Below are positions 1 through 64,000 of a stretch of 64,000 nt of DNA, piece by piece. Both the position numbers and the translations under genes were made by a program. The stretch's first letter is position 1; each line of letters starts with the position of its first letter. The notes under the pieces were generated by a model. That model saw only the letters and a list, made by a program, of their open reading frames with translations, was not told the DNA's origin and did no database searches. This DNA is from a virus. Its lineage: Duplodnaviria > Caudoviricetes. Where the stretch lies: IMG/VR virus record IMGVR_UViG_2576861548_000003, positions 1-64,000 of that record, one strand, 5' to 3'.

Positions 1-189
1 ATGACCGATGAAGAACTAAGAAAATTTTGTTTAGAGCAAGCTGTTTTAATTTCAATCAATAAGAAATCGCTAAACGAATTTGGACGTATATCTGAATCAA
101 TTTCATTATTTGATTTGTCTAATATGATTTTTCAATATATCAAATCGGGTGCAAAACCGACAGTTAAAATCAGCGTTTCAATTGATTGA
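1..189 (+). CDS. small hypothetical protein
   Basis: 62-aa ORF at window start, convergent with 208-831. Confidence 0.5.
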   Translation: MTDEELRKFCLEQAVLISINKKSLNEFGRISESISLFDLSNMIFQYIKSGAKPTVKISVSID

Positions 190-207
190 TTCTGGGATTA
201 ATAGTGT

Positions 208-831
208 TTATTTCCGATTAATACAAAAGTCATATATGATTCTTTCATAAGGAACATCTCCTTTATACAGAAAGCCATACTCCCCGTAAGGTATATCAGA
301 GTCAACTATGACTTTAAACGCATTATTTTGCATTGGTATTGCAGTAAACGGTATTGTATCAATATTAAAGGCTCTGTATCTACTCCCTGAAAGTACCTTT
401 TCTTTTTCCAATCTTAATGCCCTGTTTTTATTTGTTCTAAACAAACGAACAAGTATAAAATCATTAGGCGTAATGCCATATATAAAAGGATAATTTCTTA
501 TCATCATTCCAACTTCCTTCGCATTCAACATCCGATCTTTGGTTTCATCTATAAAAAAAAAGAAAAACTCTGGCCTCTGATTATCTGTGACCGTTTTAGA
601 TTCAGTACTCCTAAGGCTTAAGGATATACTTGGTTTTTCCCACCCAATCAGGTCTAAATTATTCTTTCCATCTGCAAACGCCGAAGGAGGAATCATGCTT
701 ATCTCCCCTGCCTTTCCTCGAAGATATAATCCCAATTTAATATCGTCTTGTGCAAAGCATATTACAGGATAAATCAACAATAATAATACCATTACATTTT
801 TTTTCATTGCATATTTCATGTTTAGACACAA
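208..831 (-). CDS. exported protein with signal peptide, co-oriented with repressor (likely lysogen-expressed)
   Basis: MKKNVMVLLLLIYPVICFAQ signal-peptide pattern; directly downstream of the repressor; true start probably the MKKN Met. Confidence 0.7.
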   Translation of the reverse strand: MCLNMKYAMKKNVMVLLLLIYPVICFAQDDIKLGLYLRGKAGEISMIPPSAFADGKNNLDLIGWEKPSISLSLRSTESKTVTDNQRPEFFFFFIDETKDRMLNAKEVGMMIRNYPFIYGITPNDFILVRLFRTNKNRALRLEKEKVLSGSRYRAFNIDTIPFTAIPMQNNAFKVIVDSDIPYGEYGFLYKGDVPYERIIYDFCINRK

Positions 832-834
832 CTC

Positions 835-1479
835 TTACAATCTCAACTGTCCGACAACCAAACTAACAGAGTATATTTCACTTTTAGGTATCTTAAATTC
901 AGGATACTTTTCAGAAAACTCCGAAACACATAATATCGCATCATCGGCATCATAAATTCTTTTTATAACGATCCCTTGCGCCGTATCCAACACATGAACC
1001 CGCCCCCATTGTATAAAGTTTGAATTTTTAATAAACAGGCAAGCGACTTCATCGCCAGAATTATATGCAGGTGTCATACTGTCGCCTTGTACTTGAATGG
1101 TAAAATCGTATTTAGGGAATGCTTTTACCAAAGGAATTTGTTCGCATTGGCTCTTTGTAACTCCTTCCATTGCTATAGAAATAGCCCCCGCCGCGGCTGT
1201 ATATGGGATTCTTGGACGTGTTTCTTCAACATATTTAGTAACATCACCTTTGCGTTTCATATCTCCTTTTCCTGTAAAAAACCATTCTACAGAAACTGGA
1301 AATTCTGCAATTGCAGAATATATTAATTGCAGAATATCAATATTCGGACTACTTTGCCTTTCTCCTAATATTGAAGACATTGTACCTATCGGTACTCCCG
1401 ATTTTCTACAAAGCTCTGATCTATTACCATCAAAAAGCTCATTTACAACTATTTGTATTCTTTCATTTATTGTAGTCAT
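835..1479 (-). CDS. CI-like phage repressor (HTH + S24 peptidase)
   Basis: N-terminal HTH, VEWFFTGKG linker, AAAG cleavage site, VQGDSM and IKR catalytic Ser/Lys motifs. Confidence 0.92.
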   Translation of the reverse strand: MTTINERIQIVVNELFDGNRSELCRKSGVPIGTMSSILGERQSSPNIDILQLIYSAIAEFPVSVEWFFTGKGDMKRKGDVTKYVEETRPRIPYTAAAGAISIAMEGVTKSQCEQIPLVKAFPKYDFTIQVQGDSMTPAYNSGDEVACLFIKNSNFIQWGRVHVLDTAQGIVIKRIYDADDAILCVSEFSEKYPEFKIPKSEIYSVSLVVGQLRL

Positions 1480-1509
1480 AGCACATAATTATTTAGAAAT
1501 AATCTAAAT

Positions 1510-1573
1510 TACTTCAATTGCATAAAATTAATACGTTTAAATTTTAATGTTTACGCAATTGCGTATATCTTTG
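1510..1573 (+). promoter_or_regulatory. operator/promoter of prophage 1 genetic switch
   Basis: Perfect palindrome TACGCAATTGCGTA (1552-1565) abuts Bacteroides -7 box TATCTTTG (1566-1573); related CAATTGCATA near 1515. Confidence 0.7.
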
Positions 1574-1627
1574 TCGCATCAAAGTTAATCAATCAATCAA
1601 GAAATAACAAATTAAATAGATAGAATT

Positions 1628-1801
1628 ATGAAAGCAATCATTGACTATAAAAGAGTAAATAGCGAATTAACCGGTGCAATCATGGTAAATGAATACAATG
1701 GCAATCTTAGCTACATCGCAGTAACAGCATCTTCAAGTAAAACATTCAAATCGATGAAGGGCGCTGAAAAATACATGGCCAAATTCAATTACGCAAAATA
1801 G
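1628..1801 (+). CDS. small early protein (57 aa, DUF1391-like SKTFKS..GA motif)
   Basis: Translated by hand: MKAIIDYKRVNSELTG...SSSKTFKSMKGAEKYMAKFNYAK; first gene after the promoter. Confidence 0.6.
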   Translation: MKAIIDYKRVNSELTGAIMVNEYNGNLSYIAVTASSSKTFKSMKGAEKYMAKFNYAK

Positions 1802-1825
1802 TAAAAACAAATAATAAGTAAAACA

Positions 1826-2008
1826 ATGGAAACATCAACACCAATTAAGCCGACTCTTCTTGAAATGGAGATCGGAGCAAAAGTAGCCTTCCCTAAAGAT
1901 CGAAGAAAGTCAGTAAGAACTACAGCATCAGACATTAAAACGGATGAAGGCAAAGTGTTTACGACTTGGATTGAAGACGATAAACTATTTGTGAAACGCA
2001 ATAAATAA
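1826..2008 (+). CDS. small putative DNA-binding early protein
   Basis: 60-aa basic ORF at a Cro-like position. Confidence 0.6.
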   Translation: METSTPIKPTLLEMEIGAKVAFPKDRRKSVRTTASDIKTDEGKVFTTWIEDDKLFVKRNK

Positions 2009-2015
2009 TAGAGTT

Positions 2016-2243
2016 ATGTTAGACAGGTATCAAGAAATATTGCAAGCAGCTAAAGACATAACATTTAGCAAACGCACCGCTCAAAAACTTGTAGGTGGGC
2101 AAAGGAGACTTGAAAGGCTTGTTGCTCAAAACAAAATCAGGGCACTTAAAACTACACCAGCGCAAAACGGACGATGGGAGTGTAATGCAGCCGACGTTTT
2201 AAGACACACAGTGCTAACCACTAAATACGCCTCAGTATGTTAA
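2016..2243 (+). CDS. excisionase-like small DNA-binding protein
   Basis: TFSKRTAQKLVGGQRRLERLV...QNGRW; homologous to 36068-36274. Confidence 0.55.
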   Translation: MLDRYQEILQAAKDITFSKRTAQKLVGGQRRLERLVAQNKIRALKTTPAQNGRWECNAADVLRHTVLTTKYASVC

Positions 2244-2431
2244 CTCCTAAACAGTCCCCTTTCGCCCTAATCGGCATGTTTCTCGCCTGTTTGCTTGCAG
2301 AAGGCGAACCGGAACCGGGTAAATTAATCATCGCACTTCTGGCCGTAATTGTAACGGTACTGTATGTGATAGTATGTAACGAAGTAAATCAACGCAGAAA
2401 TGAAAAGAGAAAATCTGAATTGTATCGGTAA
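2237..2431 (+). CDS. small membrane protein
   Basis: Two hydrophobic segments, basic C-terminus. Confidence 0.55.
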   Translation: MLTPKQSPFALIGMFLACLLAEGEPEPGKLIIALLAVIVTVLYVIVCNEVNQRRNEKRKSELYR

Positions 2432-2636
2432 TTGCCGCCTCTGTTCCGTTCTGGGCGAATGCCCGGCCGATCATGTTCATTGCGAAGATTGCGGAACCGA
2501 AATAGAAACGGGCGAAGGTATTGAAGTCGAAGTTGAAGCGGTGCAGAACGGCCGACACGGTACGAAAATGATAACGGTATGTCCGGGCTGCTTCGCGGAG
2601 TACTATCAGGGAGATGAAACGATAGGGTTTGATTAA
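2400..2636 (+). CDS. Cys-rich zinc-finger-like hypothetical protein
   Basis: Multiple CxxC pairs. Confidence 0.55.
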   Translation: MKRENLNCIGNCRLCSVLGECPADHVHCEDCGTEIETGEGIEVEVEAVQNGRHGTKMITVCPGCFAEYYQGDETIGFD

Positions 2637-2652
2637 AAACGAGTGAAAAAGG

Positions 2653-3405
2653 ATGAAAACTATAGAATTATTTAATGACCATTTCCAAAATTATAAAGTA
2701 TACGGGATTCCCAAAGCGCAATTAATTATTGCAGATGTGCCCTACAATCTTGGAAACAACGCTTACGCCTCCAATCCTTCTTGGTATGTCGATGGCGATA
2801 ACAAGAATGGCGAAAGCGATCTGGCTGGCAAAGAGTTCTTTGATACAGATAAAGACTTTAGACCCGCAGAGTTTATGCACTTCTGTAGCCAAATGTTGAT
2901 GAAAGAACCGAAGGAGAAGAGCAAGGCTCCCTGTATGATTATCTTCTGTGAATTTGAAGATCAGTTCAGATACATTGAACTCGGGAAACGTTACGGGCTG
3001 AATAATTACATAAACCTTGTGTTTAGAAAAGACTTCTCCGCACAAGTCTTAAAGGCAAACATGAAGATTGTCGGCAACTGTGAGTATGGTTTGCTTTTAT
3101 ATAGAGACAAACTCCCTAAGTTCAACAATGACGGACGAATGATATTCAACTGCTTCGACTGGGTGCGGGACGGTGAGACTCCCAAGGTGCACCCAACGCA
3201 AAAGCCGGTACCGCTACTTCGTAGATTGATAGAAATATTCACCGACAAGGGTGATGTAGTCATAGATCCGTGTGCCGGTAGTGGCTCTACTTTGTTAGCC
3301 TCTGCCCAATTAGGACGTAAAGCATACGGATTTGAAATAAAGAAAGATTTCTTTAGAGAGGCTAATAAGTTGGTTTTATCCCGAGTCCAACAATCGTTAT
3401 TTTAA
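2653..3405 (+). CDS. orphan DNA methyltransferase (N4C/N6A, beta class)
   Basis: DVPY catalytic motif, HPTQKP, DPCAGSGST SAM-binding motif. Confidence 0.9.
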   Translation: MKTIELFNDHFQNYKVYGIPKAQLIIADVPYNLGNNAYASNPSWYVDGDNKNGESDLAGKEFFDTDKDFRPAEFMHFCSQMLMKEPKEKSKAPCMIIFCEFEDQFRYIELGKRYGLNNYINLVFRKDFSAQVLKANMKIVGNCEYGLLLYRDKLPKFNNDGRMIFNCFDWVRDGETPKVHPTQKPVPLLRRLIEIFTDKGDVVIDPCAGSGSTLLASAQLGRKAYGFEIKKDFFREANKLVLSRVQQSLF

Positions 3406-3433
3406 CCTTTAACTCCATAAAAATAAATCAATT

Positions 3434-3919
3434 ATGACACACTGGAAAACCCAATTTAATTACCCATATCTGGGCGCTCACAGCCTTCCGGAAGGCAAAG
3501 ATTTAATCCTTACTATCCGAGAAATGAAGCGCGAAGAAGTGACCGGGGAAAACGGTAAGAAAGATATGTGCTTAATCGCATATTTTCACGAGAATGTCAA
3601 ACCGATGGTAGTTAACAAAACCAACTGTAAAACATTGGAGAAACTGTTTAAAACGCCAGATATTGAGCAATGGATCAATAAGGCTATGCAAGTCGGCTCC
3701 GCTCGTGTAAATGTAAAAGGAGAAATGGTAGATGCACTTCGTATCAGACCATTTGCGCCGAAACTGGATGATACCAGATCAACCGTTGAAACCGGCTCCG
3801 CAATCTGGAACAACATTATAGACGGTTTAAAAGGCGGCTATACAGTAAATCAGGTTATCGCTAAGTACAAACTAACCAAAGAACAAATAAAAGAATTACA
3901 GAAACATGAAATCCATTAG
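3434..3919 (+). CDS. conserved phage protein, possibly ssDNA-binding/recombination
   Basis: KPMVVNKTN motif; lies upstream of the exonuclease. Confidence 0.5.
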   Translation: MTHWKTQFNYPYLGAHSLPEGKDLILTIREMKREEVTGENGKKDMCLIAYFHENVKPMVVNKTNCKTLEKLFKTPDIEQWINKAMQVGSARVNVKGEMVDALRIRPFAPKLDDTRSTVETGSAIWNNIIDGLKGGYTVNQVIAKYKLTKEQIKELQKHEIH

Positions 3920-4223
3920 AATAAAACGGGCAACAACTTGTGGTGTCAGGGTTTGCGAAGGTGAATTATTTGAGGCGCATGGCTTTCAGTTCTGTATAAC
4001 AAATAGTTTTGATCCGGTTATCTATTATGCCATCGAAGTAACCTCCGGTATGTCTGCATGTAAGCGGTTTACATTTTATTTTGAGAATGAATACGCTTGC
4101 ATTAAAGCTGTAAAGCAATGGATTGTACAGAATGGAGCACTTTTCGATAATAATTTGCTTGATCGTAGTAAAAAGGCACTGATAAAATACAATATTAAAT
4201 TTCCTCTAAATAATAAAATATGA
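3906..4223 (+). CDS. hypothetical protein
   Basis: Overlaps both neighbours in the operon. Confidence 0.55.
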   Translation: MKSIRIKRATTCGVRVCEGELFEAHGFQFCITNSFDPVIYYAIEVTSGMSACKRFTFYFENEYACIKAVKQWIVQNGALFDNNLLDRSKKALIKYNIKFPLNNKI

Positions 4224-5035
4224 AATCCGCTGAACAAAAAGAATTTGAATGGAAAGAAAAACGGCGTGGTCTGATTACAGCCTCCGTTCTTCCTGATCTG
4301 ATGAAAGCCGGCAAAGGTACGCCATTTGGCAAAGCCGCTTTAGATGTGATGTTTGCTGTTCGCTATGAACGCCGAACCGGAGTAACCCGAGAAAACGGCA
4401 CAGCAAAGGCCTTCGATTGGGGGCACGAAAATGAACCGCTCGCCGTGGAATGGCTACGTACGCAGCTATTAAATGAAATCAAGTCCTGTACTACCGATTT
4501 TGAGGACATCGTATTTAACGAGCCGTTTGAAGGCTTTGGCGATTCGCCGGATGCCTATGTATATGGCTTTGATGGAAAAGTATCGGCACTGGTTGAAATT
4601 AAGTGCCCGATGTCACAAGGAAAGATCGAGTCACTACAACTGCTACAGGAAATTAACGACAAAGATGAATACTATTGGCAGTTTCTCGGGCATTTCCTCG
4701 GTCGCCCGGATATAGATACCCTATATTATGTCATCTATGACGGCTATGTAAATGACGGGCGTCTGCTTGAAATGCACCGGAGTGATCACACTGAAAACAT
4801 ACAGAAGTTGTATGACCGGGTACGACTGGCAAATGAAATGATAGACGAATCATTACGGAGTGGTCGGGATTTTCCGGAATGTATCGACAAGGCTAAGGAA
4901 GTTTTAGCGATAAAGGTTGAAATTGAAACATTAAAACCGAAAGCAAAAGGCAATGTCCCGGTACAAAATCAAATAACAAGGCTAAAAAAGCAATTAAAGA
5001 AATTGAAATTAGCAAGTACTGTCACAACACATTAA
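4220..5035 (+). CDS. YqaJ/lambda-exonuclease-like recombination nuclease
   Basis: EWKEKRRGLITAS, WGHENE, SPD, EIKCP, YYWQ motifs. Confidence 0.88.
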   Translation: MKSAEQKEFEWKEKRRGLITASVLPDLMKAGKGTPFGKAALDVMFAVRYERRTGVTRENGTAKAFDWGHENEPLAVEWLRTQLLNEIKSCTTDFEDIVFNEPFEGFGDSPDAYVYGFDGKVSALVEIKCPMSQGKIESLQLLQEINDKDEYYWQFLGHFLGRPDIDTLYYVIYDGYVNDGRLLEMHRSDHTENIQKLYDRVRLANEMIDESLRSGRDFPECIDKAKEVLAIKVEIETLKPKAKGNVPVQNQITRLKKQLKKLKLASTVTTH

Positions 5036-5059
5036 CATAACATTTTAAAATATACAATT

Positions 5060-5506
5060 ATGATGCACACTTGGTTTTTATGCAAAATCCGTTACGAGAA
5101 AATAGACTCAGACGGAGTTAACAAAAAAGTTACTGAACCCTATTTAGTCGATGCACTCAGCTTCACCGAAGCGGAAGCACGTATTATCGAAGAAACAACA
5201 CCATTTATCACTGGCGAATTTACCGTTACCGATATAAAACGCGCCAATTATAGCGAACTCTTTCCATCTGATGAAGAAGCGGCCGATAAATGGTATGCCG
5301 GACGACTTGCTTTCGTTGTGCTGGATGAAAAGACCGCAAAGGAGAAACGAACCTATACGAATGTACTTGTACAGGCCGCCGATCTCCGCGATGCTATGAA
5401 GAAAGTAGATGAAGGTATGAAAAATACCATGGCGGAATATCAATCTATTGCATTGAAAGAAACTGCAATTATGGATGTCTACCCATATCGTTCAAAGGAT
5501 AAGTAA
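5060..5506 (+). CDS. DUF4494-family Bacteroidetes protein
   Basis: WFLCKIRYEK...EPYLVDALSFTEAEARIIEE; homologous to 43997-44614. Confidence 0.8.
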   Translation: MMHTWFLCKIRYEKIDSDGVNKKVTEPYLVDALSFTEAEARIIEETTPFITGEFTVTDIKRANYSELFPSDEEAADKWYAGRLAFVVLDEKTAKEKRTYTNVLVQAADLRDAMKKVDEGMKNTMAEYQSIALKETAIMDVYPYRSKDK

Positions 5507-5534
5507 CAACAAACCGGGTGAAAGTCCCGGTTAA

Positions 5535-5612
5535 CGGAGCGTAGCTTAAAGGATAGAGCAGCGGCGCGCAGTAAAGACAGCAGTATAGGCGGTTCGATTC
5601 CGCCTCGCTCCA
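5535..5612 (+). ncRNA. tRNA-like element with non-canonical anticodon arm
   Basis: GGAGCG/CGCTCC acceptor, TAGCTT..GAGC D-arm, GGCGG-TTCGATT-CCGCC T-arm; no pairable anticodon stem. Confidence 0.6.
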
Positions 5613-5633
5613 CTACTAACTAATATTATCAAG

Positions 5634-5984
5634 ATGGCAAAATACAACAATACTAAGTACAAAGGATACGACTCTATTCGCGAGTATAGACGGGCGCAAG
5701 AACTGAAACTGCTCGAGAAAAAGGGAATTATCTCTGATCTGCAAGAGCAGTGTAAATACGAGCTTATTCCGGCACAATACGAGTATTATGAAGTGAAGGG
5801 AGTCCGGAAGATGCTGCAGAAAAGAAAGCTATTGGAGAAGTCCCTGTCCTACTATGCCGACTTCGTTTATTATCGTGATGGCGAATTAGTGGTGGAAGAT
5901 GCGAAAGGGATGAAAACGAAAGAGTATATAATCAAAAGAAAACTGATGCTTAGCATACATGGTATCAGAATAAAGGAGGTTTAA
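5634..5984 (+). CDS. DUF1064-like endonuclease
   Basis: KYNN..GYDSIRE, YYADFVY, VVEDAKG PD-(D/E)xK motifs. Confidence 0.8.
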   Translation: MAKYNNTKYKGYDSIREYRRAQELKLLEKKGIISDLQEQCKYELIPAQYEYYEVKGVRKMLQKRKLLEKSLSYYADFVYYRDGELVVEDAKGMKTKEYIIKRKLMLSIHGIRIKEV

Positions 5985-6142
5985 TCATGGCAAAGAAAAT
6001 CATTCAATCACAAAGTAAACCGGACTGCCGGAAGTGTAAGTATGGAGGTGAAGAAAAGAATTATATGTGTTACTGCTCCGCTCTGAGTGTCTTTAGATCG
6101 GTAGGCGTAAGGCCGTGCAGTTATTATGTTTCTCGATAATAT

Positions 6143-6911
6143 GGATGGATATACGTTAATGGAACAAATGCGAAGAGCACGCAGACGCAACAGGCTTACC
6201 GCTACCGAACAAGCACTATTTTATGAATTAGTTGCAGTTTGTAATAGCGAGGGTTGGGAGGACGTTTTCAGTTGCTCAAACATTGAACTATGCTGTTCCC
6301 TCAATATCGACGAGAAAACTTTAGTTCGGGCACGGTTATCTCTAATTAATGCAGGACTGGTTTATTATAAATCGGGTAAAAGTAGAAGAGTAGTCGGTTT
6401 ATATTCTTTCTCTAAAAAGTTCAAAGATGAATCGCCAAAGAAAAAGCCGACTACCGGAAAAAATACGGTAGATGTGCCAACCGAAAAGCCAACCGAAAAG
6501 AAAGGAGATACGCCAGCCGATGCGCCAACCAATATGGGAGCCAATCAGCCAGCCGATGCGCCAGACTATATTAAAACTAAAACGGAAACTAAACTAAAAG
6601 AACTCTCTCTATCTCTCGACGAGCTTTCTTTTATCTCTTTTGAGTTTTTAGATGTCTTTCTGTTGTGGCTGGAATACAAAAAAGAACGAAGAGAAAAATA
6701 TAAATCTGATCGGTCTGTTAAGGCATGCTATGACAAGTTAGTCAGACTAAGCGGAAATGATGCGAATGTAGCAAATGAAATCGTTAATCAGTCTATCGCC
6801 AACAACTGGGCAGGGCTTTTTGAACTTAAAAATAATTGTAGAAATGGAAACAAGGAGCAAACAAATGATGTCGATCAAACAACTATTATCATTCGGAAGG
6901 CCGACATCTGA
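6143..6911 (+). CDS. phage replication initiator (N-terminal wHTH)
   Basis: LTATEQALFYEL..CN, internal low-complexity repeats, C-terminal SIANNWAGLF; start taken at MDGY. Confidence 0.75.
6471..6567 (+). repeat. iteron-like direct repeats in initiator gene (candidate ori)
   Basis: GCCAACCGAAAAG x2 and GCCAGCCGATGCGCCA x2. Confidence 0.55.
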
Positions 6912-7509
6912 CCCTGTGCCCGCAAAGGATCGGGCAGAATGGTTTAAAGAGTGTTGCCGTTTTGTATGCAGCAATTTTCAAATAGACAAATCAAACCGAA
7001 ATGTGATGAATCAAATATTTCTGTACATGGAAAAGGACAGGTCGAAACTGGACCCGGAAAAAGGTATTTTGCTTTGTGGCCCGGTCGGAACCGGAAAATC
7101 TACCATTATGCAGATAATGAACCGATACAGATACTTTGTAAGCGGACAGGATAAAGGCGGTTATCCGATGGGAGGTTTCCGTATTGATTCTGCTTCATTC
7201 ATTGCAAATAGCTTTTCTATGCGAGGCAAGGATGCACTGGAATTGTACACGTACAACAATGGCAGTCCGCGCATGATGTGCTTCGATGAATTAGGGCGTG
7301 AACCCATTCCGGCAAAATACTTCGGTACAGAGTTGAATGTAATGCAATATATCTTTCAGTGCCGATACGAGCTCAGGAAAGAAGCCTTAACGCATGCAAC
7401 AACAAATCTATCAATAAAAGATTTGCAACTTAAATACGGCGCTTATATCGCTGATAGAATTAATGAAATGTTTAATGTGATCGAATTAGGAGGCAGCAGC
7501 AGACGATGA
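6844..7509 (+). CDS. DnaC-like AAA+ ATPase / helicase loader
   Basis: Walker A GPVGTGKS, Walker B CFDELG, TTNL, YGAYIADRINEM. Confidence 0.85.
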   Translation: METRSKQMMSIKQLLSFGRPTSDPVPAKDRAEWFKECCRFVCSNFQIDKSNRNVMNQIFLYMEKDRSKLDPEKGILLCGPVGTGKSTIMQIMNRYRYFVSGQDKGGYPMGGFRIDSASFIANSFSMRGKDALELYTYNNGSPRMMCFDELGREPIPAKYFGTELNVMQYIFQCRYELRKEALTHATTNLSIKDLQLKYGAYIADRINEMFNVIELGGSSRR

Positions 7510-7838
7510 CACCGATAAAAAGAAATAAGAATCCAGCAGGTGACTTTAAAAAGTCAGTAGTTCGCATAGACCTCGATGACTGGAAGCGACTCGACGCTAT
7601 CAAAACTAAATACAAATTCAAAAGTATCTACGAAATCATGCAATATCTGGTAGGTGCATTTCTGAGAGTCGCCGATCCGGAACACGAAGAAAATGACGAT
7701 CCCATACCGGACGAAATTACGGAAATGTTCAGCGACTTTGCGCAGGCTGAGAGGCAGTTCAACTACTCAAAGCCGAAACGGGCATTGCCGCAACACGTGA
7801 AAGACGAGAAGAACGGACAACTACGATTTAAATTTTAA
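7506..7838 (+). CDS. hypothetical, ribbon-helix-helix-like
   Basis: VRIDLDDWKRLDAIK...SIYEIM pattern. Confidence 0.5.
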   Translation: MTPIKRNKNPAGDFKKSVVRIDLDDWKRLDAIKTKYKFKSIYEIMQYLVGAFLRVADPEHEENDDPIPDEITEMFSDFAQAERQFNYSKPKRALPQHVKDEKNGQLRFKF

Positions 7839-7841
7839 ATA

Positions 7842-8174
7842 ATGATCAAGAAACCAATCAACGCAAATTATTTGCAAGATGTTCCGGAACATCATAAGCC
7901 CGTGAACGAACAGAACCGGAAGTATATCGACCGATTCGTTACAGAGAATTACGAACGCTTAAACAGCAAGTTTAAAACAGACGAAAAGATCAATTCAAGC
8001 GGATTCGGGGCACTCGACAAACTGAACGAGACACTTCTAAGGCTTTATACTGATCCGGATTTATGCTTTACGAACTGGCCGGATGCAGAACGGTATATGT
8101 CGAGCAAGTTCACTGAAAAAGAACTACGCATCCCGGTTCGGAAACCAAAGAGAGGGGATGAAGTGGAGAATTAA
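7842..8174 (+). CDS. hypothetical protein
   Basis: 110-aa ORF in operon. Confidence 0.6.
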   Translation: MIKKPINANYLQDVPEHHKPVNEQNRKYIDRFVTENYERLNSKFKTDEKINSSGFGALDKLNETLLRLYTDPDLCFTNWPDAERYMSSKFTEKELRIPVRKPKRGDEVEN

Positions 8175-8197
8175 TTTAAAACAATACAGGAATGAAT

Positions 8198-8228
8198 AAA
8201 AAGGAGGCGGGGTGTAAATCCGCCTCCC
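8198..8228 (-). terminator. intrinsic terminator on the minus strand
   Basis: GGAGGCGG/CCGCCTCC stem with an A-run on its left (U-tail on minus strand). Confidence 0.7.
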
Positions 8229-8237
8229 TGTCTACTC

Positions 8238-8402
8238 TCAACCCTCTTCACGTATCCTTATCCGCTTGTAGAAACCAAGGTTTAAGTATGTGTAAGTTGT
8301 TGTTTTCGCTGTTACTGGGATGGGGTTCTGACAATTTTTGATACAATCTGATATTTTATTTGATAGCATCCCAGCTATTATTGATAGCAGGAATTCTTTC
8401 AT
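8238..8402 (-). CDS. 54-aa small protein with hydrophobic N-terminus
   Basis: Translated by hand: MKEFLLSIIAGMLSNKISDCIKNCQNPIPVTAKTTTYTYLNLGFYKRIRIREEG*; lies between promoter/tRNA-like leader and terminator. Confidence 0.6.
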   Translation of the reverse strand: MKEFLLSIIAGMLSNKISDCIKNCQNPIPVTAKTTTYTYLNLGFYKRIRIREEG

Positions 8403-8431
8403 AAAATGATTGTTTATTTTTAGTAACAGTA

Positions 8432-8499
8432 TATACCTGGTAGGATTCGAACCACATATCCAATTGAAAGTTGGAGCTTAACCATTCGGCCACAGGTAT
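8432..8499 (-). tRNA. degenerate tRNA-Glu(TTC) / tRNA-like element
   Basis: Acceptor ATACCTG/CAGGTAT, anticodon arm TCCAA-CTTTCAA-TTGGA, T-loop GGTTCGAATCC; D- and T-stems each appear one base short. Confidence 0.7.
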
Positions 8500-8510
8500 A
8501 AAAACAGAAG

Positions 8511-8518
8511 CAAATATA
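8511..8518 (-). promoter_or_regulatory. Bacteroides -7 promoter box
   Basis: TATATTTG on minus strand about 11 nt upstream of the tRNA-like element. Confidence 0.65.
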
Positions 8519-8544
8519 CATTTTTAATTGATAGAAAAAATATT

Positions 8545-8979
8545 ATGGCAAAAATTTATGTAGCAAGTAGCTGGAGAAACTCATATCAGCAGGATGTTGT
8601 ATCGTTTCTCCGAAATGAAGGTCACGAAGTGTATGATTTTACACATCCAAACAGTGACATGAATTATGGCTTTTCATGGTCGAATATTGATCCTAATTGG
8701 AAGAACTGGACCACACAGCAGTATCGGGAGGCTCTCAATCATCCGATTGCACAGAAAGGTTTTGAATTAGATTTCAATGCTATGAAATGGGCGGATGTCT
8801 GTGTTATGGTTCTTCCTTGTGGTCGGTCTGCTAATACAGAAGCCGGATGGATGAAAGGTGCAGGTAAAAGAGTTATGGTTTACTCTCCAAAGGAGCAAGA
8901 ACCGGAGCTTATGTATAAGATATACGACTTCATAAGTGACAGTATGTTTAGAATCAATGATAAGATAAATAGAGTATAA
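8545..8979 (+). CDS. nucleoside 2-deoxyribosyltransferase-like protein
   Basis: KIYVASSWRN, DFNAMKWADVCV, SANTEAGW motifs. Confidence 0.7.
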   Translation: MAKIYVASSWRNSYQQDVVSFLRNEGHEVYDFTHPNSDMNYGFSWSNIDPNWKNWTTQQYREALNHPIAQKGFELDFNAMKWADVCVMVLPCGRSANTEAGWMKGAGKRVMVYSPKEQEPELMYKIYDFISDSMFRINDKINRV

Positions 8980-9001
8980 CAAAGCAGAAAGGAATCAAAT
9001 T

Positions 9002-9211
9002 ATGGAAAAGATGTATGTTGTAAGAAAGAGGAATGGAATACTTAATCTGTTCATCGGTGGCCATGCAATAAAATTACCTAATACATGGGGATTCACTGAC
9101 GGTGCAATTGTTGTTCGTTTGGATAAAGAAGATTTTCCCAATGTGAAATGGGAAGATGATGAGCCGACGGAAGTTTTACTTGTCCAAAAGAAAAATAAAT
9201 TCAAAGAATAA
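9002..9211 (+). CDS. hypothetical protein
   Basis: FPNVKWEDDEP motif seen in Bacteroides phage small ORFs. Confidence 0.55.
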   Translation: MEKMYVVRKRNGILNLFIGGHAIKLPNTWGFTDGAIVVRLDKEDFPNVKWEDDEPTEVLLVQKKNKFKE

Positions 9212-9241
9212 TCCTCAAATCAAATTAGAAAGGAGCCAAAC

Positions 9242-9439
9242 ATGAAAGTAGGAGAATATTCATATTCTATACACGGACGAAATTACAGAATATGCGTGTG
9301 TGATTATTCAGACGGGAAAACACAAATATCAAGTCCCGTTCGTAACGAACCACTTTACATCGACCGAGAAGAAGCCCGGAAACGTGTATACGAGTTGAAC
9401 GGCTGGAAGTATAAACCTAAAATGACAAAGCATGAATAA
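9242..9439 (+). CDS. hypothetical protein
   Basis: 65-aa ORF, REEARKRVYELNGW. Confidence 0.55.
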   Translation: MKVGEYSYSIHGRNYRICVCDYSDGKTQISSPVRNEPLYIDREEARKRVYELNGWKYKPKMTKHE

Positions 9440-9701
9440 AGCAGAACATTACATTCAACAGACCACAACGGAACGAGTTCGTTCGCGTGGCCTGATTCGA
9501 ACAGTCGCAACAGAGGCTATTCGAATACAGCGAGAAGAAACGACAGCAAATGCAGTCACAGTATTTAAACAGATGTGCCCGTCAAGAGTCAGCAAGGGTT
9601 GCGCGAATGTGACTCACAAGAAAGAAACTCAGTCAACCCGATGCGATGGGAATTGTAAGCGCATCAAGTATTTACTTGCTGGTATGAATAAGCTGGAATG
9701 A
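9432..9701 (+). CDS. hypothetical protein
   Basis: Overlapping operonic ORF with Cys residues. Confidence 0.5.
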   Translation: MNKAEHYIQQTTTERVRSRGLIRTVATEAIRIQREETTANAVTVFKQMCPSRVSKGCANVTHKKETQSTRCDGNCKRIKYLLAGMNKLE

Positions 9702-9861
9702 AGTATTTAATTAAACGGATTCAATGTGTATCGGGCGAAGTAACCGATACGCATTATGTGAACATTGAAACCAATAATATTGAAGCTACCAGAAAGGAAC
9801 TGCACGCATGTTATCAATGCGATAGGATATTATTTAGCTATGAACAAATAAATAAAACACA

Positions 9862-10194
9862 ATGAGCAGAAACCCATATTACATTAAAATGATCAACTCG
9901 CAGCGGTGGAAGAACCTACGTTGCGATAAACTGAGAGCTAATCCGGTTTGCGAAGTGTGCGAGGCGAACGGATTAAGTACGCTTGCAACCGAAGTACACC
10001 ACAAAACCCCGGTTGAATCCGTTTCGCATGAACTCGGAATGAAACACCTTATGTTTGATCGAACGAACTTACAGAGCCTTTGCCATGCGTGCCACTCTGA
10101 GATACACCGACGCGCGTTTAGCCATTCGAAAGAAGCAATTCAGGCAAACAATAGACGGGCAACAGAGCGTTTTGCGGATAAGTTTTTGAAATGA
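9862..10194 (+). CDS. HNH endonuclease (packaging-associated, HK97 gp74-like)
   Basis: CEVC..ATEVHH..NLQSLCHACHSEIH; upstream of the terminase. Confidence 0.88.
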   Translation: MSRNPYYIKMINSQRWKNLRCDKLRANPVCEVCEANGLSTLATEVHHKTPVESVSHELGMKHLMFDRTNLQSLCHACHSEIHRRAFSHSKEAIQANNRRATERFADKFLK

Positions 10195-10199
10195 AATTA

Positions 10200-10230
10200 A
10201 GAGGGTACGTCTACTTTTGACGTACCCTCT
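10200..10230. terminator. bidirectional terminator
   Basis: AGAGGGTACGTC/GACGTACCCTCT inverted repeat between convergent genes. Confidence 0.75.
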
Positions 10231-10233
10231 TAA

Positions 10234-10932
10234 CTATTTATTGATCCATTCTATATTTTTTATTCCATTAGTTGGATATAATTTCGCATTTGTCGAGTCT
10301 TCCTGAACGACAATATATTTAGTACCTAGAAAAACTAATCTATGTTGTGCATCCGTTTCTATTATATCTCCATTAATAGACTCAATTTTAACAGTAGTAT
10401 TATAGAAATGAGGTATTCTCTTCTTTACATCAGAGCAAAAAAATATCATGGCAATGAAAATCATTAAATGAAAAATAATATCACCTCTTCCATATTTGCA
10501 ATATGCAAAGACAGCGCCTGCAATTATATAATAGATACTTGCCGCTGGATATAAGTCTAGTATAAACGAAGTTGTGACAATTATTAATATCAAAAACAAT
10601 AATCCTCCCCAATAAAACAAACACCTCTTTTTAGAATATCTTCTTATATACTTACTTAAAGACTCTAAAATCTTATCTTTCCGCTCTTTTAATGAATCAA
10701 GCAGAGGGGCAGCAATTAGTGATATTCCACCAAACACAATAGAAAAAGAAATGAGTGACGGTATTAAAAAAGAAGCAAAAGTAAATTGTATATCATCCCA
10801 TGTTATAATACTTGTCATATCCAAATCAAATGGCGCCAAACAATGCCAAATCATAACTAACGAGAAATAATAATACATGAAAGCGAACACACTTATAGTT
10901 GAAAGTATGTAGGAAATGTTCTTAGTATTCAT
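10234..10932 (-). CDS. moron: low-GC polytopic membrane protein
   Basis: About 5 hydrophobic helices; antisense to late genes; own TATATTTG box at 10964-10971. Confidence 0.75.
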   Translation of the reverse strand: MNTKNISYILSTISVFAFMYYYFSLVMIWHCLAPFDLDMTSIITWDDIQFTFASFLIPSLISFSIVFGGISLIAAPLLDSLKERKDKILESLSKYIRRYSKKRCLFYWGGLLFLILIIVTTSFILDLYPAASIYYIIAGAVFAYCKYGRGDIIFHLMIFIAMIFFCSDVKKRIPHFYNTTVKIESINGDIIETDAQHRLVFLGTKYIVVQEDSTNAKLYPTNGIKNIEWINK

Positions 10933-11172
10933 TTGTGCAAGATTTATATTGTAAAATTTATTGCAAATATAAATATCTTCTTGTATATATACAAAGCGGG
11001 GTGGTCTTTTTTTGAGGGCGACAGACCGTCCAAACCCACGCCCACCAGTTTTTACACGCGCGGAGAATTTTCAAAACGAGGGGGTATCCGTTGGGGGTGA
11101 CATTTTCCGTTACAATCTACGAGCTACCAAATACTTACTTAAAAAACATACGTGTAAAAAGCGCGTAAAAAC

Positions 11173-11529
11173 ATGGCAACTTTAGACGACATAACAGAAA
11201 AAATCCGTTCCGCAATGGAAGCACAAGGCACATACACCCCTGAACTTGATTTGTGTATAGAGCTTTGTGCCGGGTCTTATATGGCGTTCCGGATTGCTCT
11301 ATCTGACATCTCAAAAAAGCGGATGAAATCTTTCACTAAAGAGATAACCCGCGAGAATAATGAAAAGCTGGTTGCACATCCGGCTTTTAAAACTCTGTTT
11401 GATGCGCTTGAAGCCACTCGCAAACAGTTACGCGAACTTGGTTTGACATTGCAGACCCTTGCATCAGGTGAAGCCGACGAAGTAACCGAATTAATTGACG
11501 AAGTAAACAAGGCGGATGACTATGAATAA
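11173..11529 (+). CDS. terminase small subunit (P27 family)
   Basis: VAHPAF...LRELGLT; immediately before TerL. Confidence 0.85.
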   Translation: MATLDDITEKIRSAMEAQGTYTPELDLCIELCAGSYMAFRIALSDISKKRMKSFTKEITRENNEKLVAHPAFKTLFDALEATRKQLRELGLTLQTLASGEADEVTELIDEVNKADDYE

Positions 11530-13228
11530 GGAGGAACTTATACAGCTAAAGACTGCTACCGTTGACGCATTGCGCTCCGTTGATATAAACTCTTATCAGT
11601 TAGATAAAGCGGATATCCGGTTAAACACTTATATAGCCGGATGTATAGGCAACCCGGAGGCGCATAACCTTTACGAGTTACTTGCGATCCGTCGTTTCTT
11701 TTATCTGCTGGATAAATACGACTTTAGACCCGGTAAGGTCCGCCGCTTTATTGTGTTTTACGAAAAGTTGAAGTTTTCCGGCACTAAGGGGCTGACGCGA
11801 TATAAGCTAACTCCGGTTCAGGTATTTCAATTCACGAACATACTCGGTTTTTATAGACCAGGGACAAATAAACGCCTGATTCGTGACGCTCTGCTATTTG
11901 TCCCTCGTAAATTCAGCAAAACGACAAGTATCGCAAGTTTGGCAGTATTCGACTTGTTGTTTGGCGATGCTAATGCACAAGCATACGTTGCCGCCAATTC
12001 CTACAATCAGGCTAAGATATGTTTTGATGAAATCCGCAACATCCTGAAAGCGTTAGACCGGAAGTTGCGACATTTTAAGATTAACAGAGAGATCATAAAT
12101 AACAAAATAAAGGGCAAAACCTCTTTCGCCCGGTGTTTGGCGTCCAGTCCCGACAAACTGGATGGGCTTAATGCAAGCACGGTGATAGTAGACGAATATT
12201 CGCAAGCCGATAGCGCCGCTTTGAAGAACGTTTTAACTTCTTCAATGGGTGCACGGCTCAACCCTTTGACCATCGTAATAACAACCGCCTCAGACAAGCA
12301 TACAACCCCGTTCACTGAAATGCTTTCAATATATAAAGCCATTCTACGCGGTGAGGCTGAGAACGATTCTATTTTCGCCCACATCTTTGAACCCGACATA
12401 GACGATGAAGAAGGTGATCCGGCAACGTGGTATAAAGTACAACCCCACATGGGGATCACGGTTTACGAGGACTTTTACAAGGACGCTTATCAAAAGGCGC
12501 TATATAGCGCACCTGACGCATTAGAGTTTCGCACAAAGCTCCTTAACATCTTTGCGGTCAATTCTGAAACGAAATGGATTGAGGCAAGGGAGATCGAGGA
12601 ACGGTATAAGGCTATCCCTGTAGATAAGATCACAAGTCACCCGCCTACGATGGTAGGAGTTGATTTATCGGTACGTGATGACTTTTCAACTGTAACGTAT
12701 AATATCTATTCCCCGGATACTAAGTCATTTCATTCCGTTACGGATTACTATTTTCCGGAAGGCGCTTTGCCCGGACACCCTAACCGGGAATTATATGAAG
12801 GATGGGTCAAGGCCGGATATTTGAAGCTATGTCCGGGCGAAGTGATTGACTACGAAATGATCGTGAATGATATTTTAGCCCGGGCAAAGTACTTGAAAAT
12901 TCTCGGAATTGGATATGACCCATATAAGTCGGCTGAGTTCGTAAATCTATTATCCGCATCGGTTGGCTATGCAAATGACTACATAAGTCCGGTAAAACAG
13001 ACATACGGAACGTTTACAAGTCCTATAGAATCGTTTGAACTCGCGCTGCATCGCAATAAAATAACATTTGACCCGAATCCAATAACGCCGTATTGCTTTG
13101 GTAATGCCGTTCTTGACGAAGATAGAAACATGAATAAAAAGCCGATCAAACGAACGCATAATAGTAAGATCGATTCAACGATAACGAATCTTATGACATT
13201 TTACCTGTTTAACACTTATACAAATTAA
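11522..13228 (+). CDS. terminase large subunit
   Basis: LTPVQVF, VPRKFSKTT Walker A, IVDE Walker B, GVDLS, GYDPY, KID nuclease motifs. Confidence 0.95.
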   Translation: MNKEELIQLKTATVDALRSVDINSYQLDKADIRLNTYIAGCIGNPEAHNLYELLAIRRFFYLLDKYDFRPGKVRRFIVFYEKLKFSGTKGLTRYKLTPVQVFQFTNILGFYRPGTNKRLIRDALLFVPRKFSKTTSIASLAVFDLLFGDANAQAYVAANSYNQAKICFDEIRNILKALDRKLRHFKINREIINNKIKGKTSFARCLASSPDKLDGLNASTVIVDEYSQADSAALKNVLTSSMGARLNPLTIVITTASDKHTTPFTEMLSIYKAILRGEAENDSIFAHIFEPDIDDEEGDPATWYKVQPHMGITVYEDFYKDAYQKALYSAPDALEFRTKLLNIFAVNSETKWIEAREIEERYKAIPVDKITSHPPTMVGVDLSVRDDFSTVTYNIYSPDTKSFHSVTDYYFPEGALPGHPNRELYEGWVKAGYLKLCPGEVIDYEMIVNDILARAKYLKILGIGYDPYKSAEFVNLLSASVGYANDYISPVKQTYGTFTSPIESFELALHRNKITFDPNPITPYCFGNAVLDEDRNMNKKPIKRTHNSKIDSTITNLMTFYLFNTYTN

Positions 13229-13231
13229 AAT

Positions 13232-14512
13232 ATGAAGATTTTCAATATTCTAACAAGACAAATACGTAGTATTTCCGAAGGTTTAGGCAATGGAAGTATT
13301 GCTCAAAATCAGGGTAACACAAATGCAAATGTACGTATAACCTCCGTTCCAGCTCAACCCGTTAATGTAAATTCGTCCGAAAAAGCAATGCAACTTGCGG
13401 CGGTATACAGATGCGTTTCCATTCTTTCCGGAACAATAGCCTCACTGCCTTTGCTGATAGAACGAAAACAAGACGGATATTTTTCTGTTGATGAACGCCA
13501 CGAACTATACAAACTGCTTGTGCGCCGCCCGAATTTAAGGCAAAACTCTTATGACCTGATGCAGAATGCAGTTATACAGGTTGTGTTGGCTGGAAATGCC
13601 TACATTTTTATTCGCAGGACATGGGGAGAAATAAGCGAACTTATACTGTGTGCGCCTAATACCGTAACTTATGACAAGTTTCGCAATATATATAAGATTT
13701 GCGACCCTATCAACAGAGTAAACGGAACCTTTGAGGCTGATGATGTTATACATCTTAAAAACAAAAGTCTCGATGGAGGTTACACAGGAGTAAGTACAAT
13801 CTATTACGGTTCCCGCGTACTCAGCATTGGGGGCAGCGCAGATAATCAAGCGCTCCATCTTTTTCAAAATGGAAGCAAGATAAAAGGTATTGTTTCAGGA
13901 GCCAAAGAAGGCACTCAGGGAATTGCCGGTATGACTGATACTCAGACATCAAGTGTTGCCGAACGGATCGAGAATGAATTAAATTCCGGCCGGGGTATCG
14001 TATCAGTAAGCGGCGACGCTTCTTTTCATCAGCTTTCGATAAATCCGATTGACTCTCAATTGCTGGAACAGATGAAGCACTCTATTTTAGAGATTTGCCG
14101 CATGTTCGGCGTACATCCTGATAAGGTCTTTGCCGGACAACCCACAAACTACAAAGCCTCAGAAATGGGACAAGTGTCATTCCTTACTGACACATTACTT
14201 CCTATTCTCAAACAGTTTGAGGCGGAACTCAATGTGAAGCTAATTCCTGACAGTGTATCGCATCTGTACCGTATCCGCTACGATATTGATGTTTTGTACC
14301 AAACTGATCTCGCAACGCAGATAACCTACATGAAAGGAGGCTACGAACTTGGTCTTTTTACCACAAACCATTTACGGGCAATGAAAGGATTGCCACCTGT
14401 TCCCGGTGGTGATACTGTTATGACCAGTTGCAATGTCGCCCCGATTGACAGTCCTAAAATCAGAGGTGAATCTTCCGGGGAAAATAAAAGCGAGCTACCA
14501 AATAATGAATAA
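13232..14512 (+). CDS. portal protein (HK97 family)
   Basis: AAVYRCVSILSGTIASLP, GNAYI, EICRMFGVHP. Confidence 0.95.
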   Translation: MKIFNILTRQIRSISEGLGNGSIAQNQGNTNANVRITSVPAQPVNVNSSEKAMQLAAVYRCVSILSGTIASLPLLIERKQDGYFSVDERHELYKLLVRRPNLRQNSYDLMQNAVIQVVLAGNAYIFIRRTWGEISELILCAPNTVTYDKFRNIYKICDPINRVNGTFEADDVIHLKNKSLDGGYTGVSTIYYGSRVLSIGGSADNQALHLFQNGSKIKGIVSGAKEGTQGIAGMTDTQTSSVAERIENELNSGRGIVSVSGDASFHQLSINPIDSQLLEQMKHSILEICRMFGVHPDKVFAGQPTNYKASEMGQVSFLTDTLLPILKQFEAELNVKLIPDSVSHLYRIRYDIDVLYQTDLATQITYMKGGYELGLFTTNHLRAMKGLPPVPGGDTVMTSCNVAPIDSPKIRGESSGENKSELPNNE

Positions 14513-14533
14513 AAAACATATGGTAAAAACGGT

Positions 14534-15121
14534 ATGGAAATTAGAAGTTATACGGATATAGCATCACCCAAGATTTCGGAAGGCCGGATGATAGAAGGCT
14601 TTGCCGCCGTATTCGATCAGGAGAGCAGGCTTAATTTTGACCAGAAAACAAAGTGCTTCTTTATTGAAGTGATCGAGCGCGGCGCCATAACAGACGAGTT
14701 AATTCAATCATGTGATATAAGGGCACTGATTGAGCATAACGCACAACGGATGATAGCCCGTTCAAGATATGGAACCGGTTCTCTTTCTTTAATGGTGAAT
14801 GATTACGGACTCGGATATAAGTTATCCGCTCCTAATACTCCGGATGGCGACTATGCAGTAGAAATGATTTCAAGAGGTGATTTGTACGGTTCATCATTTG
14901 CTTATTCTACAGATGACAAAAAGAACGTCACGTACAAGAAGTCGGACGGGTTACTCTATCGAATCGTTCACAAAATAGATCGAATTTCAGATATTTCGAT
15001 TGTTGCCAACCCTGCCTATTATGGAACGGACGTCACTTTGCGAAGTTTAGAGGAAATAGACAGTTCACTAACAGATAATTACTACAAAGAACAAATTAAT
15101 AACTTACGAAAATTTATCTAA
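14534..15121 (+). CDS. prohead protease (HK97 family)
   Basis: IEGFAAVF, EVIERGA, EHN, GSSFAY, DISIVANPAY. Confidence 0.93.
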   Translation: MEIRSYTDIASPKISEGRMIEGFAAVFDQESRLNFDQKTKCFFIEVIERGAITDELIQSCDIRALIEHNAQRMIARSRYGTGSLSLMVNDYGLGYKLSAPNTPDGDYAVEMISRGDLYGSSFAYSTDDKKNVTYKKSDGLLYRIVHKIDRISDISIVANPAYYGTDVTLRSLEEIDSSLTDNYYKEQINNLRKFI

Positions 15122-15123
15122 CA

Positions 15124-16266
15124 ATGAAAAAGGAAATTAACAGAATTGCAGAAATTAAAGAAGAAATGCGCACAATGCTTGATGCGGCAGAAGTCGAAAA
15201 AAGATCACTCACCGAGGATGAATCCAAGACTTTTGCAGCTTTGAAAAATGAAAAAGATTTGCTGCAAATGAAGATCGAACGTAGAAGTCTCGATACTGAA
15301 CCGGAAAGAGATCGGATTACTCCAACAAGAGCATTGTTTCCGCAAGCGGTTTACGATGTGGTATATCATAGATCACTTGATGACTATAACGGGGTTGTCA
15401 CTGAGGACGGAATCAAAGTAGTTGAACGCGGTTTGACTGTGACCGATACAGCTACCGTTGCTGATATCGTGCCTGTTACAATCGGAGAAATCATTGACCC
15501 GCTGGAAAAAGGGCTTATCATTAATAAGCTGGGTATCAAAATGCAAAGCGGGCTTGTAGGAGAACTTATATTCCCCACTTTACAGGCTATTGAGGCCAGC
15601 ATTGCGGGTGAAAACGCCGCAATTGGAGATACAAAACTTTCACTCGGAAAAATAAAATCCACTCCTAAGCGTGTGTCTATCTCTGTTCCGGTGTCAAAAC
15701 GGGCTATCAGTCAGACTAATTACTCGCTTCAAGATGTTGTCTTGAAACAAATTTCACTGGGAAGCGCACGACTTCTGAACAAATGGATGTTTTCAGGTAC
15801 ACAGTTAGAAGGCGCCAGTTCCGGCCCATTCGTTAAAGACGCTTCTGTAACGTATACAGACTCCCCGTCTTTTGCTAATGTTGTCGCATTGGAAACGGCG
15901 GTTATGGCTGAGGGTGTCGATGTAACCGACGGAACTGCCGCATATGTTTGTACTCCGGCTGTTTATGGACAACTAAAATCAACTCCGATTGAAAAAGGAT
16001 CACCTAAAATGATTCTTGAAGATGGTAAGATTAATGGTTATCCGGTACTTGTCACCTCCTATATGGCAACCGATACTATCGGTTTTGGTGTGTTCTCTTA
16101 TGTTGCCATCGGGCAGTTTGGCGATATTGACTTAGTGATTGACCCCTATACACAAGCCAAAAGCAATATTGTAAACTTCGTGTTAAACTCAGATTATGAT
16201 ATTGTGACTGCGCGAAGCGAAGCTTTTGCCGTAGCAAAGAAAGCAGCTTCATCTGCCGGAGCATAA
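15124..16266 (+). CDS. major capsid protein (HK97 fold)
   Basis: Coiled-coil delta domain, INGYPVLVT, DPYTQA. Confidence 0.93.
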   Translation: MKKEINRIAEIKEEMRTMLDAAEVEKRSLTEDESKTFAALKNEKDLLQMKIERRSLDTEPERDRITPTRALFPQAVYDVVYHRSLDDYNGVVTEDGIKVVERGLTVTDTATVADIVPVTIGEIIDPLEKGLIINKLGIKMQSGLVGELIFPTLQAIEASIAGENAAIGDTKLSLGKIKSTPKRVSISVPVSKRAISQTNYSLQDVVLKQISLGSARLLNKWMFSGTQLEGASSGPFVKDASVTYTDSPSFANVVALETAVMAEGVDVTDGTAAYVCTPAVYGQLKSTPIEKGSPKMILEDGKINGYPVLVTSYMATDTIGFGVFSYVAIGQFGDIDLVIDPYTQAKSNIVNFVLNSDYDIVTARSEAFAVAKKAASSAGA

Positions 16267-16287
16267 CGACCAAACTAAGTATTAATC

Positions 16288-16323
16288 AAAGGCTGGGGCT
16301 TCGGCCTCGGCCTTCTTCATTTC
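16288..16323 (+). terminator. terminator after capsid gene
   Basis: AAGGCTGGGGC-TTCG-GCCTCGGCCTT hairpin followed by a T-rich tail. Confidence 0.65.
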
Positions 16324-16329
16324 TAAAAG

Positions 16330-16626
16330 ATGAAAGAATACGTAACACTTGAAGAGTTAAAGCAACATCTTAATGTTGATTTCGACAATGACGACGCTTA
16401 TATACAGGGGTTGATCATTCCGGTACAACTCAGTATCGAGGCTTATCTCAATGCCCCGATTGAATCGTTCGTTAAAGACGACCGGATAGACCCGCGAATC
16501 TGGCATGCCATTCGTATTATAGCTGCAAACTATTATGCGAACCGTGAAGATATAACTTTCGCCACGCCTAATATCATTCCTGGTCATATTGCCTTCTTAC
16601 TTCAACCCTTAAAACGATATACATAA
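16330..16626 (+). CDS. head-tail connector (gp6-like)
   Basis: VTLEELKQHLNVD..DDAYI, YYANRE. Confidence 0.88.
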   Translation: MKEYVTLEELKQHLNVDFDNDDAYIQGLIIPVQLSIEAYLNAPIESFVKDDRIDPRIWHAIRIIAANYYANREDITFATPNIIPGHIAFLLQPLKRYT

Positions 16627-16943
16627 TGCAGGCGGGACTATTGACAGACATTATAAGTTTTCTACATCCCCAGACGATTCGCGATGCTTTGGGCGGTACG
16701 TCTGAGAGATGGATGGAAGCTTTCAAGAAGCGTGCGTGTGTCCGGTATAAATCCGGTACGCGCAAAGAGATAAACGGCGAGGTGCTCAACACTCACACCG
16801 TCACGATCATGGTACGTTACAGCAGAGATATAAGCGAAAAAATGCGCATTGTCTACGAGGGACGTAAATACAAAATAGCCTTCATCCATCCGGATAGAAA
16901 GGCACAGTCTATAACCATCGAAGCAGAATTAATCAATGAGTAA
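16626..16943 (+). CDS. head closure / head-tail adaptor
   Basis: MQAGLL..RY..MRIVYEGRKYKI. Confidence 0.85.
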   Translation: MQAGLLTDIISFLHPQTIRDALGGTSERWMEAFKKRACVRYKSGTRKEINGEVLNTHTVTIMVRYSRDISEKMRIVYEGRKYKIAFIHPDRKAQSITIEAELINE

Positions 16944-17397
16944 TATTGTACAAGCATCCTACCGGGTTGAGGTTGACGCCTCTAAGGTTAATGCGTTATT
17001 GGCCGCACTGAATGACAAGGAGGCAAAGAAGGCTATTAAATCCGGACTCCGTAAATCAGCAAGTATCATTCGAAAGCAAGCGCAAAAAAATTGGGTTGCA
17101 TCTGTTCCGGGTGGGGCTGGATTGAAAAAAGAAATAAATATTGCAGTTTACCGCAATGCGTCCGGCGCACGGGTTGACTTACTCGACAAACGGCGGAAAG
17201 GTTCAAAACAGTTTGTTTTGAAATTCTTCGAAAGCGGTACGGAACAACGAGCTACCAATAGAGGAGCAAACAGAGGTATTATAGAGGCCACTCACTTTTT
17301 TAAAAGCGCAGTAGACTCTAAAAAAAGTGAGGCTGAGAACTCACTGGAAAGAAACATTTTGGATTCAATACAAAAAGTAATAGATAAAAAGAAATGA
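16936..17397 (+). CDS. HK97 gp10-like tail completion protein
   Basis: FFESGT..HFFKSAV; gene position. Confidence 0.8.
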   Translation: MSNIVQASYRVEVDASKVNALLAALNDKEAKKAIKSGLRKSASIIRKQAQKNWVASVPGGAGLKKEINIAVYRNASGARVDLLDKRRKGSKQFVLKFFESGTEQRATNRGANRGIIEATHFFKSAVDSKKSEAENSLERNILDSIQKVIDKKK

Positions 17398-17789
17398 GCT
17401 TATCAATCAGCAAACATACATTCTCAAAACTCAGTGAGTCGGAAAGTTTAACGCAACTTGTCGGAGATAGGATTTATCCTATTTCTACTAAAAACGCTAC
17501 TTCTTTCCCGTTCGTTTTGTATAAGCGTAGTGCACTTACTCCGGCTTATACAAAGGATAGATACGCCAGTGGGGATAGTGTCACTATTGAGGTTATTGCC
17601 GCCAGCGATAACTATTCAAATTCAGTCGAGGTTATTGAGGCGGCACGCAAAGCGCTTGAAGGGAAGCGGGGTAAATACGACGATTTCAAAGTAACGGGTG
17701 CTAAACTTATCGCCGCCGATGAAGATTTCATTGAAGAAACTTTCATCCAGCGACTTACATTTGAAATTGAGACGGATTCAGTAGAGTAA
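17394..17789 (+). CDS. tail terminator (DUF3168-like)
   Basis: LVGDRIYP..FPFVLY. Confidence 0.8.
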   Translation: MSLSISKHTFSKLSESESLTQLVGDRIYPISTKNATSFPFVLYKRSALTPAYTKDRYASGDSVTIEVIAASDNYSNSVEVIEAARKALEGKRGKYDDFKVTGAKLIAADEDFIEETFIQRLTFEIETDSVE

Positions 17790-17812
17790 CTAACATTTAA
17801 ATATTGAAAACA

Positions 17813-18292
17813 ATGAAAGCAAATGCAGTATTAGGAAAAGATTTCATGCTATTTGTCGGCGGAAAGGCGCTGGCGTTGGCTACATCCTGTAAATTGTCAA
17901 TCTCGGCCGAAACGATTGACACACAAAGTAAAGATTCCGGCATTTGGACGGAAAAAGACATAAAAAAATTGTCTTGGAACGGTTCAAGTGAAAACCTATT
18001 CAGTGCAGACGATAAAGTAAACGGATATGATGTTCTTTTGGACTTAATGTTAAAACGCAAGCCTATCGAAGCAAAATTCGGTATTCCGGCAAACGCAGAT
18101 TCAGATGAAGTTCCCTCTTCCGGTTGGACTCTTCCGGCCGCATCTTATTCCGGTAATGTCTTAATTACAAATCTAGAATTAAATGCACCTGATGGTGATA
18201 AAGCAACTTTCTCCGCCACATTCGAAGGCACAGGAAAACTTAGCCCCAGAGTGTCCGGAGATGGAGGTATAGTGGATGATCCGACCGCGTAA
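17813..18292 (+). CDS. major tail tube protein
   Basis: ETIDTQSKDSG.W, ATFSATFEGTGKL. Confidence 0.88.
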   Translation: MKANAVLGKDFMLFVGGKALALATSCKLSISAETIDTQSKDSGIWTEKDIKKLSWNGSSENLFSADDKVNGYDVLLDLMLKRKPIEAKFGIPANADSDEVPSSGWTLPAASYSGNVLITNLELNAPDGDKATFSATFEGTGKLSPRVSGDGGIVDDPTA

Positions 18293-18299
18293 ACGATGG

Positions 18300-18329
18300 A
18301 AAGGGCGGGAATCCCGCCTTTTCTTTTTC
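18300..18329 (+). terminator. terminator after tail tube gene
   Basis: AAGGGCGGG-AAT-CCCGCCTT hairpin plus T-run. Confidence 0.7.
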
Positions 18330-18350
18330 TAACTCAAAAAACTTATCATA

Positions 18351-18692
18351 ATGAAAACGATCACTATCAAAAAACAGAAGTACATTTTAAAGTATACATT
18401 GCGCGCCTTCTTTATCTTCGAAAATCTCACAGGTAGGCAGTTTGCGTTCGGCCGGATGTTGGACGAATATCTACTGTTTTACTCTATTCTTCTGGCAAAT
18501 AACAAAGATACATTCTTAATGCCTTTTGATGAATTTATAGAGGCGTGTGAGTCTGATCCGGCTCTGTTTCTCTCTTTCAAAGAGTTCTTCGTAAAAGAGA
18601 TTGAATTACTTGAACAGGCAGCAGATAGCACAAAAAAAAAGACGACTCCGAAGAAGCGTGCAGTATCCGGGAACTCTACGCCCGCGTTGTAG
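18351..18692 (+). CDS. tail assembly chaperone gpG-like
   Basis: Between tube and tape measure genes; slippery A AAA AAG at 18635-18641. Confidence 0.8.
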   Translation: MKTITIKKQKYILKYTLRAFFIFENLTGRQFAFGRMLDEYLLFYSILLANNKDTFLMPFDEFIEACESDPALFLSFKEFFVKEIELLEQAADSTKKKTTPKKRAVSGNSTPAL

Positions 18693-18988
18693 GTGAGGGC
18701 GGTATTGCACCTGATTATTTCCTCGACCGGATGACGCTCACAGAAGTTCGCTACTTCTTAGAGGGGTTAGGCAGGCGTAACCGGGAAAGCTGGGAGCAGA
18801 CCCGGATCATTGCGTATGTCATCGCTCAGGCGAATAGCACAAAACAACTAAAGCAATCGGATATACTTCGTTTCCCATGGGATGAAGCGAAGGAAGACGA
18901 AAAGAAACGCACATCCGTTACGGATGAAGAAGTGAAACGATTGCGGGCAAAAGCAAAACTAATCGAAAAAGAAATGAATCATGTCTGA
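18641..18988 (+). CDS. gpT-like -1 frameshift extension of tail chaperone
   Basis: -1 frame is open from the slip site: DDSEEACSIRELYARVVGEGGIAPDYFLDRMTLTEV... Confidence 0.8.
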   Translation, partial: DDSEEACSIRELYARVVGEGGIAPDYFLDRMTLTEVRYFLEGLGRRNRESWEQTRIIAYVIAQANSTKQLKQSDILRFPWDEAKEDEKKRTSVTDEEVKRLRAKAKLIEKEMNHV

Positions 18989-21191
18989 TATAATAACACG
19001 ACTATTACTTAAAACGAATGACTTTGACGCAAACCTAAATCGGGCAAAAGGTTCGGTTAACAGCTTTCAAGGCGGTATTTCCAGTATGGCAAAAACCGCC
19101 GGGGCTGGTATAATGAAGTTTGCCGGGACAATTGGCATTGCGGTGGGGGCCAGTGAAGCGTTTATGAAAACGATACGCGGTTCTCAGACAACCAGCGATG
19201 AGTTTGATGCCCAGATGCGCACATGTCAGACATCTGTAAATGAATTTTTCACCAGTTTGTCTACCGGGGATTTTACTTATTTTCTGGGTGGATTGGATAG
19301 TATAATATCCAAGTCCAGAGACGCGTATGCAGCATTAGATCAATTAGGAAACGCCCGCATCAGTTACGACTATTTTCGGGAAGATTTTAATGCTGCTATG
19401 GCTGAGTCCCGTAGTGTAGCTATGGATAGTACTGCGTCAAAAGAGCAAAGGGAGGCCGCATTAAAGGAATGGACAAAAGCTCTTGAAGATAAAAAAAACA
19501 AGGCGTCATCTGTCAGTTCAGATGCTCTTACAGCTTTAAAAACTGTATTAGTTGAAGGAAATCTGTTAAATGCTGACGATGTGACATTGGAAGACTTTGC
19601 CAAGGTGCTTAGCTATGATGTTGCCGGAAGTAAACGCGATGTTCTAAAGTCTGAAATGGCTAATAAGTATGATACTTATAAAATCAAATATGCCGAATTA
19701 GAGCGGCGTAAAAAAAACGGAGGGCTTGCAGACTGGGCATTTCCGGAGTCAAAAGAAGCAAAAGATAGGGCATCTCTTAATGATTTTATAGCTTCTAAGC
19801 AAGCCGAACTCAATAAGGAATATAAGGATGCTATTTTGTTTCAACAGGCTATTGTAAAATGGAAAGATGAAGAATTGATCAAAGCGGTGCAGTTGGGAAA
19901 AGAGTACAAACAAATAAATCAGGAACTTGCCAATGATAAGAAAACATTTGATAGGGTTCGGGATAGAATCAATAAACCTAAAAAGAATCCAAAAGAAAAC
20001 GAAGAAAAAAAGCCCTTAAAGGATACTCTTTCATGGTATGACATCCAGATAACGGAGTTAAACAAAACTCTTGTAAGTTCTGCATATAGGCAGGCACGCG
20101 CCACTATTCAGGCCACAATAAATGAACTTGAACAAAAGAGAATAAGCCTAAAAATGCAGATCGACGGTGATGTATTCAAAGGCAAGCACGGCGAAATGAA
20201 AGATGGTGAATTGTTATTGCCAGCCTCTAAAGTTCCGGATATAGCCAAGATTTACTCCGATTCCGGTACAGAGTTTGCCAAGCTGGAAAGCATGTATAGT
20301 GAAATGATTGCAGAAAGACAGAACGCATTATCAAAAGCAACAGATGAGGAGCAGCAAGCATTTATTCAATCTCAGATCGGCAAGCTAAAAAGTACATTGA
20401 AAGAACTTCGTTCCATGCAGAAAGAATCAGATGTGACAGGTCATATCTATGCTGCCTATCAAAACAATGCAGGTAGTAAAAAACAGGGTTCATTTGATTT
20501 AAGGAAAGAAATCGGAAACATGAAGTTGCCCAAGTTCGAATCTCCAATAAAAAAAGAGGATATTGATTTAAATCAGCAGTATGCTGACTCTTTAGGAGAT
20601 GTAAGTAATGTTATGGGCAGCTTATCCGGCCTGTTTGATAGCAATACTGCATCTGTTTTGCAGTGGGGCAGCAGCCTAATAGGAACTATAGCACAAGCTA
20701 TCCCAAAAATCTTAGAAATGTCTACGGCTAACGAAATAGAGGCCGCTTCCGCTACTAAAAGCGCATCCGCAAATACTTTGGCGGCTGGTTCAGAGGCACT
20801 AAAAGCACATGCAGGTATTCCATTCGTCGGTATTGCAATGGGGGTTGCTGGGGTTGCAGCGATAATTGCCGCAATGGCAAGTATTCCCAAATTTGCAAAC
20901 GGCGGTATCGTTCCTGGAATTTCGTTTGCAGGTGATAAAGTTCCTGCAATGCTAAATAGTGGTGAAATGATTTTGAATGGTTCACAACAAGCGAACTTAT
21001 TTAAAATGCTCAATACCGGATTGAATATTAGCCACCCCAACATTTCACTACCTTCCGGTCATCTGGCGGGCATAATCTCACCCTCTGAGAATGATCGCAG
21101 AATTGATGTATCTGGCGACTGGATACTAAGAGGCGATACCATTTTTTTACAACTAAAAAACTACATGAAGAAAACAGGAAAAAAATTATGA
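18981..21191 (+). CDS. tape measure protein
   Basis: Long Ala-rich helical ORF; C-terminal KFANGGIV..GDKVPAMLNSGEMILN. Confidence 0.9.
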   Translation: MSDIITRLLLKTNDFDANLNRAKGSVNSFQGGISSMAKTAGAGIMKFAGTIGIAVGASEAFMKTIRGSQTTSDEFDAQMRTCQTSVNEFFTSLSTGDFTYFLGGLDSIISKSRDAYAALDQLGNARISYDYFREDFNAAMAESRSVAMDSTASKEQREAALKEWTKALEDKKNKASSVSSDALTALKTVLVEGNLLNADDVTLEDFAKVLSYDVAGSKRDVLKSEMANKYDTYKIKYAELERRKKNGGLADWAFPESKEAKDRASLNDFIASKQAELNKEYKDAILFQQAIVKWKDEELIKAVQLGKEYKQINQELANDKKTFDRVRDRINKPKKNPKENEEKKPLKDTLSWYDIQITELNKTLVSSAYRQARATIQATINELEQKRISLKMQIDGDVFKGKHGEMKDGELLLPASKVPDIAKIYSDSGTEFAKLESMYSEMIAERQNALSKATDEEQQAFIQSQIGKLKSTLKELRSMQKESDVTGHIYAAYQNNAGSKKQGSFDLRKEIGNMKLPKFESPIKKEDIDLNQQYADSLGDVSNVMGSLSGLFDSNTASVLQWGSSLIGTIAQAIPKILEMSTANEIEAASATKSASANTLAAGSEALKAHAGIPFVGIAMGVAGVAAIIAAMASIPKFANGGIVPGISFAGDKVPAMLNSGEMILNGSQQANLFKMLNTGLNISHPNISLPSGHLAGIISPSENDRRIDVSGDWILRGDTIFLQLKNYMKKTGKKL

Positions 21192-23254
21192 TGAATTACG
21201 GCACAATATATACACTATACTTTCGATCACGGAAAGAAGAAGATAACTATACGGTAGAAATACAGAAAGAAGGCTATACAGGGCGAGTTGCTGAGTTAAC
21301 AGGGAGCGGCGACGCTCCTTTTTCTGTAGAAATTGCGGATGATGACTTTCTTTATGTTCCTACCCGTTTTTCTACAGCTACTATTAGAGTTGTAGGAAAC
21401 GACTACTTGCAAAGCCTATACTCGACCGGATATCAGCAGTACCGCGTTAACTTTAAGCAAGGTAATAAAATTGTTTGGACTGGATTCGTTACCCCAGAAT
21501 TATATACTCAGGATTACACTTCCAACAAATTTGATTTAGAAGTTCAGTGCGTATCTGCAATGAATACATTAGAGTATATCAACTATAAATTAAAAAACGA
21601 AACGGACAAAGGATTTATTTCACTGTGGGAATTATTGACACGTTGCGTCTCCGAGTCTCACGGTTCTTATTCGGCTATATATATTCCACATGTTTACGCT
21701 AAAAATTTGGCAGATTATGATGCAAATACAAACATCTTACAGAGCATGACAATTAGTGAACAAAACTTCTTCGATGAAGATGATAAACCCATGACTCTAA
21801 AAGAGGTGATTGAAGAACTATGCAAGTTCCTTAACTGGACTTGCGTTGACTACAAAGGTGAATTATACTTTGTAGACGTAGATCACCGTGGAGACTATTA
21901 TAAATATGTTCCTAATTTTTCATCTTATACATTTGAATCAGGAAATGTTGTTAGTGTGCAAAATATCGGCTTTAGCGGTGCGGATCATACACTCGATATT
22001 CTGGGAGGTTACAATAAAGCTATTGTAAAAAACAGTAATTATCCGGTAGGAAATTTATTACCAGAAGAGCGATTTGAAGAAATGCAAATTTTAAAAGTGC
22101 TCGATAATGCAAATGATAAAAATCAAGTTTGCCACAGGGTGTTTCTTATCCCTAATCAGTGGGAAACGATAGTATTCAAAGAAGGTCTAACGATAAAAGT
22201 TGATGATTTGCAAAAATACAAAGATATAGTACACACATTTGAAGGGGCTATTCCCATGAAATATTGCACATATAAACAAAATAAGGATTTAAATGGCAAT
22301 TGGATTCCTGAAATAACCGACTATTCATTTACAAACGTAATTCAAATAAGAAGGACTAAAGAACGTTATGAAGCCGGGCCACTAAGTACGTGCAAAGTAA
22401 TGACCACCAAAGGCGCTTCTGCTATATACTCAAACGGAATATTTTGTATATCAGGGAGCTATAAGTTTATTAATTCTGATGATATGATACCATGGGATAA
22501 TAGTTCTGTTTCAGATGTTCTTTATGCACAAATACGTATTGGTGGTATGTATTATGGAAGTCTCAGGCCAGATGCAGGGCAAAAAAATACATGGGCGCAA
22601 AATCCAGAATACGCATTTAAATTGAAACCTGAGAGAGTTGAAGCAAAGCAAGATTATGTCTCAATAGAAAACCAAAAAACGTTATCAATGCCTTATACTG
22701 GAATAAGCGGTGTGATAGTCTCCATTGATAGAGTTTTGCAAGGTGATTTTGAGTTTACTCTATTGATGCCCGTCGGAAAAAATTTCAGCGCCGGCGGGGT
22801 TCTTGTGAAAGACTTTAAGATCGTATATCAAAAACCAGATGACGAAAAGCTTATATCTAACAGCAGCATAGACCGCTATTATGAAAATGTCGTGAATGAA
22901 GATTACATTAACGAATTGGACGAAATCGAATTTAAAATATCCAGTTACAACAACGACGGTGCATGCTACAGCAAAGTAATGTTAGGCGATAACTATCTAA
23001 CCGACAATCTCTATTCTTCTATTGAGCAGAAATTAGTCCGGCCGGAAGAGCATTTGATCCGGCGCATTATTAATCAGTACGGAGCTACCAAATTTAAGCT
23101 TACGCAAATACTGGTAGATGACGAAGCAATTACTCCTATCACAACTATAACCGATAAGTTTCAGCCAAACAAACGGTTTACGATCACGGGCGGTACAATT
23201 GACTTCGCGATGAATCAGTTTAATTGTAAGATGATTGAAAATGGTAGATATTAA
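21188..23254 (+). CDS. distal tail / baseplate structural protein
   Basis: Follows tape measure; WTGFVTPELYTQDY motif typical of Bacteroides siphophages. Confidence 0.7.
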   Translation: MMNYGTIYTLYFRSRKEEDNYTVEIQKEGYTGRVAELTGSGDAPFSVEIADDDFLYVPTRFSTATIRVVGNDYLQSLYSTGYQQYRVNFKQGNKIVWTGFVTPELYTQDYTSNKFDLEVQCVSAMNTLEYINYKLKNETDKGFISLWELLTRCVSESHGSYSAIYIPHVYAKNLADYDANTNILQSMTISEQNFFDEDDKPMTLKEVIEELCKFLNWTCVDYKGELYFVDVDHRGDYYKYVPNFSSYTFESGNVVSVQNIGFSGADHTLDILGGYNKAIVKNSNYPVGNLLPEERFEEMQILKVLDNANDKNQVCHRVFLIPNQWETIVFKEGLTIKVDDLQKYKDIVHTFEGAIPMKYCTYKQNKDLNGNWIPEITDYSFTNVIQIRRTKERYEAGPLSTCKVMTTKGASAIYSNGIFCISGSYKFINSDDMIPWDNSSVSDVLYAQIRIGGMYYGSLRPDAGQKNTWAQNPEYAFKLKPERVEAKQDYVSIENQKTLSMPYTGISGVIVSIDRVLQGDFEFTLLMPVGKNFSAGGVLVKDFKIVYQKPDDEKLISNSSIDRYYENVVNEDYINELDEIEFKISSYNNDGACYSKVMLGDNYLTDNLYSSIEQKLVRPEEHLIRRIINQYGATKFKLTQILVDDEAITPITTITDKFQPNKRFTITGGTIDFAMNQFNCKMIENGRY

Positions 23255-26200
23255 AACTACATCCATACCCGCAAAGCCCCGGTCAAAGAACTATCCGGCC
23301 GGGGCTGTTATCACCCGGGCAACCGGCGGCGTTACTGTTAACGGCGGTGGAGGTGGAGGTGCTTCGGTTGACATTGTAAAGGCTACCGATACAAAGTCGT
23401 TTACCGATAGCAACGTACTGTCTTCGCTCCGGACACTGTTAGAAATCCGTTCGCGTATCATTGCCGAATCGGATACAACCACGGAATTAACCGATGATAA
23501 TACGCTTTCTTCAAAGCGCACTTTAAAGGAGATAGATGCAGCGATAGAAGTTGCATTAAAGAAAATCGAAGAACTTTATATCAGCAAGAAAAACGATGAT
23601 ACCGCATCCGGTGTCATTACGTTTTTGCGCGGAATTATAGCGCATGCGCTTTCTTTATTTAAGAAAGGCGCTAGTTTTGGAAACTTTACGCCTGGTATAA
23701 GTGGAGCTATCATTGACGAAAACGGTGACATTGAAGCGAGGGGGCTTGTTTTACGTGGTTTCTTATCCGTTCCTGAGCTCCGGTATAATAGAGCGATAGT
23801 ATTAAAAGGCCGGCAGATAATCAGTCCGGGCGGAGGATGCGTCATTGAGCAATTCATTACGGTAGATGAAAATACATGGCTGGTTCTTCCCGTATTGGAA
23901 GAAGGAGAAGCGTTATCTTTTAAAGTAGATGACATCCTGTTAGCATACTGGCATGACAAAGACTCACAATCAGGTGCATTCAAGGGATTCAGAGAAATGA
24001 AGTTCCGTGTAACGGCATTTTCCGGAGAGAGAGGATTCTTGGTTGTGCCTAAACCCGGAAGCGGATCTGTTCCAGCTACGTCTATGACACTTGCTCAGAC
24101 CGGGAACTTTACCGATGCCGAACGTCAGACCTATATAATGATAGACTCGACATTAGGTAACAATAGCATAACCTTTTTTGATGATGCAAATACGTGGGAC
24201 GTAGAACCGGCGCAGGAAAAAAGCTGGATTGGGAAAAAGAAAAATCGTATCGTCGCCGGCATTGATTGCTCTAAATATTCCGCTGTATTTCAAAATGTCA
24301 TCATGTCCGGTAAAATATTCCAGGTTGATGATATTACAGGGGAATCTATTCGGGTTCCGATTGAGAAAGGAGAATATGTTTCCGGACAAAGATACGCATA
24401 TTATGACCGTGTCTCTTATAATCGTGCGATGTGGCTTTGTGTGAATGAAAACGGAACGACATCCGAGCCTTCGGACTCGAATCAGGACTGGTTAAAACAA
24501 GCCTATGCAGTTGATTCATCTTCATACTGGCTTACTGCCAATGCCACTCAGGTGGTCATACGGCCGAACAGTGTCGTACCAATATGGACTATTGTTAACT
24601 GCAAGAAGCAGACGGGCGCCGGCCCTGTCGAGAACTGCGACTCTTTTTATCTTGCGACCAGAAGAGTAGATGCGGACGGTGCAAAGGTTACGGCAAGTGT
24701 TAACCCGACAAGTTCCACTATTGCAGCCCCATCAAAGACAACTACCGCTCTCTCTGTTCGCGCCTATGCTGTTAAGTCGGATGCGGAGGCGTGGAATAAT
24801 AACTATGTAGATGAAATAGCATTCGGGATAGTCAAAGACGGGAGCGATGGTAAAGACGGTAAGGACGGGAGAATCTACGAATATATCTATAGAAGGACCG
24901 AAACAGAGACAAGCCCCGCTACACCTGACGAACAATATTTAGCGTCCGGATGGACCGATGACCCGGTAGGGGTTGATTCTTCGTATGCGTATGAATGGGT
25001 GTCTCAGCGCATAAAAGACGGTGAGACATGGAGCGGATTCTCTGCGCCTTCCTTGTGGGCACGGTATTCTAAAGACGGAGAAGACGGTAAGCCAGGCGAG
25101 GGCGCTGTAGTACGTTGGCTTACGGCGAGTGCTACACAGGTTATTATCAGACCGAATAGTGTTGTGCCTATCTTTATAACAGTAAGATGTAAACAGCAAA
25201 TAGGAACTAATCCTGTCGAGAATTGCAATTCTCTCTATGTTGTCTACAGAAGGGTGGACGCAAACGGTACAAATATTCTTGTAAATTCAACATTGGGCAC
25301 ACATGTTGTTGCCCCCTCTAAAACAACGACAGCCTTATCTGTTCGCGCTTACGAAAACAAAACAGATGCGGAGGCTTGGAACAATAACTATGTAGATGAA
25401 ATAGCATTCGGAATTGTTAAAGATGGCAGGGATGGTATAGACGGTGTTGATGGTAAAGAACACGAATTTATCTACAAGAGAACAGGTACAGGAATAAAGC
25501 CTACCACCCCTGACGAACAATATTTAGCGTCCGGATGGACTGATGACCCGGTAGGGGTTGATTCTTCGTATGCGTATGAATGGGTGTCTCAGCGCATAAA
25601 GGATAACGGAATATGGGGAAATTTTTCCGTACCTTCTTTGTGGGCACGGTATTCTAAAGACGGAGAAAATGGGAAGCCGGGCACAGATGGCAAGCCCGGT
25701 ACTGATGCCACGTCCTATTGGCTAACATCAAACGGAAGTAACTTTGCTTATTCATCAAGCGGCGTGTTTTCTCCTGGCAGCATCACTGTATATTGCAAGA
25801 AAAAGACAGGGGCCAGTGATGCGATGACATGCAGTGATTTTTTTATCAGGGTGAAAAAATACAGAAATGGAACAATTAGTGATCATGACTATTCAGGCTC
25901 GAAGCGATCCAGCGTAGTAATTACTCCAAGCTCCTACGATAGTTCTTACGTAGTGAGGGCATATCAAAATCTGAGCGATAATAATAGCTGGACCGATAAT
26001 TTTGTAGCTGAATCAATCATAGGTGTCGTAAAAGATGGTCAAGGCGGCGGTTCCAGTACACCCGGTCCTCCGGGTGAAGATGGTAAGCCGGGAACTGACT
26101 CCACCTCCTACTGGCTTACTTCTACGAGCACTACCGTTGTATTTAGAAGTACGGGAAGCGTTGTCCCTATGTTCATAACAGTGAGATGCAAGAAGCAGAC

Positions 26201-27215
26201 GGGGGCCGGTCCTGTCGAGAACTGCAATTCCTTTTATCTCGCATATAGAAGAGTGGATAAAGACGGTACGAAAGTGACCGTGGGTAGCGCTCAGTCAAGC
26301 TCCACTCTAATGACGGTAACAGCGAGTACGACATCACTCGGAGTAAGGGCCTATGCCGTTAAATCGGATGCGGAGGCTTGGAATACCAACTATGTAGATG
26401 AAGTAAACATAGGTATCATAAAAGATGGGACCAATGGTGCAAATGGCGCAATGCCCCGTGTATGTGGAAGATATTCAAGCGGGGTTCCTTATGTTTGGGA
26501 TGACAACTACAGGGATATTGTGTTTTATTCCTTTGGCGGCGTTAATTATATCTTTCAGGTTAAAGTCTATGGATCTTCCGTATCAACCCCGCCTGTGTCG
26601 GTAGACGGTGATGACAACTGGGAGCCCGCCAACCGATTTAGTTTCGTTGCTACAGATACGTTGCTTGCTGATGGTGCCAACATTGCGGACTTTATGTACA
26701 AGAATGGCGTAATGCGTTCTCAGGCAGAAGTAAACGGCATTCCCAATCTGATGCTGAACGGCAATACGGGGGAGGTAGATATAAGAATAGGTACATTTAG
26801 AGGAAAGGTAAACACGCCATTTACCTTGCTTGGGGATTCTGACGCTCAAAATGTTTCTGGTATGACTAATACATTCCTACTAAAAGATAATCTAAACATA
26901 GCTACGAGTTGCAAATACATGTGCACGAATGGAGCTACCATCGTACTACCTACAGACATAAAGTATAACGGTGCTAATGTAACTATACTGGATTTTACTT
27001 ATCCCCCGTATAACTCCGATATAGCCTATACAACTGTACTTGTTGAAGGTGGGGATACGTTCGGGAATACACTACATACAGAGTCGCAAGATCAGTCTCA
27101 ATGGTTTGAATCAGACTTAATCAACATTCGTGGGGGGATAAAGGAATTTATTGCCGTTCCCGCTTACAGTACCAGCGGGACTTTTACTAAAGTTAAATGG
27201 TTTTTAAAGAAATAA
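23241..27215 (+). CDS. large tail fibre / host-specificity protein with modular repeats
   Basis: About 1320 aa; repeated modules separated by collagen-like DGKDG linkers. Confidence 0.8.
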   Translation: MVDIKTTSIPAKPRSKNYPAGAVITRATGGVTVNGGGGGGASVDIVKATDTKSFTDSNVLSSLRTLLEIRSRIIAESDTTTELTDDNTLSSKRTLKEIDAAIEVALKKIEELYISKKNDDTASGVITFLRGIIAHALSLFKKGASFGNFTPGISGAIIDENGDIEARGLVLRGFLSVPELRYNRAIVLKGRQIISPGGGCVIEQFITVDENTWLVLPVLEEGEALSFKVDDILLAYWHDKDSQSGAFKGFREMKFRVTAFSGERGFLVVPKPGSGSVPATSMTLAQTGNFTDAERQTYIMIDSTLGNNSITFFDDANTWDVEPAQEKSWIGKKKNRIVAGIDCSKYSAVFQNVIMSGKIFQVDDITGESIRVPIEKGEYVSGQRYAYYDRVSYNRAMWLCVNENGTTSEPSDSNQDWLKQAYAVDSSSYWLTANATQVVIRPNSVVPIWTIVNCKKQTGAGPVENCDSFYLATRRVDADGAKVTASVNPTSSTIAAPSKTTTALSVRAYAVKSDAEAWNNNYVDEIAFGIVKDGSDGKDGKDGRIYEYIYRRTETETSPATPDEQYLASGWTDDPVGVDSSYAYEWVSQRIKDGETWSGFSAPSLWARYSKDGEDGKPGEGAVVRWLTASATQVIIRPNSVVPIFITVRCKQQIGTNPVENCNSLYVVYRRVDANGTNILVNSTLGTHVVAPSKTTTALSVRAYENKTDAEAWNNNYVDEIAFGIVKDGRDGIDGVDGKEHEFIYKRTGTGIKPTTPDEQYLASGWTDDPVGVDSSYAYEWVSQRIKDNGIWGNFSVPSLWARYSKDGENGKPGTDGKPGTDATSYWLTSNGSNFAYSSSGVFSPGSITVYCKKKTGASDAMTCSDFFIRVKKYRNGTISDHDYSGSKRSSVVITPSSYDSSYVVRAYQNLSDNNSWTDNFVAESIIGVVKDGQGGGSSTPGPPGEDGKPGTDSTSYWLTSTSTTVVFRSTGSVVPMFITVRCKKQTGAGPVENCNSFYLAYRRVDKDGTKVTVGSAQSSSTLMTVTASTTSLGVRAYAVKSDAEAWNTNYVDEVNIGIIKDGTNGANGAMPRVCGRYSSGVPYVWDDNYRDIVFYSFGGVNYIFQVKVYGSSVSTPPVSVDGDDNWEPANRFSFVATDTLLADGANIADFMYKNGVMRSQAEVNGIPNLMLNGNTGEVDIRIGTFRGKVNTPFTLLGDSDAQNVSGMTNTFLLKDNLNIATSCKYMCTNGATIVLPTDIKYNGANVTILDFTYPPYNSDIAYTTVLVEGGDTFGNTLHTESQDQSQWFESDLINIRGGIKEFIAVPAYSTSGTFTKVKWFLKK
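24780..25600 (+). repeat. 585-bp-period internal duplication in tail fibre gene
   Basis: 24924-25015 vs 25509-25600 are 91/92 identical; GATGCGGAGGC.TGGAA..A.AACTATGTAGATGAA at 24780, 25365 and 26367. Confidence 0.9.
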
Positions 27216-27222
27216 TATAATT

Positions 27223-27420
27223 ATGAAGTATTTGGTATTTATTGCGCTATTATGCGCTTCGTGTGAGGGGAGCTTTATGCAAGACTTTCCGACAAAAGGT
27301 AATCACATTGGAACTTTCGCAGACTCCGGTAATTCGGACTGTATTAGCAATATAGTTCTAACTACTGATACTACCTATAAGGAGTTTGATTATACACTAT
27401 CAATCAATAGAACACAATGA
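27223..27420 (+). CDS. small lipoprotein
   Basis: MKYLVFIALLCASC lipobox-like signal. Confidence 0.6.
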   Translation: MKYLVFIALLCASCEGSFMQDFPTKGNHIGTFADSGNSDCISNIVLTTDTTYKEFDYTLSINRTQ

Positions 27421-27881
27421 CAATGATTGACTACATGAAAAATCTATTTGTAGGCTTGCTAACCGGATTAGCAGCCTATCTAAACCCGATCAGCGGAGAT
27501 ATTAAAAGTCTTGTTGCTCTTTTCTTCTTTAACTTCCTGTTTGGTCTGGCCGCCGGCCTACTGGCCAATAATGAAAGTTTTAGTTTAAAAAAAGCATTCC
27601 GGTGCATCATTGAAGCGATGGTATTTTTTCTGCTCGTAGCCGCTATTTACTTTATCGGCGATCACAAAGGAAATCCGGACGGGGCCTTACAATGCGTATC
27701 GTTTATAACTTACTCAATATTCTATTTTTATGGCGTGAATATTCTACGCAATTTGAAACTAATGGCTACGCCCGGAACTGCATTCTATAAAGTTGTATCG
27801 TTTCTGTATTACGTCGTTAGCGTCGAGTTTATCAAGCACATACCGTTTTTAACTAATTATCAAAAGGAGGCGATAAAATGA
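27417..27881 (+). CDS. holin
   Basis: Multiple TM helices; directly before the endolysin. Confidence 0.75.
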   Translation: MTMIDYMKNLFVGLLTGLAAYLNPISGDIKSLVALFFFNFLFGLAAGLLANNESFSLKKAFRCIIEAMVFFLLVAAIYFIGDHKGNPDGALQCVSFITYSIFYFYGVNILRNLKLMATPGTAFYKVVSFLYYVVSVEFIKHIPFLTNYQKEAIK

Positions 27882-28273
27882 AGTATTTTACAATCAAAGA
27901 ACTTAGCCACAGCGATACGGCCGTAGCGCGTGGGATCGACAATTACCCAACGGCCGAAGCTATTCACAATTTAACGAAGCTGGTTGAGAATGTTCTCGAC
28001 CCGCTTCGGGAAAAGTACGGTAAGCCTATCCGGGTAAGTTCCGGTTATCGAAGCGCTATCCTCAACCGGAGCGTTAACGGGGCAACATCCAGTCAACACC
28101 GGTTAGGCGAGGCGGCTGATATTACGGTAGGCAGCAAGGAAGAAAACCAGAAGCTGTTTGAGATCATCCGGCAGGAATTACCCTTCGATCAATTGATCGA
28201 TGAAAAAGACTTTTCATGGGTTCACGTATCATTCCGTGAAGGTAGAAACAGAAAACAAGTGTTGAAGCTATGA
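27878..28273 (+). CDS. endolysin, peptidase M15A family
   Basis: SSGYRS, SQHRLGEAADI, FDQLIDE, WVHVS. Confidence 0.92.
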   Translation: MKYFTIKELSHSDTAVARGIDNYPTAEAIHNLTKLVENVLDPLREKYGKPIRVSSGYRSAILNRSVNGATSSQHRLGEAADITVGSKEENQKLFEIIRQELPFDQLIDEKDFSWVHVSFREGRNRKQVLKL

Positions 28274-28734
28274 AATATCTACCTTATATCGTTATTGCAG
28301 TTCTTATCCTGTTTATCGTGTTCCGCCCGGCAAGGGTGGAACGCGTACCGGGTGAAGTGGTCAGAGACACGATCATTACAAATCGTATTGATACGGTTCG
28401 GGATACAATACCCGTTCCGGTTTATGAAAGCGTTGTAGATTCGTTCCCGTTCGTTGTTCCCGTCCCAGTGCCGGGCGATACAGTCCGGGATACAGTGTAT
28501 TTGCCTATTACGCAGAAAATCTACAAAGACAGCCTTTATACGGCTTATGTGTCAGGCTACCGGGCAAAGCTGGATAGTATAGAGGTGTACAGTAAAACGA
28601 GGACTGTATTTATCAGAGAACGGGCAAAGCGGAAACGGTTCGGGCTGGGTGTGCAGGCTGGATACGGTTTTTCCGGGAATAAGGTAAGTCCCTATGTCGG
28701 GGTTGGGGTGAGCTATAGTTTGTTTGAGTTCTAA
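28270..28734 (+). CDS. lysis-associated (spanin-like) protein
   Basis: N-terminal TM, RDT repeats, C-terminal GLGVQAGYG..PYVGVGVSY. Confidence 0.7.
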   Translation: MKYLPYIVIAVLILFIVFRPARVERVPGEVVRDTIITNRIDTVRDTIPVPVYESVVDSFPFVVPVPVPGDTVRDTVYLPITQKIYKDSLYTAYVSGYRAKLDSIEVYSKTRTVFIRERAKRKRFGLGVQAGYGFSGNKVSPYVGVGVSYSLFEF

Positions 28735-28742
28735 ATACATTT

Positions 28743-29143
28743 ATGTCAGAAGAGGCTGCTAAATGGGTGAAGGTGTTTGGTGATACGTTCTTTGAAGCCT
28801 TATATAAGATATATAATTGGAATTGGGATAAAACTAATAGAAGACTTGGGGTTGTTGGTACATGGATTAATGATATAGTACATGAGAGAATACCCCCTTT
28901 GATCCTCGCAGAGTTAAGGAAAAATAATCCTAAAAATGACAATGGGAACAGAAATTATAAGTATCATCAGTCCCTTACAATGGAAATAGGCCCCCTAAAT
29001 TGAGACAGCATCTCGAGGCTATTCACATAATTACTACTATATCGAATTGCAATTGGGCCAGATTCATGCACAATATAGATAAAGCATATTCTAAACAATA
29101 TCAGCAATTGGATATAGACTTTGACTTTGATGACGTAAAATAG
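28743..29143 (+). pseudogene. P63C-domain remnant, 5'-truncated and frameshifted
   Basis: KWVKVF..GVVGTWINDIV..ELRKNNP..KYHQ; continues after a frameshift near 28995 as KLRQHLEAIH...DFDDVK*. Confidence 0.7.
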
Positions 29144-29355
29144 CATGAATAAAGCAGAATATTTGTTGTAAAAGCTGTATTTATTATTTTGATAATCCTT
29201 TGCCTACATCACACATAAATACTATCTTTGTCCCATAGTAAGCGCTAAAAAAATAACTTGTGACAGTTTTCGATGAAAGAAGGATGTTTTATCTTATTAA
29301 ATCATCTTTATGTATATCAAGTTGTTTTTTAGCAATTACATAAGTTAAGAAAAGC

Positions 29356-29634
29356 ATGGCATCTAATAAAAATACATATAATAAGATTTTAGAGAAGGCG
29401 GCAACCAATTGGGGGATGTTGACCTTGGCCGCAGCTATTTTTGGAATGGGGTTTACTGTTGCCCTTTTCATTAATGATAGATCTAAAAATATTGAGATGA
29501 ATGATAGGCAAATCGAATACTATAATTCTATAAAAGAAAGAGATAATATAATTATCGATCTGAAAGGAGAGTTGATGATTTTAAAAATTCAAATTGAAAA
29601 TAAAAAGGAGAATACAAAAAATGAAAACAAATAA
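29356..29634 (+). CDS. moron membrane protein (TM + coiled coil)
   Basis: One TM helix; promoter TATCTTTG at 29223-29230. Confidence 0.65.
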   Translation: MASNKNTYNKILEKAATNWGMLTLAAAIFGMGFTVALFINDRSKNIEMNDRQIEYYNSIKERDNIIIDLKGELMILKIQIENKKENTKNENK

Positions 29635-30088
29635 AGATATTATACTTGTTATATTAGCGGGGCTTTCCATCTGCTTAGGAATTCTTTTGTATTTTAGTGT
29701 TGATTATTCTAAGCATCTTGAAAACCAAGTTTCTAAAATGAATCTGGTAATAAATAGAGATTCATTATCAAAAGATTATTTAGATAAAACAACATGGGAG
29801 ACAGATGATCTTATTAAATTCTCAAATAATCAGACCGATGAAGTGATAAAACTTAGGAAAGAAAAGGAAATGCTTTTAGATAGCTTGAGAGAATCTTCTA
29901 CTTTTTTAGATATAGCAAAGCGGCAATATGGGATGGTGTTTGAAAAAAAAGCATATAAGAAAGGCTCGGTAGTAGGTAATAGTTTTAGGGTATATTCAAG
30001 CAAATTAGATTCTGCATTAATGCTTTTACATGTGTATCGAGATAAATTAAAATATAATAGAAAAGATAATTCGTGGACTGTAGAATAG
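29621..30088 (+). CDS. moron membrane-anchored coiled-coil protein
   Basis: MKTNKDIILVILAGLSICLGILLYF TM; overlaps previous gene. Confidence 0.7.
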   Translation: MKTNKDIILVILAGLSICLGILLYFSVDYSKHLENQVSKMNLVINRDSLSKDYLDKTTWETDDLIKFSNNQTDEVIKLRKEKEMLLDSLRESSTFLDIAKRQYGMVFEKKAYKKGSVVGNSFRVYSSKLDSALMLLHVYRDKLKYNRKDNSWTVE

Positions 30089-30168
30089 ATATAAGCAGTT
30101 CTTTTCCCTAAGCAAAGCTTCATCTCTCTGATTCGAGGCTTTCTTTTGCCCTTATCGGAAAGAAATAG

Positions 30169-30236
30169 TATCTTCGCACTGTAGAAGCATCTTATCATTA
30201 AGTTGCTGGCCTCGATTCTTAGGAGTCGGGGCTTTT
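30169..30236 (+). ncRNA. candidate small RNA
   Basis: TATCTTCG promoter-like box, ~30 nt leader, GCCTCGATTC/GAGTCGGGGC hairpin plus TTTT; no ORF. Confidence 0.4.
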
Positions 30237-30558
30237 CATTCAAGAGAAATCTTTCTATACCCGAAAAACTGATTCCCTTATCTAGAATTTATAATTGTTC
30301 TCAGCCTTTTATCTCCATATCTTTGTTATGAAAGTTTGAATATAAGCGAATTTCGAAAATTCCAACGATACGAAGTGGAGATGACAAAGGTTGGTATTGC
30401 AACCTTAATATTGGATTATAGAGGATAAGTAAAATGGAGTTTTTTATTGGATTCTGAGTGAGTATAATTTATTTGATGATTTTAAATAGATATACCATAT
30501 TGAATATAATATCTGTATTTTAATTATATTTGCAACCTAATACTAGCCTAGGTTATTT

Positions 30559-31605
30559 ATGATTATAAAGCAAAGTAAACGGCATATCTTATTTTTAAAG
30601 AATAAAAGTGGTAGATCATTACGAAGAAAGATTCGCTCTAAAAGGAAAAGAAAGCTAAGAAGAATTCTAAAAGCTAGTGGAATAATGTATATAAATAAGT
30701 CTATTCCTAATAGCTCAAAGAATAGACGTCGTAAAGAAATTGAATTGAAAGTTCCAAGTAATTTTGATCTGTTCAATAATCAAGAAGATGTGCTTTTTTT
30801 TATTGTAAAATTATTAAACTATAAGACTGATTATAGAATTAAGACTATACAGCTTGATCTAGTTGATATAGACAAACTTGATTCAACAGCTATATGTATG
30901 CTATTATCTGTAATTAAAGAATTGTCAAATATTGGCATTTGTGTACAAGGGAATTGTCCAATTAATATAGATTGCAAGAAAATGTTTGTAGAATCAGGTT
31001 TTTTAAACCATATGATTGATGATTCAGGAAATCACTTTTCTTCAAGTAAGAATCTAATAATAGAAACAGGTACAAATAAGACAAGGAATCGAAATATTGG
31101 TTCTGTTATAAGTAAGGCTATGGAATTTTTAAATTCAACCAAGAAACATTTCCAACCTGCATATTCAGTAGCAATGGAAATTTGTGCAAATTCCGTAGAG
31201 CATGCTTATAAAGGAAGAAAGAAACACTGGATAATTGGTTTACATAAAAATGATGATAATAGTGTGACTTTCACGATGTGTGATACTGGTTGTGGTATTT
31301 TATCGACTCTTCAAAAGAAGTATAAAAGAGATATAGAGCAATATTTATTTGGAAAAACAAATTGCGATATTTTATATAGAGCCTTTGAACGTAAATATGG
31401 ATCAATGACCGGGGAGGTTAATAGAAATAGAGGGCTACCCTGTATATTGGATAAATTTCAGAGTGGTTACATAAAAGGGTTAAAGGTTTTAACAAATGAT
31501 GTGTTCTTAGACTTTAAAACAAAATCTAATAACAGATTGTTAAATAGTAAATTCCCAGGAGTTTTGTTTTCTTGGGTAATAGATAACGATTGTATAAATT
31601 TGTAA
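30559..31605 (+). CDS. STAS-like + histidine-kinase-like ATPase (GHKL) protein
   Basis: LDLVDIDKLDST STAS motif; EICANSVEHA N-box, DTGCGI G1 box, RNRGL G2-like box; promoter TATATTTG 30525-30532. Confidence 0.8.
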   Translation: MIIKQSKRHILFLKNKSGRSLRRKIRSKRKRKLRRILKASGIMYINKSIPNSSKNRRRKEIELKVPSNFDLFNNQEDVLFFIVKLLNYKTDYRIKTIQLDLVDIDKLDSTAICMLLSVIKELSNIGICVQGNCPINIDCKKMFVESGFLNHMIDDSGNHFSSSKNLIIETGTNKTRNRNIGSVISKAMEFLNSTKKHFQPAYSVAMEICANSVEHAYKGRKKHWIIGLHKNDDNSVTFTMCDTGCGILSTLQKKYKRDIEQYLFGKTNCDILYRAFERKYGSMTGEVNRNRGLPCILDKFQSGYIKGLKVLTNDVFLDFKTKSNNRLLNSKFPGVLFSWVIDNDCINL

Positions 31606-31618
31606 ATAGTTATATGGT

Positions 31619-32038
31619 ATGCAGATAAATATATTGAAAGATTTTAGTGAGTATCCAGGGCCTAGATATTGTACTCAAGGAACTGATTCTGGTGAGAGCT
31701 TTTATCACAAGATATTGAATGATAGTTTTAAAATGGCCTATGAAAATCAAACTATATTGGAAATTGACATTGACAATACAGCTGGCTACATGTCTTCATT
31801 CTGGGATGAATCTATTGGGAATTTAGTATATGATTTTACGCAAGATATTGTAAAAAAGTATATAAAAATCATATCAGCAGAAGAACCTATTTGGATAAAT
31901 TTAATTTTTAATAAAATTATTCCAGAGTGGGAAGAAAGGCGCATAAAAAAAGAGGAGCCCAAAAAAACGAAGGAACATCGGGCATGGTTTAAATTGATTG
32001 ATGGTAATCTACAAAAGAAAATATGGATTAAATGTTGA
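31619..32038 (+). CDS. STAS-like DUF4325 protein
   Basis: FSEYPGPRY..SGESF, IDIDNTAGYMSSFWDESIGNL. Confidence 0.8.
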   Translation: MQINILKDFSEYPGPRYCTQGTDSGESFYHKILNDSFKMAYENQTILEIDIDNTAGYMSSFWDESIGNLVYDFTQDIVKKYIKIISAEEPIWINLIFNKIIPEWEERRIKKEEPKKTKEHRAWFKLIDGNLQKKIWIKC

Positions 32039-32526
32039 TTATGTTATGTAATATTACTGAATGGATATCAATTGGCGTAGATATCCTTATGGGGGGATTA
32101 GTTGCATTTGTTTTAGCTTATACTGTTCCTAAAAAGCTAAACGATGACAGGGCCTTAAAAGATTTTTTTATTGATGAAATGCGAACTCTAAAAAAAGAAT
32201 ATAATGATTTCTGTAAGAATATGTGTTTGGGTAAAATAACTTCTTCTGATATAACAGAAACCTTTAAACAAATAAGTATGAGGATTGCAGATGTGGAGAG
32301 ATGTGTTAATAGAGAATTGGATATAGATGTATCAATTCAATCTTATGTAACTGATTGCCAAATATTAGTGACTAATTCTGATGAAATTAACGAGATGTTT
32401 CGAGATTCTGCCGTAACATTTGTTCGTAATACCAAAAATCAAATATCTTCTAAACAAGATATATTTAATAGAAATATAATGTCTGCTATCGCAAATATAA
32501 ATAGAGCAAATAAAAAAACGAAATAA
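32032..32526 (+). CDS. membrane-anchored helical protein (putative effector)
   Basis: N-terminal TM WISIGVDILMGGLVAFVLAY followed by a helical domain; overlaps previous gene. Confidence 0.7.
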   Translation: MLIMLCNITEWISIGVDILMGGLVAFVLAYTVPKKLNDDRALKDFFIDEMRTLKKEYNDFCKNMCLGKITSSDITETFKQISMRIADVERCVNRELDIDVSIQSYVTDCQILVTNSDEINEMFRDSAVTFVRNTKNQISSKQDIFNRNIMSAIANINRANKKTK

Positions 32527-32809
32527 TTGTAAACTTTCTAAAGTAGATCATATGTTCTTAAACTCTTGATTGATATAGAGATGATCCTTATGCTTGACTA
32601 TGGTATAATAAGAAAATGATTTTTAACAAGAACTATTGTAATGGGCGGATAAGACGGAAGTGCCTTAGTTTTTACGTCGCTTTTATTGTTGATGTGAAAA
32701 AATGTGTCGAATACCGATGTAATATGTGCGTTCGCAATCATTATTCTGCCTCATTTTACAACCTAGCGATTAATTGGCTGTATTAGATTAGGGCGATGAT
32801 AAAAGGAAT

Positions 32810-32841
32810 AAGCAAGGCGACTTATCCAGTCGCCTTGCTTT
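32810..32841. terminator. terminator downstream of integrase
   Basis: AAGCAAGGCGACT/AGTCGCCTTGCTT inverted repeat. Confidence 0.75.
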
Positions 32842-32842
32842 G

Positions 32843-34084
32843 TTATAACATCATCATTTGCATTTGCGCGCGTAAATTTATGTAATCTTTGAATATTGCG
32901 GGGTTTTGAACATATTCTACTACCCTTTTTATAGCCGCATCCGCTTGTTGCTGTTTAACCTTTACATACACATTAATGGTGATTCCTGTTTTTATTGAAT
33001 GTCCTAAGCAATATTCTATGACAGGGTAGGGGATACCTATTTCGGCCGCAAACTGAGCGAATGTTTTTCTTGCTGAGTAATAAGTTAAGCTATTCTCAAT
33101 ATGAAGCTCTTTTGCCAGTAACTTCATACACGTATTGATATAGCATTGCAGATTCTTTTGCGTGTAGCTATATCCAAAATCTAACATCCCATTTGGGGTT
33201 ATATATTTGTTGATGATTTGTCTAACTTCGGGAATGATGTTTAATCTTGTTGCTCGATTTTTGCGCTTATGATCTTTGCTTTTTTGTCGCTTGTATTCGA
33301 TGTCATTCTCAGAGAAGTTTATTTGTATAAGATCGGCAAAGTTAATACCACCCAGATAAAAGGATAGCAAAAATAAGTCTTTTGCTAACGATAGTCTTTT
33401 GCTATGTGATACGTCACAATTGATTATTTTTCTAACACTTTCTACGCTTATATCTATTTCCTTTATGTCGGGTGTTGGAAGTTTAGTATAAGCAAATGGA
33501 TGCGCCTCGCATCGAAGTAGCCCATTTTTAATGGCTTCATTTATTCTCGCTTTAATATGACATAGGCGAATTTGGCGTCCTCCATCGCTATAATTATTTG
33601 CTTTCATCCATCTGTCGAAATGCTCTATAGTGATATGATTCATTATAATCATTGGCACATCACCTTCGGCCGCTTCGAACACTTTTAATGTATCTTCGTT
33701 CATTTTCGCATAACTTTCCCGGCCTTCTGACGAAAGCTCTTTTATACGATTGCGCATAAAGTCATTGAAGGTGATTATAGAAGGGACTACGTTTTCTTGT
33801 TGGATAAGTATCATCTTTAATTGAGATGCTGTATAACAGTCGTTATTCTCAATATAGGATAACCTTTCTGTGTATTTTTTCAGTTCAAAGGCTAGTCTTT
33901 TATTCATCATTGTAGCGTCCGTACGGGCGACTACTTTCCCGTTATACCATTCTGAAACATCATTCAACTGATACTCTGTTTTAATATATGCCTTCTGTTT
34001 TTTGGCTGAGATGCGCAACAAGACAGGAAATTTGTTTTCTGTTGTTGGTTTAGCCTTTAGAATAGTAAATGATAATGTTGCCAT
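32843..34084 (-). CDS. int: tyrosine integrase (Bacteroides Arm + SAM-like + catalytic)
   Basis: FLLSFYLGGINFADL, YKRQKS, YYSARKTFA, LGHS, VY; next to att. Confidence 0.93.
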   Translation of the reverse strand: MATLSFTILKAKPTTENKFPVLLRISAKKQKAYIKTEYQLNDVSEWYNGKVVARTDATMMNKRLAFELKKYTERLSYIENNDCYTASQLKMILIQQENVVPSIITFNDFMRNRIKELSSEGRESYAKMNEDTLKVFEAAEGDVPMIIMNHITIEHFDRWMKANNYSDGGRQIRLCHIKARINEAIKNGLLRCEAHPFAYTKLPTPDIKEIDISVESVRKIINCDVSHSKRLSLAKDLFLLSFYLGGINFADLIQINFSENDIEYKRQKSKDHKRKNRATRLNIIPEVRQIINKYITPNGMLDFGYSYTQKNLQCYINTCMKLLAKELHIENSLTYYSARKTFAQFAAEIGIPYPVIEYCLGHSIKTGITINVYVKVKQQQADAAIKRVVEYVQNPAIFKDYINLRAQMQMMML

Positions 34085-34099
34085 AAGCTATTGTTTTGT

Positions 34100-34119
34100 G
34101 ACACCCCATCAGACACCCC
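34100..34119 (+). repeat. candidate integrase arm-type sites
   Basis: GACACCCC direct repeat (34100-34107, 34112-34119) between int start and att core. Confidence 0.4.
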
Positions 34120-34222
34120 TAATGATTCGTGGGTGATTCAGTGGCACTTTTTTTAATAGCTTTGTAAACTGCCTCCTATGGTTAACTCTTTTATATTGAA
34201 TGTTTTATATCTCTTATAAAAG

Positions 34223-34266
34223 AGCCGCTAGCCAGACTTGAACTGGCGACCTACGCGTTACGAATG
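34223..34266 (-). pseudogene. tRNA-Thr(CGT) 3' half; att duplication
   Basis: Minus strand CATTCGTAACGCGTAGGTCGCCAGTTCAAGTCTGGCTAGCGGCT: anticodon loop, T-arm and 3' acceptor strand; 5' half absent. Confidence 0.9.
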
Positions 34267-34349
34267 TTTATCCAATTTACGGTCTAACTGATTGTTTAAT
34301 AGTGTATTGGTGCGTGACTAACTGAGGTCGTAGATAAGTTTTTGCACAT

Positions 34350-34619
34350 TTATCCATTCCAGTTGGGGTCAAACATAGGTCCTTTACCAAGTACTATCCA
34401 TTCAACAGAGACCCCGTAATCATTATGTATATAGACTATCCATTCAGGCTTTAACACGCAACGATTGGGGGAGAACTTAACTTGGTTTACGTTCCATCGA
34501 TTTAGGTTATGTTCTCTTGTGAAAGTTTGCAGTCCTCTAATCTTCTTTTGAGCTTTTAACATTGCTATTGCTTCAAAAAAACGATTACTTATAGCTATTC
34601 CTTCTTCTGATATCTTCAT
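34350..34619 (-). CDS. small HTH-like DNA-binding protein
   Basis: YGVSVEWIVLGKGPMF XRE-type C-terminal motif. Confidence 0.7.
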   Translation of the reverse strand: MKISEEGIAISNRFFEAIAMLKAQKKIRGLQTFTREHNLNRWNVNQVKFSPNRCVLKPEWIVYIHNDYGVSVEWIVLGKGPMFDPNWNG

Positions 34620-34628
34620 TTTATTATT

Positions 34629-35147
34629 TTATTTAATATTTGTGCTCTTTATGTCGCTCGTTGAAATATCCGACCCACTTGCATGAGCACATCTGGCAAC
34701 ATTTTCCTGACGGGCAAGAGTTTTTTTATTTTGTTCTTGCATTGATTCTATGGTTCTCTGCTGAGATAATACGGTTTCTGTTAATCTTGATAATTGCTCA
34801 AAGACTTCCCGGCTCATAGAGACTGAGCTACTCTGTAGTTCTAATCTTTGTTCTACAAGTTCATCTAAGATTTGTTCTCTTAATTTTTCTTTATTACTTC
34901 TAGGGACACTTTTTTCAATAATGCCAGCTATAGTATCTCCTTTTATAAACATTGGCACATCGGCTCCATCTAGCCATCCTGGGGTTAAGTGATACTTGCT
35001 TTCTAATAAATATTTGTTTTTATCTGTTAGGGATACATTCCCGATTTCTATCTGTGAATAACTATTTTGCTTCATGCATAGAACTTCTGCAAGTTGCGAT
35101 TGAGTCATTCTTAGATATTTTCTCAGATGTTTTAATCTATTATCCAT
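34629..35147 (-). CDS. XRE-family phage repressor
   Basis: RLKHLRKYLRMTQSQLAEVLCMKQNSYSQIEIG HTH; coiled-coil C-terminus. Confidence 0.85.
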   Translation of the reverse strand: MDNRLKHLRKYLRMTQSQLAEVLCMKQNSYSQIEIGNVSLTDKNKYLLESKYHLTPGWLDGADVPMFIKGDTIAGIIEKSVPRSNKEKLREQILDELVEQRLELQSSSVSMSREVFEQLSRLTETVLSQQRTIESMQEQNKKTLARQENVARCAHASGSDISTSDIKSTNIK

Positions 35148-35186
35148 ATAAAAATAAGTTAAATATATCTGTTTTATAGTGTATTT

Positions 35187-35208
35187 ATATCTATAATTGA
35201 TATATTTG
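35187..35208 (+). promoter_or_regulatory. early promoter/operator of prophage 2
   Basis: TATATTTG 35201-35208 overlapped by ATATC..GATAT inverted repeat. Confidence 0.55.
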
Positions 35209-35240
35209 CAAAGACATTAATATATAACACTACAAAGATA

Positions 35241-35495
35241 ATGAAAGATGCATTAAAAACAAGTAAAATGCTTGCTGAAGGTCGTAAAATGACCCTAAAA
35301 GGCTATTATCAAAGTCTGCCTAGCTCAACCCATCCCAAAACTGAGTTTATCAACGAAATAACAAAAAGGACCGGAGTATCATTTACTGCTGCGAGAAACT
35401 GGGTTATATACGGAATGAAGCCTAATAATCCTAAACATGTTTCTGCCCTTTCGGAAATAACCGGAATTTCTCCTGAAGATTTATGGTCTGAATAA
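35241..35495 (+). CDS. Cro-like HTH protein
   Basis: TGVSFTAARNWVIYGMKP..LSEITGI; divergent from repressor. Confidence 0.75.
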   Translation: MKDALKTSKMLAEGRKMTLKGYYQSLPSSTHPKTEFINEITKRTGVSFTAARNWVIYGMKPNNPKHVSALSEITGISPEDLWSE

Positions 35496-35507
35496 AACTA
35501 TTGAGCA

Positions 35508-36062
35508 ATGAAAGATTTAGAATTTTACATCTTTGAAGATCAGCTTTGGTGTATGTTTTCTGATGGCACTAACAAACCTGTTACGGACAAAGATACGTCA
35601 TTGGTAAAAAATATACTTGATCGTATACGGGAATGTTATCCGGATGCTTATAAAGCACTGATGGAATGTTATCAAAAAAGTTCTCAAAATATACCATACT
35701 TCCAGTACCTTATGGCTAATCGGTTTTGTAAATGCAATTTTGGAGAACTGGATAATACGACCCGTGATATTGACAAAGGAGGAAAATTTAACTTTGAACG
35801 TGTCAGTTGCCCAATGCGTGGAGAGTGTAAATATGAAGGAGTCATTTGTGATCCTCAATTTGATAGTCGTATATCAGATGCGGAAATGAGAGTTATGCGC
35901 TTAGTATACGAGGGCCTTAGTAATGAAGATATTGCAGATAAACTTTATTTATCTCCACATACAGTTAAAAATCACATCAAGTCAGTTTATCTGAAGCTTG
36001 GTATCCATGAAAAGTCTGAGTTTATTCAATACGTACATAAAAATAACCTTTTCAAAGATTAA
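35508..36062 (+). CDS. LuxR-type HTH regulator
   Basis: EMRVMRLVYEGLSNEDIADKLYLSPHTVKNHIKSVYLKLG. Confidence 0.88.
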   Translation: MKDLEFYIFEDQLWCMFSDGTNKPVTDKDTSLVKNILDRIRECYPDAYKALMECYQKSSQNIPYFQYLMANRFCKCNFGELDNTTRDIDKGGKFNFERVSCPMRGECKYEGVICDPQFDSRISDAEMRVMRLVYEGLSNEDIADKLYLSPHTVKNHIKSVYLKLGIHEKSEFIQYVHKNNLFKD

Positions 36063-36067
36063 ATGGT

Positions 36068-36274
36068 ATGATTAGTGAAGAAGTTTTGAAAATTGTACTT
36101 AACAATAAGACGTTTGGGCAACGTGAAGCTGCTGATATAGTTGGTGGTAGAGGACGATTATTCAGATTAGTTGGATCTGGAGTTATACGTGCTGAAAAGA
36201 AACCAGCTGATCGTCAAAACGGAAGATGGTATTGTAATGCTTATGATGTAATTAAAAATGCTACATTGAAGTAA
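36068..36274 (+). CDS. excisionase-like small DNA-binding protein
   Basis: Homologous to 2016-2243. Confidence 0.55.
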   Translation: MISEEVLKIVLNNKTFGQREAADIVGGRGRLFRLVGSGVIRAEKKPADRQNGRWYCNAYDVIKNATLK

Positions 36275-36761
36275 TTGATATTCAAATAGTTATACTAAGT
36301 TAATGACGCAAAAAATACAAGTTTAACGTTTGGATAAAAGTCAAAAACTATATAGTTTTACATCATAAATAATAGATAATCAATAAGTTATGAAAAGAAC
36401 ACCTCTTTTGACTATTTGGGTTTTATCATTTGTTGTAATGATATTACTTGCTAATCCTGAAAAAGTTTTATTCTGGATTGCGTTTGTGATATTTTCTTGG
36501 TCTTCACTATATATTGAGAAACACAAAAAAAGACTTAAGGAAGAAGATGAATAGTAAACGTCCATATATTGTCCAAGATGTAACATTGGTAACATACAGT
36601 GGACGTCGGATTTCCCTCTCTTTAGTAGAGTATAAGATTATAGATGTCCCTGTTAGACTTGTTAAAGAAAAAATACTTGATTCTTTTTCTGCAATGGTTG
36701 ATAAACCTGTAGATGTAGAATTAAAAGTAAGATACATATAAATAAAGCGTACATAAGAGCA

Positions 36762-36941
36762 ATGAAAACGAAAGAAGAATTACTGGCAATGAAGCATGAA
36801 GACTTGGCTTTATTCGCATACAAAATCATGTATGAACAATGCCTTCTTGAAGACAAAGAAAAAGAGAATAAAAAATTAAAAGAAATACTTAATATGATTG
36901 GGGTTACGTATGAAACTTACAAATCAGAATTTAGTGAATGA
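36762..36941 (+). CDS. small hypothetical protein (59 aa)
   Basis: MKTKEELLAMKHEDL..., read by hand after an AGAGCAATG start. Confidence 0.5.
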   Translation: MKTKEELLAMKHEDLALFAYKIMYEQCLLEDKEKENKKLKEILNMIGVTYETYKSEFSE

Positions 36942-37210
36942 ATTATTGCAATTGGAGGTTGAATTGAAAAAGGTGGAGTCCAGTAATATTGAATATCTAC
37001 CTGAATATGGATATTCACCCAAAGAAGAAATAATCCAACTTATCAAAGAAGATATATCTGATGTTAAAAAAGAAATAGACATAAATCTACAATTAGAAAC
37101 TTCTGGTATTTCATCAGAATATACGGAAAAAAACTTAGAAGAAGAAAGAACTAACCTTTGCTTAATACAGGGGTTGTCGAGATATTGTTAAACTTTAAAA
37201 TATTTGAGCG

Positions 37211-37978
37211 ATGGAGGAAAACAAATTGACAAAACAAGAAAATGACACATTATCGATATTTGGTAAAGGAAAGACCATTTATCAGGTTGCGGGTAATGAC
37301 GTAGCATTATCATTTGATATTGTACGTAACTATTTAACGAAAGGTAGCGGGCAAGTATCCGATCAGGATATTGTACAGTTTATTAGTATTTGCAAATTTA
37401 ACCAGCTTAATCCATTCTTGAACGAAGCATTCCTTGTCAAGTTTGGACAACAACCGGCGCAGATGATTGTCAGTAAAGAGGCTTTTTTTAAACGAGCTGA
37501 CGCAAGTGAACAGTACGAAGGTTTCAAGGCTGGTGTCATACTTATCAGAGATAATCAAATTGTAGAGGTGGAAGGATGTTTCTATAATGAAAAAACAGAT
37601 GTTCTTGTTGGAGGATGGTGTGAAGTTTATCGTTCAGACCGTAAATTTCCTATTGTAGCGAAAGTGAATCTTTCCGAATACGACAAAAAGCAATCTATAT
37701 GGAATGAAAAGAAATCCACCATGATTTCCAAGATTGCTAAGGTTCAGGCATTACGTGAAGCTTTTCCTGCTCAACTTGGAGCAATGTATACACAAGAAGA
37801 ACAAGAGGTTAAATTTGCAGAATACGAGGATGTGACTGGGAAAGAATCTAAAGGTAATAAACTTGCGGAAATTGCTGCTAAGGCCGCAGGGGTGGAAGAA
37901 CAACCTAACCCGGAGCAATTAGAAACTCAATCTCAAAATAACGCGAATAATAAACCTGTTCAAAAAACACTGTTATGA
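37211..37978 (+). CDS. bet: phage recombinase Bet/RecT family
   Basis: CKFNQLNPFLNEAFLVKF, GGWCEVYR, MISKIAKVQALREAFP. Confidence 0.9.
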   Translation: MEENKLTKQENDTLSIFGKGKTIYQVAGNDVALSFDIVRNYLTKGSGQVSDQDIVQFISICKFNQLNPFLNEAFLVKFGQQPAQMIVSKEAFFKRADASEQYEGFKAGVILIRDNQIVEVEGCFYNEKTDVLVGGWCEVYRSDRKFPIVAKVNLSEYDKKQSIWNEKKSTMISKIAKVQALREAFPAQLGAMYTQEEQEVKFAEYEDVTGKESKGNKLAEIAAKAAGVEEQPNPEQLETQSQNNANNKPVQKTLL

Positions 37979-38907
37979 TGGAAAATGATGGTGAAATATG
38001 GAAAGATATAGTTGGATATGAGGGTAGATACCAAGTGTCCAACTATGGAAGAATTAAATCTCTTGATATTAACTTGCATAAACGTGATGGAAAGATAGAG
38101 TTTAGGAAAGGTAAAATTCTTAAAGCCAGTTTAAGCGCGTTTGGCTATCCTCAGTACTGCTTTAGTTCCAGTTTTGGTAAACGAAAGCTCATGAGGATAC
38201 ATAGAGTTGTAGCAGAAACTTTTATTCCTAATCCTGATAAAAAGCCATTTATTGATCATATAAATCGTATAAAGACAGATAATAATGTTAATAATTTGCG
38301 ATGGTGCACAGGCAAGGAGAATATGAATAACCCATTAACAAGGGAATGGTTGAAAAACTGTAGGCCAAGTTTCCACCATTCAGAAGAAGTTAAGAAAAAG
38401 ATAGGGTTATTAAACAAGGGACGCATATTTAAAGAATCTACAAGAGAAAAACTCCGTATTAGAGGATTTCCAGTAATGCAGTTTACTATAAGTGGTGATT
38501 TTATCATGGAGTATAAAAGTCCTTATTATGCTCAAAGTGAGACAGGGGCATTACGAACCCATATTGTAGCTTGTTGTAATGGAAAAAGGAAAACAGCTGG
38601 TGGGTATAGATGGGTCTATAAAAAAAATTATAAAGGGAAGGATCTACCTAAATTGGCAAATAAAAAGCGCATATACAAAACAGGTTATAAGCAAACAAAA
38701 CAGGCTATAATAAATATGCGTAAATCTAAAGAAAAATACCGTAAAGCGGTATTAGTCTTTTCATTAGACGGTTCGTTTCTGTCTGAATATCCTTCAATTA
38801 TTGAAGCAGGCAATGCAACAGGCACAAATTTCGGCTCAATATGTAATTGTTGTAGGGGTAGAATTGGACAATCAAATGGTTACAGATTTAAATATAAAGA
38901 TATATGA
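37975..38907 (+). CDS. free-standing HNH homing endonuclease (NUMOD4-HNH-NUMOD1)
   Basis: EIWKDIVGYEGRYQVSNYGRIKS, HRVVAETF..DHINRIKTDN..NLRWCT, two NUMOD1-like repeats. Confidence 0.9.
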   Translation: MMENDGEIWKDIVGYEGRYQVSNYGRIKSLDINLHKRDGKIEFRKGKILKASLSAFGYPQYCFSSSFGKRKLMRIHRVVAETFIPNPDKKPFIDHINRIKTDNNVNNLRWCTGKENMNNPLTREWLKNCRPSFHHSEEVKKKIGLLNKGRIFKESTREKLRIRGFPVMQFTISGDFIMEYKSPYYAQSETGALRTHIVACCNGKRKTAGGYRWVYKKNYKGKDLPKLANKKRIYKTGYKQTKQAIINMRKSKEKYRKAVLVFSLDGSFLSEYPSIIEAGNATGTNFGSICNCCRGRIGQSNGYRFKYKDI

Positions 38908-39587
38908 TGAATTACAATTTTGAACAAAGGACCATAGGATGGATGCGTGAGCGTCTCGGAAACATTACTGGTAGCAATGTCGGCTTGCTTATGAAAAGCG
39001 GAAGAAACGACATGTTCAGCGACACTGCCAAGAATTACATTTTCCAAGTTGCGGCAGAACGGGCTATGAATCCAGAAATAGTTAATGATGATATTGCATT
39101 TGCCGAATATTTGTCTACTGTCAATGTAGAAAGCAAAGCAATGAGATTCGGGACAGAGCAAGAATCGAGTGCACGCGATTTGTATTCTAGATTGACTGGA
39201 AGGCATATTGTAGAAGTGGGGTCGTGTAAGCACCCCACTATCCCAAACTTTGCCAGTAGTCCTGACGGGTTCTTTTATGATGAAGAATCTGAAGAATGTG
39301 GATGTATAGAAATAAAATCTCCTTCCCAAAATACTTTCATGAAGTACAAAAGCGAAGTTTATGATAATGAATCGCTTCTTAAAGTAAAGTATGAATACTT
39401 TTATCAGTGTATGGCTCACATGATGTGCTGTAATGCAAGATGGACTGACTTTGTAGCTTATAATCCTTTTCAAATAGATCCTATTCACATTGTTCGTATA
39501 CTACCAGATGAAAAGGTCTTTGCAGAAATGGAGAAACGCATCAAAATGGCAGATGACATTATTAACCAAATAGCGGATATTGAATGA
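38904..39587 (+). CDS. YqaJ/lambda-type exonuclease
   Basis: RLGNITGS, FGTEQE, SSPDG, EIKSP, YFYQ. Confidence 0.9.
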   Translation: MMNYNFEQRTIGWMRERLGNITGSNVGLLMKSGRNDMFSDTAKNYIFQVAAERAMNPEIVNDDIAFAEYLSTVNVESKAMRFGTEQESSARDLYSRLTGRHIVEVGSCKHPTIPNFASSPDGFFYDEESEECGCIEIKSPSQNTFMKYKSEVYDNESLLKVKYEYFYQCMAHMMCCNARWTDFVAYNPFQIDPIHIVRILPDEKVFAEMEKRIKMADDIINQIADIE

Positions 39588-39796
39588 TGAAATCGGACAT
39601 TATAATTAAACAATTAGATAATGGTTGTTTTGACGTACATGTTGATGACAAAAGTACAGATCAATTATCATTTGATGAAATGCTTGGGGTTGTTGCACAA
39701 TTGACTGTACCCAAAAATAAAAGATGCCTTCAGTGGCTTAAAACTAAGGAACAGCATGAAAGTTTTAGGAATAGAAATTTAAAAATAGAGCAATGA
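39584..39796 (+). CDS. hypothetical protein
   Basis: Operonic, overlapping stop/start. Confidence 0.55.
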   Translation: MMKSDIIIKQLDNGCFDVHVDDKSTDQLSFDEMLGVVAQLTVPKNKRCLQWLKTKEQHESFRNRNLKIEQ

Positions 39797-40713
39797 ACAC
39801 ACAATTAGCAATTCAAGAAAGCGACCTAGAACTGGTCGTGAGTGAAAAGACGTTAGGTAGTCTTACTACCAACGCAAAACAAATCAGAGATATGGTAAAA
39901 GCCGCTTTGCCAATGTATGATATCTCCAATTATACAGATGATAATATCGATCAAGCAAAAAAAGATAAAGCGGCTCTAAACAAAGCGGCCAAAGCTCTCA
40001 ACTCCAAACGTCTTGAAATAGAGAAAGAGTTTATGAAACCTTTCGGGGAGTTCAAGGACGTTGTAACCGAAACCGTAAAACTTATTGGTGAGTGCTCTGC
40101 TAGGATTGACACGGTAGTCAAGCAGAACGAGCAGCAATACAAGGACAAGAAGAAAGCCACTATCAAGACCTACTTTGATGGAATGAACGTAAATCTTGTA
40201 GACTTTAACAAGGTTTTCAGGTCTGAATGGCTCAACAAGTCATCCAGTATGAAATCTGTTTGTTCTGACATTGATGCTATATTTGCTAAGGTAGAGAACG
40301 AACTTTCTACCTTAAAGGGGTTTGGTGAGGATTTCGATGTCCTCCGTACTTATTATATGGATACGCTCAACATCACATCCACCATTCAGTATGCCAACCG
40401 TCTGAAAGAGCAGCGTGAGCGTGCCAAAGCAGCAGAAGAGGCGCGCATCAAGGCAGAGCAGGAAAGAAGGGCTTCCGAAGAAGCCCGTAAAGCTGCTGAA
40501 GTAGAACAAGCCAAATCCCGTCCGATCAATCCGTTTGCCATGGCAGGACAAAAAGCCAACGAACAACCTCCTTTTATTAATCATCCCGAAGTACAACAGC
40601 CTGAGCTGTTAACGAGAGCTTTCAAGGTTACTACTACCCGTGAGAATATCATTGCTTTGGGTGACTTCATGAATGAAAAAGGTATTGATTTTGATAAAAT
40701 AGAATTGCCATGA
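39793..40713 (+). CDS. DUF1351-like coiled-coil phage protein
   Basis: AKKDKAALNKAAKALNSKRLEIEKEFMKPF. Confidence 0.75.
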   Translation: MNTQLAIQESDLELVVSEKTLGSLTTNAKQIRDMVKAALPMYDISNYTDDNIDQAKKDKAALNKAAKALNSKRLEIEKEFMKPFGEFKDVVTETVKLIGECSARIDTVVKQNEQQYKDKKKATIKTYFDGMNVNLVDFNKVFRSEWLNKSSSMKSVCSDIDAIFAKVENELSTLKGFGEDFDVLRTYYMDTLNITSTIQYANRLKEQRERAKAAEEARIKAEQERRASEEARKAAEVEQAKSRPINPFAMAGQKANEQPPFINHPEVQQPELLTRAFKVTTTRENIIALGDFMNEKGIDFDKIELP

Positions 40714-41027
40714 GTGAAGCTGGAAAAGAATACAGACAATTTGTAAAACAGCGAAGAGAAGAACGCTATAGTCAATTTGTAAACTCAACCCTTCCTGCCA
40801 TCAAATCTTTAGGCTATGAAGTTATTCAACGAAATGATTATGGATTCGAATTCATTGTTCCTAAAAAAGGATTTGGCTGGGTTATATTCTACCCCAAGGG
40901 TGATAGGATATTATTGTGCAAACAAAATAAATGGATATATGGTGGTTTCTCTTGGATTCGCAAACATATACTTAAAGGCAATGGAAGTATGCAAAACAGA
41001 TGTACAGACTATTATTCGGCTTCTTGA
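40710..41027 (+). CDS. hypothetical protein
   Basis: Overlaps previous stop. Confidence 0.5.
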   Translation: MSEAGKEYRQFVKQRREERYSQFVNSTLPAIKSLGYEVIQRNDYGFEFIVPKKGFGWVIFYPKGDRILLCKQNKWIYGGFSWIRKHILKGNGSMQNRCTDYYSAS

Positions 41028-41131
41028 TAAGAGTGCAGAGCTAATTGATAAATATTGTAAGAAGCCTTGTGAGTGTGATAAAGCAAGACAATGCAGGAAA
41101 ATTAGTAAGAAACTTAAAAATAAAATTGACA

Positions 41132-41608
41132 ATGAAAACTTTGCAAATCAGTGAACAAAAAGCTAGAGAACTCTACAAAAGTGGTTCCAGCGAGTTAAAA
41201 TCTATTTTGGAAGAGTCTTTTGGAAAAGATTTTTTCTCTCAAAAGATAACAGATAGAGTTAAAACCTATGAAGATGCATGTCGCGAATTAAGTACCAGTC
41301 CTCTTGATGAAAATAAGTTGATGAAACTCGGTCTTACTAAACATGATATTGCTTATCAAAAGTTGGTAACCATTATCAAGGCCCTTAACGAAGGTTGGGT
41401 ACCGGATGTATGTGATAGTAGTGTATATAGATGGTACCCGTGGTTCAAGACTAATGGTTCTCCTTCCTCTTTCGCTTTCTGCGATTCGCTTTGCGCTTAT
41501 GTTTATGCGGATGCGGGTAGCGGGTCTCGCCTTTGCTTGAAAAGTAAAGAATTGTCAGAGTATTGTGGTAAACAATTCATTGACCTTTGGAAACAGTTCA
41601 TTATTTAA
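41132..41608 (+). CDS. DGR target protein 1 (158 aa)
   Basis: Contains VR1; VKTYEDA..ALNEGW.PD..YPWF motifs shared with target 2; ATG at 41132. Confidence 0.85.
   Translation: MKTLQISEQKARELYKSGSSELKSILEESFGKDFFSQKITDRVKTYEDACRELSTSPLDENKLMKLGLTKHDIAYQKLVTIIKALNEGWVPDVCDSSVYRWYPWFKTNGSPSSFAFCDSLCAYVYADAGSGSRLCLKSKELSEYCGKQFIDLWKQFII
41459..41533 (+). repeat. DGR variable repeat VR1
   Basis: 75-nt alignment to TR: 15 mismatches, 14 at TR adenines. Confidence 0.95.
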
Positions 41609-41623
41609 CTAAATATTATCATC

Positions 41624-42004
41624 ATGAAAAAAGAAAATAAAAAGATTACAGAGTTAGTCAAAACGTTTGAGGATGCCCGTAAGCTGACCGGCAGACCGGA
41701 TGTTCCTGACTTTTCCAATCTTCCCACTGACATGCGCAAACATTTTGAGGCACAGTATAAGATGATTGTAATTGCAGAAGCCCTTAACGAGGGATGGATT
41801 CCTGATTGGGATAATTATAATGAATATAAGTATTATCCTTGGTTTGAAATGTCTCCTTCCTCTTTCGCTTTCGACGGTTCGTTTTACGATTGTGCTTATG
41901 CGTATGCGGGTAGCGGGTCTCGCCTTAAATTTCGGACACGCGAGCTTGCAAATTATGCAGCAGAGCAATTTATTGATATTTGGAAAGATATCCAGATAGG
42001 ATAG
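41624..42004 (+). CDS. DGR target protein 2 (126 aa)
   Basis: Paralogue of target 1; contains VR2. Confidence 0.88.
   Translation: MKKENKKITELVKTFEDARKLTGRPDVPDFSNLPTDMRKHFEAQYKMIVIAEALNEGWIPDWDNYNEYKYYPWFEMSPSSFAFDGSFYDCAYAYAGSGSRLKFRTRELANYAAEQFIDIWKDIQIG
41852..41926 (+). repeat. DGR variable repeat VR2
   Basis: 75-nt alignment to TR: 13 mismatches, all at TR adenines. Confidence 0.95.
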
Positions 42005-42027
42005 GATATAAAGGTTGCCTGTCCTTG

Positions 42028-42102
42028 TCTCCTTCCTCTTTCGCTTTCAACGATTCGAATTACGATAATGCAAATGCGAATGCAGGTAGCAGGTCTCACC
42101 TA
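42028..42102 (+). repeat. DGR template repeat TR
   Basis: TCTCCTTCCTCTTTCGCTTTCAACGATTCGAATTACGATAATGCAAATGCGAATGCAGGTAGCAGGTCTCACCTA; 19 adenines, five AAY codons; intergenic just upstream of RT. Confidence 0.95.
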
Positions 42103-42208
42103 TGTTACAATAATCCAATGGGCAGGGGCCTCACCTCTTGGTGGAAAATAACAATTCAAACGGTGTCGGTAGGGCTTATCCGAAGACTCTTATTAGAAAC
42201 AAAGGCTT

Positions 42209-43195
42209 ATGAAACGATTTGGAAATTTATACTATCGTATTTGTGACATTGATAACCTTTACCTTGCATATACCAAAGCAAGAAAAGGCAAGGGAAATAC
42301 TTATGGGGTCATTCAATTTGAGAAAGAATTGGATGACAACATAAATACCCTTCATAAGGAACTGTCAGAAGGTAAATACGTTACTTCTGAATATCAAACT
42401 TTTATCATACATGATCCTAAGGAACGTGAAATATACCGGCTCCCTTTCCGTGATCGTGTTGTTCATCATGCGATAATGAATATCCTCGAAGATATATGGA
42501 CTCCGATATTCATTTCACATACTTATTCATGTATTAAGGGCAGAGGTATCCATGGAGTAATGAAACATCTAAAGAAAGATTTGAAAGATATCCAAAATAC
42601 AAAATATTGCCTGAAAATGGATATTCGTAAATACTATCCGTCAATAGATCATTTGATACTTAAGAATATTGTCCGAAAGAAGGTTAAGGACAAACGTCTT
42701 CTTGAGTTACTCGACGGTATTATTGATTCTGCTCCGGGAATACCTATCGGTAATTATCTTTCTCAGTTCTTTGCAAACTTGTATCTATCTTACTTTGACC
42801 ACTGGCTTAAAGAGGAAAGACGTATAAAGTATTATTATAGATATGCTGATGATATGGTAATACTTTCATCAAACAAAGAAGAGCTTCACTCTCTGCTTGG
42901 AGATATAAAATCATATCTGCATAATAAGCTTCATTTAAATTTAAAAGACAATTATCAAATATTCCCGGTTGATAATAGAGGAATTGACTTTGTTGGCTAT
43001 GTTTTCTTTCACACTCATATTTTAATGCGGAAAAGTATCAAGAAAAACTTCTGTAGAAAAGTAGCAGTGTTGAACAAAAAGAAAACTACATCCTGCAACT
43101 GCAAGATAGCACTTTGTTCATGGATGGGATGGGCAAAACATTGTAATTCAAAGCACTTAATTAAAACTGTAATCAAAAATGAAAAGGTTTTCTGA
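42209..43195 (+). CDS. DGR reverse transcriptase
   Basis: PKEREI..LPFRDRVVHHA, KMDIRKYYPSI, GIPIGNYLSQ (DGR SQ motif), YADD; no maturase or endonuclease domain. Confidence 0.95.
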   Translation: MKRFGNLYYRICDIDNLYLAYTKARKGKGNTYGVIQFEKELDDNINTLHKELSEGKYVTSEYQTFIIHDPKEREIYRLPFRDRVVHHAIMNILEDIWTPIFISHTYSCIKGRGIHGVMKHLKKDLKDIQNTKYCLKMDIRKYYPSIDHLILKNIVRKKVKDKRLLELLDGIIDSAPGIPIGNYLSQFFANLYLSYFDHWLKEERRIKYYYRYADDMVILSSNKEELHSLLGDIKSYLHNKLHLNLKDNYQIFPVDNRGIDFVGYVFFHTHILMRKSIKKNFCRKVAVLNKKKTTSCNCKIALCSWMGWAKHCNSKHLIKTVIKNEKVF

Positions 43196-43496
43196 TTTTG
43201 GAATTGATATTGACGCGGGACGTAATATTTTCCCTGTACAGCAAATATCAATAACCGATATACTCAACTGTGAGATAGAGGTACTTGACTATGAATCTGG
43301 AGTTAAAACTCAACATGGAGATAATCGTTGCGTAGTCAAGATTAGGCATGAAGGAGCTGAATATAAATTCTTTACTAACTCTTCTCCGATAAAAGAGGCA
43401 CTTAGTAAAATTTCCAAAGAAGATTTTCCATTTATAGCTACAGTACGTATCAAGAAAATAGGTACTGGTAATAATAAAATGTATTATTTCACTTAA
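43179..43496 (+). CDS. RT-coupled 105-aa protein (candidate DGR accessory factor)
   Basis: Overlaps RT stop by 17 nt; alternating hydrophobic beta-strand pattern. Confidence 0.65.
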   Translation: MKRFSDFGIDIDAGRNIFPVQQISITDILNCEIEVLDYESGVKTQHGDNRCVVKIRHEGAEYKFFTNSSPIKEALSKISKEDFPFIATVRIKKIGTGNNKMYYFT

Positions 43497-43508
43497 AAGA
43501 TATTGTAT

Positions 43509-43994
43509 ATGAAAATTACAATCAATAAACCAACTGAATTTGAGGCTGTCTACCTGAAAGTAGATGCAGGTGTTCGCTATTGGGAGGATGCAATAGTAAA
43601 CGGAATAAGAGACATTGATTTATACGAGAGTAATGGTATAGGCAGCCCTCTTATTCCTTGCGCTGTACAAATAAAAGAAGAACCTGACTATAATATATAT
43701 TCAGACCATTATCGTTGGAGACCTATTATAACGATTGAAACTGGTCGAATAGTCAACTGGATGCAGGGAACAACTGCTAATGTTCACTACAAAGTGTGTG
43801 ATGATTTTATATGTGATATTGTTGATGAAGATGATAGTGCTATTGTTTCTTATGACGGCTATGTACCTAAGATCATGTGTCCGGCAGATAAAGGATATGG
43901 TGACTATATCATTATGAATATTGACGAAAACGGATTTATTCAAGGATGGAATAAGGAACTAATTAAAGAACTTGTAAAACAAGAGGAGGATTAA
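43509..43994 (+). CDS. conserved phage hypothetical protein
   Basis: AGVRYWEDA, HYKVCD, GYVP, GYGDYI motifs. Confidence 0.65.
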   Translation: MKITINKPTEFEAVYLKVDAGVRYWEDAIVNGIRDIDLYESNGIGSPLIPCAVQIKEEPDYNIYSDHYRWRPIITIETGRIVNWMQGTTANVHYKVCDDFICDIVDEDDSAIVSYDGYVPKIMCPADKGYGDYIIMNIDENGFIQGWNKELIKELVKQEED

Positions 43995-43996
43995 TT

Positions 43997-44614
43997 ATGG
44001 CAATGCATACATGGTTTGAGTGCAAGATCCGTTACGAAAAGGTGATGGATAACGGAATGCAGAAGAAAGTGACGGAACCTTATTTGGTAGATGCACTTAG
44101 TTTTACAGAAGCAGAAGCACGTATTATCGAGGAGATGACTCCATTTATAACAGGAGAATTTACCGTTTCCGACATCAAACGAGCTAACTATAGTGAACTT
44201 TTCCCCAGTGACGAGGAAAGTGCTGACCGCTGGTTTAAGTGCAAACTGATCTTTATCACCCTTGACGAGAAAAGCGGTGCCGAGAAAAAGACTTCTACCC
44301 AAGTGATGGTTCAGGCTGCCGACTTGCGCGACGCAGTGAAGAAACTGGACGAGGGCATGAAAGGAACAATGGCTGATTATCAGATCGGTATGGTATCTGA
44401 AACTTCTATTGTAGACGTATTCCCTTATGAAACTAAAGAAGGAAGTAATACTACAGAAGATAAAGAGGTAGTTCGCTTTATTGATAAGTTCCCTGAAGGG
44501 CAATGTACCGAAACTACAGTAGGTGGAAAACCGGTTATCGTTGATAAGACTGGAGGTAAAACAAAAGTAATCCCTAACAATAAATCAGATACTAATGAAG
44601 GAGATCAACAGTGA
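43997..44614 (+). CDS. DUF4494-family protein with C-terminal extension
   Basis: Homologous to 5060-5506. Confidence 0.8.
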   Translation: MAMHTWFECKIRYEKVMDNGMQKKVTEPYLVDALSFTEAEARIIEEMTPFITGEFTVSDIKRANYSELFPSDEESADRWFKCKLIFITLDEKSGAEKKTSTQVMVQAADLRDAVKKLDEGMKGTMADYQIGMVSETSIVDVFPYETKEGSNTTEDKEVVRFIDKFPEGQCTETTVGGKPVIVDKTGGKTKVIPNNKSDTNEGDQQ

Positions 44615-44745
44615 AGAATATTTGCCAGATTGGGCGATAATTGAAGACTAGTTTAAAAACGAGGAACGATGAGTGTTATTTGTTCCTCTCTATGTGATAA
44701 GCTATCTACTACGAATTTACTATAAAGAATAAATAAGTTATAATT

Positions 44746-45546
44746 ATGGCAGAATTTTATAATATGGGAGAACTTATTCCTATCAGAGAAAATAACGGTC
44801 AAAGAGCCGTTAACGCACGTGATTTACATGCTTTCCTAGAAAGTAAGCAACAATTTGCTGACTGGATCAAGAATCGTATTGACAAGTATGATTTCATTGA
44901 AAATCAGGATTATGTAGTTTTTCATAATTCTATGAATAACCCATCTGGCGGTCGCCCCCAAAAAGAATACGCCTTATCCATAAACATGGCGAAAGAACTT
45001 TCCATGATTGAGAATAACGTACGTGGGAAGCAAGCAAGAAAGTATTTCATCAATTGTGAAGAATTTGCCACTCAAAAAATTGTAGAAGAAAAGAAAAGTA
45101 CTAAACGTGAACCATCACTAACAACTAAAGTCCGTGTTGGTCTTGAATGGGTAAAAGGCGTAAGTGAAGTGCTTAATCTAAATGATTCTTCTAAATTATC
45201 TTTAATTAGTAAAGTAGCTGCACCTCTTGGACTTCCGACACCTGATTATACTCCGTCACATGGGATACTTAAATCCGCTACTGAATTGCTCAAAGAAGCG
45301 GGTTTGTCTATCAGCGCACAGGCGTTTAATCAAAGAGCGATTCGGAAAGGTATCTTATGTGATATTAAAAGGAAATCATCAAAAGGTAAAGATAAGCATT
45401 TCAAATCAATAACCGAATCCGGGCTTCTATATGGTGAGAACCAAGTCAACCCTAATAATCCTAAAGAAACGCAGCCGCTTTGGTATAAAGATAAATTCAA
45501 TGAATTATTGATGTTACTTGATTTTAAACTTGTTGAAGCGTTATGA
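44746..45546 (+). CDS. AntA/AntB antirepressor
   Basis: VNARDLHAFLESKQQFADWIKNRI, MAKELSMIE, ARKYFI. Confidence 0.88.
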   Translation: MAEFYNMGELIPIRENNGQRAVNARDLHAFLESKQQFADWIKNRIDKYDFIENQDYVVFHNSMNNPSGGRPQKEYALSINMAKELSMIENNVRGKQARKYFINCEEFATQKIVEEKKSTKREPSLTTKVRVGLEWVKGVSEVLNLNDSSKLSLISKVAAPLGLPTPDYTPSHGILKSATELLKEAGLSISAQAFNQRAIRKGILCDIKRKSSKGKDKHFKSITESGLLYGENQVNPNNPKETQPLWYKDKFNELLMLLDFKLVEAL

Positions 45547-45950
45547 CATACGAAGAAATGAAATCTAAATATTGTGGAACCAATATTCGCAGGAAGCCAA
45601 AAAGTGAAGAACATAAGATACAGGCGTCTTGTATCCGTTGGTTCCGTCTCCAATACCCCCAACTAAGGAATATACTGTTTGCCGTTCCTAACGCAGCAAG
45701 AAGAAGTGCTAGAAACGGGGCATACATGAAAGAAGAAGGGATGCTTTCGGGAGTTGCAGATCTGATACTTCTTAAAAGTAATCGTTTCTACGGTGCTTTG
45801 TGTATAGAAATGAAAAAGCCTGGTAAATACCAAAGGGTAGTACAAAAAGAATGGCAAAAGGAATGTGAAGCGGCTGGAAATAAATATGTCGTTGTCCGTT
45901 CCCTTGACGAATTTATCAAAGTGGTAACCGATTATTTGAATAACATGTAG
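45543..45950 (+). CDS. VRR-NUC nuclease
   Basis: EHKIQ..FAVPN..GVADL..IEMK..QKEW. Confidence 0.88.
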   Translation: MTYEEMKSKYCGTNIRRKPKSEEHKIQASCIRWFRLQYPQLRNILFAVPNAARRSARNGAYMKEEGMLSGVADLILLKSNRFYGALCIEMKKPGKYQRVVQKEWQKECEAAGNKYVVVRSLDEFIKVVTDYLNNM

Positions 45951-45952
45951 TT

Positions 45953-46366
45953 ATGGCTGTTTCGCAAATTATAAAAGATATTCGTTGCCTAAAGAAACTG
46001 ATAAAAAATGCTACTGGATTGAAAGTCTATGAGCAAGAAGCTATTTATCATCATGATTCCTATTGGAGCATTTCTAATGAATATAAAGACAAAAACAGTC
46101 CTCATATCACAGTTACTAGAGGTAGCTATTGGACCTTGGATGATGGGGCAGAATACAAAATATCTATTTATGCTTCCTCTTTATCGATTGGCATACGTAG
46201 AAATTTCAACGCTCCATTATTTCAATCTTATATTGACAGAATAGTTCAGGCATTAGATAGCTGTTTTGGAGAAAAGCAGTGGAATTACTGTAATGAAGAA
46301 TGCATTACTTGGCGTCCAATGTCTCGATTTAGTTTTTATGTGCAGATTCCAAATTTTAAAGATTGA
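45953..46366 (+). CDS. hypothetical protein
   Basis: 137-aa operonic ORF. Confidence 0.55.
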   Translation: MAVSQIIKDIRCLKKLIKNATGLKVYEQEAIYHHDSYWSISNEYKDKNSPHITVTRGSYWTLDDGAEYKISIYASSLSIGIRRNFNAPLFQSYIDRIVQALDSCFGEKQWNYCNEECITWRPMSRFSFYVQIPNFKD

Positions 46367-46619
46367 GACTTATGAAACCGAATGAATTAGAAGAATGGCA
46401 TAAGCTATCAAAGAGCCTTCTTGCATTTACTAATGATTGCAGTGAGGACATAAAGCCTTATATTCTTGGACAGCTGGAAGCTTTATGCGAGATACTGTCT
46501 GGACAAATTGATTTTGAGAAATAAAACTTGTGTCGATTGGTTCAACTCCTATTATCGGCAAATCGTTCTTTGACATTTTGTTTTCAGCTTTTAATCTGCC
46601 TTATTACTGCATTGGAATA

Positions 46620-46649
46620 AATAAAGCCAGATATAATGTCTGGCTTTAT
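46620..46649. terminator. terminator of TA operon
   Basis: AATAAAGCCAGA/TCTGGCTTTATT inverted repeat. Confidence 0.7.
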
Positions 46650-47065
46650 TTATCAATTAGTCCGAACCTTTTTAATTCGGCTTTATTGATTCGAGAGTTA
46701 CTCTTTATCTTATCACAAACAAGGCTAATATCTTCCTCATCCAATGTGCCTAAACTAGTACTTTTAAGAAGTTTGTTCTTCTTTACTATTTTAATTGAAG
46801 AGCAATCTATGTAGCTATCATATGAAAGGAAATCATAACTTTCCCCTTTTATAAGATGTTGCATTGCTCGTACATTAAGTGGCAGATTCATATTAATAAA
46901 GGAGTTAAAGATGACACCACCATAAACGTTTCCATCGTTATCAAAGCCAAGTACTACAAAAAATTTATCACGACTGGTATCTCCGGGTTTGGGTACTACT
47001 CCATTGGCTTTGTTCATCGTAACAAAAAATACATCCCCTATCTTAATTTCCGAAGGTTTCATCAA
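46646..47065 (-). CDS. PemK/MazF-fold putative toxin
   Basis: KIGDVFFV..RDKFFVVLG..SYIDCSSI pattern; downstream of Panacea antitoxin. Confidence 0.6.
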   Translation of the reverse strand: MMKPSEIKIGDVFFVTMNKANGVVPKPGDTSRDKFFVVLGFDNDGNVYGGVIFNSFINMNLPLNVRAMQHLIKGESYDFLSYDSYIDCSSIKIVKKNKLLKSTSLGTLDEEDISLVCDKIKSNSRINKAELKRFGLIDK

Positions 47066-47570
47066 ATGCTATTGAATCATTAATATATTTTACAAGTTCA
47101 TCATTAGCTCCTCCATCAAGGGCAATATCCCCCGGATCAATAACATGATTCCCCTTTTTGTCTCTCGCTTTTTGCCAACAAGTTGTATGAGAAGTTTTTT
47201 CCAACTCCTTAAAACTCATTTTCCCGTATTTGGAAATACATAAATCTAAAGTGTCTTTATCATATTGTGAAAGATAATCCATATTCGGTTCACGTTTAGA
47301 TAATAGATAGTAATCTACAACATGAACATCATCTGTCATTTTTGAAAGAACGCTTTTTTGCCCCCGTATTGTACTATACAAAATTGTTGGTACTGGTCCA
47401 TGGGGAAGAGCACAAAACTTATCTGCTATCATCAGTTGTCCCCAGTCAACCAAGCTGCGTTGATTGGCAAAATATAATATCTTGAACAAATGATAATAGT
47501 CCATACCCCCAGTTTTATTAAGGATATAAAGTACTATTTCTATGATTTTTTGTTGTTCAAATTTTGTCAT
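47043..47570 (-). CDS. Panacea (DUF4065/SocA-like) antitoxin
   Basis: LFKILYFA, ALPHGPVP, KYGKMSFKELEKTSH..WQ; ATG at 47570. Confidence 0.85.
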   Translation of the reverse strand: MTKFEQQKIIEIVLYILNKTGGMDYYHLFKILYFANQRSLVDWGQLMIADKFCALPHGPVPTILYSTIRGQKSVLSKMTDDVHVVDYYLLSKREPNMDYLSQYDKDTLDLCISKYGKMSFKELEKTSHTTCWQKARDKKGNHVIDPGDIALDGGANDELVKYINDSIAFDETFGN

Positions 47571-47765
47571 TTTTTTAGGGTTCTTGGTCACTAATTATAT
47601 AACTGCATATTCAAATATATGCATTTTAATGCAAAGAAACAAACAATAATTCAATAAGCAAACGATTAACGGCTTAATTAACACGTTAATTAACATGTTT
47701 ATAGCTAAAATATCGGTTTATTAGGGAGCTATATAAATAAAGAGATGCATTTCATCCCTTATTTG

Positions 47766-48032
47766 TTAGCCTTTCTCGATTGTTGTTTTGACTACTATCG
47801 GTTGTCCGCAGTGGGGGCAGATGTCAGACTTGGTTTGTTGGGCGACTTCTTCCGGGGACGCGAATAGCTGCCACATGGGGACGTTGAGGGCGGTGGCGAT
47901 TTTTTCAAGTGTAGCAGTTGTCAATGATTCAGCAGCAACCATTTGTCTAACAGCAGATAGGCTTACATTCATTTTATCTGCCAATTCTTGTTGTGTGTAA
48001 TGTTTCTCTTTTAAAAGTTCCTTTATTCTCAT
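47766..48032 (-). CDS. XRE HTH regulator with C-terminal CPHC
   Basis: MRIKELLKEKHYTQQELADKM..TLEKIATALNVPMWQLF. Confidence 0.88.
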   Translation of the reverse strand: MRIKELLKEKHYTQQELADKMNVSLSAVRQMVAAESLTTATLEKIATALNVPMWQLFASPEEVAQQTKSDICPHCGQPIVVKTTIEKG

Positions 48033-48074
48033 AATTATCTTTTTGATTTCAAAAATACAGATTATTTATGAAGA

Positions 48075-48163
48075 ATACAGTATATACTATATTAATTTAT
48101 GCAAAAGAAATAGTATATTATAGTTGTTTTGTTTGGCGATATACAGTAAATACTGTATCTTTG
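48075..48163. promoter_or_regulatory. operators and divergent promoter for XRE module
   Basis: ATACAGTA-AA-TACTGTAT palindrome 48141-48158 overlapping TATCTTTG; degenerate copy at 48075. Confidence 0.7.
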
Positions 48164-48203
48164 CATCAAATAAAAGAACTAATAACAATTAACTCCTAAA
48201 TAT

Positions 48204-48515
48204 ATGAAACGCTACAATTTATCAGAGATAATGAAAAACGCTCACAGATCGTATAAGTATTCAGGCAAGCAGCAAGGTAAGACTTTCGGTGAGGTGCTTA
48301 AAGCAACTTGGAAGCTTGCAAAACTTCAAGCTATCTTCACGCAGGAAGCAGTAAAAGCACGAACTGATAAATTTTTGACAGAAAGTAACGAAGCTATAAG
48401 AAGAGCGGCTAAGTCTACTCCTAGCAAAGCATACAATGATTTATCAATTCCTTCGTCGGCATATTACAATCCGAATAGCACCGGTAGATATGGGGCCCAT
48501 TATGTAGGAGATTAA
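48204..48515 (+). CDS. hypothetical phage protein
   Basis: MKRYNLSEIMKNAH..LKATWKLAK. Confidence 0.65.
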   Translation: MKRYNLSEIMKNAHRSYKYSGKQQGKTFGEVLKATWKLAKLQAIFTQEAVKARTDKFLTESNEAIRRAAKSTPSKAYNDLSIPSSAYYNPNSTGRYGAHYVGD

Positions 48516-48714
48516 CTAACACTTTAAAATATAAAACAATGAAATACGAAGTTTCTAAGAAAGGTTCAAGCGTAACATTTAAGTTCGAAACATACGAACA
48601 GGCGGCTGATTTCTGCTATATGTATGTCATGTCAATGCACGTGAAAGGTGATAGATTCCCTGAACTTTCAATTAGAGAGATAAGCGAGTAATCAGAACAT
48701 TAAAATTTAGAGCA

Positions 48715-49119
48715 ATGGACAATATTTTGAACTCAACAGTTGAAATGAGCCAAGCAGAACTTATTCTTCAGTTGGCCAAGACGAATGTGGAACAAGAGAA
48801 AAGGCTTAAAACTACAGAGCTAAGATTAAGCGCACTCGAAGAGGAAATAAAAAAGTTGTCTTCAAAGTGCATTGGTAACTATGGGTGCTCCACCATGTCA
48901 TCATATATCCAGAGGTACAAATTACCGATTTATGTGAGTGACATTTCGAAGCTTAGTAATGATGCTGCACGATTATGCAGAAAAAGGGGGTATCCGGTCA
49001 ATAAGGTAAATATTGAACGTTTCGGTGCAATCAATGTTTATCCGGACTTCATTCTTCATGAACTACTGGATGACTATATAAGGACCACACAGCGTCTTAA
49101 TGGAAGTATAATAAGATAA
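48715..49119 (+). CDS. antirepressor-C-terminal-like protein
   Basis: Coiled coil followed by RFGAINVYP motif. Confidence 0.5.
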   Translation: MDNILNSTVEMSQAELILQLAKTNVEQEKRLKTTELRLSALEEEIKKLSSKCIGNYGCSTMSSYIQRYKLPIYVSDISKLSNDAARLCRKRGYPVNKVNIERFGAINVYPDFILHELLDDYIRTTQRLNGSIIR

Positions 49120-49138
49120 TAATACAAACTATAAAGCA

Positions 49139-49339
49139 ATGATTAAGGTAGAAATAAGCCAATACTTAGCAATGTTAAAGTCATTCACTGAATGCGCTCA
49201 ATACAGAGCGGAGTGTTACCGGTTAAAAGCTGAAAACGAAAAGCTAAGATCTGAACTGTCGGATAGTTTAAAAGATTCTCGGTCTCCCCGTAACAAAATC
49301 GAATACTTCGATTACGGTAGCCGGATAGGAACTAACTAA
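49139..49339 (+). CDS. small coiled-coil hypothetical protein
   Basis: 66-aa ORF. Confidence 0.5.
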   Translation: MIKVEISQYLAMLKSFTECAQYRAECYRLKAENEKLRSELSDSLKDSRSPRNKIEYFDYGSRIGTN

Positions 49340-49557
49340 ATATGAAAGTTGTGTTGGGGCTTCGGTCTGACACTTTAAGTTGATGCCAATCGACACAGTG
49401 ACAATCTGAAAAATGGTTGTCACTGTTTTACCGATTTTAGTGGTTCTAAGTGAATCATGTAATTTGAAATAATAACTATTATCCTTAATTATCAATATGA
49501 TATGAAGGTAAAATAGTACATAAAACAATTTTATTAACAACATAAATAATTAGTATT

Positions 49558-49752
49558 ATGAAACAAGAATCAAGCGCAATCAATCCGTATAACGGAATGT
49601 TTGGACAGCAAGGATGGATTTGTCCGAAGTGTGGAAGGGTATATTCACCTTTTACCCAAATGTGTTTGTATTGCAAACCCAATAATACAAATACAATTTC
49701 TAATACAACCGTCAGTGAAGAAAAATTAAGAGAAAACCGTAAAACAGAGTAA
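49558..49752 (+). CDS. small zinc-finger protein
   Basis: GWICPKCGRVYSP..CLYC. Confidence 0.65.
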   Translation: MKQESSAINPYNGMFGQQGWICPKCGRVYSPFTQMCLYCKPNNTNTISNTTVSEEKLRENRKTE

Positions 49753-49753
49753 T

Positions 49754-50116
49754 ATGAAACAGACATTAGAAGAAGCCGAGAAAGAATATTGCGAAAAGAA
49801 TTATCCGTATTCAGATTTGAATATAAGGTTGCTGGTGGAAAATGCGTTTGAAGCTGGTGCTGAATGGCAATCAAATCAATCACCTTGGATAAGTGTGAAA
49901 GAGAAGGCTGGTTGCGATTCATCGAATGATTGTATTGTAATGGATAGTGATGGTGAGGTATTTAGAGCATGTTTCATCAGAAACAAGTGGCTGAAATATA
50001 ATCGCGGGTATTATGTGATAGACAATGTGACTCACTGGATGCCTATCCCTTCATTCGATGAAATACTGGAAGCTAATAGGGATGTATTAGAACGGATTAA
50101 AGAGAAAGGAGATTAA
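49754..50116 (+). CDS. DUF551-like protein, copy A
   Basis: PWISVKE..VTHWMPIP. Confidence 0.75.
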   Translation: MKQTLEEAEKEYCEKNYPYSDLNIRLLVENAFEAGAEWQSNQSPWISVKEKAGCDSSNDCIVMDSDGEVFRACFIRNKWLKYNRGYYVIDNVTHWMPIPSFDEILEANRDVLERIKEKGD

Positions 50117-50118
50117 AT

Positions 50119-50487
50119 ATGAAAGCAAGAGTAAAATCAACAGGGGTTCTAATAGATGTAATTCCGAAAATAAATACCAATGCGTTACATAGTGGAGATA
50201 ACCTATATGTATGTGATAATATGGTATTCAGAGAGTGTGAACTTGACTTTTTAAATATTGGAAATTCAGCTATTGATTGGGAACAGAGGCGCTACGAATT
50301 GGCGAAAGCTGCTATGCAAGGGATTTTAAGTGACAATACAGAAGTTGGTTACGCTTGTTCGGAAGCAGATTACAAGAAAGGAGAGAAACATACAATACCT
50401 ATAAGCATTGCTCGGTTTGCAATTGCTTGTGCTGATGCTTTAATTAATGAATTAATGAATAAAAATGATAGAAGTATTAAGGAATAA
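50119..50487 (+). CDS. hypothetical phage protein
   Basis: IDWEQRRYELAKAAMQG..ADALI. Confidence 0.65.
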   Translation: MKARVKSTGVLIDVIPKINTNALHSGDNLYVCDNMVFRECELDFLNIGNSAIDWEQRRYELAKAAMQGILSDNTEVGYACSEADYKKGEKHTIPISIARFAIACADALINELMNKNDRSIKE

Positions 50488-50815
50488 AACTCCTGTCGCT
50501 CGTAAAGAGCATAGATGTGAATTTTGTGGTGAGGTGATACACGTTGGAGAAAAGTATAACAGGCAGTCCAATGTTTATGATGGTCGTATTTATGATTGGG
50601 TAAGTCATTGTGTATGCTCCAAGTTAGCCTATGAACTTGACATGTTTGATGATTGTGATGAAGGTCTTGACGGTGATGGGTTTGTTGACAGATTGAATCA
50701 GTATGTTTATGACAATCATTATGATGATAAAATAGATGATATTGCGAAAGATTGGCAATTACCACGCTACGAACTTGTAAAGAAAGTATTAGATGAATTA
50801 AAAAAGGAGGAATAA
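50465..50815 (+). CDS. zinc-binding hypothetical protein
   Basis: ARKEHRCEFC..HCVC. Confidence 0.65.
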   Translation: MIEVLRNKTPVARKEHRCEFCGEVIHVGEKYNRQSNVYDGRIYDWVSHCVCSKLAYELDMFDDCDEGLDGDGFVDRLNQYVYDNHYDDKIDDIAKDWQLPRYELVKKVLDELKKEE

Positions 50816-50817
50816 CC

Positions 50818-51192
50818 ATGACCGAAGAACTTGTAACGCTTGAAATAGCAAAGCTTCTAAAAGAAAAAGGTTTTAATGAATACTGCGAGAATGTTATTGA
50901 TGATAACGGTGTATTGCGCAAAACTTTATACCGAACAAATAACTATTTGCCTAAAGTGTGTTATTCTCGACCTACCCAAACTATTGTGGCTAAATGGTTA
51001 AGAGAGACAAAGAATGTTCATATATGTATTTATAATAATGCTTGCGGCTATGGATATGAAATATCTAAAGCAGATAATGGCACACACATATCTAATGACT
51101 TAAAAGATGGTCCTAACAATGGAGGAGTTTGGGATACATATGAAGAAGCATTGGAAGCAGGTATTAAAGAGGCACTAAGTCTTTTGTCTTAA
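50818..51192 (+). CDS. hypothetical phage protein
   Basis: VTLEIAKLLKEKGF..KWLRE..TYEEALEAGI. Confidence 0.65.
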   Translation: MTEELVTLEIAKLLKEKGFNEYCENVIDDNGVLRKTLYRTNNYLPKVCYSRPTQTIVAKWLRETKNVHICIYNNACGYGYEISKADNGTHISNDLKDGPNNGGVWDTYEEALEAGIKEALSLLS

Positions 51193-51291
51193 TTATTATT
51201 ACGTGCTTTATTTTGATGAAGAGCTTAAAAAGTTATTTGAAAAATATCTAATTTAATTTAAATCATATATGATAAGAAAGGAGGACTAACT

Positions 51292-51684
51292 ATGGGATTT
51301 ACAACACCCTGTTTTATACGAAAGAATAATTCGGAGCTTAGGAATAAATTAAAAGAGCTTGGTTATTATTGCAATCCGTATTTAGGTTGGAATAATCTAT
51401 ACACTTCCACATACGGACTTGCTTCTGTTTATTCAATGAGCGATGATATAAATGTTATCTCTAAAGAAATGGATATTATTGATTGCGGAACCAATGAGGA
51501 ACTTTTCCTGGCTATAGTAGCATTGAGGGACGATACAGACAAGAACCAGTGGTTTACGGATGGTTACTTATGGTTTAAATGTGGTGATGAAATGTGTGAT
51601 GAAACTATTGAATACTATCTTAATAAATACGGTAGAAAATTTCACAAGGCTACGGTAGAAGAACTTATTAATCATTTCAAATAA
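51292..51684 (+). CDS. hypothetical phage protein
   Basis: IDCGTNEELFLA..HKATVEELI. Confidence 0.65.
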   Translation: MGFTTPCFIRKNNSELRNKLKELGYYCNPYLGWNNLYTSTYGLASVYSMSDDINVISKEMDIIDCGTNEELFLAIVALRDDTDKNQWFTDGYLWFKCGDEMCDETIEYYLNKYGRKFHKATVEELINHFK

Positions 51685-51698
51685 AAGGAAGAAAATTT

Positions 51699-52451
51699 AT
51701 GCCGATAAGCGAAGTATGCAATATAGACCGAATGGATTTCTTAAAGAAATTCCCAGATAACTTCTTTGACTTGTTCATAGATGATCCACCATACGGAATT
51801 GGAGCGGATAATCCTTCGATCAAGCCCAATACTGTAAAACAAAGTAATGGTAATATACTGTATGTTAAACAATCCGTTTATCCGAAATCAGACTGGGATT
51901 CACGAGTTCCCCCTCCAGAATATTTCGATGAAGTAAAAAGGGTTAGCCGAAATCAGATAATATGGGGAGTAAACTACTTTAATTACGACTTTACTGGTGG
52001 ACGCATTGTTTGGGATAAGCTAAATGGTGATACTGACCAATACGATTGTGAAATAGCTTACTGCAGTATGAATGACAGAACCGACCTTATATATTGCATG
52101 TGGCGGGGAATGATTCAGGGAACCTATTGTGGAAAGGATTTATCTAAGGCAATTATCCAGCAAGGAAACAAAAAATTGAATGAAAAGCGGATTCATCCCT
52201 GCCAAAAGCCTGTGATTCTATATGGGTGGTTACTCAATCAATATGCCAACCCCGGTTATAAGATCGGTGATGCTCACATGGGTAGTCAAAGTAGCCGGAT
52301 TGCAGCTTACAAGCTAGGATTCGACTATTGGGGATGTGAAAAAGATAAGTTTCATTTCAAAGAAGGTAATTCTCGTTTCCGCTATGAATGCCACGGAGAA
52401 ATAAAAACAAATAAAGGGATTTTAGTGCAAACAAATCTATTTGACTTATAA
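51699..52451 (+). CDS. orphan DNA methyltransferase (N4C/N6A)
   Basis: DDPPYG, HPCQKP, DAHMGSQSS. Confidence 0.88.
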   Translation: MPISEVCNIDRMDFLKKFPDNFFDLFIDDPPYGIGADNPSIKPNTVKQSNGNILYVKQSVYPKSDWDSRVPPPEYFDEVKRVSRNQIIWGVNYFNYDFTGGRIVWDKLNGDTDQYDCEIAYCSMNDRTDLIYCMWRGMIQGTYCGKDLSKAIIQQGNKKLNEKRIHPCQKPVILYGWLLNQYANPGYKIGDAHMGSQSSRIAAYKLGFDYWGCEKDKFHFKEGNSRFRYECHGEIKTNKGILVQTNLFDL

Positions 52452-52464
52452 TATTAATATAACA

Positions 52465-53013
52465 ATGAAGAAAATTGAATTTTACCCAGGAATCAATCTT
52501 GATAAAGCATATCAAGAATTGCAGGAGAATGCACCATGTTATGGTGAATTTAACGAGAAAACGTTGTATTCTACCGATTCTCTCAATGACGTGTATGTCA
52601 AAGTGACCGGCAAGTCAAAAGTGGAGCATGATGAATATATTCGCAAAATACGCGAAGAGTACGAACGTAAAGAGGCGGAATTTAAGGCTAAGATCCCGAA
52701 ATTAACCGCAGATTACAGAAAACGTGCAAGGGGAATTATTCCGGAAGAACATTTAAAATACTGGGATAAAATAGTTCCTATCAGACTGAATGACTTATAT
52801 CATGGTATGGAACTTGACTGCTGGTTGACGTTTATTGAGATTTTGAATGATACATCAAAGGAAGTGTTGGAAAGATTTGAAAGATGTCGGTTTATCTTCT
52901 GTGAACAAGGTCACAGTGGCATGAGTTCAGGACTTGTCTTTATGGGGTTGAAGCGTTTTCATCCATTAGGGGAAGCGTTAGTATCATATATTAAAGATTC
53001 AATAAAAGCATAG
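52465..53013 (+). CDS. hypothetical phage protein
   Basis: DLYHGMEL, QGHSGMS motifs. Confidence 0.65.
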   Translation: MKKIEFYPGINLDKAYQELQENAPCYGEFNEKTLYSTDSLNDVYVKVTGKSKVEHDEYIRKIREEYERKEAEFKAKIPKLTADYRKRARGIIPEEHLKYWDKIVPIRLNDLYHGMELDCWLTFIEILNDTSKEVLERFERCRFIFCEQGHSGMSSGLVFMGLKRFHPLGEALVSYIKDSIKA

Positions 53014-53020
53014 TATTTGT

Positions 53021-53464
53021 ATGGAAATAAACTGTAAATACTGCCCTAAAAACGATGGTGCAGGGACGTGCAAAATAGATGACTGTCCTCTTCTTCCTAT
53101 TATACAGGAAATAGAAAAAATGCAGTCATTCCTTGAAACAACCGCTAGTGATAACCCAAAAGAACTGATAGAACGTCTTACTGACATAAATGTCTACTTG
53201 GCCCGTTCAGGAAAACTCTTAGCTGATGCAAAAGCATATCAGGATCAAGTGACTGCAAATATATATTCGCAGCACATGGAGTTTATATCGCGGGTTCCGG
53301 CTACTGTTGCAATAAAGTTTGTTGCAGCCCAAAGTGTGACTGCTAATCAGTTGGTTGTATGGCTAGATCGCATAAATCGAACACTTGTTCATGCTGGAGA
53401 TAATATACGTACGCAGATATCCTTTGCAAAGCAGGACATGGCATTGCAAAGAAAGGGATATTGA
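53021..53464 (+). CDS. hypothetical helical protein
   Basis: 147-aa operonic ORF. Confidence 0.6.
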   Translation: MEINCKYCPKNDGAGTCKIDDCPLLPIIQEIEKMQSFLETTASDNPKELIERLTDINVYLARSGKLLADAKAYQDQVTANIYSQHMEFISRVPATVAIKFVAAQSVTANQLVVWLDRINRTLVHAGDNIRTQISFAKQDMALQRKGY

Positions 53465-53544
53465 AAAAACGTTAATCACGGAAAAATAACTGATTTAAAG
53501 TGATTGTTTTTACGTCACTTTTGTTTAGCTTTACACCGTGAAAA

Positions 53545-53660
53545 TAATGAATCATCTTAGTGGTGTTTGATGACAAAAGGATATTAAATAGGCTTTCTTG
53601 GAGTATATACCCTAAACACCACATCAAGGGTATAGAAACTCGAAAGCCTTCGCTTTTTAT
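53545..53660 (+). promoter_or_regulatory. structured 5' leader of replication gene
   Basis: Long interrupted hairpin 53590-53649 whose loop AAACACCAC is complementary to GTGGTGTTT (53560-53568). Confidence 0.55.
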
Positions 53661-53724
53661 AGATGAATACAATAGGCATACATGGCAAATCCATTGGTTA
53701 ATTTCTAAAATACTAGATTTAATT

Positions 53725-54708
53725 ATGTCGAGACCTAATAAGACAGGTTTGAGTTATTTCCCAATGGATGTTGATTTATTCCAAGACATACGAATAAGGA
53801 AACTAATCAAGTATCAGAGTGGCAAGGCTATAACAGTATATGCTCTCCTGCTATGTCTTATCTACCAGCGTGGGTACTACATGAGGTGGGATGAAGAGTT
53901 GCCCTTCATTATATCGGAACAAACCGGGTTTGAAGAGGCGTATATACTGGAGGTCATCAGAAGCTGCATGACACTAGGGTTATTCTCCAAGAAACTGTAT
54001 GATGACGAACAAATCATTACGTCAAAAGGGATTCAAGAGCGATACCTGTATATATGTAAACTGCTCAAAAGAAGAGTGAGCATTACTGAATATTTGCTTA
54101 TTGATGAAGAAAAGGAGCTTGTTACTTCTCAAGAAACCGGGGTTATTTCCGGAAAAACCCCGGTTATTTCCGAAGAAACTGCTTTAAATTCGGTGAAAAT
54201 GCAACAAAAGAAAAGAAAGGAAAAGGAAATAAAAGAAATCTCTCTATTGAGAGATAAAGAAAAGTTTCCCCCTCCCGAGGTTGTAGACAAAACATTAAGC
54301 GAATGCTATGATGAACTATCATGTGACAGAAGTTGGATTGAAATCGTAACGATGAATACACGTAATTCCGGTCATAAGGATTTTACGATAGACATGTTCG
54401 GAATGTATTTAAAACGTTTTTTCGAGAAGCTCCAAAACGAGGGAGAGGTAAGAAAGTCTCCCAAGGATGCAAAATCGCATTTCTCCCGTTGGTTGAATAT
54501 TGAACTGAAAAAGAAAGGCAATTATGAACCAAAACCAATTACCAACAACATCTACGAGCAGAAGCGAATTGATTCTGAGCGGAGAAAATCTAAACTCATG
54601 GCTGAGTTCGCAGAAGCGGACGCAAAATTCCTTGCAGAACAAGAAGCTAAACGAAAAGCAGTTGGCTTTATTGGAGAAATATCCGACACCTTCCCGGATG
54701 GCGGTTGA
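53725..54708 (+). CDS. DUF4373-domain phage replication initiator
   Basis: MSRPNKTGLSYFPMDVD..TSKGIQERY; internal GGTTATTTCCG repeats 54140-54171. Confidence 0.8.
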   Translation: MSRPNKTGLSYFPMDVDLFQDIRIRKLIKYQSGKAITVYALLLCLIYQRGYYMRWDEELPFIISEQTGFEEAYILEVIRSCMTLGLFSKKLYDDEQIITSKGIQERYLYICKLLKRRVSITEYLLIDEEKELVTSQETGVISGKTPVISEETALNSVKMQQKKRKEKEIKEISLLRDKEKFPPPEVVDKTLSECYDELSCDRSWIEIVTMNTRNSGHKDFTIDMFGMYLKRFFEKLQNEGEVRKSPKDAKSHFSRWLNIELKKKGNYEPKPITNNIYEQKRIDSERRKSKLMAEFAEADAKFLAEQEAKRKAVGFIGEISDTFPDGG

Positions 54709-55264
54709 TTACAATCCTGACCTGCAAGGGAAACTTGCGAAGTCGAATCTTACACTTGCGGATATTGCAATGAATGACAACATACCTTCGTTGTCCATCA
54801 TCCGCTCCGTGTACGGTGAAGACAATGCACTTAGGTGGATGAAAGTGCAGTTTGACAGCCTAAACGATTATGCGGAGCAAGGGAAGGGTATAGCAGACTC
54901 ACAACTGGATGAACTTTGTATCCTTGTCCTGGGTGAGTATTATTGGATGAATTTAGCTGAAATATGCAACTTCATATCCAGGCTCAAGTTGGGAAAATAT
55001 GGGCCGTTTTATGGAGCCATTGGTCCAATGAAGATTACTTGTTCGCTCCTGGAGTATATCAAAGAGCGACGTATTGACATCGAACGTTATGAACGTGAGC
55101 AATACCGCATTCAGCGACAAAAAGAGATAGAGGAGCGTGGTAATAATAGCATATCATACGCAGAATATCTTGAGCAAGAAAAGAAGCTTGTCGAAAAGGG
55201 TGATAAGGATGCTATTGAAAGAGCTTCGAAGCGTATCGGAAGCACTTGTTTGTCAACAGGTTAA
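54524..55264 (+). CDS. replication-associated protein
   Basis: Overlaps initiator; EICNFISRLKLGKYGPFYG. Confidence 0.6.
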   Translation: MNQNQLPTTSTSRSELILSGENLNSWLSSQKRTQNSLQNKKLNEKQLALLEKYPTPSRMAVDYNPDLQGKLAKSNLTLADIAMNDNIPSLSIIRSVYGEDNALRWMKVQFDSLNDYAEQGKGIADSQLDELCILVLGEYYWMNLAEICNFISRLKLGKYGPFYGAIGPMKITCSLLEYIKERRIDIERYEREQYRIQRQKEIEERGNNSISYAEYLEQEKKLVEKGDKDAIERASKRIGSTCLSTG

Positions 55265-55636
55265 TTAAAGATAAAGCCTTGTGAATAAAACGAGTAATGT
55301 TTGTTTACAAGTGGAAAAATAAGTAACTTTATACCTGTAAATCAGAAATATATAAAATATAAGAGCAATGAAAACAATTAGAAAATTAACTGAAAGGGAA
55401 GTGGTACTCAACAGGCTCACACAACCTATTCTTATGCCTGTTATTTACTCACTAAATTACAAAGTTAGTAACCAAACAGATGATAATTCAAGGTTATCCA
55501 GTAATTTGTAACGGCATTCATAATGCCGAAAGGCATCTTAAGCCTATGTGCAAACAATGCCTGTTGTATACCAAAGTAAAGCAGCCATCGAGAAGTTCAT
55601 GGCGCATAAGTGGAATTGAAAAATGTATCATAAATC

Positions 55637-56029
55637 ATGTTAGTAGGAACAACAAATCTTAATACGACGCTCAACCTAACCTACGTGTTGACTGACGTCG
55701 TGGAAACGCTTCTCTACGATTTGAGGAGTGAAATGGGAAAACAAGGCTATGAATTGCGTCATGATGCAAAACGCAACTTCAACACTGCGATAGCAGCAAT
55801 TCGTAAATTGAAACTTGATGTTGACAAAACGCAATTATCCACACAGGAAAACTTCGGGAATGACTCCGATTGTCTTCTTGCCTTCATTAAGCTGTTAATA
55901 GATCGCTGCGGTGATGATGACAAGAAGATGTTTGAGTTCTATAATTATATCAAACGGTATCCGTCGCAACTCGGCTTGGAGCTGTCTGATGAAAAGTGTG
56001 TGTTTGCGCATGTTTTTGAGAATAAGTAA
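55637..56029 (+). CDS. hypothetical phage protein
   Basis: 130-aa ORF. Confidence 0.6.
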   Translation: MLVGTTNLNTTLNLTYVLTDVVETLLYDLRSEMGKQGYELRHDAKRNFNTAIAAIRKLKLDVDKTQLSTQENFGNDSDCLLAFIKLLIDRCGDDDKKMFEFYNYIKRYPSQLGLELSDEKCVFAHVFENK

Positions 56030-56217
56030 CCATTAAAACTTAGTAAAATGGACCCAAGAATACTTCTTCGTTTGGCTGCAATGTTTGTCTTTATTGCTTC
56101 GATTGTGGTTAACTTTCGAGACAGGGACGATTCAACCCTGATGTCCTTTTTATTAAATATTATTGGGTGGTTGATATTGATTTATAGTAAATTATAAACG
56201 TTTAAAACCAATAAGTA

Positions 56218-56526
56218 ATGAACAAAAATATAATCATAAAGAAAGAGAAGCCTATCTGTCAGTTAGATGGGCTTCCGGGAGTAAAAAGACGTAAGGTTGA
56301 TGCGTATAGTATCAATAATACAAGTGACATTGAATCAACCATCGAACTGGGATATGCGTGTACTTCTGCCGGAGATAATGGAGCTATAAATGTTTGGAAG
56401 GATGATGCAGGAATTATTCGCGGTGAATTAATGCGGTACTGTGTAACTGTTGAAAAAAGAACGTTTACCAGCTATGCAGAAGTGGAAAAATGCGTTAGTG
56501 ATTGGCTTGAAAGGATTAACCCATAA
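56218..56526 (+). CDS. hypothetical protein
   Basis: 102-aa ORF. Confidence 0.55.
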   Translation: MNKNIIIKKEKPICQLDGLPGVKRRKVDAYSINNTSDIESTIELGYACTSAGDNGAINVWKDDAGIIRGELMRYCVTVEKRTFTSYAEVEKCVSDWLERINP

Positions 56527-56537
56527 CCTTTATTGTA

Positions 56538-57071
56538 ATGAACACAGAAAGAACTTTATATGAAATTGAAGTAGCTCTATCTAAAAGTGATGCTTTCAAC
56601 TTTGTACGAAATATCATAGCTTTTAATGTAAATGGTATGAGTGATAGTTTAAGTATCTGGCACGAATGCGATATGCTCGTCTTATCAAAGTCCGGTTATC
56701 TCACAGAGATTGAAATTAAGCGTAGTTGGGCTGATTTTCTTGCTGATTTCAAGAAAAGGCATACTCACGAAGGAAGAGGCATTATCAAGTATTTCTATTA
56801 CTGTGTTCCAGAATGCTTGCTTAAACAAGTTTACGATAAACTGGATGAACTAAAGGCTGACTATACAGGGATAATAACATACGATGAAGATTTAAAAATA
56901 ACACTCCACGGACATCGATGGATTACTCACGATGGAAATTATTCGTATCACTTCACCGAACAACACCCATATCGTAAGTTATTTCTTGAAGAACAGCTAC
57001 AAGTCGCTCGGTTCGGCGCAATGCGAGCAATTAAATTAAAGGAAAAGTTAATTAATAGCCATTTGGCGTAA
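56538..57071 (+). CDS. PD-(D/E)xK nuclease-like protein (MmcB-like)
   Basis: ECDMLVL..EIEIKRSWADFLAD..FYYCVP. Confidence 0.7.
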   Translation: MNTERTLYEIEVALSKSDAFNFVRNIIAFNVNGMSDSLSIWHECDMLVLSKSGYLTEIEIKRSWADFLADFKKRHTHEGRGIIKYFYYCVPECLLKQVYDKLDELKADYTGIITYDEDLKITLHGHRWITHDGNYSYHFTEQHPYRKLFLEEQLQVARFGAMRAIKLKEKLINSHLA

Positions 57072-57258
57072 AACAGTGTAGAAATGATTCAAATTAAGAT
57101 TCGTGAGTTAATTATCTTCATTATAATCATTGCGCTATTTTCCTCTTTATTAATTAATTGTTCTCAGCATTCTTTGATAAAAGCGTTAGAACATTCAATA
57201 GAGCAAAGAGATAGCCTACTGAATGAAAGTTTTAAATTGAAATACTAATAATAAACAA

Positions 57259-58173
57259 ATGAACATTGGATTAATCGACGTGGATGGTCATAACTTCCCT
57301 AACTTTGCTCTTATGCGTACGTCTGCCTACCATAAAGATAGAGGTGATCAAGTAGAATGGGCTGCTCCTTTTAGCAAATACGATAAAGTAATTGCAAGCA
57401 AGATATTTACCTTCACTCCTGATTTTAATTACTTGACTTTGGAAGCTGGCATAATAGAGAAAGGAGGGACTGGCTATAATATAAAAAAACAATTACCATG
57501 TGAAATTGAAAGTAGCAAATCTATGGATTATTCGATCTATCCTCAATACAAGTTTTCAATTCAATTTTTTAGTCGAGGCTGCATCCGTAAATGTCCTTTC
57601 TGCCTTGTCCGTGAAAAAGAGGGGTATATTCATCCAGTGGAACCTGTTGATTTGAACCCTAAAGGAGACTGGGTTGAGGTACTGGACAATAATTTTTTTG
57701 CTAATCCGGAATGGAAAGATTCGGTTGATTATCTTCTCAAAGTGAAACAGCCCGTAAAGCTTCATGGTGTAGATGTTAGAATTATGGATGAAGAGCAGGC
57801 TTATTATCTGAATAAGCTGAAAATGAAACAGAATATTCATATCGCTTGGGATTTACCGCAGATTGATCTAACGGATAGACTAAAAGAAATGATTAAGTAC
57901 GTGAAGCCTTACAAAATAACCTGCTATGTGCTGGTAGGATTCAACTCTACTATTGAGCAGGATTTGTTTCGGCTTAATACACTAAAGAGCTTGGGTATTA
58001 CTCCTTTTGTTCAACCTTATAGGGATTTTGTGAACAAAAGAAAACCTAAGCAATATGAGTTAGATCTTGCGAGGTGGGCGAATAGAATGTGGTTGTTTAA
58101 GTCGCTTGATTTTGCAGACTTTTCACCACTCAAAGGATTTAAGTGTGATTATTATTTAAAGCAATTAGCGTAA
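57259..58173 (+). CDS. radical SAM protein
   Basis: SRGCIRKCPFC CxxxCxxC motif; PNFALM, GGTG, DNNF. Confidence 0.85.
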   Translation: MNIGLIDVDGHNFPNFALMRTSAYHKDRGDQVEWAAPFSKYDKVIASKIFTFTPDFNYLTLEAGIIEKGGTGYNIKKQLPCEIESSKSMDYSIYPQYKFSIQFFSRGCIRKCPFCLVREKEGYIHPVEPVDLNPKGDWVEVLDNNFFANPEWKDSVDYLLKVKQPVKLHGVDVRIMDEEQAYYLNKLKMKQNIHIAWDLPQIDLTDRLKEMIKYVKPYKITCYVLVGFNSTIEQDLFRLNTLKSLGITPFVQPYRDFVNKRKPKQYELDLARWANRMWLFKSLDFADFSPLKGFKCDYYLKQLA

Positions 58174-58186
58174 AACAAAATTAGAA

Positions 58187-58624
58187 ATGAAGATAATAGC
58201 CAAACAAGATTCAGAGGGTGAGATACTGAAACAACAGAACGAACTTCTTCTGGGAGATTATGAAAGAGCGGTTGCATCCGATTGCTTTCAAGGTACGCTT
58301 GAAGAATTTAAAGAATTTCGGGAAGTTGGCTGCTGGGGAATTACCAGCATGAATCGGGACGATTTTTCAGGCTTTTCCCCAATCCCTAATGAGTTAGGAT
58401 GTGGTGTTAACGGCGCTTTAGGTCCTCTGGGTACAAACTCCGGCTCTGCCTTTATTCTTGTTCCCTCGGAGTGCAAGTATTGCAAGGTGCGTTCTTTCCC
58501 TACTCTTGAGCAAGCGGAATGCTTTGTTTCAGAGAATCCCAGAATGACTGATGTCGAAATTATCACAGAATGTGAATTTGTAAAAGCATGGAATGATAGG
58601 TTTTATCCGTTGAACCGATTATAA
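58187..58624 (+). CDS. hypothetical protein
   Basis: 145-aa ORF. Confidence 0.5.
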   Translation: MKIIAKQDSEGEILKQQNELLLGDYERAVASDCFQGTLEEFKEFREVGCWGITSMNRDDFSGFSPIPNELGCGVNGALGPLGTNSGSAFILVPSECKYCKVRSFPTLEQAECFVSENPRMTDVEIITECEFVKAWNDRFYPLNRL

Positions 58625-59009
58625 ATACTCAAGTAGTTATGATAGAAATATTAGAATTTATCTTTCAGAGTTTCTGGCATTGGATAGGTACCGTAATACT
58701 TATAGCTGCCATTCCTGTGCCATTTGGGAGCACTCGAACCCTGTTACGTATAAAAGGGAAAAGACATGAAAAAAGTAAAACTGATAAGACATGAAGGAAC
58801 CACATACAGGCATTGGGATATGCCATTGCCGCCAATGTCGAATGGATAAGAAGCATTGCAGTTCTAAAAAAAGAAAGTTTGAGAAACGGGCTATAAATAA
58901 GTTCCGTCGGAAACAATTGAAATTAGATGAAATAATAAAATGCAATCGTTTCGGAAAATATTGGGCTTGATTCCATTAGTTCCGATTTAAAAAAAGAAAG
59001 GATATAATT

Positions 59010-59396
59010 ATGAAACAGACAATAGAAGAAGCCGAGAAAGAATATTGCGATAAGAATTATCCGTATTCAGATTTGAATATAAGGTTAATGGTGGAAAATG
59101 CGTTTGAAGCCGGAGCAGACTGGCAGGCAAAACAATCACCGTGGATAAGTGTAGAGAAGCGATTACCGGAAGTTGGTGAACTTGTTCTTTGTAGAATGGT
59201 ATCAAACGGAGCGATAGTAAGTGGATTCCTTGATCCAATTCCGAATTGTCTTCCCAAAGTGGCTACAAGGCCTGATTTTGAATTTGAAGATTACGGTTAT
59301 TATTATTGTGATTTTTGGATGCCTATCCCTTCTTTCGATGAAATACTGGAAGCTAATAGGGATGTACTAGAACGGATTAAAGAGAAAGGAGATTGA
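59010..59396 (+). CDS. DUF551-like protein, copy B
   Basis: PWISVEKRLP..FWMPIP; ends near-identical to copy A. Confidence 0.75.
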   Translation: MKQTIEEAEKEYCDKNYPYSDLNIRLMVENAFEAGADWQAKQSPWISVEKRLPEVGELVLCRMVSNGAIVSGFLDPIPNCLPKVATRPDFEFEDYGYYYCDFWMPIPSFDEILEANRDVLERIKEKGD

Positions 59397-59398
59397 TA

Positions 59399-59812
59399 AT
59401 GACAGCAAAAGAATTAAGTAAGTTAATCACTACTGGCAGAAAACTGAAAAAGTTTATTAAAGAAACTCTCCCTAAAATCAGAGAAGAGTATCAAAGACAT
59501 GGCAATAATGGAATAGATAAGCATACAGATGGATTTGGCAGAAGGGAGAGTATTCAGAGTATGAATATAAGTAATCTTTGTTATTCTTCTTTTTCTGGCA
59601 GTTGTGGAAGTGGAGATACATATTCGGATATAGCAAATATGGATACTGATTTGATGAAGGAATACTTTATCAGATATCTGAATGGGCATAAGGATGAAAT
59701 AATGGAGGGAGTAGCAGATTTAATGATAAATGATGCAAAATCAAATCAAGAAAATGCTATTAAGGAAATAGACGAATATAAAAATTCACTGCTAAAACTA
59801 TTGGAGGAATAA
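59399..59812 (+). CDS. hypothetical protein
   Basis: Operonic ORF. Confidence 0.55.
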   Translation: MTAKELSKLITTGRKLKKFIKETLPKIREEYQRHGNNGIDKHTDGFGRRESIQSMNISNLCYSSFSGSCGSGDTYSDIANMDTDLMKEYFIRYLNGHKDEIMEGVADLMINDAKSNQENAIKEIDEYKNSLLKLLEE

Positions 59813-59814
59813 TC

Positions 59815-59994
59815 ATGAAGATAACACTTCATGGGCATAGATATGTCACTCATGATGGAAATTATTCATATCATTTTGTTGAGCAACACCCATATCGTAA
59901 GTTGTTTCTTGAAGAACAGCTTCAAGTGGCTCGTTTCGGTGCAATGCGAGCAATAAAATTAAAGGAAAAGTTAATTAATAGCCATTTGGCGTAA
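59815..59994 (+). pseudogene. duplicated C-terminal fragment of the 56538-57071 gene
   Basis: MKITLHGHRYVTHDGNYSYHFVEQHPYRKLFLEEQLQVARFGAMRAIKLKEKLINSHLA*. Confidence 0.75.
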
Positions 59995-60007
59995 AACTGA
60001 TAAAATA

Positions 60008-60568
60008 ATGAATTTAAACGAACTTCGTGACAAAGCCTATAGAATAGCTTGTGACCATGGCTTTCATGATAAGGAATTAAGTAATGAACATTGCTTAATG
60101 TTAGTGATCACAGAGCTTTCCGAAGCTGTAGAAGCGGACCGAAAAGGTAGATTAGGAAAAAATTGTAAACGTCGTTTTGAAATGGAATACAATCGTTATC
60201 CTGCATTAGTAGAGGAAGAAAAACGATTTAAGTGCTCGTTTGAAAATAATGTAAAAGATTCACTTCCCGATGAACTTGCCGATGCTGCTATACGACTGTT
60301 AGACCTATGCGGGCTACGTAACATTGAGTTAGAAAATGATTGTCTGGATGATGAAGTGCTTGAAGAATATTCGCGTATATTCATTAACAAAACATTCACA
60401 GAGTCCATTTTCAATATTACTAAAAATCTTATTGATAGAGATATATCCTACTCTCTTATTAAGATTTTTGGGCTTGCTAAGCATCTCGATATTGATTTGC
60501 TCTGGCATATTGAGCAGAAACAAAGATATAATGAATTAAGACCTGTGTTGAACGGAAAAAGATATTAA
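60008..60568 (+). CDS. MazG-like nucleotide pyrophosphohydrolase
   Basis: LVITELSEAVEADRK, DELADAAIRLLD, KQRYN. Confidence 0.75.
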   Translation: MNLNELRDKAYRIACDHGFHDKELSNEHCLMLVITELSEAVEADRKGRLGKNCKRRFEMEYNRYPALVEEEKRFKCSFENNVKDSLPDELADAAIRLLDLCGLRNIELENDCLDDEVLEEYSRIFINKTFTESIFNITKNLIDRDISYSLIKIFGLAKHLDIDLLWHIEQKQRYNELRPVLNGKRY

Positions 60569-60570
60569 TC

Positions 60571-60972
60571 ATGAACAGAGAAATAATATTCAGAGGGAAA
60601 AGCACAAATAATGGTAAATGGGTGTATGCAAAATTACATGGGTTTGGCATGGACTTATTTAATGAGTGTGTACAGGAGAATACTGTTGGGCAGTTCACCG
60701 GCTTGCATGACAAGAACGGAAAAGAAATATACGAAGGTGATATTGTTGAACGAATAGTTACAAATGGATACGGTTTTGGTTTTATAGGTGAAGTGGGCTT
60801 TGATAATGGAGTTTTTGGTATAAAACATAAGACTTATAAAGGTTACATTGTATCCAGTTTTGTATATTCTTCGGATTGGAATGATGGTCATGCGCACGGA
60901 ACTGTTTTATATGAATATGAACTAAAAGGAAATATCTACGATAATCCAGAGTTAATCAAGGAGGAATTATGA
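60571..60972 (+). CDS. YopX-family phage protein
   Basis: REIIFRG, GQFTGLHDKNGKEIYEGDI, GNIYDNPEL. Confidence 0.9.
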   Translation: MNREIIFRGKSTNNGKWVYAKLHGFGMDLFNECVQENTVGQFTGLHDKNGKEIYEGDIVERIVTNGYGFGFIGEVGFDNGVFGIKHKTYKGYIVSSFVYSSDWNDGHAHGTVLYEYELKGNIYDNPELIKEEL

Positions 60973-61613
60973 AAAAGATACTTTTTAATGATAAATTTGG
61001 ACTTACACAGGCTGTTCTTGACGGTCGGAAGACGATGACGAGAAGGGCAATAACTTGTCCGAGAACCTTTAGAGGTGAATGGGTTGCAGGATTCAATGTG
61101 CATATCCAGCAATCTGACAGGAAAATAGTTGATTATCCTTGTATGTACGATGCAGACGAAAGGGAATTTGATGGGGGCCAAATACTTCCAAAATACAAAG
61201 TAGGCGAAGTGGTTGCTATTGCGCAATGCTATATGGATATTGACCAGTTTCACCGAAATGGTAAAAATGCAGCTTATTTAGAACTGTTACCTGGACTGAA
61301 ATTATATCCAGGATGGGGTAACAAAATGTTTGTTAGATCTGATCTAATGCTACATCATATCCGTATTACTGATATCAAAGTCGAGCGCCTAAAGGGTATA
61401 TCTGATACAGATTGCTTACGTGAGGGAATAGTGAAGGGGCAATGCGGCTCAAAAGAAACACATTTCTTGGATGCTTATTATCTGCCTGTTTCCTACCAAC
61501 CATATTGTACTCCGCAAGAAGCTTTTTCCGTATTAATAGACAAAATTTCTGGTAGAGGTACATGGGAGTCTAATCCCTACGTATGGGTATATGAGTTTGA
61601 ATTGGTTGATTAA
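60969..61613 (+). CDS. ASCH/PUA-like phage protein
   Basis: AVLDGRKTMTRR, IRITDIKVERL, WESNPYVWVYEF. Confidence 0.75.
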   Translation: MKKILFNDKFGLTQAVLDGRKTMTRRAITCPRTFRGEWVAGFNVHIQQSDRKIVDYPCMYDADEREFDGGQILPKYKVGEVVAIAQCYMDIDQFHRNGKNAAYLELLPGLKLYPGWGNKMFVRSDLMLHHIRITDIKVERLKGISDTDCLREGIVKGQCGSKETHFLDAYYLPVSYQPYCTPQEAFSVLIDKISGRGTWESNPYVWVYEFELVD

Positions 61614-61630
61614 TTGCTTGTTATTTAGTA

Positions 61631-61703
61631 AGTTAAACAAAGTTTAAGTAAAAGTTTTTAGATTGTTTTATTTTGGTTAACTCGTTGATAATGACTATCT
61701 TTA
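61631..61703 (+). promoter_or_regulatory. repeated operator + promoter block
   Basis: AGTTAAACAAAGTTTAAGT followed by TATCTTTA. Confidence 0.6.
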
Positions 61704-61750
61704 CAATACTAAAAGAAACCAATAATACTAATCATTAAAAGACAAGAGCA

Positions 61751-62401
61751 ATGAATACTTACCACAAATTCTGTCCAAATGTATTTTTAGCAAAGTGCGA
61801 AGAAAAGCACGAAAGAGGTGAAGAAATTCTAGTTACCACTAGGTATGGCAAAGAAAACGAAAGCATAGTTTTCAATCTAATTTTTGAGAAAGACGGTTTT
61901 TACTATTACTCCATCGTACGTGCTGACGGTTTTAACGTTCAGGAATGGGCTAAGCAAAGAGCGGAACGCAGACGTGAATGGGTTATATCGGCAGAACGTA
62001 AAAGTAAAGAGTACTTTGACAGGTCTAATAAAGATAGAGATTTTCTTTCACTTGGTGAACCTATCAAGATTGGTCACCATAGTGAAAAACGTCATAGAAA
62101 AGCAATAGAGGATGCTTGGAATAATACCGAAAAAGCTGTTGCATTCAGCGATAAGGCTTTAGAGCATGAAAGCAAAGCCGAATATTGGGACAAGCGCGCT
62201 AATACAATCAATTTGTCTATGCCGGAAAGCATTGACTTCTACGAACACAAGTTGGAACAAGCGAAAGAATACCATGAAGGTGTAAAGTCTGGCAAATATC
62301 CGCGTGAACATGCTTATACTCTTACTTATTCCAAGAAAGCAGTTAATGAAGCACAAAAGAATTACGAACTGGCTAAAAAGTTGTGGGGAGACGAACTATG
62401 A
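61751..62401 (+). CDS. DUF3560-domain protein
   Basis: LGEPIKIGHHSEKRHRK. Confidence 0.85.
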   Translation: MNTYHKFCPNVFLAKCEEKHERGEEILVTTRYGKENESIVFNLIFEKDGFYYYSIVRADGFNVQEWAKQRAERRREWVISAERKSKEYFDRSNKDRDFLSLGEPIKIGHHSEKRHRKAIEDAWNNTEKAVAFSDKALEHESKAEYWDKRANTINLSMPESIDFYEHKLEQAKEYHEGVKSGKYPREHAYTLTYSKKAVNEAQKNYELAKKLWGDEL

Positions 62402-62585
62402 ATATATCACTATTAAGTCTTACTGACAAACAGGAATATGCCGTAAGGAATATCCTGCAATCATTAGATAATGCAAAAGTTTTCTGCTCGTATCTTGATA
62501 AGAATGATTTGAGAAAAGAGCTGGAGGATATGATTGAACGATTCATTAAACAAACCGAAAAGAAAATCAATGAAAATTTTTGAAT

Positions 62586-63092
62586 ATGGTACAGTTGATA
62601 TTAGAAAATAGACTTATAGGTAATTCGGGCTGGATTGTTGAGTATTTCGATGTGCAAGGTTCAAAGTACATCAATACCGTAAAGATAAGAGGAGACAAGG
62701 ATTACCAAATAGGAGATATATTCAACGCAATAGAGTATGGACATGATGGACTAAGTAGCTACCAACGCAAACACGGCATTGAGTATGACGGAATAAGTTT
62801 CCAATCCTCCATTGAAAAAGCAGAGGTTGAAATACTCTTGAATTTTCATTTGATAGACGAACTCAAAAAACGCTTCAAACCATGTTTCGTTTACCAAGAA
62901 GAATGGATGAACGAAGATGACTACGATGAAGCTGTTCGTGATAAAGCAAAGGAAATTTATGTTGATATTATAACTAATCTTTCTGAGGAATTGCATAAGG
63001 ACTTTGAAGAGATAGATGAATCGGTGTCAGTCAATGAATACGATGATATTATATGTAGTTTTAGTAGTCAAATCATAAATTATACAGCATGA
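62586..63092 (+). CDS. acidic hypothetical protein
   Basis: About 168-aa ORF. Confidence 0.55.
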   Translation: MVQLILENRLIGNSGWIVEYFDVQGSKYINTVKIRGDKDYQIGDIFNAIEYGHDGLSSYQRKHGIEYDGISFQSSIEKAEVEILLNFHLIDELKKRFKPCFVYQEEWMNEDDYDEAVRDKAKEIYVDIITNLSEELHKDFEEIDESVSVNEYDDIICSFSSQIINYTA

Positions 63093-63424
63093 AAACGAAA
63101 GTAACTAAAGATGGTTTTATATGGCTTGTTGTACCAAGTGACGACGCAATGGAAATGTGGAAATCAAAGACAGCCGAATTGTATATACTCCACAATGATG
63201 ACAGCGAAACAATGGTTGAAACCGATTTACAAGTGCAACGTGCCACATTCAGCGGAGAGCAGATTGGCATCGAAGTAGGATTCATCAAAGACTTGCTTCC
63301 TGTTTGCCCCAAATGTGGCAAAAGGCTTGTTCCAAGTGACAATCCTGAATATGTTTGGCAGTGTTATGAATGCGATGAGGATTTTTATTCATTTGAAGTG
63401 TGTAATGGAGACCAAAACCAATAA
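63089..63424 (+). CDS. zinc-ribbon hypothetical protein
   Basis: CPKCG..QCYEC. Confidence 0.6.
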   Translation: MKTKVTKDGFIWLVVPSDDAMEMWKSKTAELYILHNDDSETMVETDLQVQRATFSGEQIGIEVGFIKDLLPVCPKCGKRLVPSDNPEYVWQCYECDEDFYSFEVCNGDQNQ

Positions 63425-63644
63425 AGCGATTTCACTACTCCAGTGCGGTGATTTTAAAGCCGCACTGACTATTTTCTCCACTTTTCGCATTGGATTTACC
63501 AAAGAAGAGCAAAGAACCTTGAAAATAGCAAGCGAAAGCCTTTCTGGTAATTCCTCGTTCTATCGTCAACTTGGAATTGATACCGACAAAGCGATAGAAA
63601 AAAGTAAGTCTATTATTACATCGAAGTACTTGAAAATGAAATAG
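63405..63644 (+). CDS. hypothetical protein
   Basis: METKTNKAISLL..FYRQLGID. Confidence 0.55.
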   Translation: METKTNKAISLLQCGDFKAALTIFSTFRIGFTKEEQRTLKIASESLSGNSSFYRQLGIDTDKAIEKSKSIITSKYLKMK

Positions 63645-63715
63645 TTAAACAAAGTTTAAGTTATGTATGTTTGTGGTTTAAACTATTGGTAATCAATATA
63701 TTATTTGTATCTTTA
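63643..63715 (+). promoter_or_regulatory. repeated operator + promoter block (second copy)
   Basis: AGTTAAACAAAGTTTAAGT followed by TATCTTTA. Confidence 0.6.
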
Positions 63716-63776
63716 CATATCAAAAATAACAAAATACGTAATCGCGGAGACGCTTACAAAATAATCAATGAGAGCA

Positions 63777-64000
63777 ATGAAAAAGATAGAACAAATGACA
63801 TCCGAACTTAACCGAGTATTGCATTCTAACACCTACCAATTCGAGATTGACACCGAAGATTTTGTTTTCGGTTTCAAGGAAACAATAAGAACGAGGACTA
63901 AGGATTTGGCAATGGCTATTAAGCTTGAACAAAAGGTAACAAGGGACTGCGGACGTTTCCTGTCCGACACCGTTAGAATCGTATCTGTAAGAATTTACAA
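63777..64000 (+). CDS. hypothetical protein (runs off window)
   Basis: AGAGCAATG start, MKKIEQMTSELNRVLHSNTYQFEID..., open to window end. Confidence 0.55.
   Translation, partial: MKKIEQMTSELNRVLHSNTYQFEIDTEDFVFGFKETIRTRTKDLAMAIKLEQKVTRDCGRFLSDTVRIVSVRIY

Follow-up and report, generated by a model that had tools for sequence, protein, structure and literature searches.

The window analysed here, meaning the whole stretch of DNA, comprises 64,000 nucleotides (positions 1 to 64,000 of the IMG/VR record IMGVR_UViG_2576861548_000003), and the element under study is a Bacteroides prophage with an integrase and a repressor-like gene. The following features lie at the locus:

41132..41608, + strand: T1 target gene, 158 aa (ORF; phrog_11581, E 9.6e-36)
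41459..41533, + strand: VR1, codons 110-134 of T1; 15 mismatches to the TR, 14 of them at TR adenines
41624..42004, + strand: T2 target gene, 126 aa (ORF; phrog_11581, E 1.6e-24)
41852..41926, + strand: VR2, codons 77-101 of T2; 13/13 mismatches to the TR at TR adenines
42028..42102, + strand: TR, the template repeat, non-coding (repeat comparison)
42127..42202, + strand: TR-RT spacer, sub-threshold match to Rfam RT-17 RNA
42209..43195, + strand: DGR reverse transcriptase (RT), 328 aa (RVT_1, E 4.9e-17; phrog_1423, E 1.8e-131)
43179..43496, + strand: p105 (105 aa, OB-like), overlapping the stop of the RT gene; possible accessory factor of the DGR

The TR and the two variable repeats (VR1 and VR2) are 75 nt each, and a repeat comparison reproduced the positions and the adenine bias (14/15 and 13/13) reported by an earlier sequence-only reading, as well as its estimate of about 25 residues after the VR (24 in T1, 25 in T2). 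A 21-nt 5' part and an 18-nt 3' part of the repeat each occur three times in the window, where shuffles predict 0.01, and the 109,908-base provirus record holds these three TR/VR copies only, besides one 14-nt chance match (E 0.087). The TR has 19 adenines, 13 of which fall within eight codon-equivalents (5 AAY, 2 GAT and 1 TAC). None of these codons can mutate to a stop, and by arithmetic on the 13 adenines and eight codons each target protein has access to approximately 4.9e7 stop-free peptide variants. The RT translation contains IGNYLSQ and YADD, corresponding to the DGR-type I/LGxxxSQ and YxDD motifs, and is 58-59% identical to the RTs of crAss-like DGRs. Repeats, RT and adenine-specific mismatches together bear out the proposal of a DGR with two targets. 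The spacer matches Rfam RT-17 RNA with 33.4 bits (E 6.3e-4), below the gathering score of 40.4; the minimum free energy RNA fold of 42010-42215 (TR and spacer) does not improve on shuffled sequence (z +0.81), and the DNA hairpins found 3' of the VRs score weakly (z -1.7 and -2.0).

In a DGR, an error-prone RT copies the TR RNA, placing random bases opposite adenines, and the cDNA then replaces the VR; here, cDNA from the one TR would replace VR1 or VR2. Natural variation follows this pattern. When 105 near-identical homologues of T1 are aligned, hypervariability is seen in columns 117, 118, 120-123, 125 and 127, which are the eight adenine-bearing TR codons, and their residues are those expected, with D/G/V/A at GAT and Y/C/F/S at TAC. 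Across 37 RT-containing related loci with three repeat copies, 900/933 TR-VR mismatches are at TR adenines. The sequence-only reading had called for a check of adenine-specific variation, and contigs from other samples provide it: one differs at 23 sites over 2401 nt, all 23 in the VRs and 22 at TR-adenine positions, and VR2 differs between samples at TR-adenine positions only. That this is a genuine DGR, active on T1 and T2 alike, is thus virtually certain. Contigs from three gut RNA libraries also contain the locus, which in itself does not demonstrate transcription.

Independent diversification of the two VRs, also proposed from the sequence, is supported, with one refinement: the VRs differ from one another and vary across samples at TR adenines, but four 3' differences from the TR (repeat positions 56, 63, 70 and 74) are common to both VRs and nearly fixed in the population. 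At the 3' end both VRs read GGTAGCGGGTCTCGCCTT, and the TR carries A at three of those places. Of 105 aligned T1 sequences, nearly all carry G131 and all carry R133, where the TR encodes R and H. Selection or an IMH/IMH* difference, and not independent diversification, accounts for these near-fixed differences. Rare variants do occur among the survey loci (S130C/G/R, G131W and R133H), so selection and IMH are indistinguishable at this end of the VR; a pure IMH/IMH* origin of the differences, which was considered, is one possibility.

The RT module is kept in 42 of 80 related loci and no RT is found nearby in the other 38; four of five RT-less records searched whole have no RT anywhere. The TR, recognised by its 21-nt pattern, is present in 37/42 loci with the RT and absent from 36/38 without it, and p105 accompanies the RT in 41/42 and 0/38, respectively. 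Among genome loci with p105, 23/24 have an upstream RT and the remaining one ends at a contig end. An RT-less relative lacks a segment with boundaries at 42041 and 43469. The TR, RT and p105 are therefore one compact module (42028-43496), present or absent jointly, directly 3' of T1-T2. We compared VR sharing in 72 of the 80 loci (eight were left out because they lacked two pattern copies or sufficient flank). Identical VRs were found in 8/182 scaffold-matched pairs of RT-less loci vs 1/81 pairs of RT-containing loci; the median number of differences was 17 in either group. The RT-less VRs are as diverse as the others, so this comparison gives no support for present-day dependence on the adjacent RT; the idea of "frozen" VRs in RT-less loci, for which more sharing was expected, was dropped because the difference is small.

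The many RT-less loci, together with a "...GSRLCF" end common to the T family and tail targets, would suit a reading in which the family is a passive bystander whose IMH-like, GSRL-coding end is overwritten by any resident DGR, with non-adaptive variation. We regard this as highly improbable. Every one of the 105 aligned T1 variants keeps its frame open, as do, judged from the C-terminal sequences of the survey loci, 79/80 T2 and every T1 but one (that of L020, which ends early, just past the VR), and the TR codons are stop-proof. The fixation of G131 and R133 against the TR-encoded residues indicates selection on the protein, and this lineage retains the whole module in more than half of its loci with the family as sole target.

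A search of the 109,908-base record for Avd (PF05635) gave no hit at E<=1, and control genomes do match. Accessory-free architectures make up 75/372 DGRs in the available text of Wu 2018 (PMC5758913), so the absence of Avd is compatible with DGR membership. The AF2 model of p105 (pLDDT 90) has a strand-strand-strand-helix-strand-strand order, which fits the element order of an OB fold. VIA-wide comparison gave weak matches (Z 5.9 to a RuvBL2 fragment, 5.6 to the PRD1 SSB P12, 5.3 to Rim1 and 5.1 to an SSB); Foldseek returned nothing at E<=1e-3 and no Pfam family matched. Like Avd, HRDC, MSL and CH1 as described in the part of PMC5758913 available, p105 is small and closely tied to the RT. Avd, basic and 128 aa long, is described there as a barrel-shaped homopentamer, whereas p105 has 105 residues and a beta-rich, OB-like model; CH1 has 160-169 aa and a pI of 4.7 (PMC5758913), vs a family pI of 7.85 +/- 1.05 for p105, and identity with CH1 was ruled out by size and pI. 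From its model, p105 may be an OB-fold nucleic-acid-binding helper that replaces Avd.

The same RT/p105 clade includes tail-module DGRs of Bacteroidota prophages (L102-L116 except L106 and L111), which have RTs 49-62% identical to this one, a p105 homologue downstream and the same GSRLCF VR end. They differ in that the target is a tail protein of 345-879 aa and the VR is approximately 115 nt long. In the single tail-module locus whose ORFs were read (L103), an extra 119-aa ORF lies between the RT and p105 and the cassette adjoins a 1260-aa tail fibre gene. The Bordetella phage BPP-1 system (mtd-avd-TR-brt) shares with the present one the adenine-specific TR/VR pair, the I/LGxxxSQ RT, a VR situated towards the target's 3' end and a GC-rich VR 3' end that differs from the TR, as far as the accessible text of PMC5758913 describes it. 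Here, in contrast, the DGR acts on something other than a tail fibre, Avd is absent, there are two targets with 24-25 residues after the VR, and the predicted T2 fold has no recognisable likeness to Mtd.

T2 is a paralogue of T1 (44% identity), and the record contains no further members of the family. Profile search matched neither protein to a Pfam family, and phrog_11581 is a large family (3871 representatives) with no assigned function. T1 has 2211 homologues, mostly 158 aa long among the matches listed. The tandem pair occurs in 78/80 related loci, the remaining two ending at contig ends, and natural single-chain, two-domain fusions of the family exist. The pair lies inside a same-strand early operon between YqaJ/DUF1351 and AntA, with RecT, a NUMOD4/HNH endonuclease and YqaJ upstream and the AntA antirepressor and VRR_NUC downstream. 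A SocA/Panacea gene, a defence-type moron, is found in the same region. Neither T1 nor T2 contains a hydrophobic stretch (highest Kyte-Doolittle 19-residue means of 0.68 and 0.40, respectively), and hydropathy and neighbouring genes agree with the earlier description of small targets without signal peptides in an early/recombination region. Structural genes at 11.5-27 kb are separated from the locus by the integrase (32843-34084) and the repressor-like gene, and are apparently part of a neighbouring prophage. The DGR phage has a terminase, portal, head and tail genes of its own, which begin approximately 30 kb downstream, beyond the window, and its tail fibre gene is approximately 50 kb from T1/T2. 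The 109,908-base record contains no tail-fibre VR, another point on which the earlier reading is supported.

The AF2 model of T2 (pLDDT 87.8) is a helical scaffold of five helices without a strand of at least three residues, and its VR loop is modelled with a pLDDT of approximately 60. The model had no Foldseek match in the PDB at E<=1e-3, a best Z of only 3.7 in a VIA-wide structure comparison, and matches only to uncharacterised gut-phage proteins in BFVD; in the ESM Atlas the family falls only in unnamed viral clusters that lack a model, and a family profile found nothing below E 0.07 among PDB sequences. A profile of the VR segment does align with the C-termini of Mtd-like tail targets (hhalign 95.7%, E 1e-8, 55 columns), a match that the shared VR may itself cause, and those tail targets (A6) resemble Mtd weakly (E 0.17). 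Given this profile relation and the low-confidence VR loop of the helical model, it is no more than possible that the targets are not of the CLec type.

Homologues in other phages are linked to DGRs as well. We examined seven other DGR-bearing phage records, namely crAss-like phages (cr52_1, cr56_1 and cr60_1), LoVEphage, BI-TP1, Versailles and BT-TP2, and in all seven the T-family gene proves to be a genuine target of the DGR. Mismatches between homologue and own TR are at TR adenines in 14/14 cases for cr52_1, 15/15 for cr56_1, 9/9 for LoVEphage, 11/11 for Versailles and 10/10 for BT-TP2; read from the alignments, the in-repeat mismatches are all at TR adenines in BI-TP1 and all but two are in cr60_1. 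In these phages one TR serves a tail protein and, as second target, the T-family gene. The homologue is 16-46 kb from the DGR/tail cassette (LoVEphage, BI-TP1, Versailles and cr60_1), and its neighbours are early, recombination, replication or anti-restriction genes in all five neighbourhoods read (cr60_1, cr52_1, Versailles, BI-TP1 and LoVEphage). The T family is thus repeatedly wired to the resident DGR of its phage, and the present prophage lineage has it as sole target.

Because the same TR feeds a tail protein in all seven, a virion- or receptor-related role for T1/T2 is possible: they might be accessory adhesins associated with the virion, or adaptors for receptor binding, whose genes happen to lie outside the structural module, and the DGR would then serve host range in the classical manner. 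The profile relation to Mtd-like tail C-termini points the same way, as does the Versailles record, which labels its homologue "tail protein" (HHpred vs PHROGs), although that label may stem solely from the shared VR. We consider this role unlikely, since the gene sits among early, recombination, replication or anti-restriction genes in 6/6 neighbourhoods read, far from the tail genes both here and in the four phages measured, and the proteins, at just 126-158 aa, have no visible N-terminal virion-docking domain.

A non-structural DGR target had been put forward as new, but it has a precedent: Quimbyvirus has a second, non-structural target in a "defense-related island", next to nuclease, methyltransferase and tRNA-ligase genes, which was read as a player in phage-host conflict (Benler 2021; PMC8008677, available text). 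LoVEphage aligns to the B. dorei prophage CP011531.1, as Quimbyvirus does, according to the accessible part of PMC8525569, and it appears to be a close relative. The LoVEphage homologue likewise has a defense-island-like neighbourhood and all its mismatches at TR adenines, and we infer that Quimbyvirus ORF 80/84 is a T-family member. The Quimbyvirus protein differs: it is small, is the second target of a tail-fibre DGR from which it lies remote and whose TR measures approximately 110 nt, and was termed a C-type lectin (PMC8008677); here there are two tandem paralogues only, an adjacent module, a 75-nt TR, eight variable codons and p105. Benler 2021 is the only report of non-structural phage DGR targets that we found in the literature text available, and supplementary cluster tables may list the T family or p105 (the Roux 2021 target clusters, clusters c1-c35 of the Bacteroides survey 10.1101/2024.11.15.621889, and PAG1-4 of Wu 2018). 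Two crAss papers describe tail or receptor-binding DGR targets only, within their available text (PMC12386605; PMC11054128). What is new here is the T-family gene as a recurrent DGR target across unrelated gut phages, crAss-like phages included.

Our proposed explanation is that T1 and T2 are soluble cytoplasmic proteins, probably produced alongside the early genes, whose helical scaffold would display the VR loop as a variable surface for binding. The tandem pairing and the two-domain fusions, the sole support for joint action, suggest that the two may act together, conceivably as the heterodimer proposed from the sequence, and their ligands could be variable host or rival-phage molecules in the cell, such as defence proteins. 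That T1/T2 are intracellular binders we hold to be an evenly balanced proposition, and the statement as a whole, an active two-target DGR with T1/T2 as paired intracellular binders and p105 as helper, we slightly favour. The residence of the genes in a prophage, the defence-type morons nearby and the RNA-library contigs could also be taken to mean that T1/T2 are morons expressed in the lysogen that bind incoming rival phages or other outside threats, as a diversified superinfection-exclusion or host-benefit factor. This is decidedly improbable: the genes lie within the early operon, neither at a prophage end nor as a separate unit, the contigs are no proof of transcription, and the family is also carried by crAss-like phages, which are not known to be lysogenic. 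A broader form of the intracellular-binder reading, offered tentatively and more doubtful than its core, is that the T family is a minimal "antibody-like" scaffold of gut Bacteroidota phages, including crAss-like ones, coupled to DGRs against variable defence or rival-phage proteins. In this prophage lineage it would have become autonomous, with two paired scaffolds and a portable, Avd-free module of TR, RT and OB-fold protein.

Phage DGRs are customarily read as host-range devices acting on tail fibres. Here, hypermutation falls on a small conserved protein whose gene has non-structural neighbours; this is seen in several gut phage lineages unrelated to one another, and in one of them the protein is the sole target. 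DGR surveys confined to the surroundings of the RT overlook remote targets, a limit stated in the available text of Roux 2021 (PMC8144416). The module also contributes p105, an apparently undescribed RT-linked, OB-like accessory candidate. If T1 and T2 act inside the cell, their scaffold would be a compact natural binder platform of approximately 126 aa with eight variable positions, and DGRs would also power the arms race after entry. On the broader scaffold reading, targeted hypermutation would here, for the first time in a clear case, serve counter-defence inside the cell instead of adsorption.

Three direct repeats of 75 nt are present in the window, and each repeat end occurs there exactly three times compared with 0.01 expected; no further copies were found in the whole 109,908-base provirus record. 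The locus is arranged as follows:

41132-41608 (+): T1, first target gene, 158 aa
41459-41533: VR1, variable repeat within T1
41624-42004 (+): T2, second target gene, 126 aa
41852-41926: VR2, variable repeat within T2
42028-42102: TR, third copy and template repeat
42209-43195 (+): DGR reverse transcriptase (RT)
43179-43496 (+): p105, a 105-aa ORF overlapping the RT stop

VR1 differs from the TR at 15 positions, 14 of them template adenines, and VR2 at 13 positions, all template adenines, with 19 adenines in the 75-nt TR. The RT ORF matches RVT_1 (E 4.9e-17) and phrog_1423 (E 1.8e-131), and the IGNYLSQ and YADD motifs are readable in its translation. An Rfam RT-17 match lies between TR and RT (33.4 bits, below the gathering score of 40.4), and the usual accessory protein, Avd, is absent from the provirus record. 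The sequence-only reading had described a TR, two VRs and an RT at these positions, and that anatomy is correct: the element is a real, active DGR with unusual architecture.

The T1 search returned 2211 homologues, the best 120 of which are 78-95% identical, with many single-member clusters at 90%; 105 of these were aligned, rows of other lengths (156, 159, 178-187 aa) being excluded. The eight most variable columns (117, 118, 120, 121, 122, 123, 125 and 127; entropy 1.35-3.64 bits) are exactly the TR codons AAC, GAT, AAT, TAC, GAT, AAT, AAT and AAT, respectively, and their residue sets are those predicted by adenine randomisation (D/G/V/A at GAT, Y/C/F/S at TAC). Another eight columns exceed 1 bit and none of these exceeds 1.5 bits. 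Among 80 related IMG/VR loci, the 37 with an RT and three repeat copies have 900 of 933 TR-VR mismatches at TR adenines. In a contig from another sample, 23 of 2401 positions are unlike the window, and every one of them falls within the two VRs; 22 are at TR-adenine positions, and at the remaining one, which is the sole non-adenine mismatch of the window, the contig has the base of the TR. The proposed diversification of the VRs is borne out across samples, and these comparisons indicate that the DGR is active in nature.

The variable part of the TR has 13 adenines spread over eight codons, which, by arithmetic from its sequence, allows each target 15^5 x 4^3 ~ 4.9e7 peptides without introducing any stop codon. 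At repeat positions 63 and 70, the adenines of the TR give codons for R and H, whereas the corresponding VR residues in the 105 T1 homologues are a nearly invariant G131 and an invariant R133. Either selection or a difference between IMH and IMH*, the 3'-end elements of VR and TR, would account for this, and the two are indistinguishable because rare W and H variants turn up at these positions among the surveyed related loci. An identical VR peptide is found in both T1 and T2 of L035 and L037, two of the related loci, suggesting inter-VR conversion or a single cDNA used twice. Two homologues from public assemblies resemble T1/T2 chimeras (P0064 with a T1-like front and T2-like C-terminus, P0199 the reverse), as expected from recombination at the VR common to both genes.

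T1 and T2 share 44% identity, match phrog_11581, and have neither a Pfam family nor a hydrophobic segment. They stand in tandem in 78 of the 80 related loci, the other two being interrupted by contig ends. A profile search recovered 3871 representatives of this T family at a cutoff of E<=1e-3, of which 2213 also passed E<=1e-10; some representatives are single chains with two T-family domains. The AF2 model of T2 (128 sequences; pLDDT 87.8) has five helices and a confidently placed, conserved ALNEGWxPDW...YYPWF motif within a long irregular stretch, with a VR loop at pLDDT ~60; it had zero matches among solved structures, and its BFVD matches were uncharacterised gut-phage proteins only. The T family may derive by reduction from a CLec (C-type lectin) domain, or may simply have acquired a CLec-type VR, because its VR-bearing half aligns with the C-terminal part of tail-protein targets (profile alignment, 95.7%, 55 columns), themselves weakly similar (E 0.17) to Mtd, the tail-protein target of Bordetella phage BPP-1.

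T-family genes were located by tblastn in 11 phage records, eight of which were tested (PV4-TP1 and two further LoVEphage genomes were left out).

T-family VR versus own TR in eight phage records
BI-TP1: every mismatch within the repeat falls at a TR adenine (as seen in the alignment)
cr60_1: likewise, apart from 2 mismatches
BT-TP2: 10/10 mismatches at TR adenines
Versailles: 11/11 at TR adenines
cr52_1: 14/14 at TR adenines
cr56_1: 15/15 at TR adenines
LoVEphage: 9/9 at TR adenines
cr109_1: T-family gene present, RT absent

The VR matches the TR of its own phage in all seven positive records, and the T family is a recurrent DGR target. The T-family gene lies ~16 kb (LoVEphage), ~44 kb (Versailles) or 46 kb (cr60_1) from the TR, and ~15.5 kb across the record's ends in BI-TP1, if that genome is circular. 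cr60_1 has a second VR copy in or beside the tail-protein gene; in Versailles, cr52_1, cr56_1 and LoVEphage such a copy lies near the TR, and the BI-TP1 tail protein carries the VR motif in its C-terminus. T-family neighbours in cr60_1, cr52_1, Versailles, BI-TP1 and LoVEphage are small early, recombination/replication, or methyltransferase/restriction-alleviation genes. In-frame TAG codons interrupt the RT frames of the crAss-like cr52_1 (L121; 6 codons) and cr56_1 (L122; 5 codons), consistent with stop-codon recoding.

Compared with L022, an RT-less close relative, the window has an insertion from 42041 to 43469 comprising TR, RT and p105; in the same slot L022 (8037-8675) has a NUMOD4/HNH_3 homing endonuclease gene. 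The RT is present in 42 of the 80 related loci, and p105 in 41 of these versus none of the 38 RT-less loci, 36 of which have just two repeat copies. VRs of the RT-less loci are as diverse as those of RT-bearing ones, and no RT was found anywhere in four of five RT-less records searched whole; either frequent recent module loss or diversification in trans could explain such loci.

Among 24 Bacteroidota genome loci found via p105, 23 have an RT immediately upstream and one is ended by the contig end. One to three T-family genes lie upstream in 11 of the 24. The other twelve RT-bearing loci show no T-family gene and have the RT ~400-850 nt upstream of p105; eleven have an upstream 345-879 aa protein with a classical long VR at its end, and the twelfth is truncated inside the RT. 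Three p105-bearing loci (L103, L108, L113) have repeat pairs of 114-117 nt, and ORFs read in L103, a tail-module DGR belonging to the same RT clade, include a 119-aa ORF (5632-5991; no significant Pfam family) between RT and p105 homologue and a downstream 1260-aa tail-fibre-like gene. The AF2 model of p105 (pLDDT 90; strand-strand-strand-helix-strand-strand) finds weak best structural matches (Z 5.9 to 5.1), most of which are single-strand-binding OB folds. By size, charge or fold, p105 corresponds to none of the four accessory classes described so far. We regard p105 as a candidate DGR accessory factor.

The record appears to contain two tandem prophages. At left (window 11516-34084), one carries terminase, portal, head and tail genes at 11.5-27 kb, with an integrase after them (32843-34084); the right one, the DGR carrier, has a separate set of terminase, portal, head, tape-measure and 2002-aa tail fibre genes at ~71-100 kb of the record. 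Its head-morphogenesis protein (L010, 13354-14970) also matches phrog_16625, 'Bxa ADP-ribosyl transferase' (E 7.2e-69). A SocA/Panacea-domain gene (window 47043-47591 (-); Pfam E 1.4e-20) and the 139-aa ORF that comes after it on this strand, without a Pfam family, may form a toxin-antitoxin moron.

In the available parts of the published accounts, large surveys report mostly tail proteins as phage DGR targets and leave remote targets unsearched (PMC8144416; PMC12636319), and the crAss DGR papers describe tail or receptor-binding targets only. The literature searched, supplementary tables aside, held no description of a DGR with such small proteins as sole targets, or of p105. Benler et al. 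(PMC8008677) read the second DGR target of Quimbyvirus as non-structural and involved in phage-host conflict. Quimbyvirus and LoVEphage are each reported to be ~95% identical in alignment to one B. dorei prophage (CP011531.1), and therefore the LoVEphage T-family gene compared here is very probably that target. This precedent makes the finding less novel; the recurrence across lineages and the candidate accessory gene, itself new, make it more so. The earlier suggestion that T1 and T2 are hypervariable intracellular binders, for example anti-defence or host-takeover proteins, is plausible.

Follow-up and report, generated by a model that had tools for sequence, protein, structure and literature searches.

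The window analyzed here, a stretch of 64,000 nucleotides, covers positions 1 to 64,000 of an IMG/VR provirus record of 109,908 bp (IMGVR_UViG_2576861548_000003; Duplodnaviria, Caudoviricetes) and hosts a DGR cassette with two target genes and no detectable Avd. All features of the cassette are encoded on the same strand and are collected in Table 1. The reverse transcriptase (RT) gene is followed by a 105-aa ORF with an ATG start, which is read in the +1 frame relative to the RT. The first-pass annotation had proposed this ORF as an alternative DGR accessory factor, based on its 17-nt overlap with the RT stop and the lack of space for a gene between target gene 2 and the template repeat (TR). 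Both observations hold, the end of the former (42004) and the start of the latter (42028) being separated by only 23 nt. Genes for a RecT-like annealing protein and a RecE-like exonuclease are located beside the DGR in this phage.

Table 1. Features of the DGR cassette in the window, with the evidence underlying each assignment.
Feature	Position	Strand	Evidence
DGR target gene 1, 187 aa, with VR1	41045..41608	+	phrog_11581 at 1.9e-35
VR1	41459-41533	+	repeat copy inside target gene 1
DGR target gene 2, 126 aa, with VR2	41624..42004	+	phrog_11581 at 1.6e-24
VR2	41852-41926	+	repeat copy inside target gene 2
Template repeat (TR), 75 nt, 19 adenines	42028..42102	+	direct-repeat family
Structured spacer RNA between TR and RT (predicted)	42131..42190	+	RNAalifold on 19 relatives
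DGR reverse transcriptase, 328 aa	42209..43195	+	RVT_1 4.9e-17; phrog_1423 1.8e-131
Overlap of RT 3' end and 105-aa ORF, 17 nt, +1 frame	43179..43195	+	ORF coordinates
105-aa OB-like protein, candidate DGR accessory subunit	43179..43496	+	phrog_19665, homologous clusters, fusions, fold, purifying selection

The window system combines the two hallmarks of a DGR, namely a TR/VR pair with differences at adenine positions and a DGR-type RT adjoining the TR. VR1 shows 15 mismatches to the TR, of which 14 fall on TR adenines, and the 13 mismatches of VR2 are all found at TR adenines. Both VRs vary among near-identical phages. Seven loci (L005-L010 and L012) share an identical TR and carry VRs that are all different, with the 105-aa protein being identical in six of them and 97% identical in L012. 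Thirteen of their 14 VR copies differ from the TR at adenines only, the second copy of L008 showing a single non-adenine difference. Comparison of one metatranscriptome contig with the window over 3 kb placed all 23 differences inside the two VRs, with 22 falling on TR-adenine positions; in the metatranscriptome runs the locus is present as assembled contigs only. Since variation among near-identical phages is confined to the two VRs, and there to TR-adenine positions, this Avd-less DGR has been recently active.

The gene avd is found in 74% of DGRs and is not universal, Lineage 3 DGRs lacking it, and the “Avd-independent” mechanism by which roughly one in four DGRs must work has called for an explanation ever since the survey reporting these figures (Wu et al. 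2018). The same survey described unexplained C-terminal extensions on ~20% of DGR RTs, which yielded no motif. The first-pass annotation had noted no Avd nearby, and this extends to the entire provirus record: three Avd profiles (PF05635, NF033474, and TIGR02436) gave no match at E≤1 across its 109,908 bp, the record being the sequence searched, although Avd is poorly conserved and a very divergent or host-encoded copy is possible despite this result. The 105-aa protein itself was rejected as an Avd, its model comprising five strands and one helix, its pI being near neutral (7.76), and its sequence matching no Avd/23S-IVP profile. It was likewise rejected as CH1, which is DUF4376 in Hankyphage and encoded directly after the RT, because CH1 proteins are longer (160-169 aa) and acidic (pI about 4.7; Wu et al. 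2018). The next ORF downstream, with 163 aa and a pI of 4.38, fits CH1 in size and charge, but a BLASTP E-value of 33 against the CH1 of Hankyphage and no match to DUF4376 led to its rejection. Only the closest relatives carry this ORF, and we therefore left it out of the cassette.

Evidence for the 105-aa ORF being a gene comes from its homologues. It matches phrog_19665, a family of no known function, at full length (E 4.3e-32), with residues 1-105 aligned to positions 2-105 of the 105-position profile. We found 102 homologous clusters, 88 of which encode proteins of 102-108 aa, and the search with the family profile returned 492 representative clusters at E≤1e-3. The start ATG and an N-terminal MK(R/K)FS motif are conserved across homologues. 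Together with dN/dS values of 0.05-0.26 toward relatives (where dS is unsaturated), these data identify the ORF as a real gene under purifying selection. Sequence databases gave no hint of its function: Pfam and NCBIfam searches returned no family, including no HRDC or MutS match in Pfam, 50 family members scanned against Pfam gave scattered chance matches only, and the family profile found nothing below an E-value of 0.13 among PDB sequences. Assignment to a nucleic-acid-binding family thus received no support from Pfam, NCBIfam, or PDB sequence matches.

The gene is tightly linked to the RT. An RT is located directly upstream on the same strand in 56/56 testable viral loci (54 with a +1 overlap of 17-44 nt, two with a gap of ~350 nt), many of these loci being close relatives and hence not independent observations. 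The same arrangement was found in 23/23 testable loci of named Bacteroidota genomes, 10 of them overlapping, one fused, and 12 with gaps of 263-819 nt, and an RT lies within ~1 kb in 14/14 loci of a family sample. In four loci of this sample (L095-L097 and L099) the gene is positioned upstream of the RT, between the target gene and the TR, in the slot otherwise occupied by avd. Downstream genes vary between relatives while the pair of RT and 105-aa gene stays. A reciprocal test of 201 genomes with 17 RT places revealed the module at 14, including all 10 with an RT E-value ≤1e-100; four of these represent a divergent fused form, which aligns with the module at an hhalign probability of 96.1% (E 3.3e-9). 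At one of the RT places lacking the module, an HRDC accessory gene is found in its stead. Two of the three findings that, according to the first-pass annotation, would speak against an accessory role are homologues occurring mostly without RTs and an avd elsewhere in the prophage. The counts above are contrary to the first and the provirus record yielded nothing of the second; with both having failed to refute it, the proposed accessory factor is supported at the level of sequence.

Not every member of this RT group has the module, as crAss-like phages with similar RTs have no detectable copy. Two complete crAss-like genomes (cr52_1 and C0526BW15) encode RTs that, at 50-58% identity, are closer to the window RT than any others in the phage collection. 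Six-frame HMM searches that included positive controls did not find the module within 2.5 kb of these RTs, and searches of both whole records detected none, a weak negative given that a control genome was absent. A 93-aa ORF following the RT in C0526BW15 was considered as a copy and turned out to be unrelated. Lineage-3 crAss DGRs have been reported to lack avd too.

In relatives, the module is part of the RT itself. It constitutes the C-terminus of the Hankyphage p00 RT, of the BKO1-TP3 RT, and of the last LoVEphage RT piece. Among the best 150 profile matches, all 22 proteins longer than 300 aa carry RVT_1 with the domain at the extreme C-terminus, and in fused RTs it directly follows the thumb. 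The C-terminal extension of the Hankyphage-type (Lineage 3a) RT shows homology along all 105 residues (37% identity, 2e-14), and the start methionine of the ORF aligns with a conserved methionine of the fused RTs. As judged from this homology, the 105-aa ORF encodes, as a protein of its own, a domain that relatives carry at the C-terminus of their RT, a detachability that had escaped the first-pass annotation, as had a relative listed as PAG1 already in 2018. The 328-aa RT is a full-length enzyme even though it lacks this domain. For a natural and close fused relative, the nearest solved structure is the Bordetella DGR RT 8ub7_A, which its RT part matches with a TM score of 0.92 on the 328-aa target at 35% identity. 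In the model of a natural fusion the linker has a pLDDT of ~58-60 and the pTM is 0.71, and thus no fixed docking of the domain on the RT is predicted.

In-frame fusions in relatives, along with the A-rich run at the junction, would also be expected if the ORF were merely a C-terminal fragment that a frameshift, through either mutation or an assembly error, had split off from the RT gene. We consider this extremely improbable, as the same +1 overlap with an aligned ATG recurs in 54 viral and 10 bacterial-genome loci and is kept down to 56% protein identity, and four independent metatranscriptome assemblies list no insertion or deletion at the junction. The uniform length of the homologues, the low dN/dS, the agreement of the 328-aa RT with the full Bordetella RT in length and fold, and the activity of the DGR all argue in the same direction. 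Alternatively, programmed +1 (or -2) ribosomal frameshifting could join RT and ORF, the functional product being a fusion of RT and OB domain as in Hankyphage. Fused and split forms are both common, and the overlap in the window holds a GTTTTCTGA stretch before the RT stop. Yet the sequence of the overlap is not conserved, with a group at 78% identity lacking the U-run and overlap lengths ranging from 11 to 44 nt, whereas the start ATG and the MK(R/K)FS motif are. Furthermore, the gene lies hundreds of bases away from the RT in 12+2 loci and upstream of it in four, which renders frameshifting very unlikely and indicates that the free protein works on its own.

The first-pass annotation had described the protein as beta-rich and possibly OB-fold-like. 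All beta-strand peptides quoted in support are present in the translation, and an AlphaFold2 model (mean pLDDT 89.5) displays five strands and one main helix (E32-44, E47-57, E60-66, H69-77, E85-93, and E100-104). The predicted strand order b1-b2-b3-a-b4-b5 corresponds to a barrel with the helix between strands 3 and 4, as in OB folds. Its nearest folds in the PDB are OB domains and SSBs with Z scores of 5.1-6.0, a range that can reflect a mere common arrangement; the best match is a RuvBL2 domain (2cqa, Z 6.0), and SSB matches comprise PRD1 P12 (Z 5.5, 85 residues), Rim1 (Z 5.3), and a Bartonella SSB (Z 5.1). Foldseek comparison with the PDB resulted in weak matches, mostly OB folds (E≥0.07). 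In BFVD, RT-fused proteins at 1.1e-6 were followed by phage SSBs at 1e-3 to 1e-2, and 44% of an ESM Atlas neighbor cluster is assigned to Phi29 SSB (PF17427), which we regard as a lead only. An OB-like character is consistent with the topology of the model and with its nearest folds, with structural scores that are only middling (Z≤6.0). Residues R50, K63, F64, and F65 are invariant and map to strands 2-3 of the model, a pattern compatible with binding of single-stranded nucleic acid.

Given these SSB-like fold neighbors and the location of the locus in a recombination/replication module, the gene might encode an ordinary replication SSB, or another phage protein, standing beside the RT by chance. 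We give this hardly any credence, since the gene travels with the RT and not with its neighbors, as seen from the differing downstream genes among relatives. It accompanies RTs in the unrelated phages Hankyphage, LoVEphage, and BKO1-TP3 as well as in chromosomal loci of many Bacteroidota genera and, moreover, has repeatedly been fused to the RT.

The spacer between TR and RT is predicted to contain a hairpin at 42131-42144 (stem 42132-42135 with 42140-42143, loop TCTT) and a helix pairing 42162-42166 with 42186-42190. Across 19 relatives, 95.9% of the cells of this structure can pair, compared with 86.5% in shuffles, and changes to both partners were counted in 24 cells versus 8.8 in shuffles, with 0/500 shuffles reaching either value. 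According to the preprint by Handa et al., Avd in Avd-type DGRs contacts both the RT and a stem-loop that immediately follows the TR on its 3' side, and the covarying hairpin of the window system occupies the equivalent place. By this analogy, the spacer RNA may be where the OB-like protein binds.

A DGR-dedicated module could also act at a later stage, after cDNA synthesis, as an SSB-like domain behind the RT thumb that coats the cDNA or delivers it to the target for retrohoming. [quoted passage not shown] The nearest folds being ssDNA-binding proteins, the position directly after the thumb in fused RTs, and the adjoining genes for the RecT-like annealing protein and the RecE-like exonuclease would all suit such a role. 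The four loci with the gene in the avd slot, where no other candidate for the role of Avd exists, and the parallel between the covarying hairpin 3' of the TR and the Avd-binding stem-loop speak against it; although both are compatible with some role on the cDNA, we regard this reading as rather unlikely.

We therefore favor, with a probability of roughly 0.7, that the product of the 105-aa ORF is a small OB-like beta-barrel protein, a dedicated partner of the DGR RT that supplies an accessory function in place of Avd. Related Bacteroidota DGRs carry this module in three arrangements: it forms the C-terminal domain of the RT, is encoded shortly after the RT gene, or occupies the avd slot as a separate gene. 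In the window phage, translation most likely starts from the module's own ATG and is coupled to the end of RT translation. The protein would then dock on the RT, probably via its conserved N-terminal MK(R/K)FS(D/E)(F/L)G segment, corresponding to the linker of the fused forms, and would bind single-stranded nucleic acid within the DGR ribonucleoprotein, either nascent cDNA or the structured RNA that closely follows the TR. In this manner it could supply the accessory function as Avd does in Avd-type DGRs. We infer the binding to the RT and to nucleic acid, the kind of nucleic acid bound, and the necessity of the protein.

In a wider perspective, a widespread group of DGRs without Avd probably has the OB-like module as its helper protein. 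More tentatively, and at somewhat less than even odds, the module might be the cofactor so far missing from many Bacteroidota DGRs of Lineage 3 that lack Avd, among them that of the globally common Hankyphage, acting as a movable subunit (free, fused to the RT thumb, or located in the avd slot) that binds nascent cDNA and/or the conserved hairpin following the TR. If true, there would be a second, structurally unrelated architecture of the DGR ribonucleoprotein, with RT and a monomeric OB domain as opposed to RT and an Avd pentamer. Our comparisons connect the unexplained C-terminal extensions of some RTs, the “tenuous” PAG1, and the small ORFs following RTs to a single domain family that moves together with the RT. 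The locus offers a two-protein system, composed of a 328-aa RT and a 105-aa protein, from elements with recent activity that are related to the most widespread Bacteroides phage DGR. Should the module replace the Avd pentamer, it would represent a compact alternative for engineered DGR mutagenesis.

A close precedent in the literature is PAG1 (potential accessory gene 1), a set of three genes of 116-122 aa located between target gene and TR, which was called tenuous (Wu et al. 2018, NAR 46:11; Supplementary Data 5, Table S1). Three PAG1-like proteins (P0184, P0252, and P0254), whose identity with the printed PAG1 alignment was judged by eye, are matched by our family profile at 1.1e-15 to 1.4e-10, and P0184 also matches the C-terminus of the Hankyphage RT (5e-9); P0184 as query gave no confirmed locus among viral contigs. 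PAG1 shares its setting with the window DGR, i.e., Lineage 3, lack of avd, and CLec3-type targets, but differs in position, as the window gene follows the RT and overlaps it. The parts of the survey covered here do not tie PAG1 to the C-terminal extensions of RTs. In our literature search, we found no further report on PAG1 in a DGR context and no published proposal of an OB or SSB-like accessory for DGRs without avd.

Compared with the Avd of BPP-1, the 105-aa protein is likewise small and cassette-encoded, and its gene takes the avd slot in some relatives. Avd is a basic (mean pI 9.5 +/- 0.7), helical, barrel-forming pentamer (Wu et al. 2018), whereas the 105-aa protein is predicted to form a beta barrel with one helix, has a pI of 7.8, and belongs to a family that, unlike Avd, is often fused to the RT. 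In Hankyphage the domain is a covalent part of a 434-aa RT, which is followed by CH1/DUF4376, while in the window phage it is a separate polypeptide. Its predicted strand order is shared with phage SSBs of the phi29 p5 and PRD1 P12 kind and with the OB folds of bacterial and mitochondrial SSBs; however, a relationship at the sequence level is absent, and these SSBs are encoded with the replisome, in contrast to a protein encoded with the RT. The OB-like module also resembles HRDC, MSL, and CH1 (Wu et al. 2018), which are small cassette-encoded proteins tied to particular RT clades.

The window holds a complete diversity-generating retroelement (DGR) comprising two target genes with their variable repeats (VR1, VR2), a template repeat (TR), a reverse transcriptase (RT) and a 105-aa ORF with an OB-like predicted fold (OB ORF). 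Mismatches to the TR fall at TR adenines in 14 of 15 cases for VR1 and in all 13 for VR2. The first-pass annotation had described a 105-aa ORF overlapping the RT stop, a lack of space for a gene between target gene 2 and the TR, and the absence of Avd, and this description is correct in each detail checked. The OB ORF is in the +1 frame relative to the RT and its ATG lies 17 nt ahead of the RT stop, target gene 2 and the TR are only 23 nt apart, and three Avd profiles (PF05635, NF033474, TIGR02436) gave no match at E<=1 across the whole 109,908-bp provirus record.

Features of the DGR cassette and of the recombination module upstream of it (window positions)
Feature	Position	Strand	Remarks
RecT-like annealing protein	37211-37978		recombination module
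HNH endonuclease, inserted	37975-38907		recombination module
RecE-like exonuclease	38904-39587		recombination module
Target gene 1	41045-41608	+	187 aa; phrog_11581, function unknown
VR1	41459-41533	+	3' end of target gene 1
Target gene 2	41624-42004	+	126 aa; phrog_11581, function unknown
VR2	41852-41926	+	3' end of target gene 2
TR	42028-42102	+	75 nt
Hairpin	42131-42144		stem 42132-42135/42140-42143, loop TCTT; 29 nt after TR
Second helix	42162-42166/42186-42190		spacer RNA between TR and RT
RT ORF	42209-43195	+	328 aa; RVT_1 4.9e-17; phrog_1423 1.8e-131
OB ORF	43179-43496	+	105 aa; PHROG 19665 4.3e-32, full length, function unknown

Both targets are very small and sited in the early/replication region, not in a tail module. 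The recombination module lies just upstream of the DGR, while some relatives (e.g., L020) carry an exonuclease-like gene downstream of it instead. Such a natural DGR adjoining ssDNA-annealing functions may bear on the route of cDNA integration.

Seven related phage loci (L005-L010 and L012) were compared with regard to DGR activity. They share an identical TR; the OB protein is identical in L005-L010, with RTs 98.5-100% identical, and L012 follows with 97% (OB protein) and 96% (RT). The VR1 and VR2 sequences nevertheless differ among all seven loci, and 13 of the 14 VR copies depart from the TR at adenines only, the second copy of L008 having one non-adenine difference. Furthermore, a 9.7-kb contig from a mouse-gut metatranscriptome assembly shows 23 differences to the window across 3 kb, every one inside the two VRs and 22 of them at TR-adenine positions; as an assembled contig, it does not prove transcription. 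No indel is listed at the RT/OB ORF junction in the four metatranscriptome assemblies compared. This Avd-less element has undergone recent mutagenic homing and is active. Both small targets are diversified in nature. The non-adenine difference of VR1 (C to T at offset 43, window 41502) is found in none of the four assemblies, all of which have C, and so probably represents a point mutation private to the window's copy.

Of 104 candidates from a word-indexed search with the OB protein, 102 clusters reached E<=1e-3; the 88 clusters of 102-108 aa show 46-94% identity. A profile built from 63 of them (A2) matched 492 of 1.84 billion representatives at E<=1e-3, 147 of these at E<=1e-10. Among relatives with unsaturated synonymous sites, dN/dS for codons 8-105 was 0.05-0.26; more distant pairs, saturated at synonymous sites, are still at least 57% identical as proteins. 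The possibility of a broken RT tail was rejected on this uniform size and dN/dS. Pfam and NCBIfam hold no model for the family. One viral relative (L054, 3917-4420) has an altered, longer C-terminus in a 167-aa open frame of 62% identity, possibly a frameshifted copy.

The proposed co-occurrence of this family with DGR RTs was borne out in every sample. Of 57 viral-contig loci, one begins inside the OB gene; in all 56 others the RT lies directly upstream, with a +1 overlap of 17, 29 or 44 nt in 54 and a gap of ~350 nt in two. In these two distant viral loci (L060/L061, 3608-3988) the gap is occupied by a 126-aa ORF that overlaps the RT end and belongs to no known family. Named Bacteroidota genomes (Tannerella, Dysgonomonas, Proteiniphilum, Paludibacter, Petrimonas, Prevotella, Alistipes, Bacteroides and others) contributed 24 loci, one of them at a contig end. 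The remaining 23 all have a same-strand RT upstream, 10 overlapping by 11-29 nt and one fused; in the other 12 the distance is 263-819 nt, and these gaps may hold similar extra genes. Within a 201-genome sample of one family, the OB profile matched nine genomes, with an RT within ~1 kb in 14/14 loci (13 distinct places) and the OB gene ~285-320 nt upstream of the RT in four. Genes 3' of the RT-OB pair vary among relatives. A 163-aa acidic ORF (pI 4.38; 43503-43994), present only in the closest relatives, directly follows the OB gene in the window; it resembles the DGR accessory class CH1 of Wu et al. in size, charge and position, with no detectable similarity to Hankyphage CH1.

Reciprocally, an RT profile (A4, E<=1e-30) located 17 RT places in the same 201 genomes, 14 of them with the OB module: nine by tblastn, one by profile search and four as a divergent fused extension (profile-profile probability 96.1%, E 3.3e-9, 97 columns). 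At E<=1e-100 the module accompanied 10/10 RTs. Of the three other places, one resembles yet another divergent fusion and one holds an RT of another kind. The third belongs to a different DGR type of this bacterial family, seen at L109 (1474-3953), in which a 335-aa RT goes with an HRDC-domain accessory gene and an FGE-sulfatase-type target and the OB module is lacking. Within the phage collection, the closest RTs, at 50-58% identity, are those of crAss-like phages, of which cr52_1 and C0526BW15 were examined. No module was found within 2.5 kb of their RTs (six-frame HMM search, all positive controls recovered) or in their whole records. Because these phages show no copy, the module, although common, is not a universal feature of this group of RTs. 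Their RTs are Lineage-3-like and avd was likewise not detected, as also reported for a crAss-like Lineage 3 DGR in the available text of PMC7290462. In cr52_1, two stops interrupt the annotated CDS after the RT (3616-4239) when it is read with table 11, pointing to stop-codon reassignment in this phage.

The key finding from sequence comparison is that the OB domain forms the RT C-terminus in relatives. In a tblastn search of 50,697 phage records the OB protein matched 28, all Bacteroides or Phocaeicola phages or faecal contigs, at 31.5-37.6% identity and at least 80% query coverage. In Hankyphage p00, the match (L001, 4001-4324) constitutes the final 108 residues of the annotated RT (3023-4327), and in BKO1-TP3 the end of a 496-aa RT. 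In LoVEphage (MW660583, 3799-5342), it ends the third of three RT pieces in different, overlapping frames (3799-4614, 4475-4810, 4758-5342); the RT thus contains two frame changes, and its pieces are annotated as separate hypothetical proteins. The OB start Met aligns with a Met conserved in the fused RTs and retained by rare fused forms among close relatives. Considering the best 150 of the 492 A2 matches, 107 have at most 135 aa, 21 have 136-300 aa (10 including an RT thumb piece) and 22 exceed 300 aa. RVT_1 is present in all 22 (E<=3e-6 in 21, 7.8e-4 in the other); each aligns with the RT of the window and carries the OB domain at its extreme C-terminus. A natural fused relative (P0107, 428 aa) was modelled at pLDDT 89.9 with a low-confidence linker followed by the extra domain. 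Since its first ~330 residues superpose on the 328-aa Bordetella DGR RT (8ub7_A; TM 0.92 on target, 35% identity), the window's RT is complete despite the separate OB ORF.

The AlphaFold2 model of the OB protein (63-sequence alignment; mean pLDDT 89.5, pTM 0.76) confirmed the anticipated beta-rich character with five strands (32-44, 47-57, 60-66, 85-93, 100-104) and one helix (69-77). The suggested OB-fold likeness held in part: the predicted element order is that of an OB fold, and the weak top Foldseek matches in the PDB are mostly OB folds (PrgE, DUF35, Teb1/CST, RPA), but none reached E<=1e-3. An exhaustive structural aligner returned RuvBL2 domain II (Z 6.0), PRD1 SSB P12 (5.5, 85 residues), Rim1 (5.3) and Bartonella SSB (5.1), a range that may mirror merely a common arrangement. 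Among predicted viral structures, an RT-domain protein ranked best (1.1e-6), followed by several phage SSBs (1e-3 to 1e-2); an ESM Atlas neighbour cluster with 44% Phi29 SSB serves as a lead only. R50, K63, F64, F65, P84 and F85 are among the invariant residues, and almost no variation occurs in the N-terminal segment M1-F4-S5-G8.

The OB gene is thus conserved, under selection, an obligate RT neighbour and repeatedly fused to DGR RTs. Together with the lack of detectable Avd, this supports, as far as computation allows, the earlier proposal of an alternative DGR accessory factor, and we assign a probability of roughly 0.7 to the OB protein being an RT-bound accessory module. Following the classic argument from fusion in relatives, it would associate with the RT, likely tethered by the conserved N-terminal segment that serves as linker in fusions, and may bind single-stranded nucleic acid via its strand 2-3 face. 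It could, like Avd, organize RNA on the 3' side of the TR so that priming can occur. The avd-slot position of the OB gene in some relatives favours this role, as do the covarying hairpin and second helix between TR and RT. Across 19 relatives, 95.9% of cells pair (86.5% in shuffles) and 24 change on both sides (8.8 in shuffles), neither value being attained in 500 shuffles. Alternatively, the OB protein could handle the cDNA after synthesis, a role favoured by its location behind the RT thumb and by fold neighbours of the SSB type. Between the two, we lean toward RNA organization.

Cryo-EM of an Avd-type DGR, as far as described in the available text of the Handa et al. preprint, places a stem-loop just 3' of the TR in the grip of an Avd pentamer. 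The spacer hairpin recalls this stem-loop in position and form, here in elements without Avd, and the near-neutral OB protein (pI 7.76) is unlike Avd. According to the accessible parts of Wu et al. 2018 (PMC5758913), avd occurs in 74% of DGRs, Lineage 3 lacks it, and ~20% of DGR RTs are extended at the C-terminus, by up to ~150 aa and without explanation. Besides four "tenuous" candidates (PAG1-4), that survey lists four accessory classes (avd, HRDC, MSL, CH1). CH1, which in Hankyphage follows the RT and is acidic and 162 aa long, corresponds to DUF4376 and is unrelated to the OB protein. The Hankyphage papers, in the portions available, mention a small ORF that is Avd-like in size and charge, or mark an Avd in a figure; the 64-aa ORF between VR and TR of Hankyphage had no family match. 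PAG1 is represented by three Alistipes and Bacteroides proteins of 116-122 aa, whose genes separate the target gene from the TR in Lineage 3 cassettes that have no avd (PMC5758913), and the aligned sequences bear OB-family motifs. PAG1-like proteins are matched by the OB-family profile at ~1e-15, one of them also matching the Hankyphage RT C-terminus at 5e-9. The accessible text of PMC5758913 draws no connection between PAG1 and the RT extensions, and, apart from one unrelated paper, it was the only literature match for 'PAG1' together with 'diversity-generating'. The system is not of a new kind but a DGR whose accessory domain is different and modular, and one member of the OB family was already a weak candidate in 2018. 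New are the link among the free OB gene, the avd-slot gene and the Hankyphage-type RT extension, and the evidence that such Avd-less cassettes are active.
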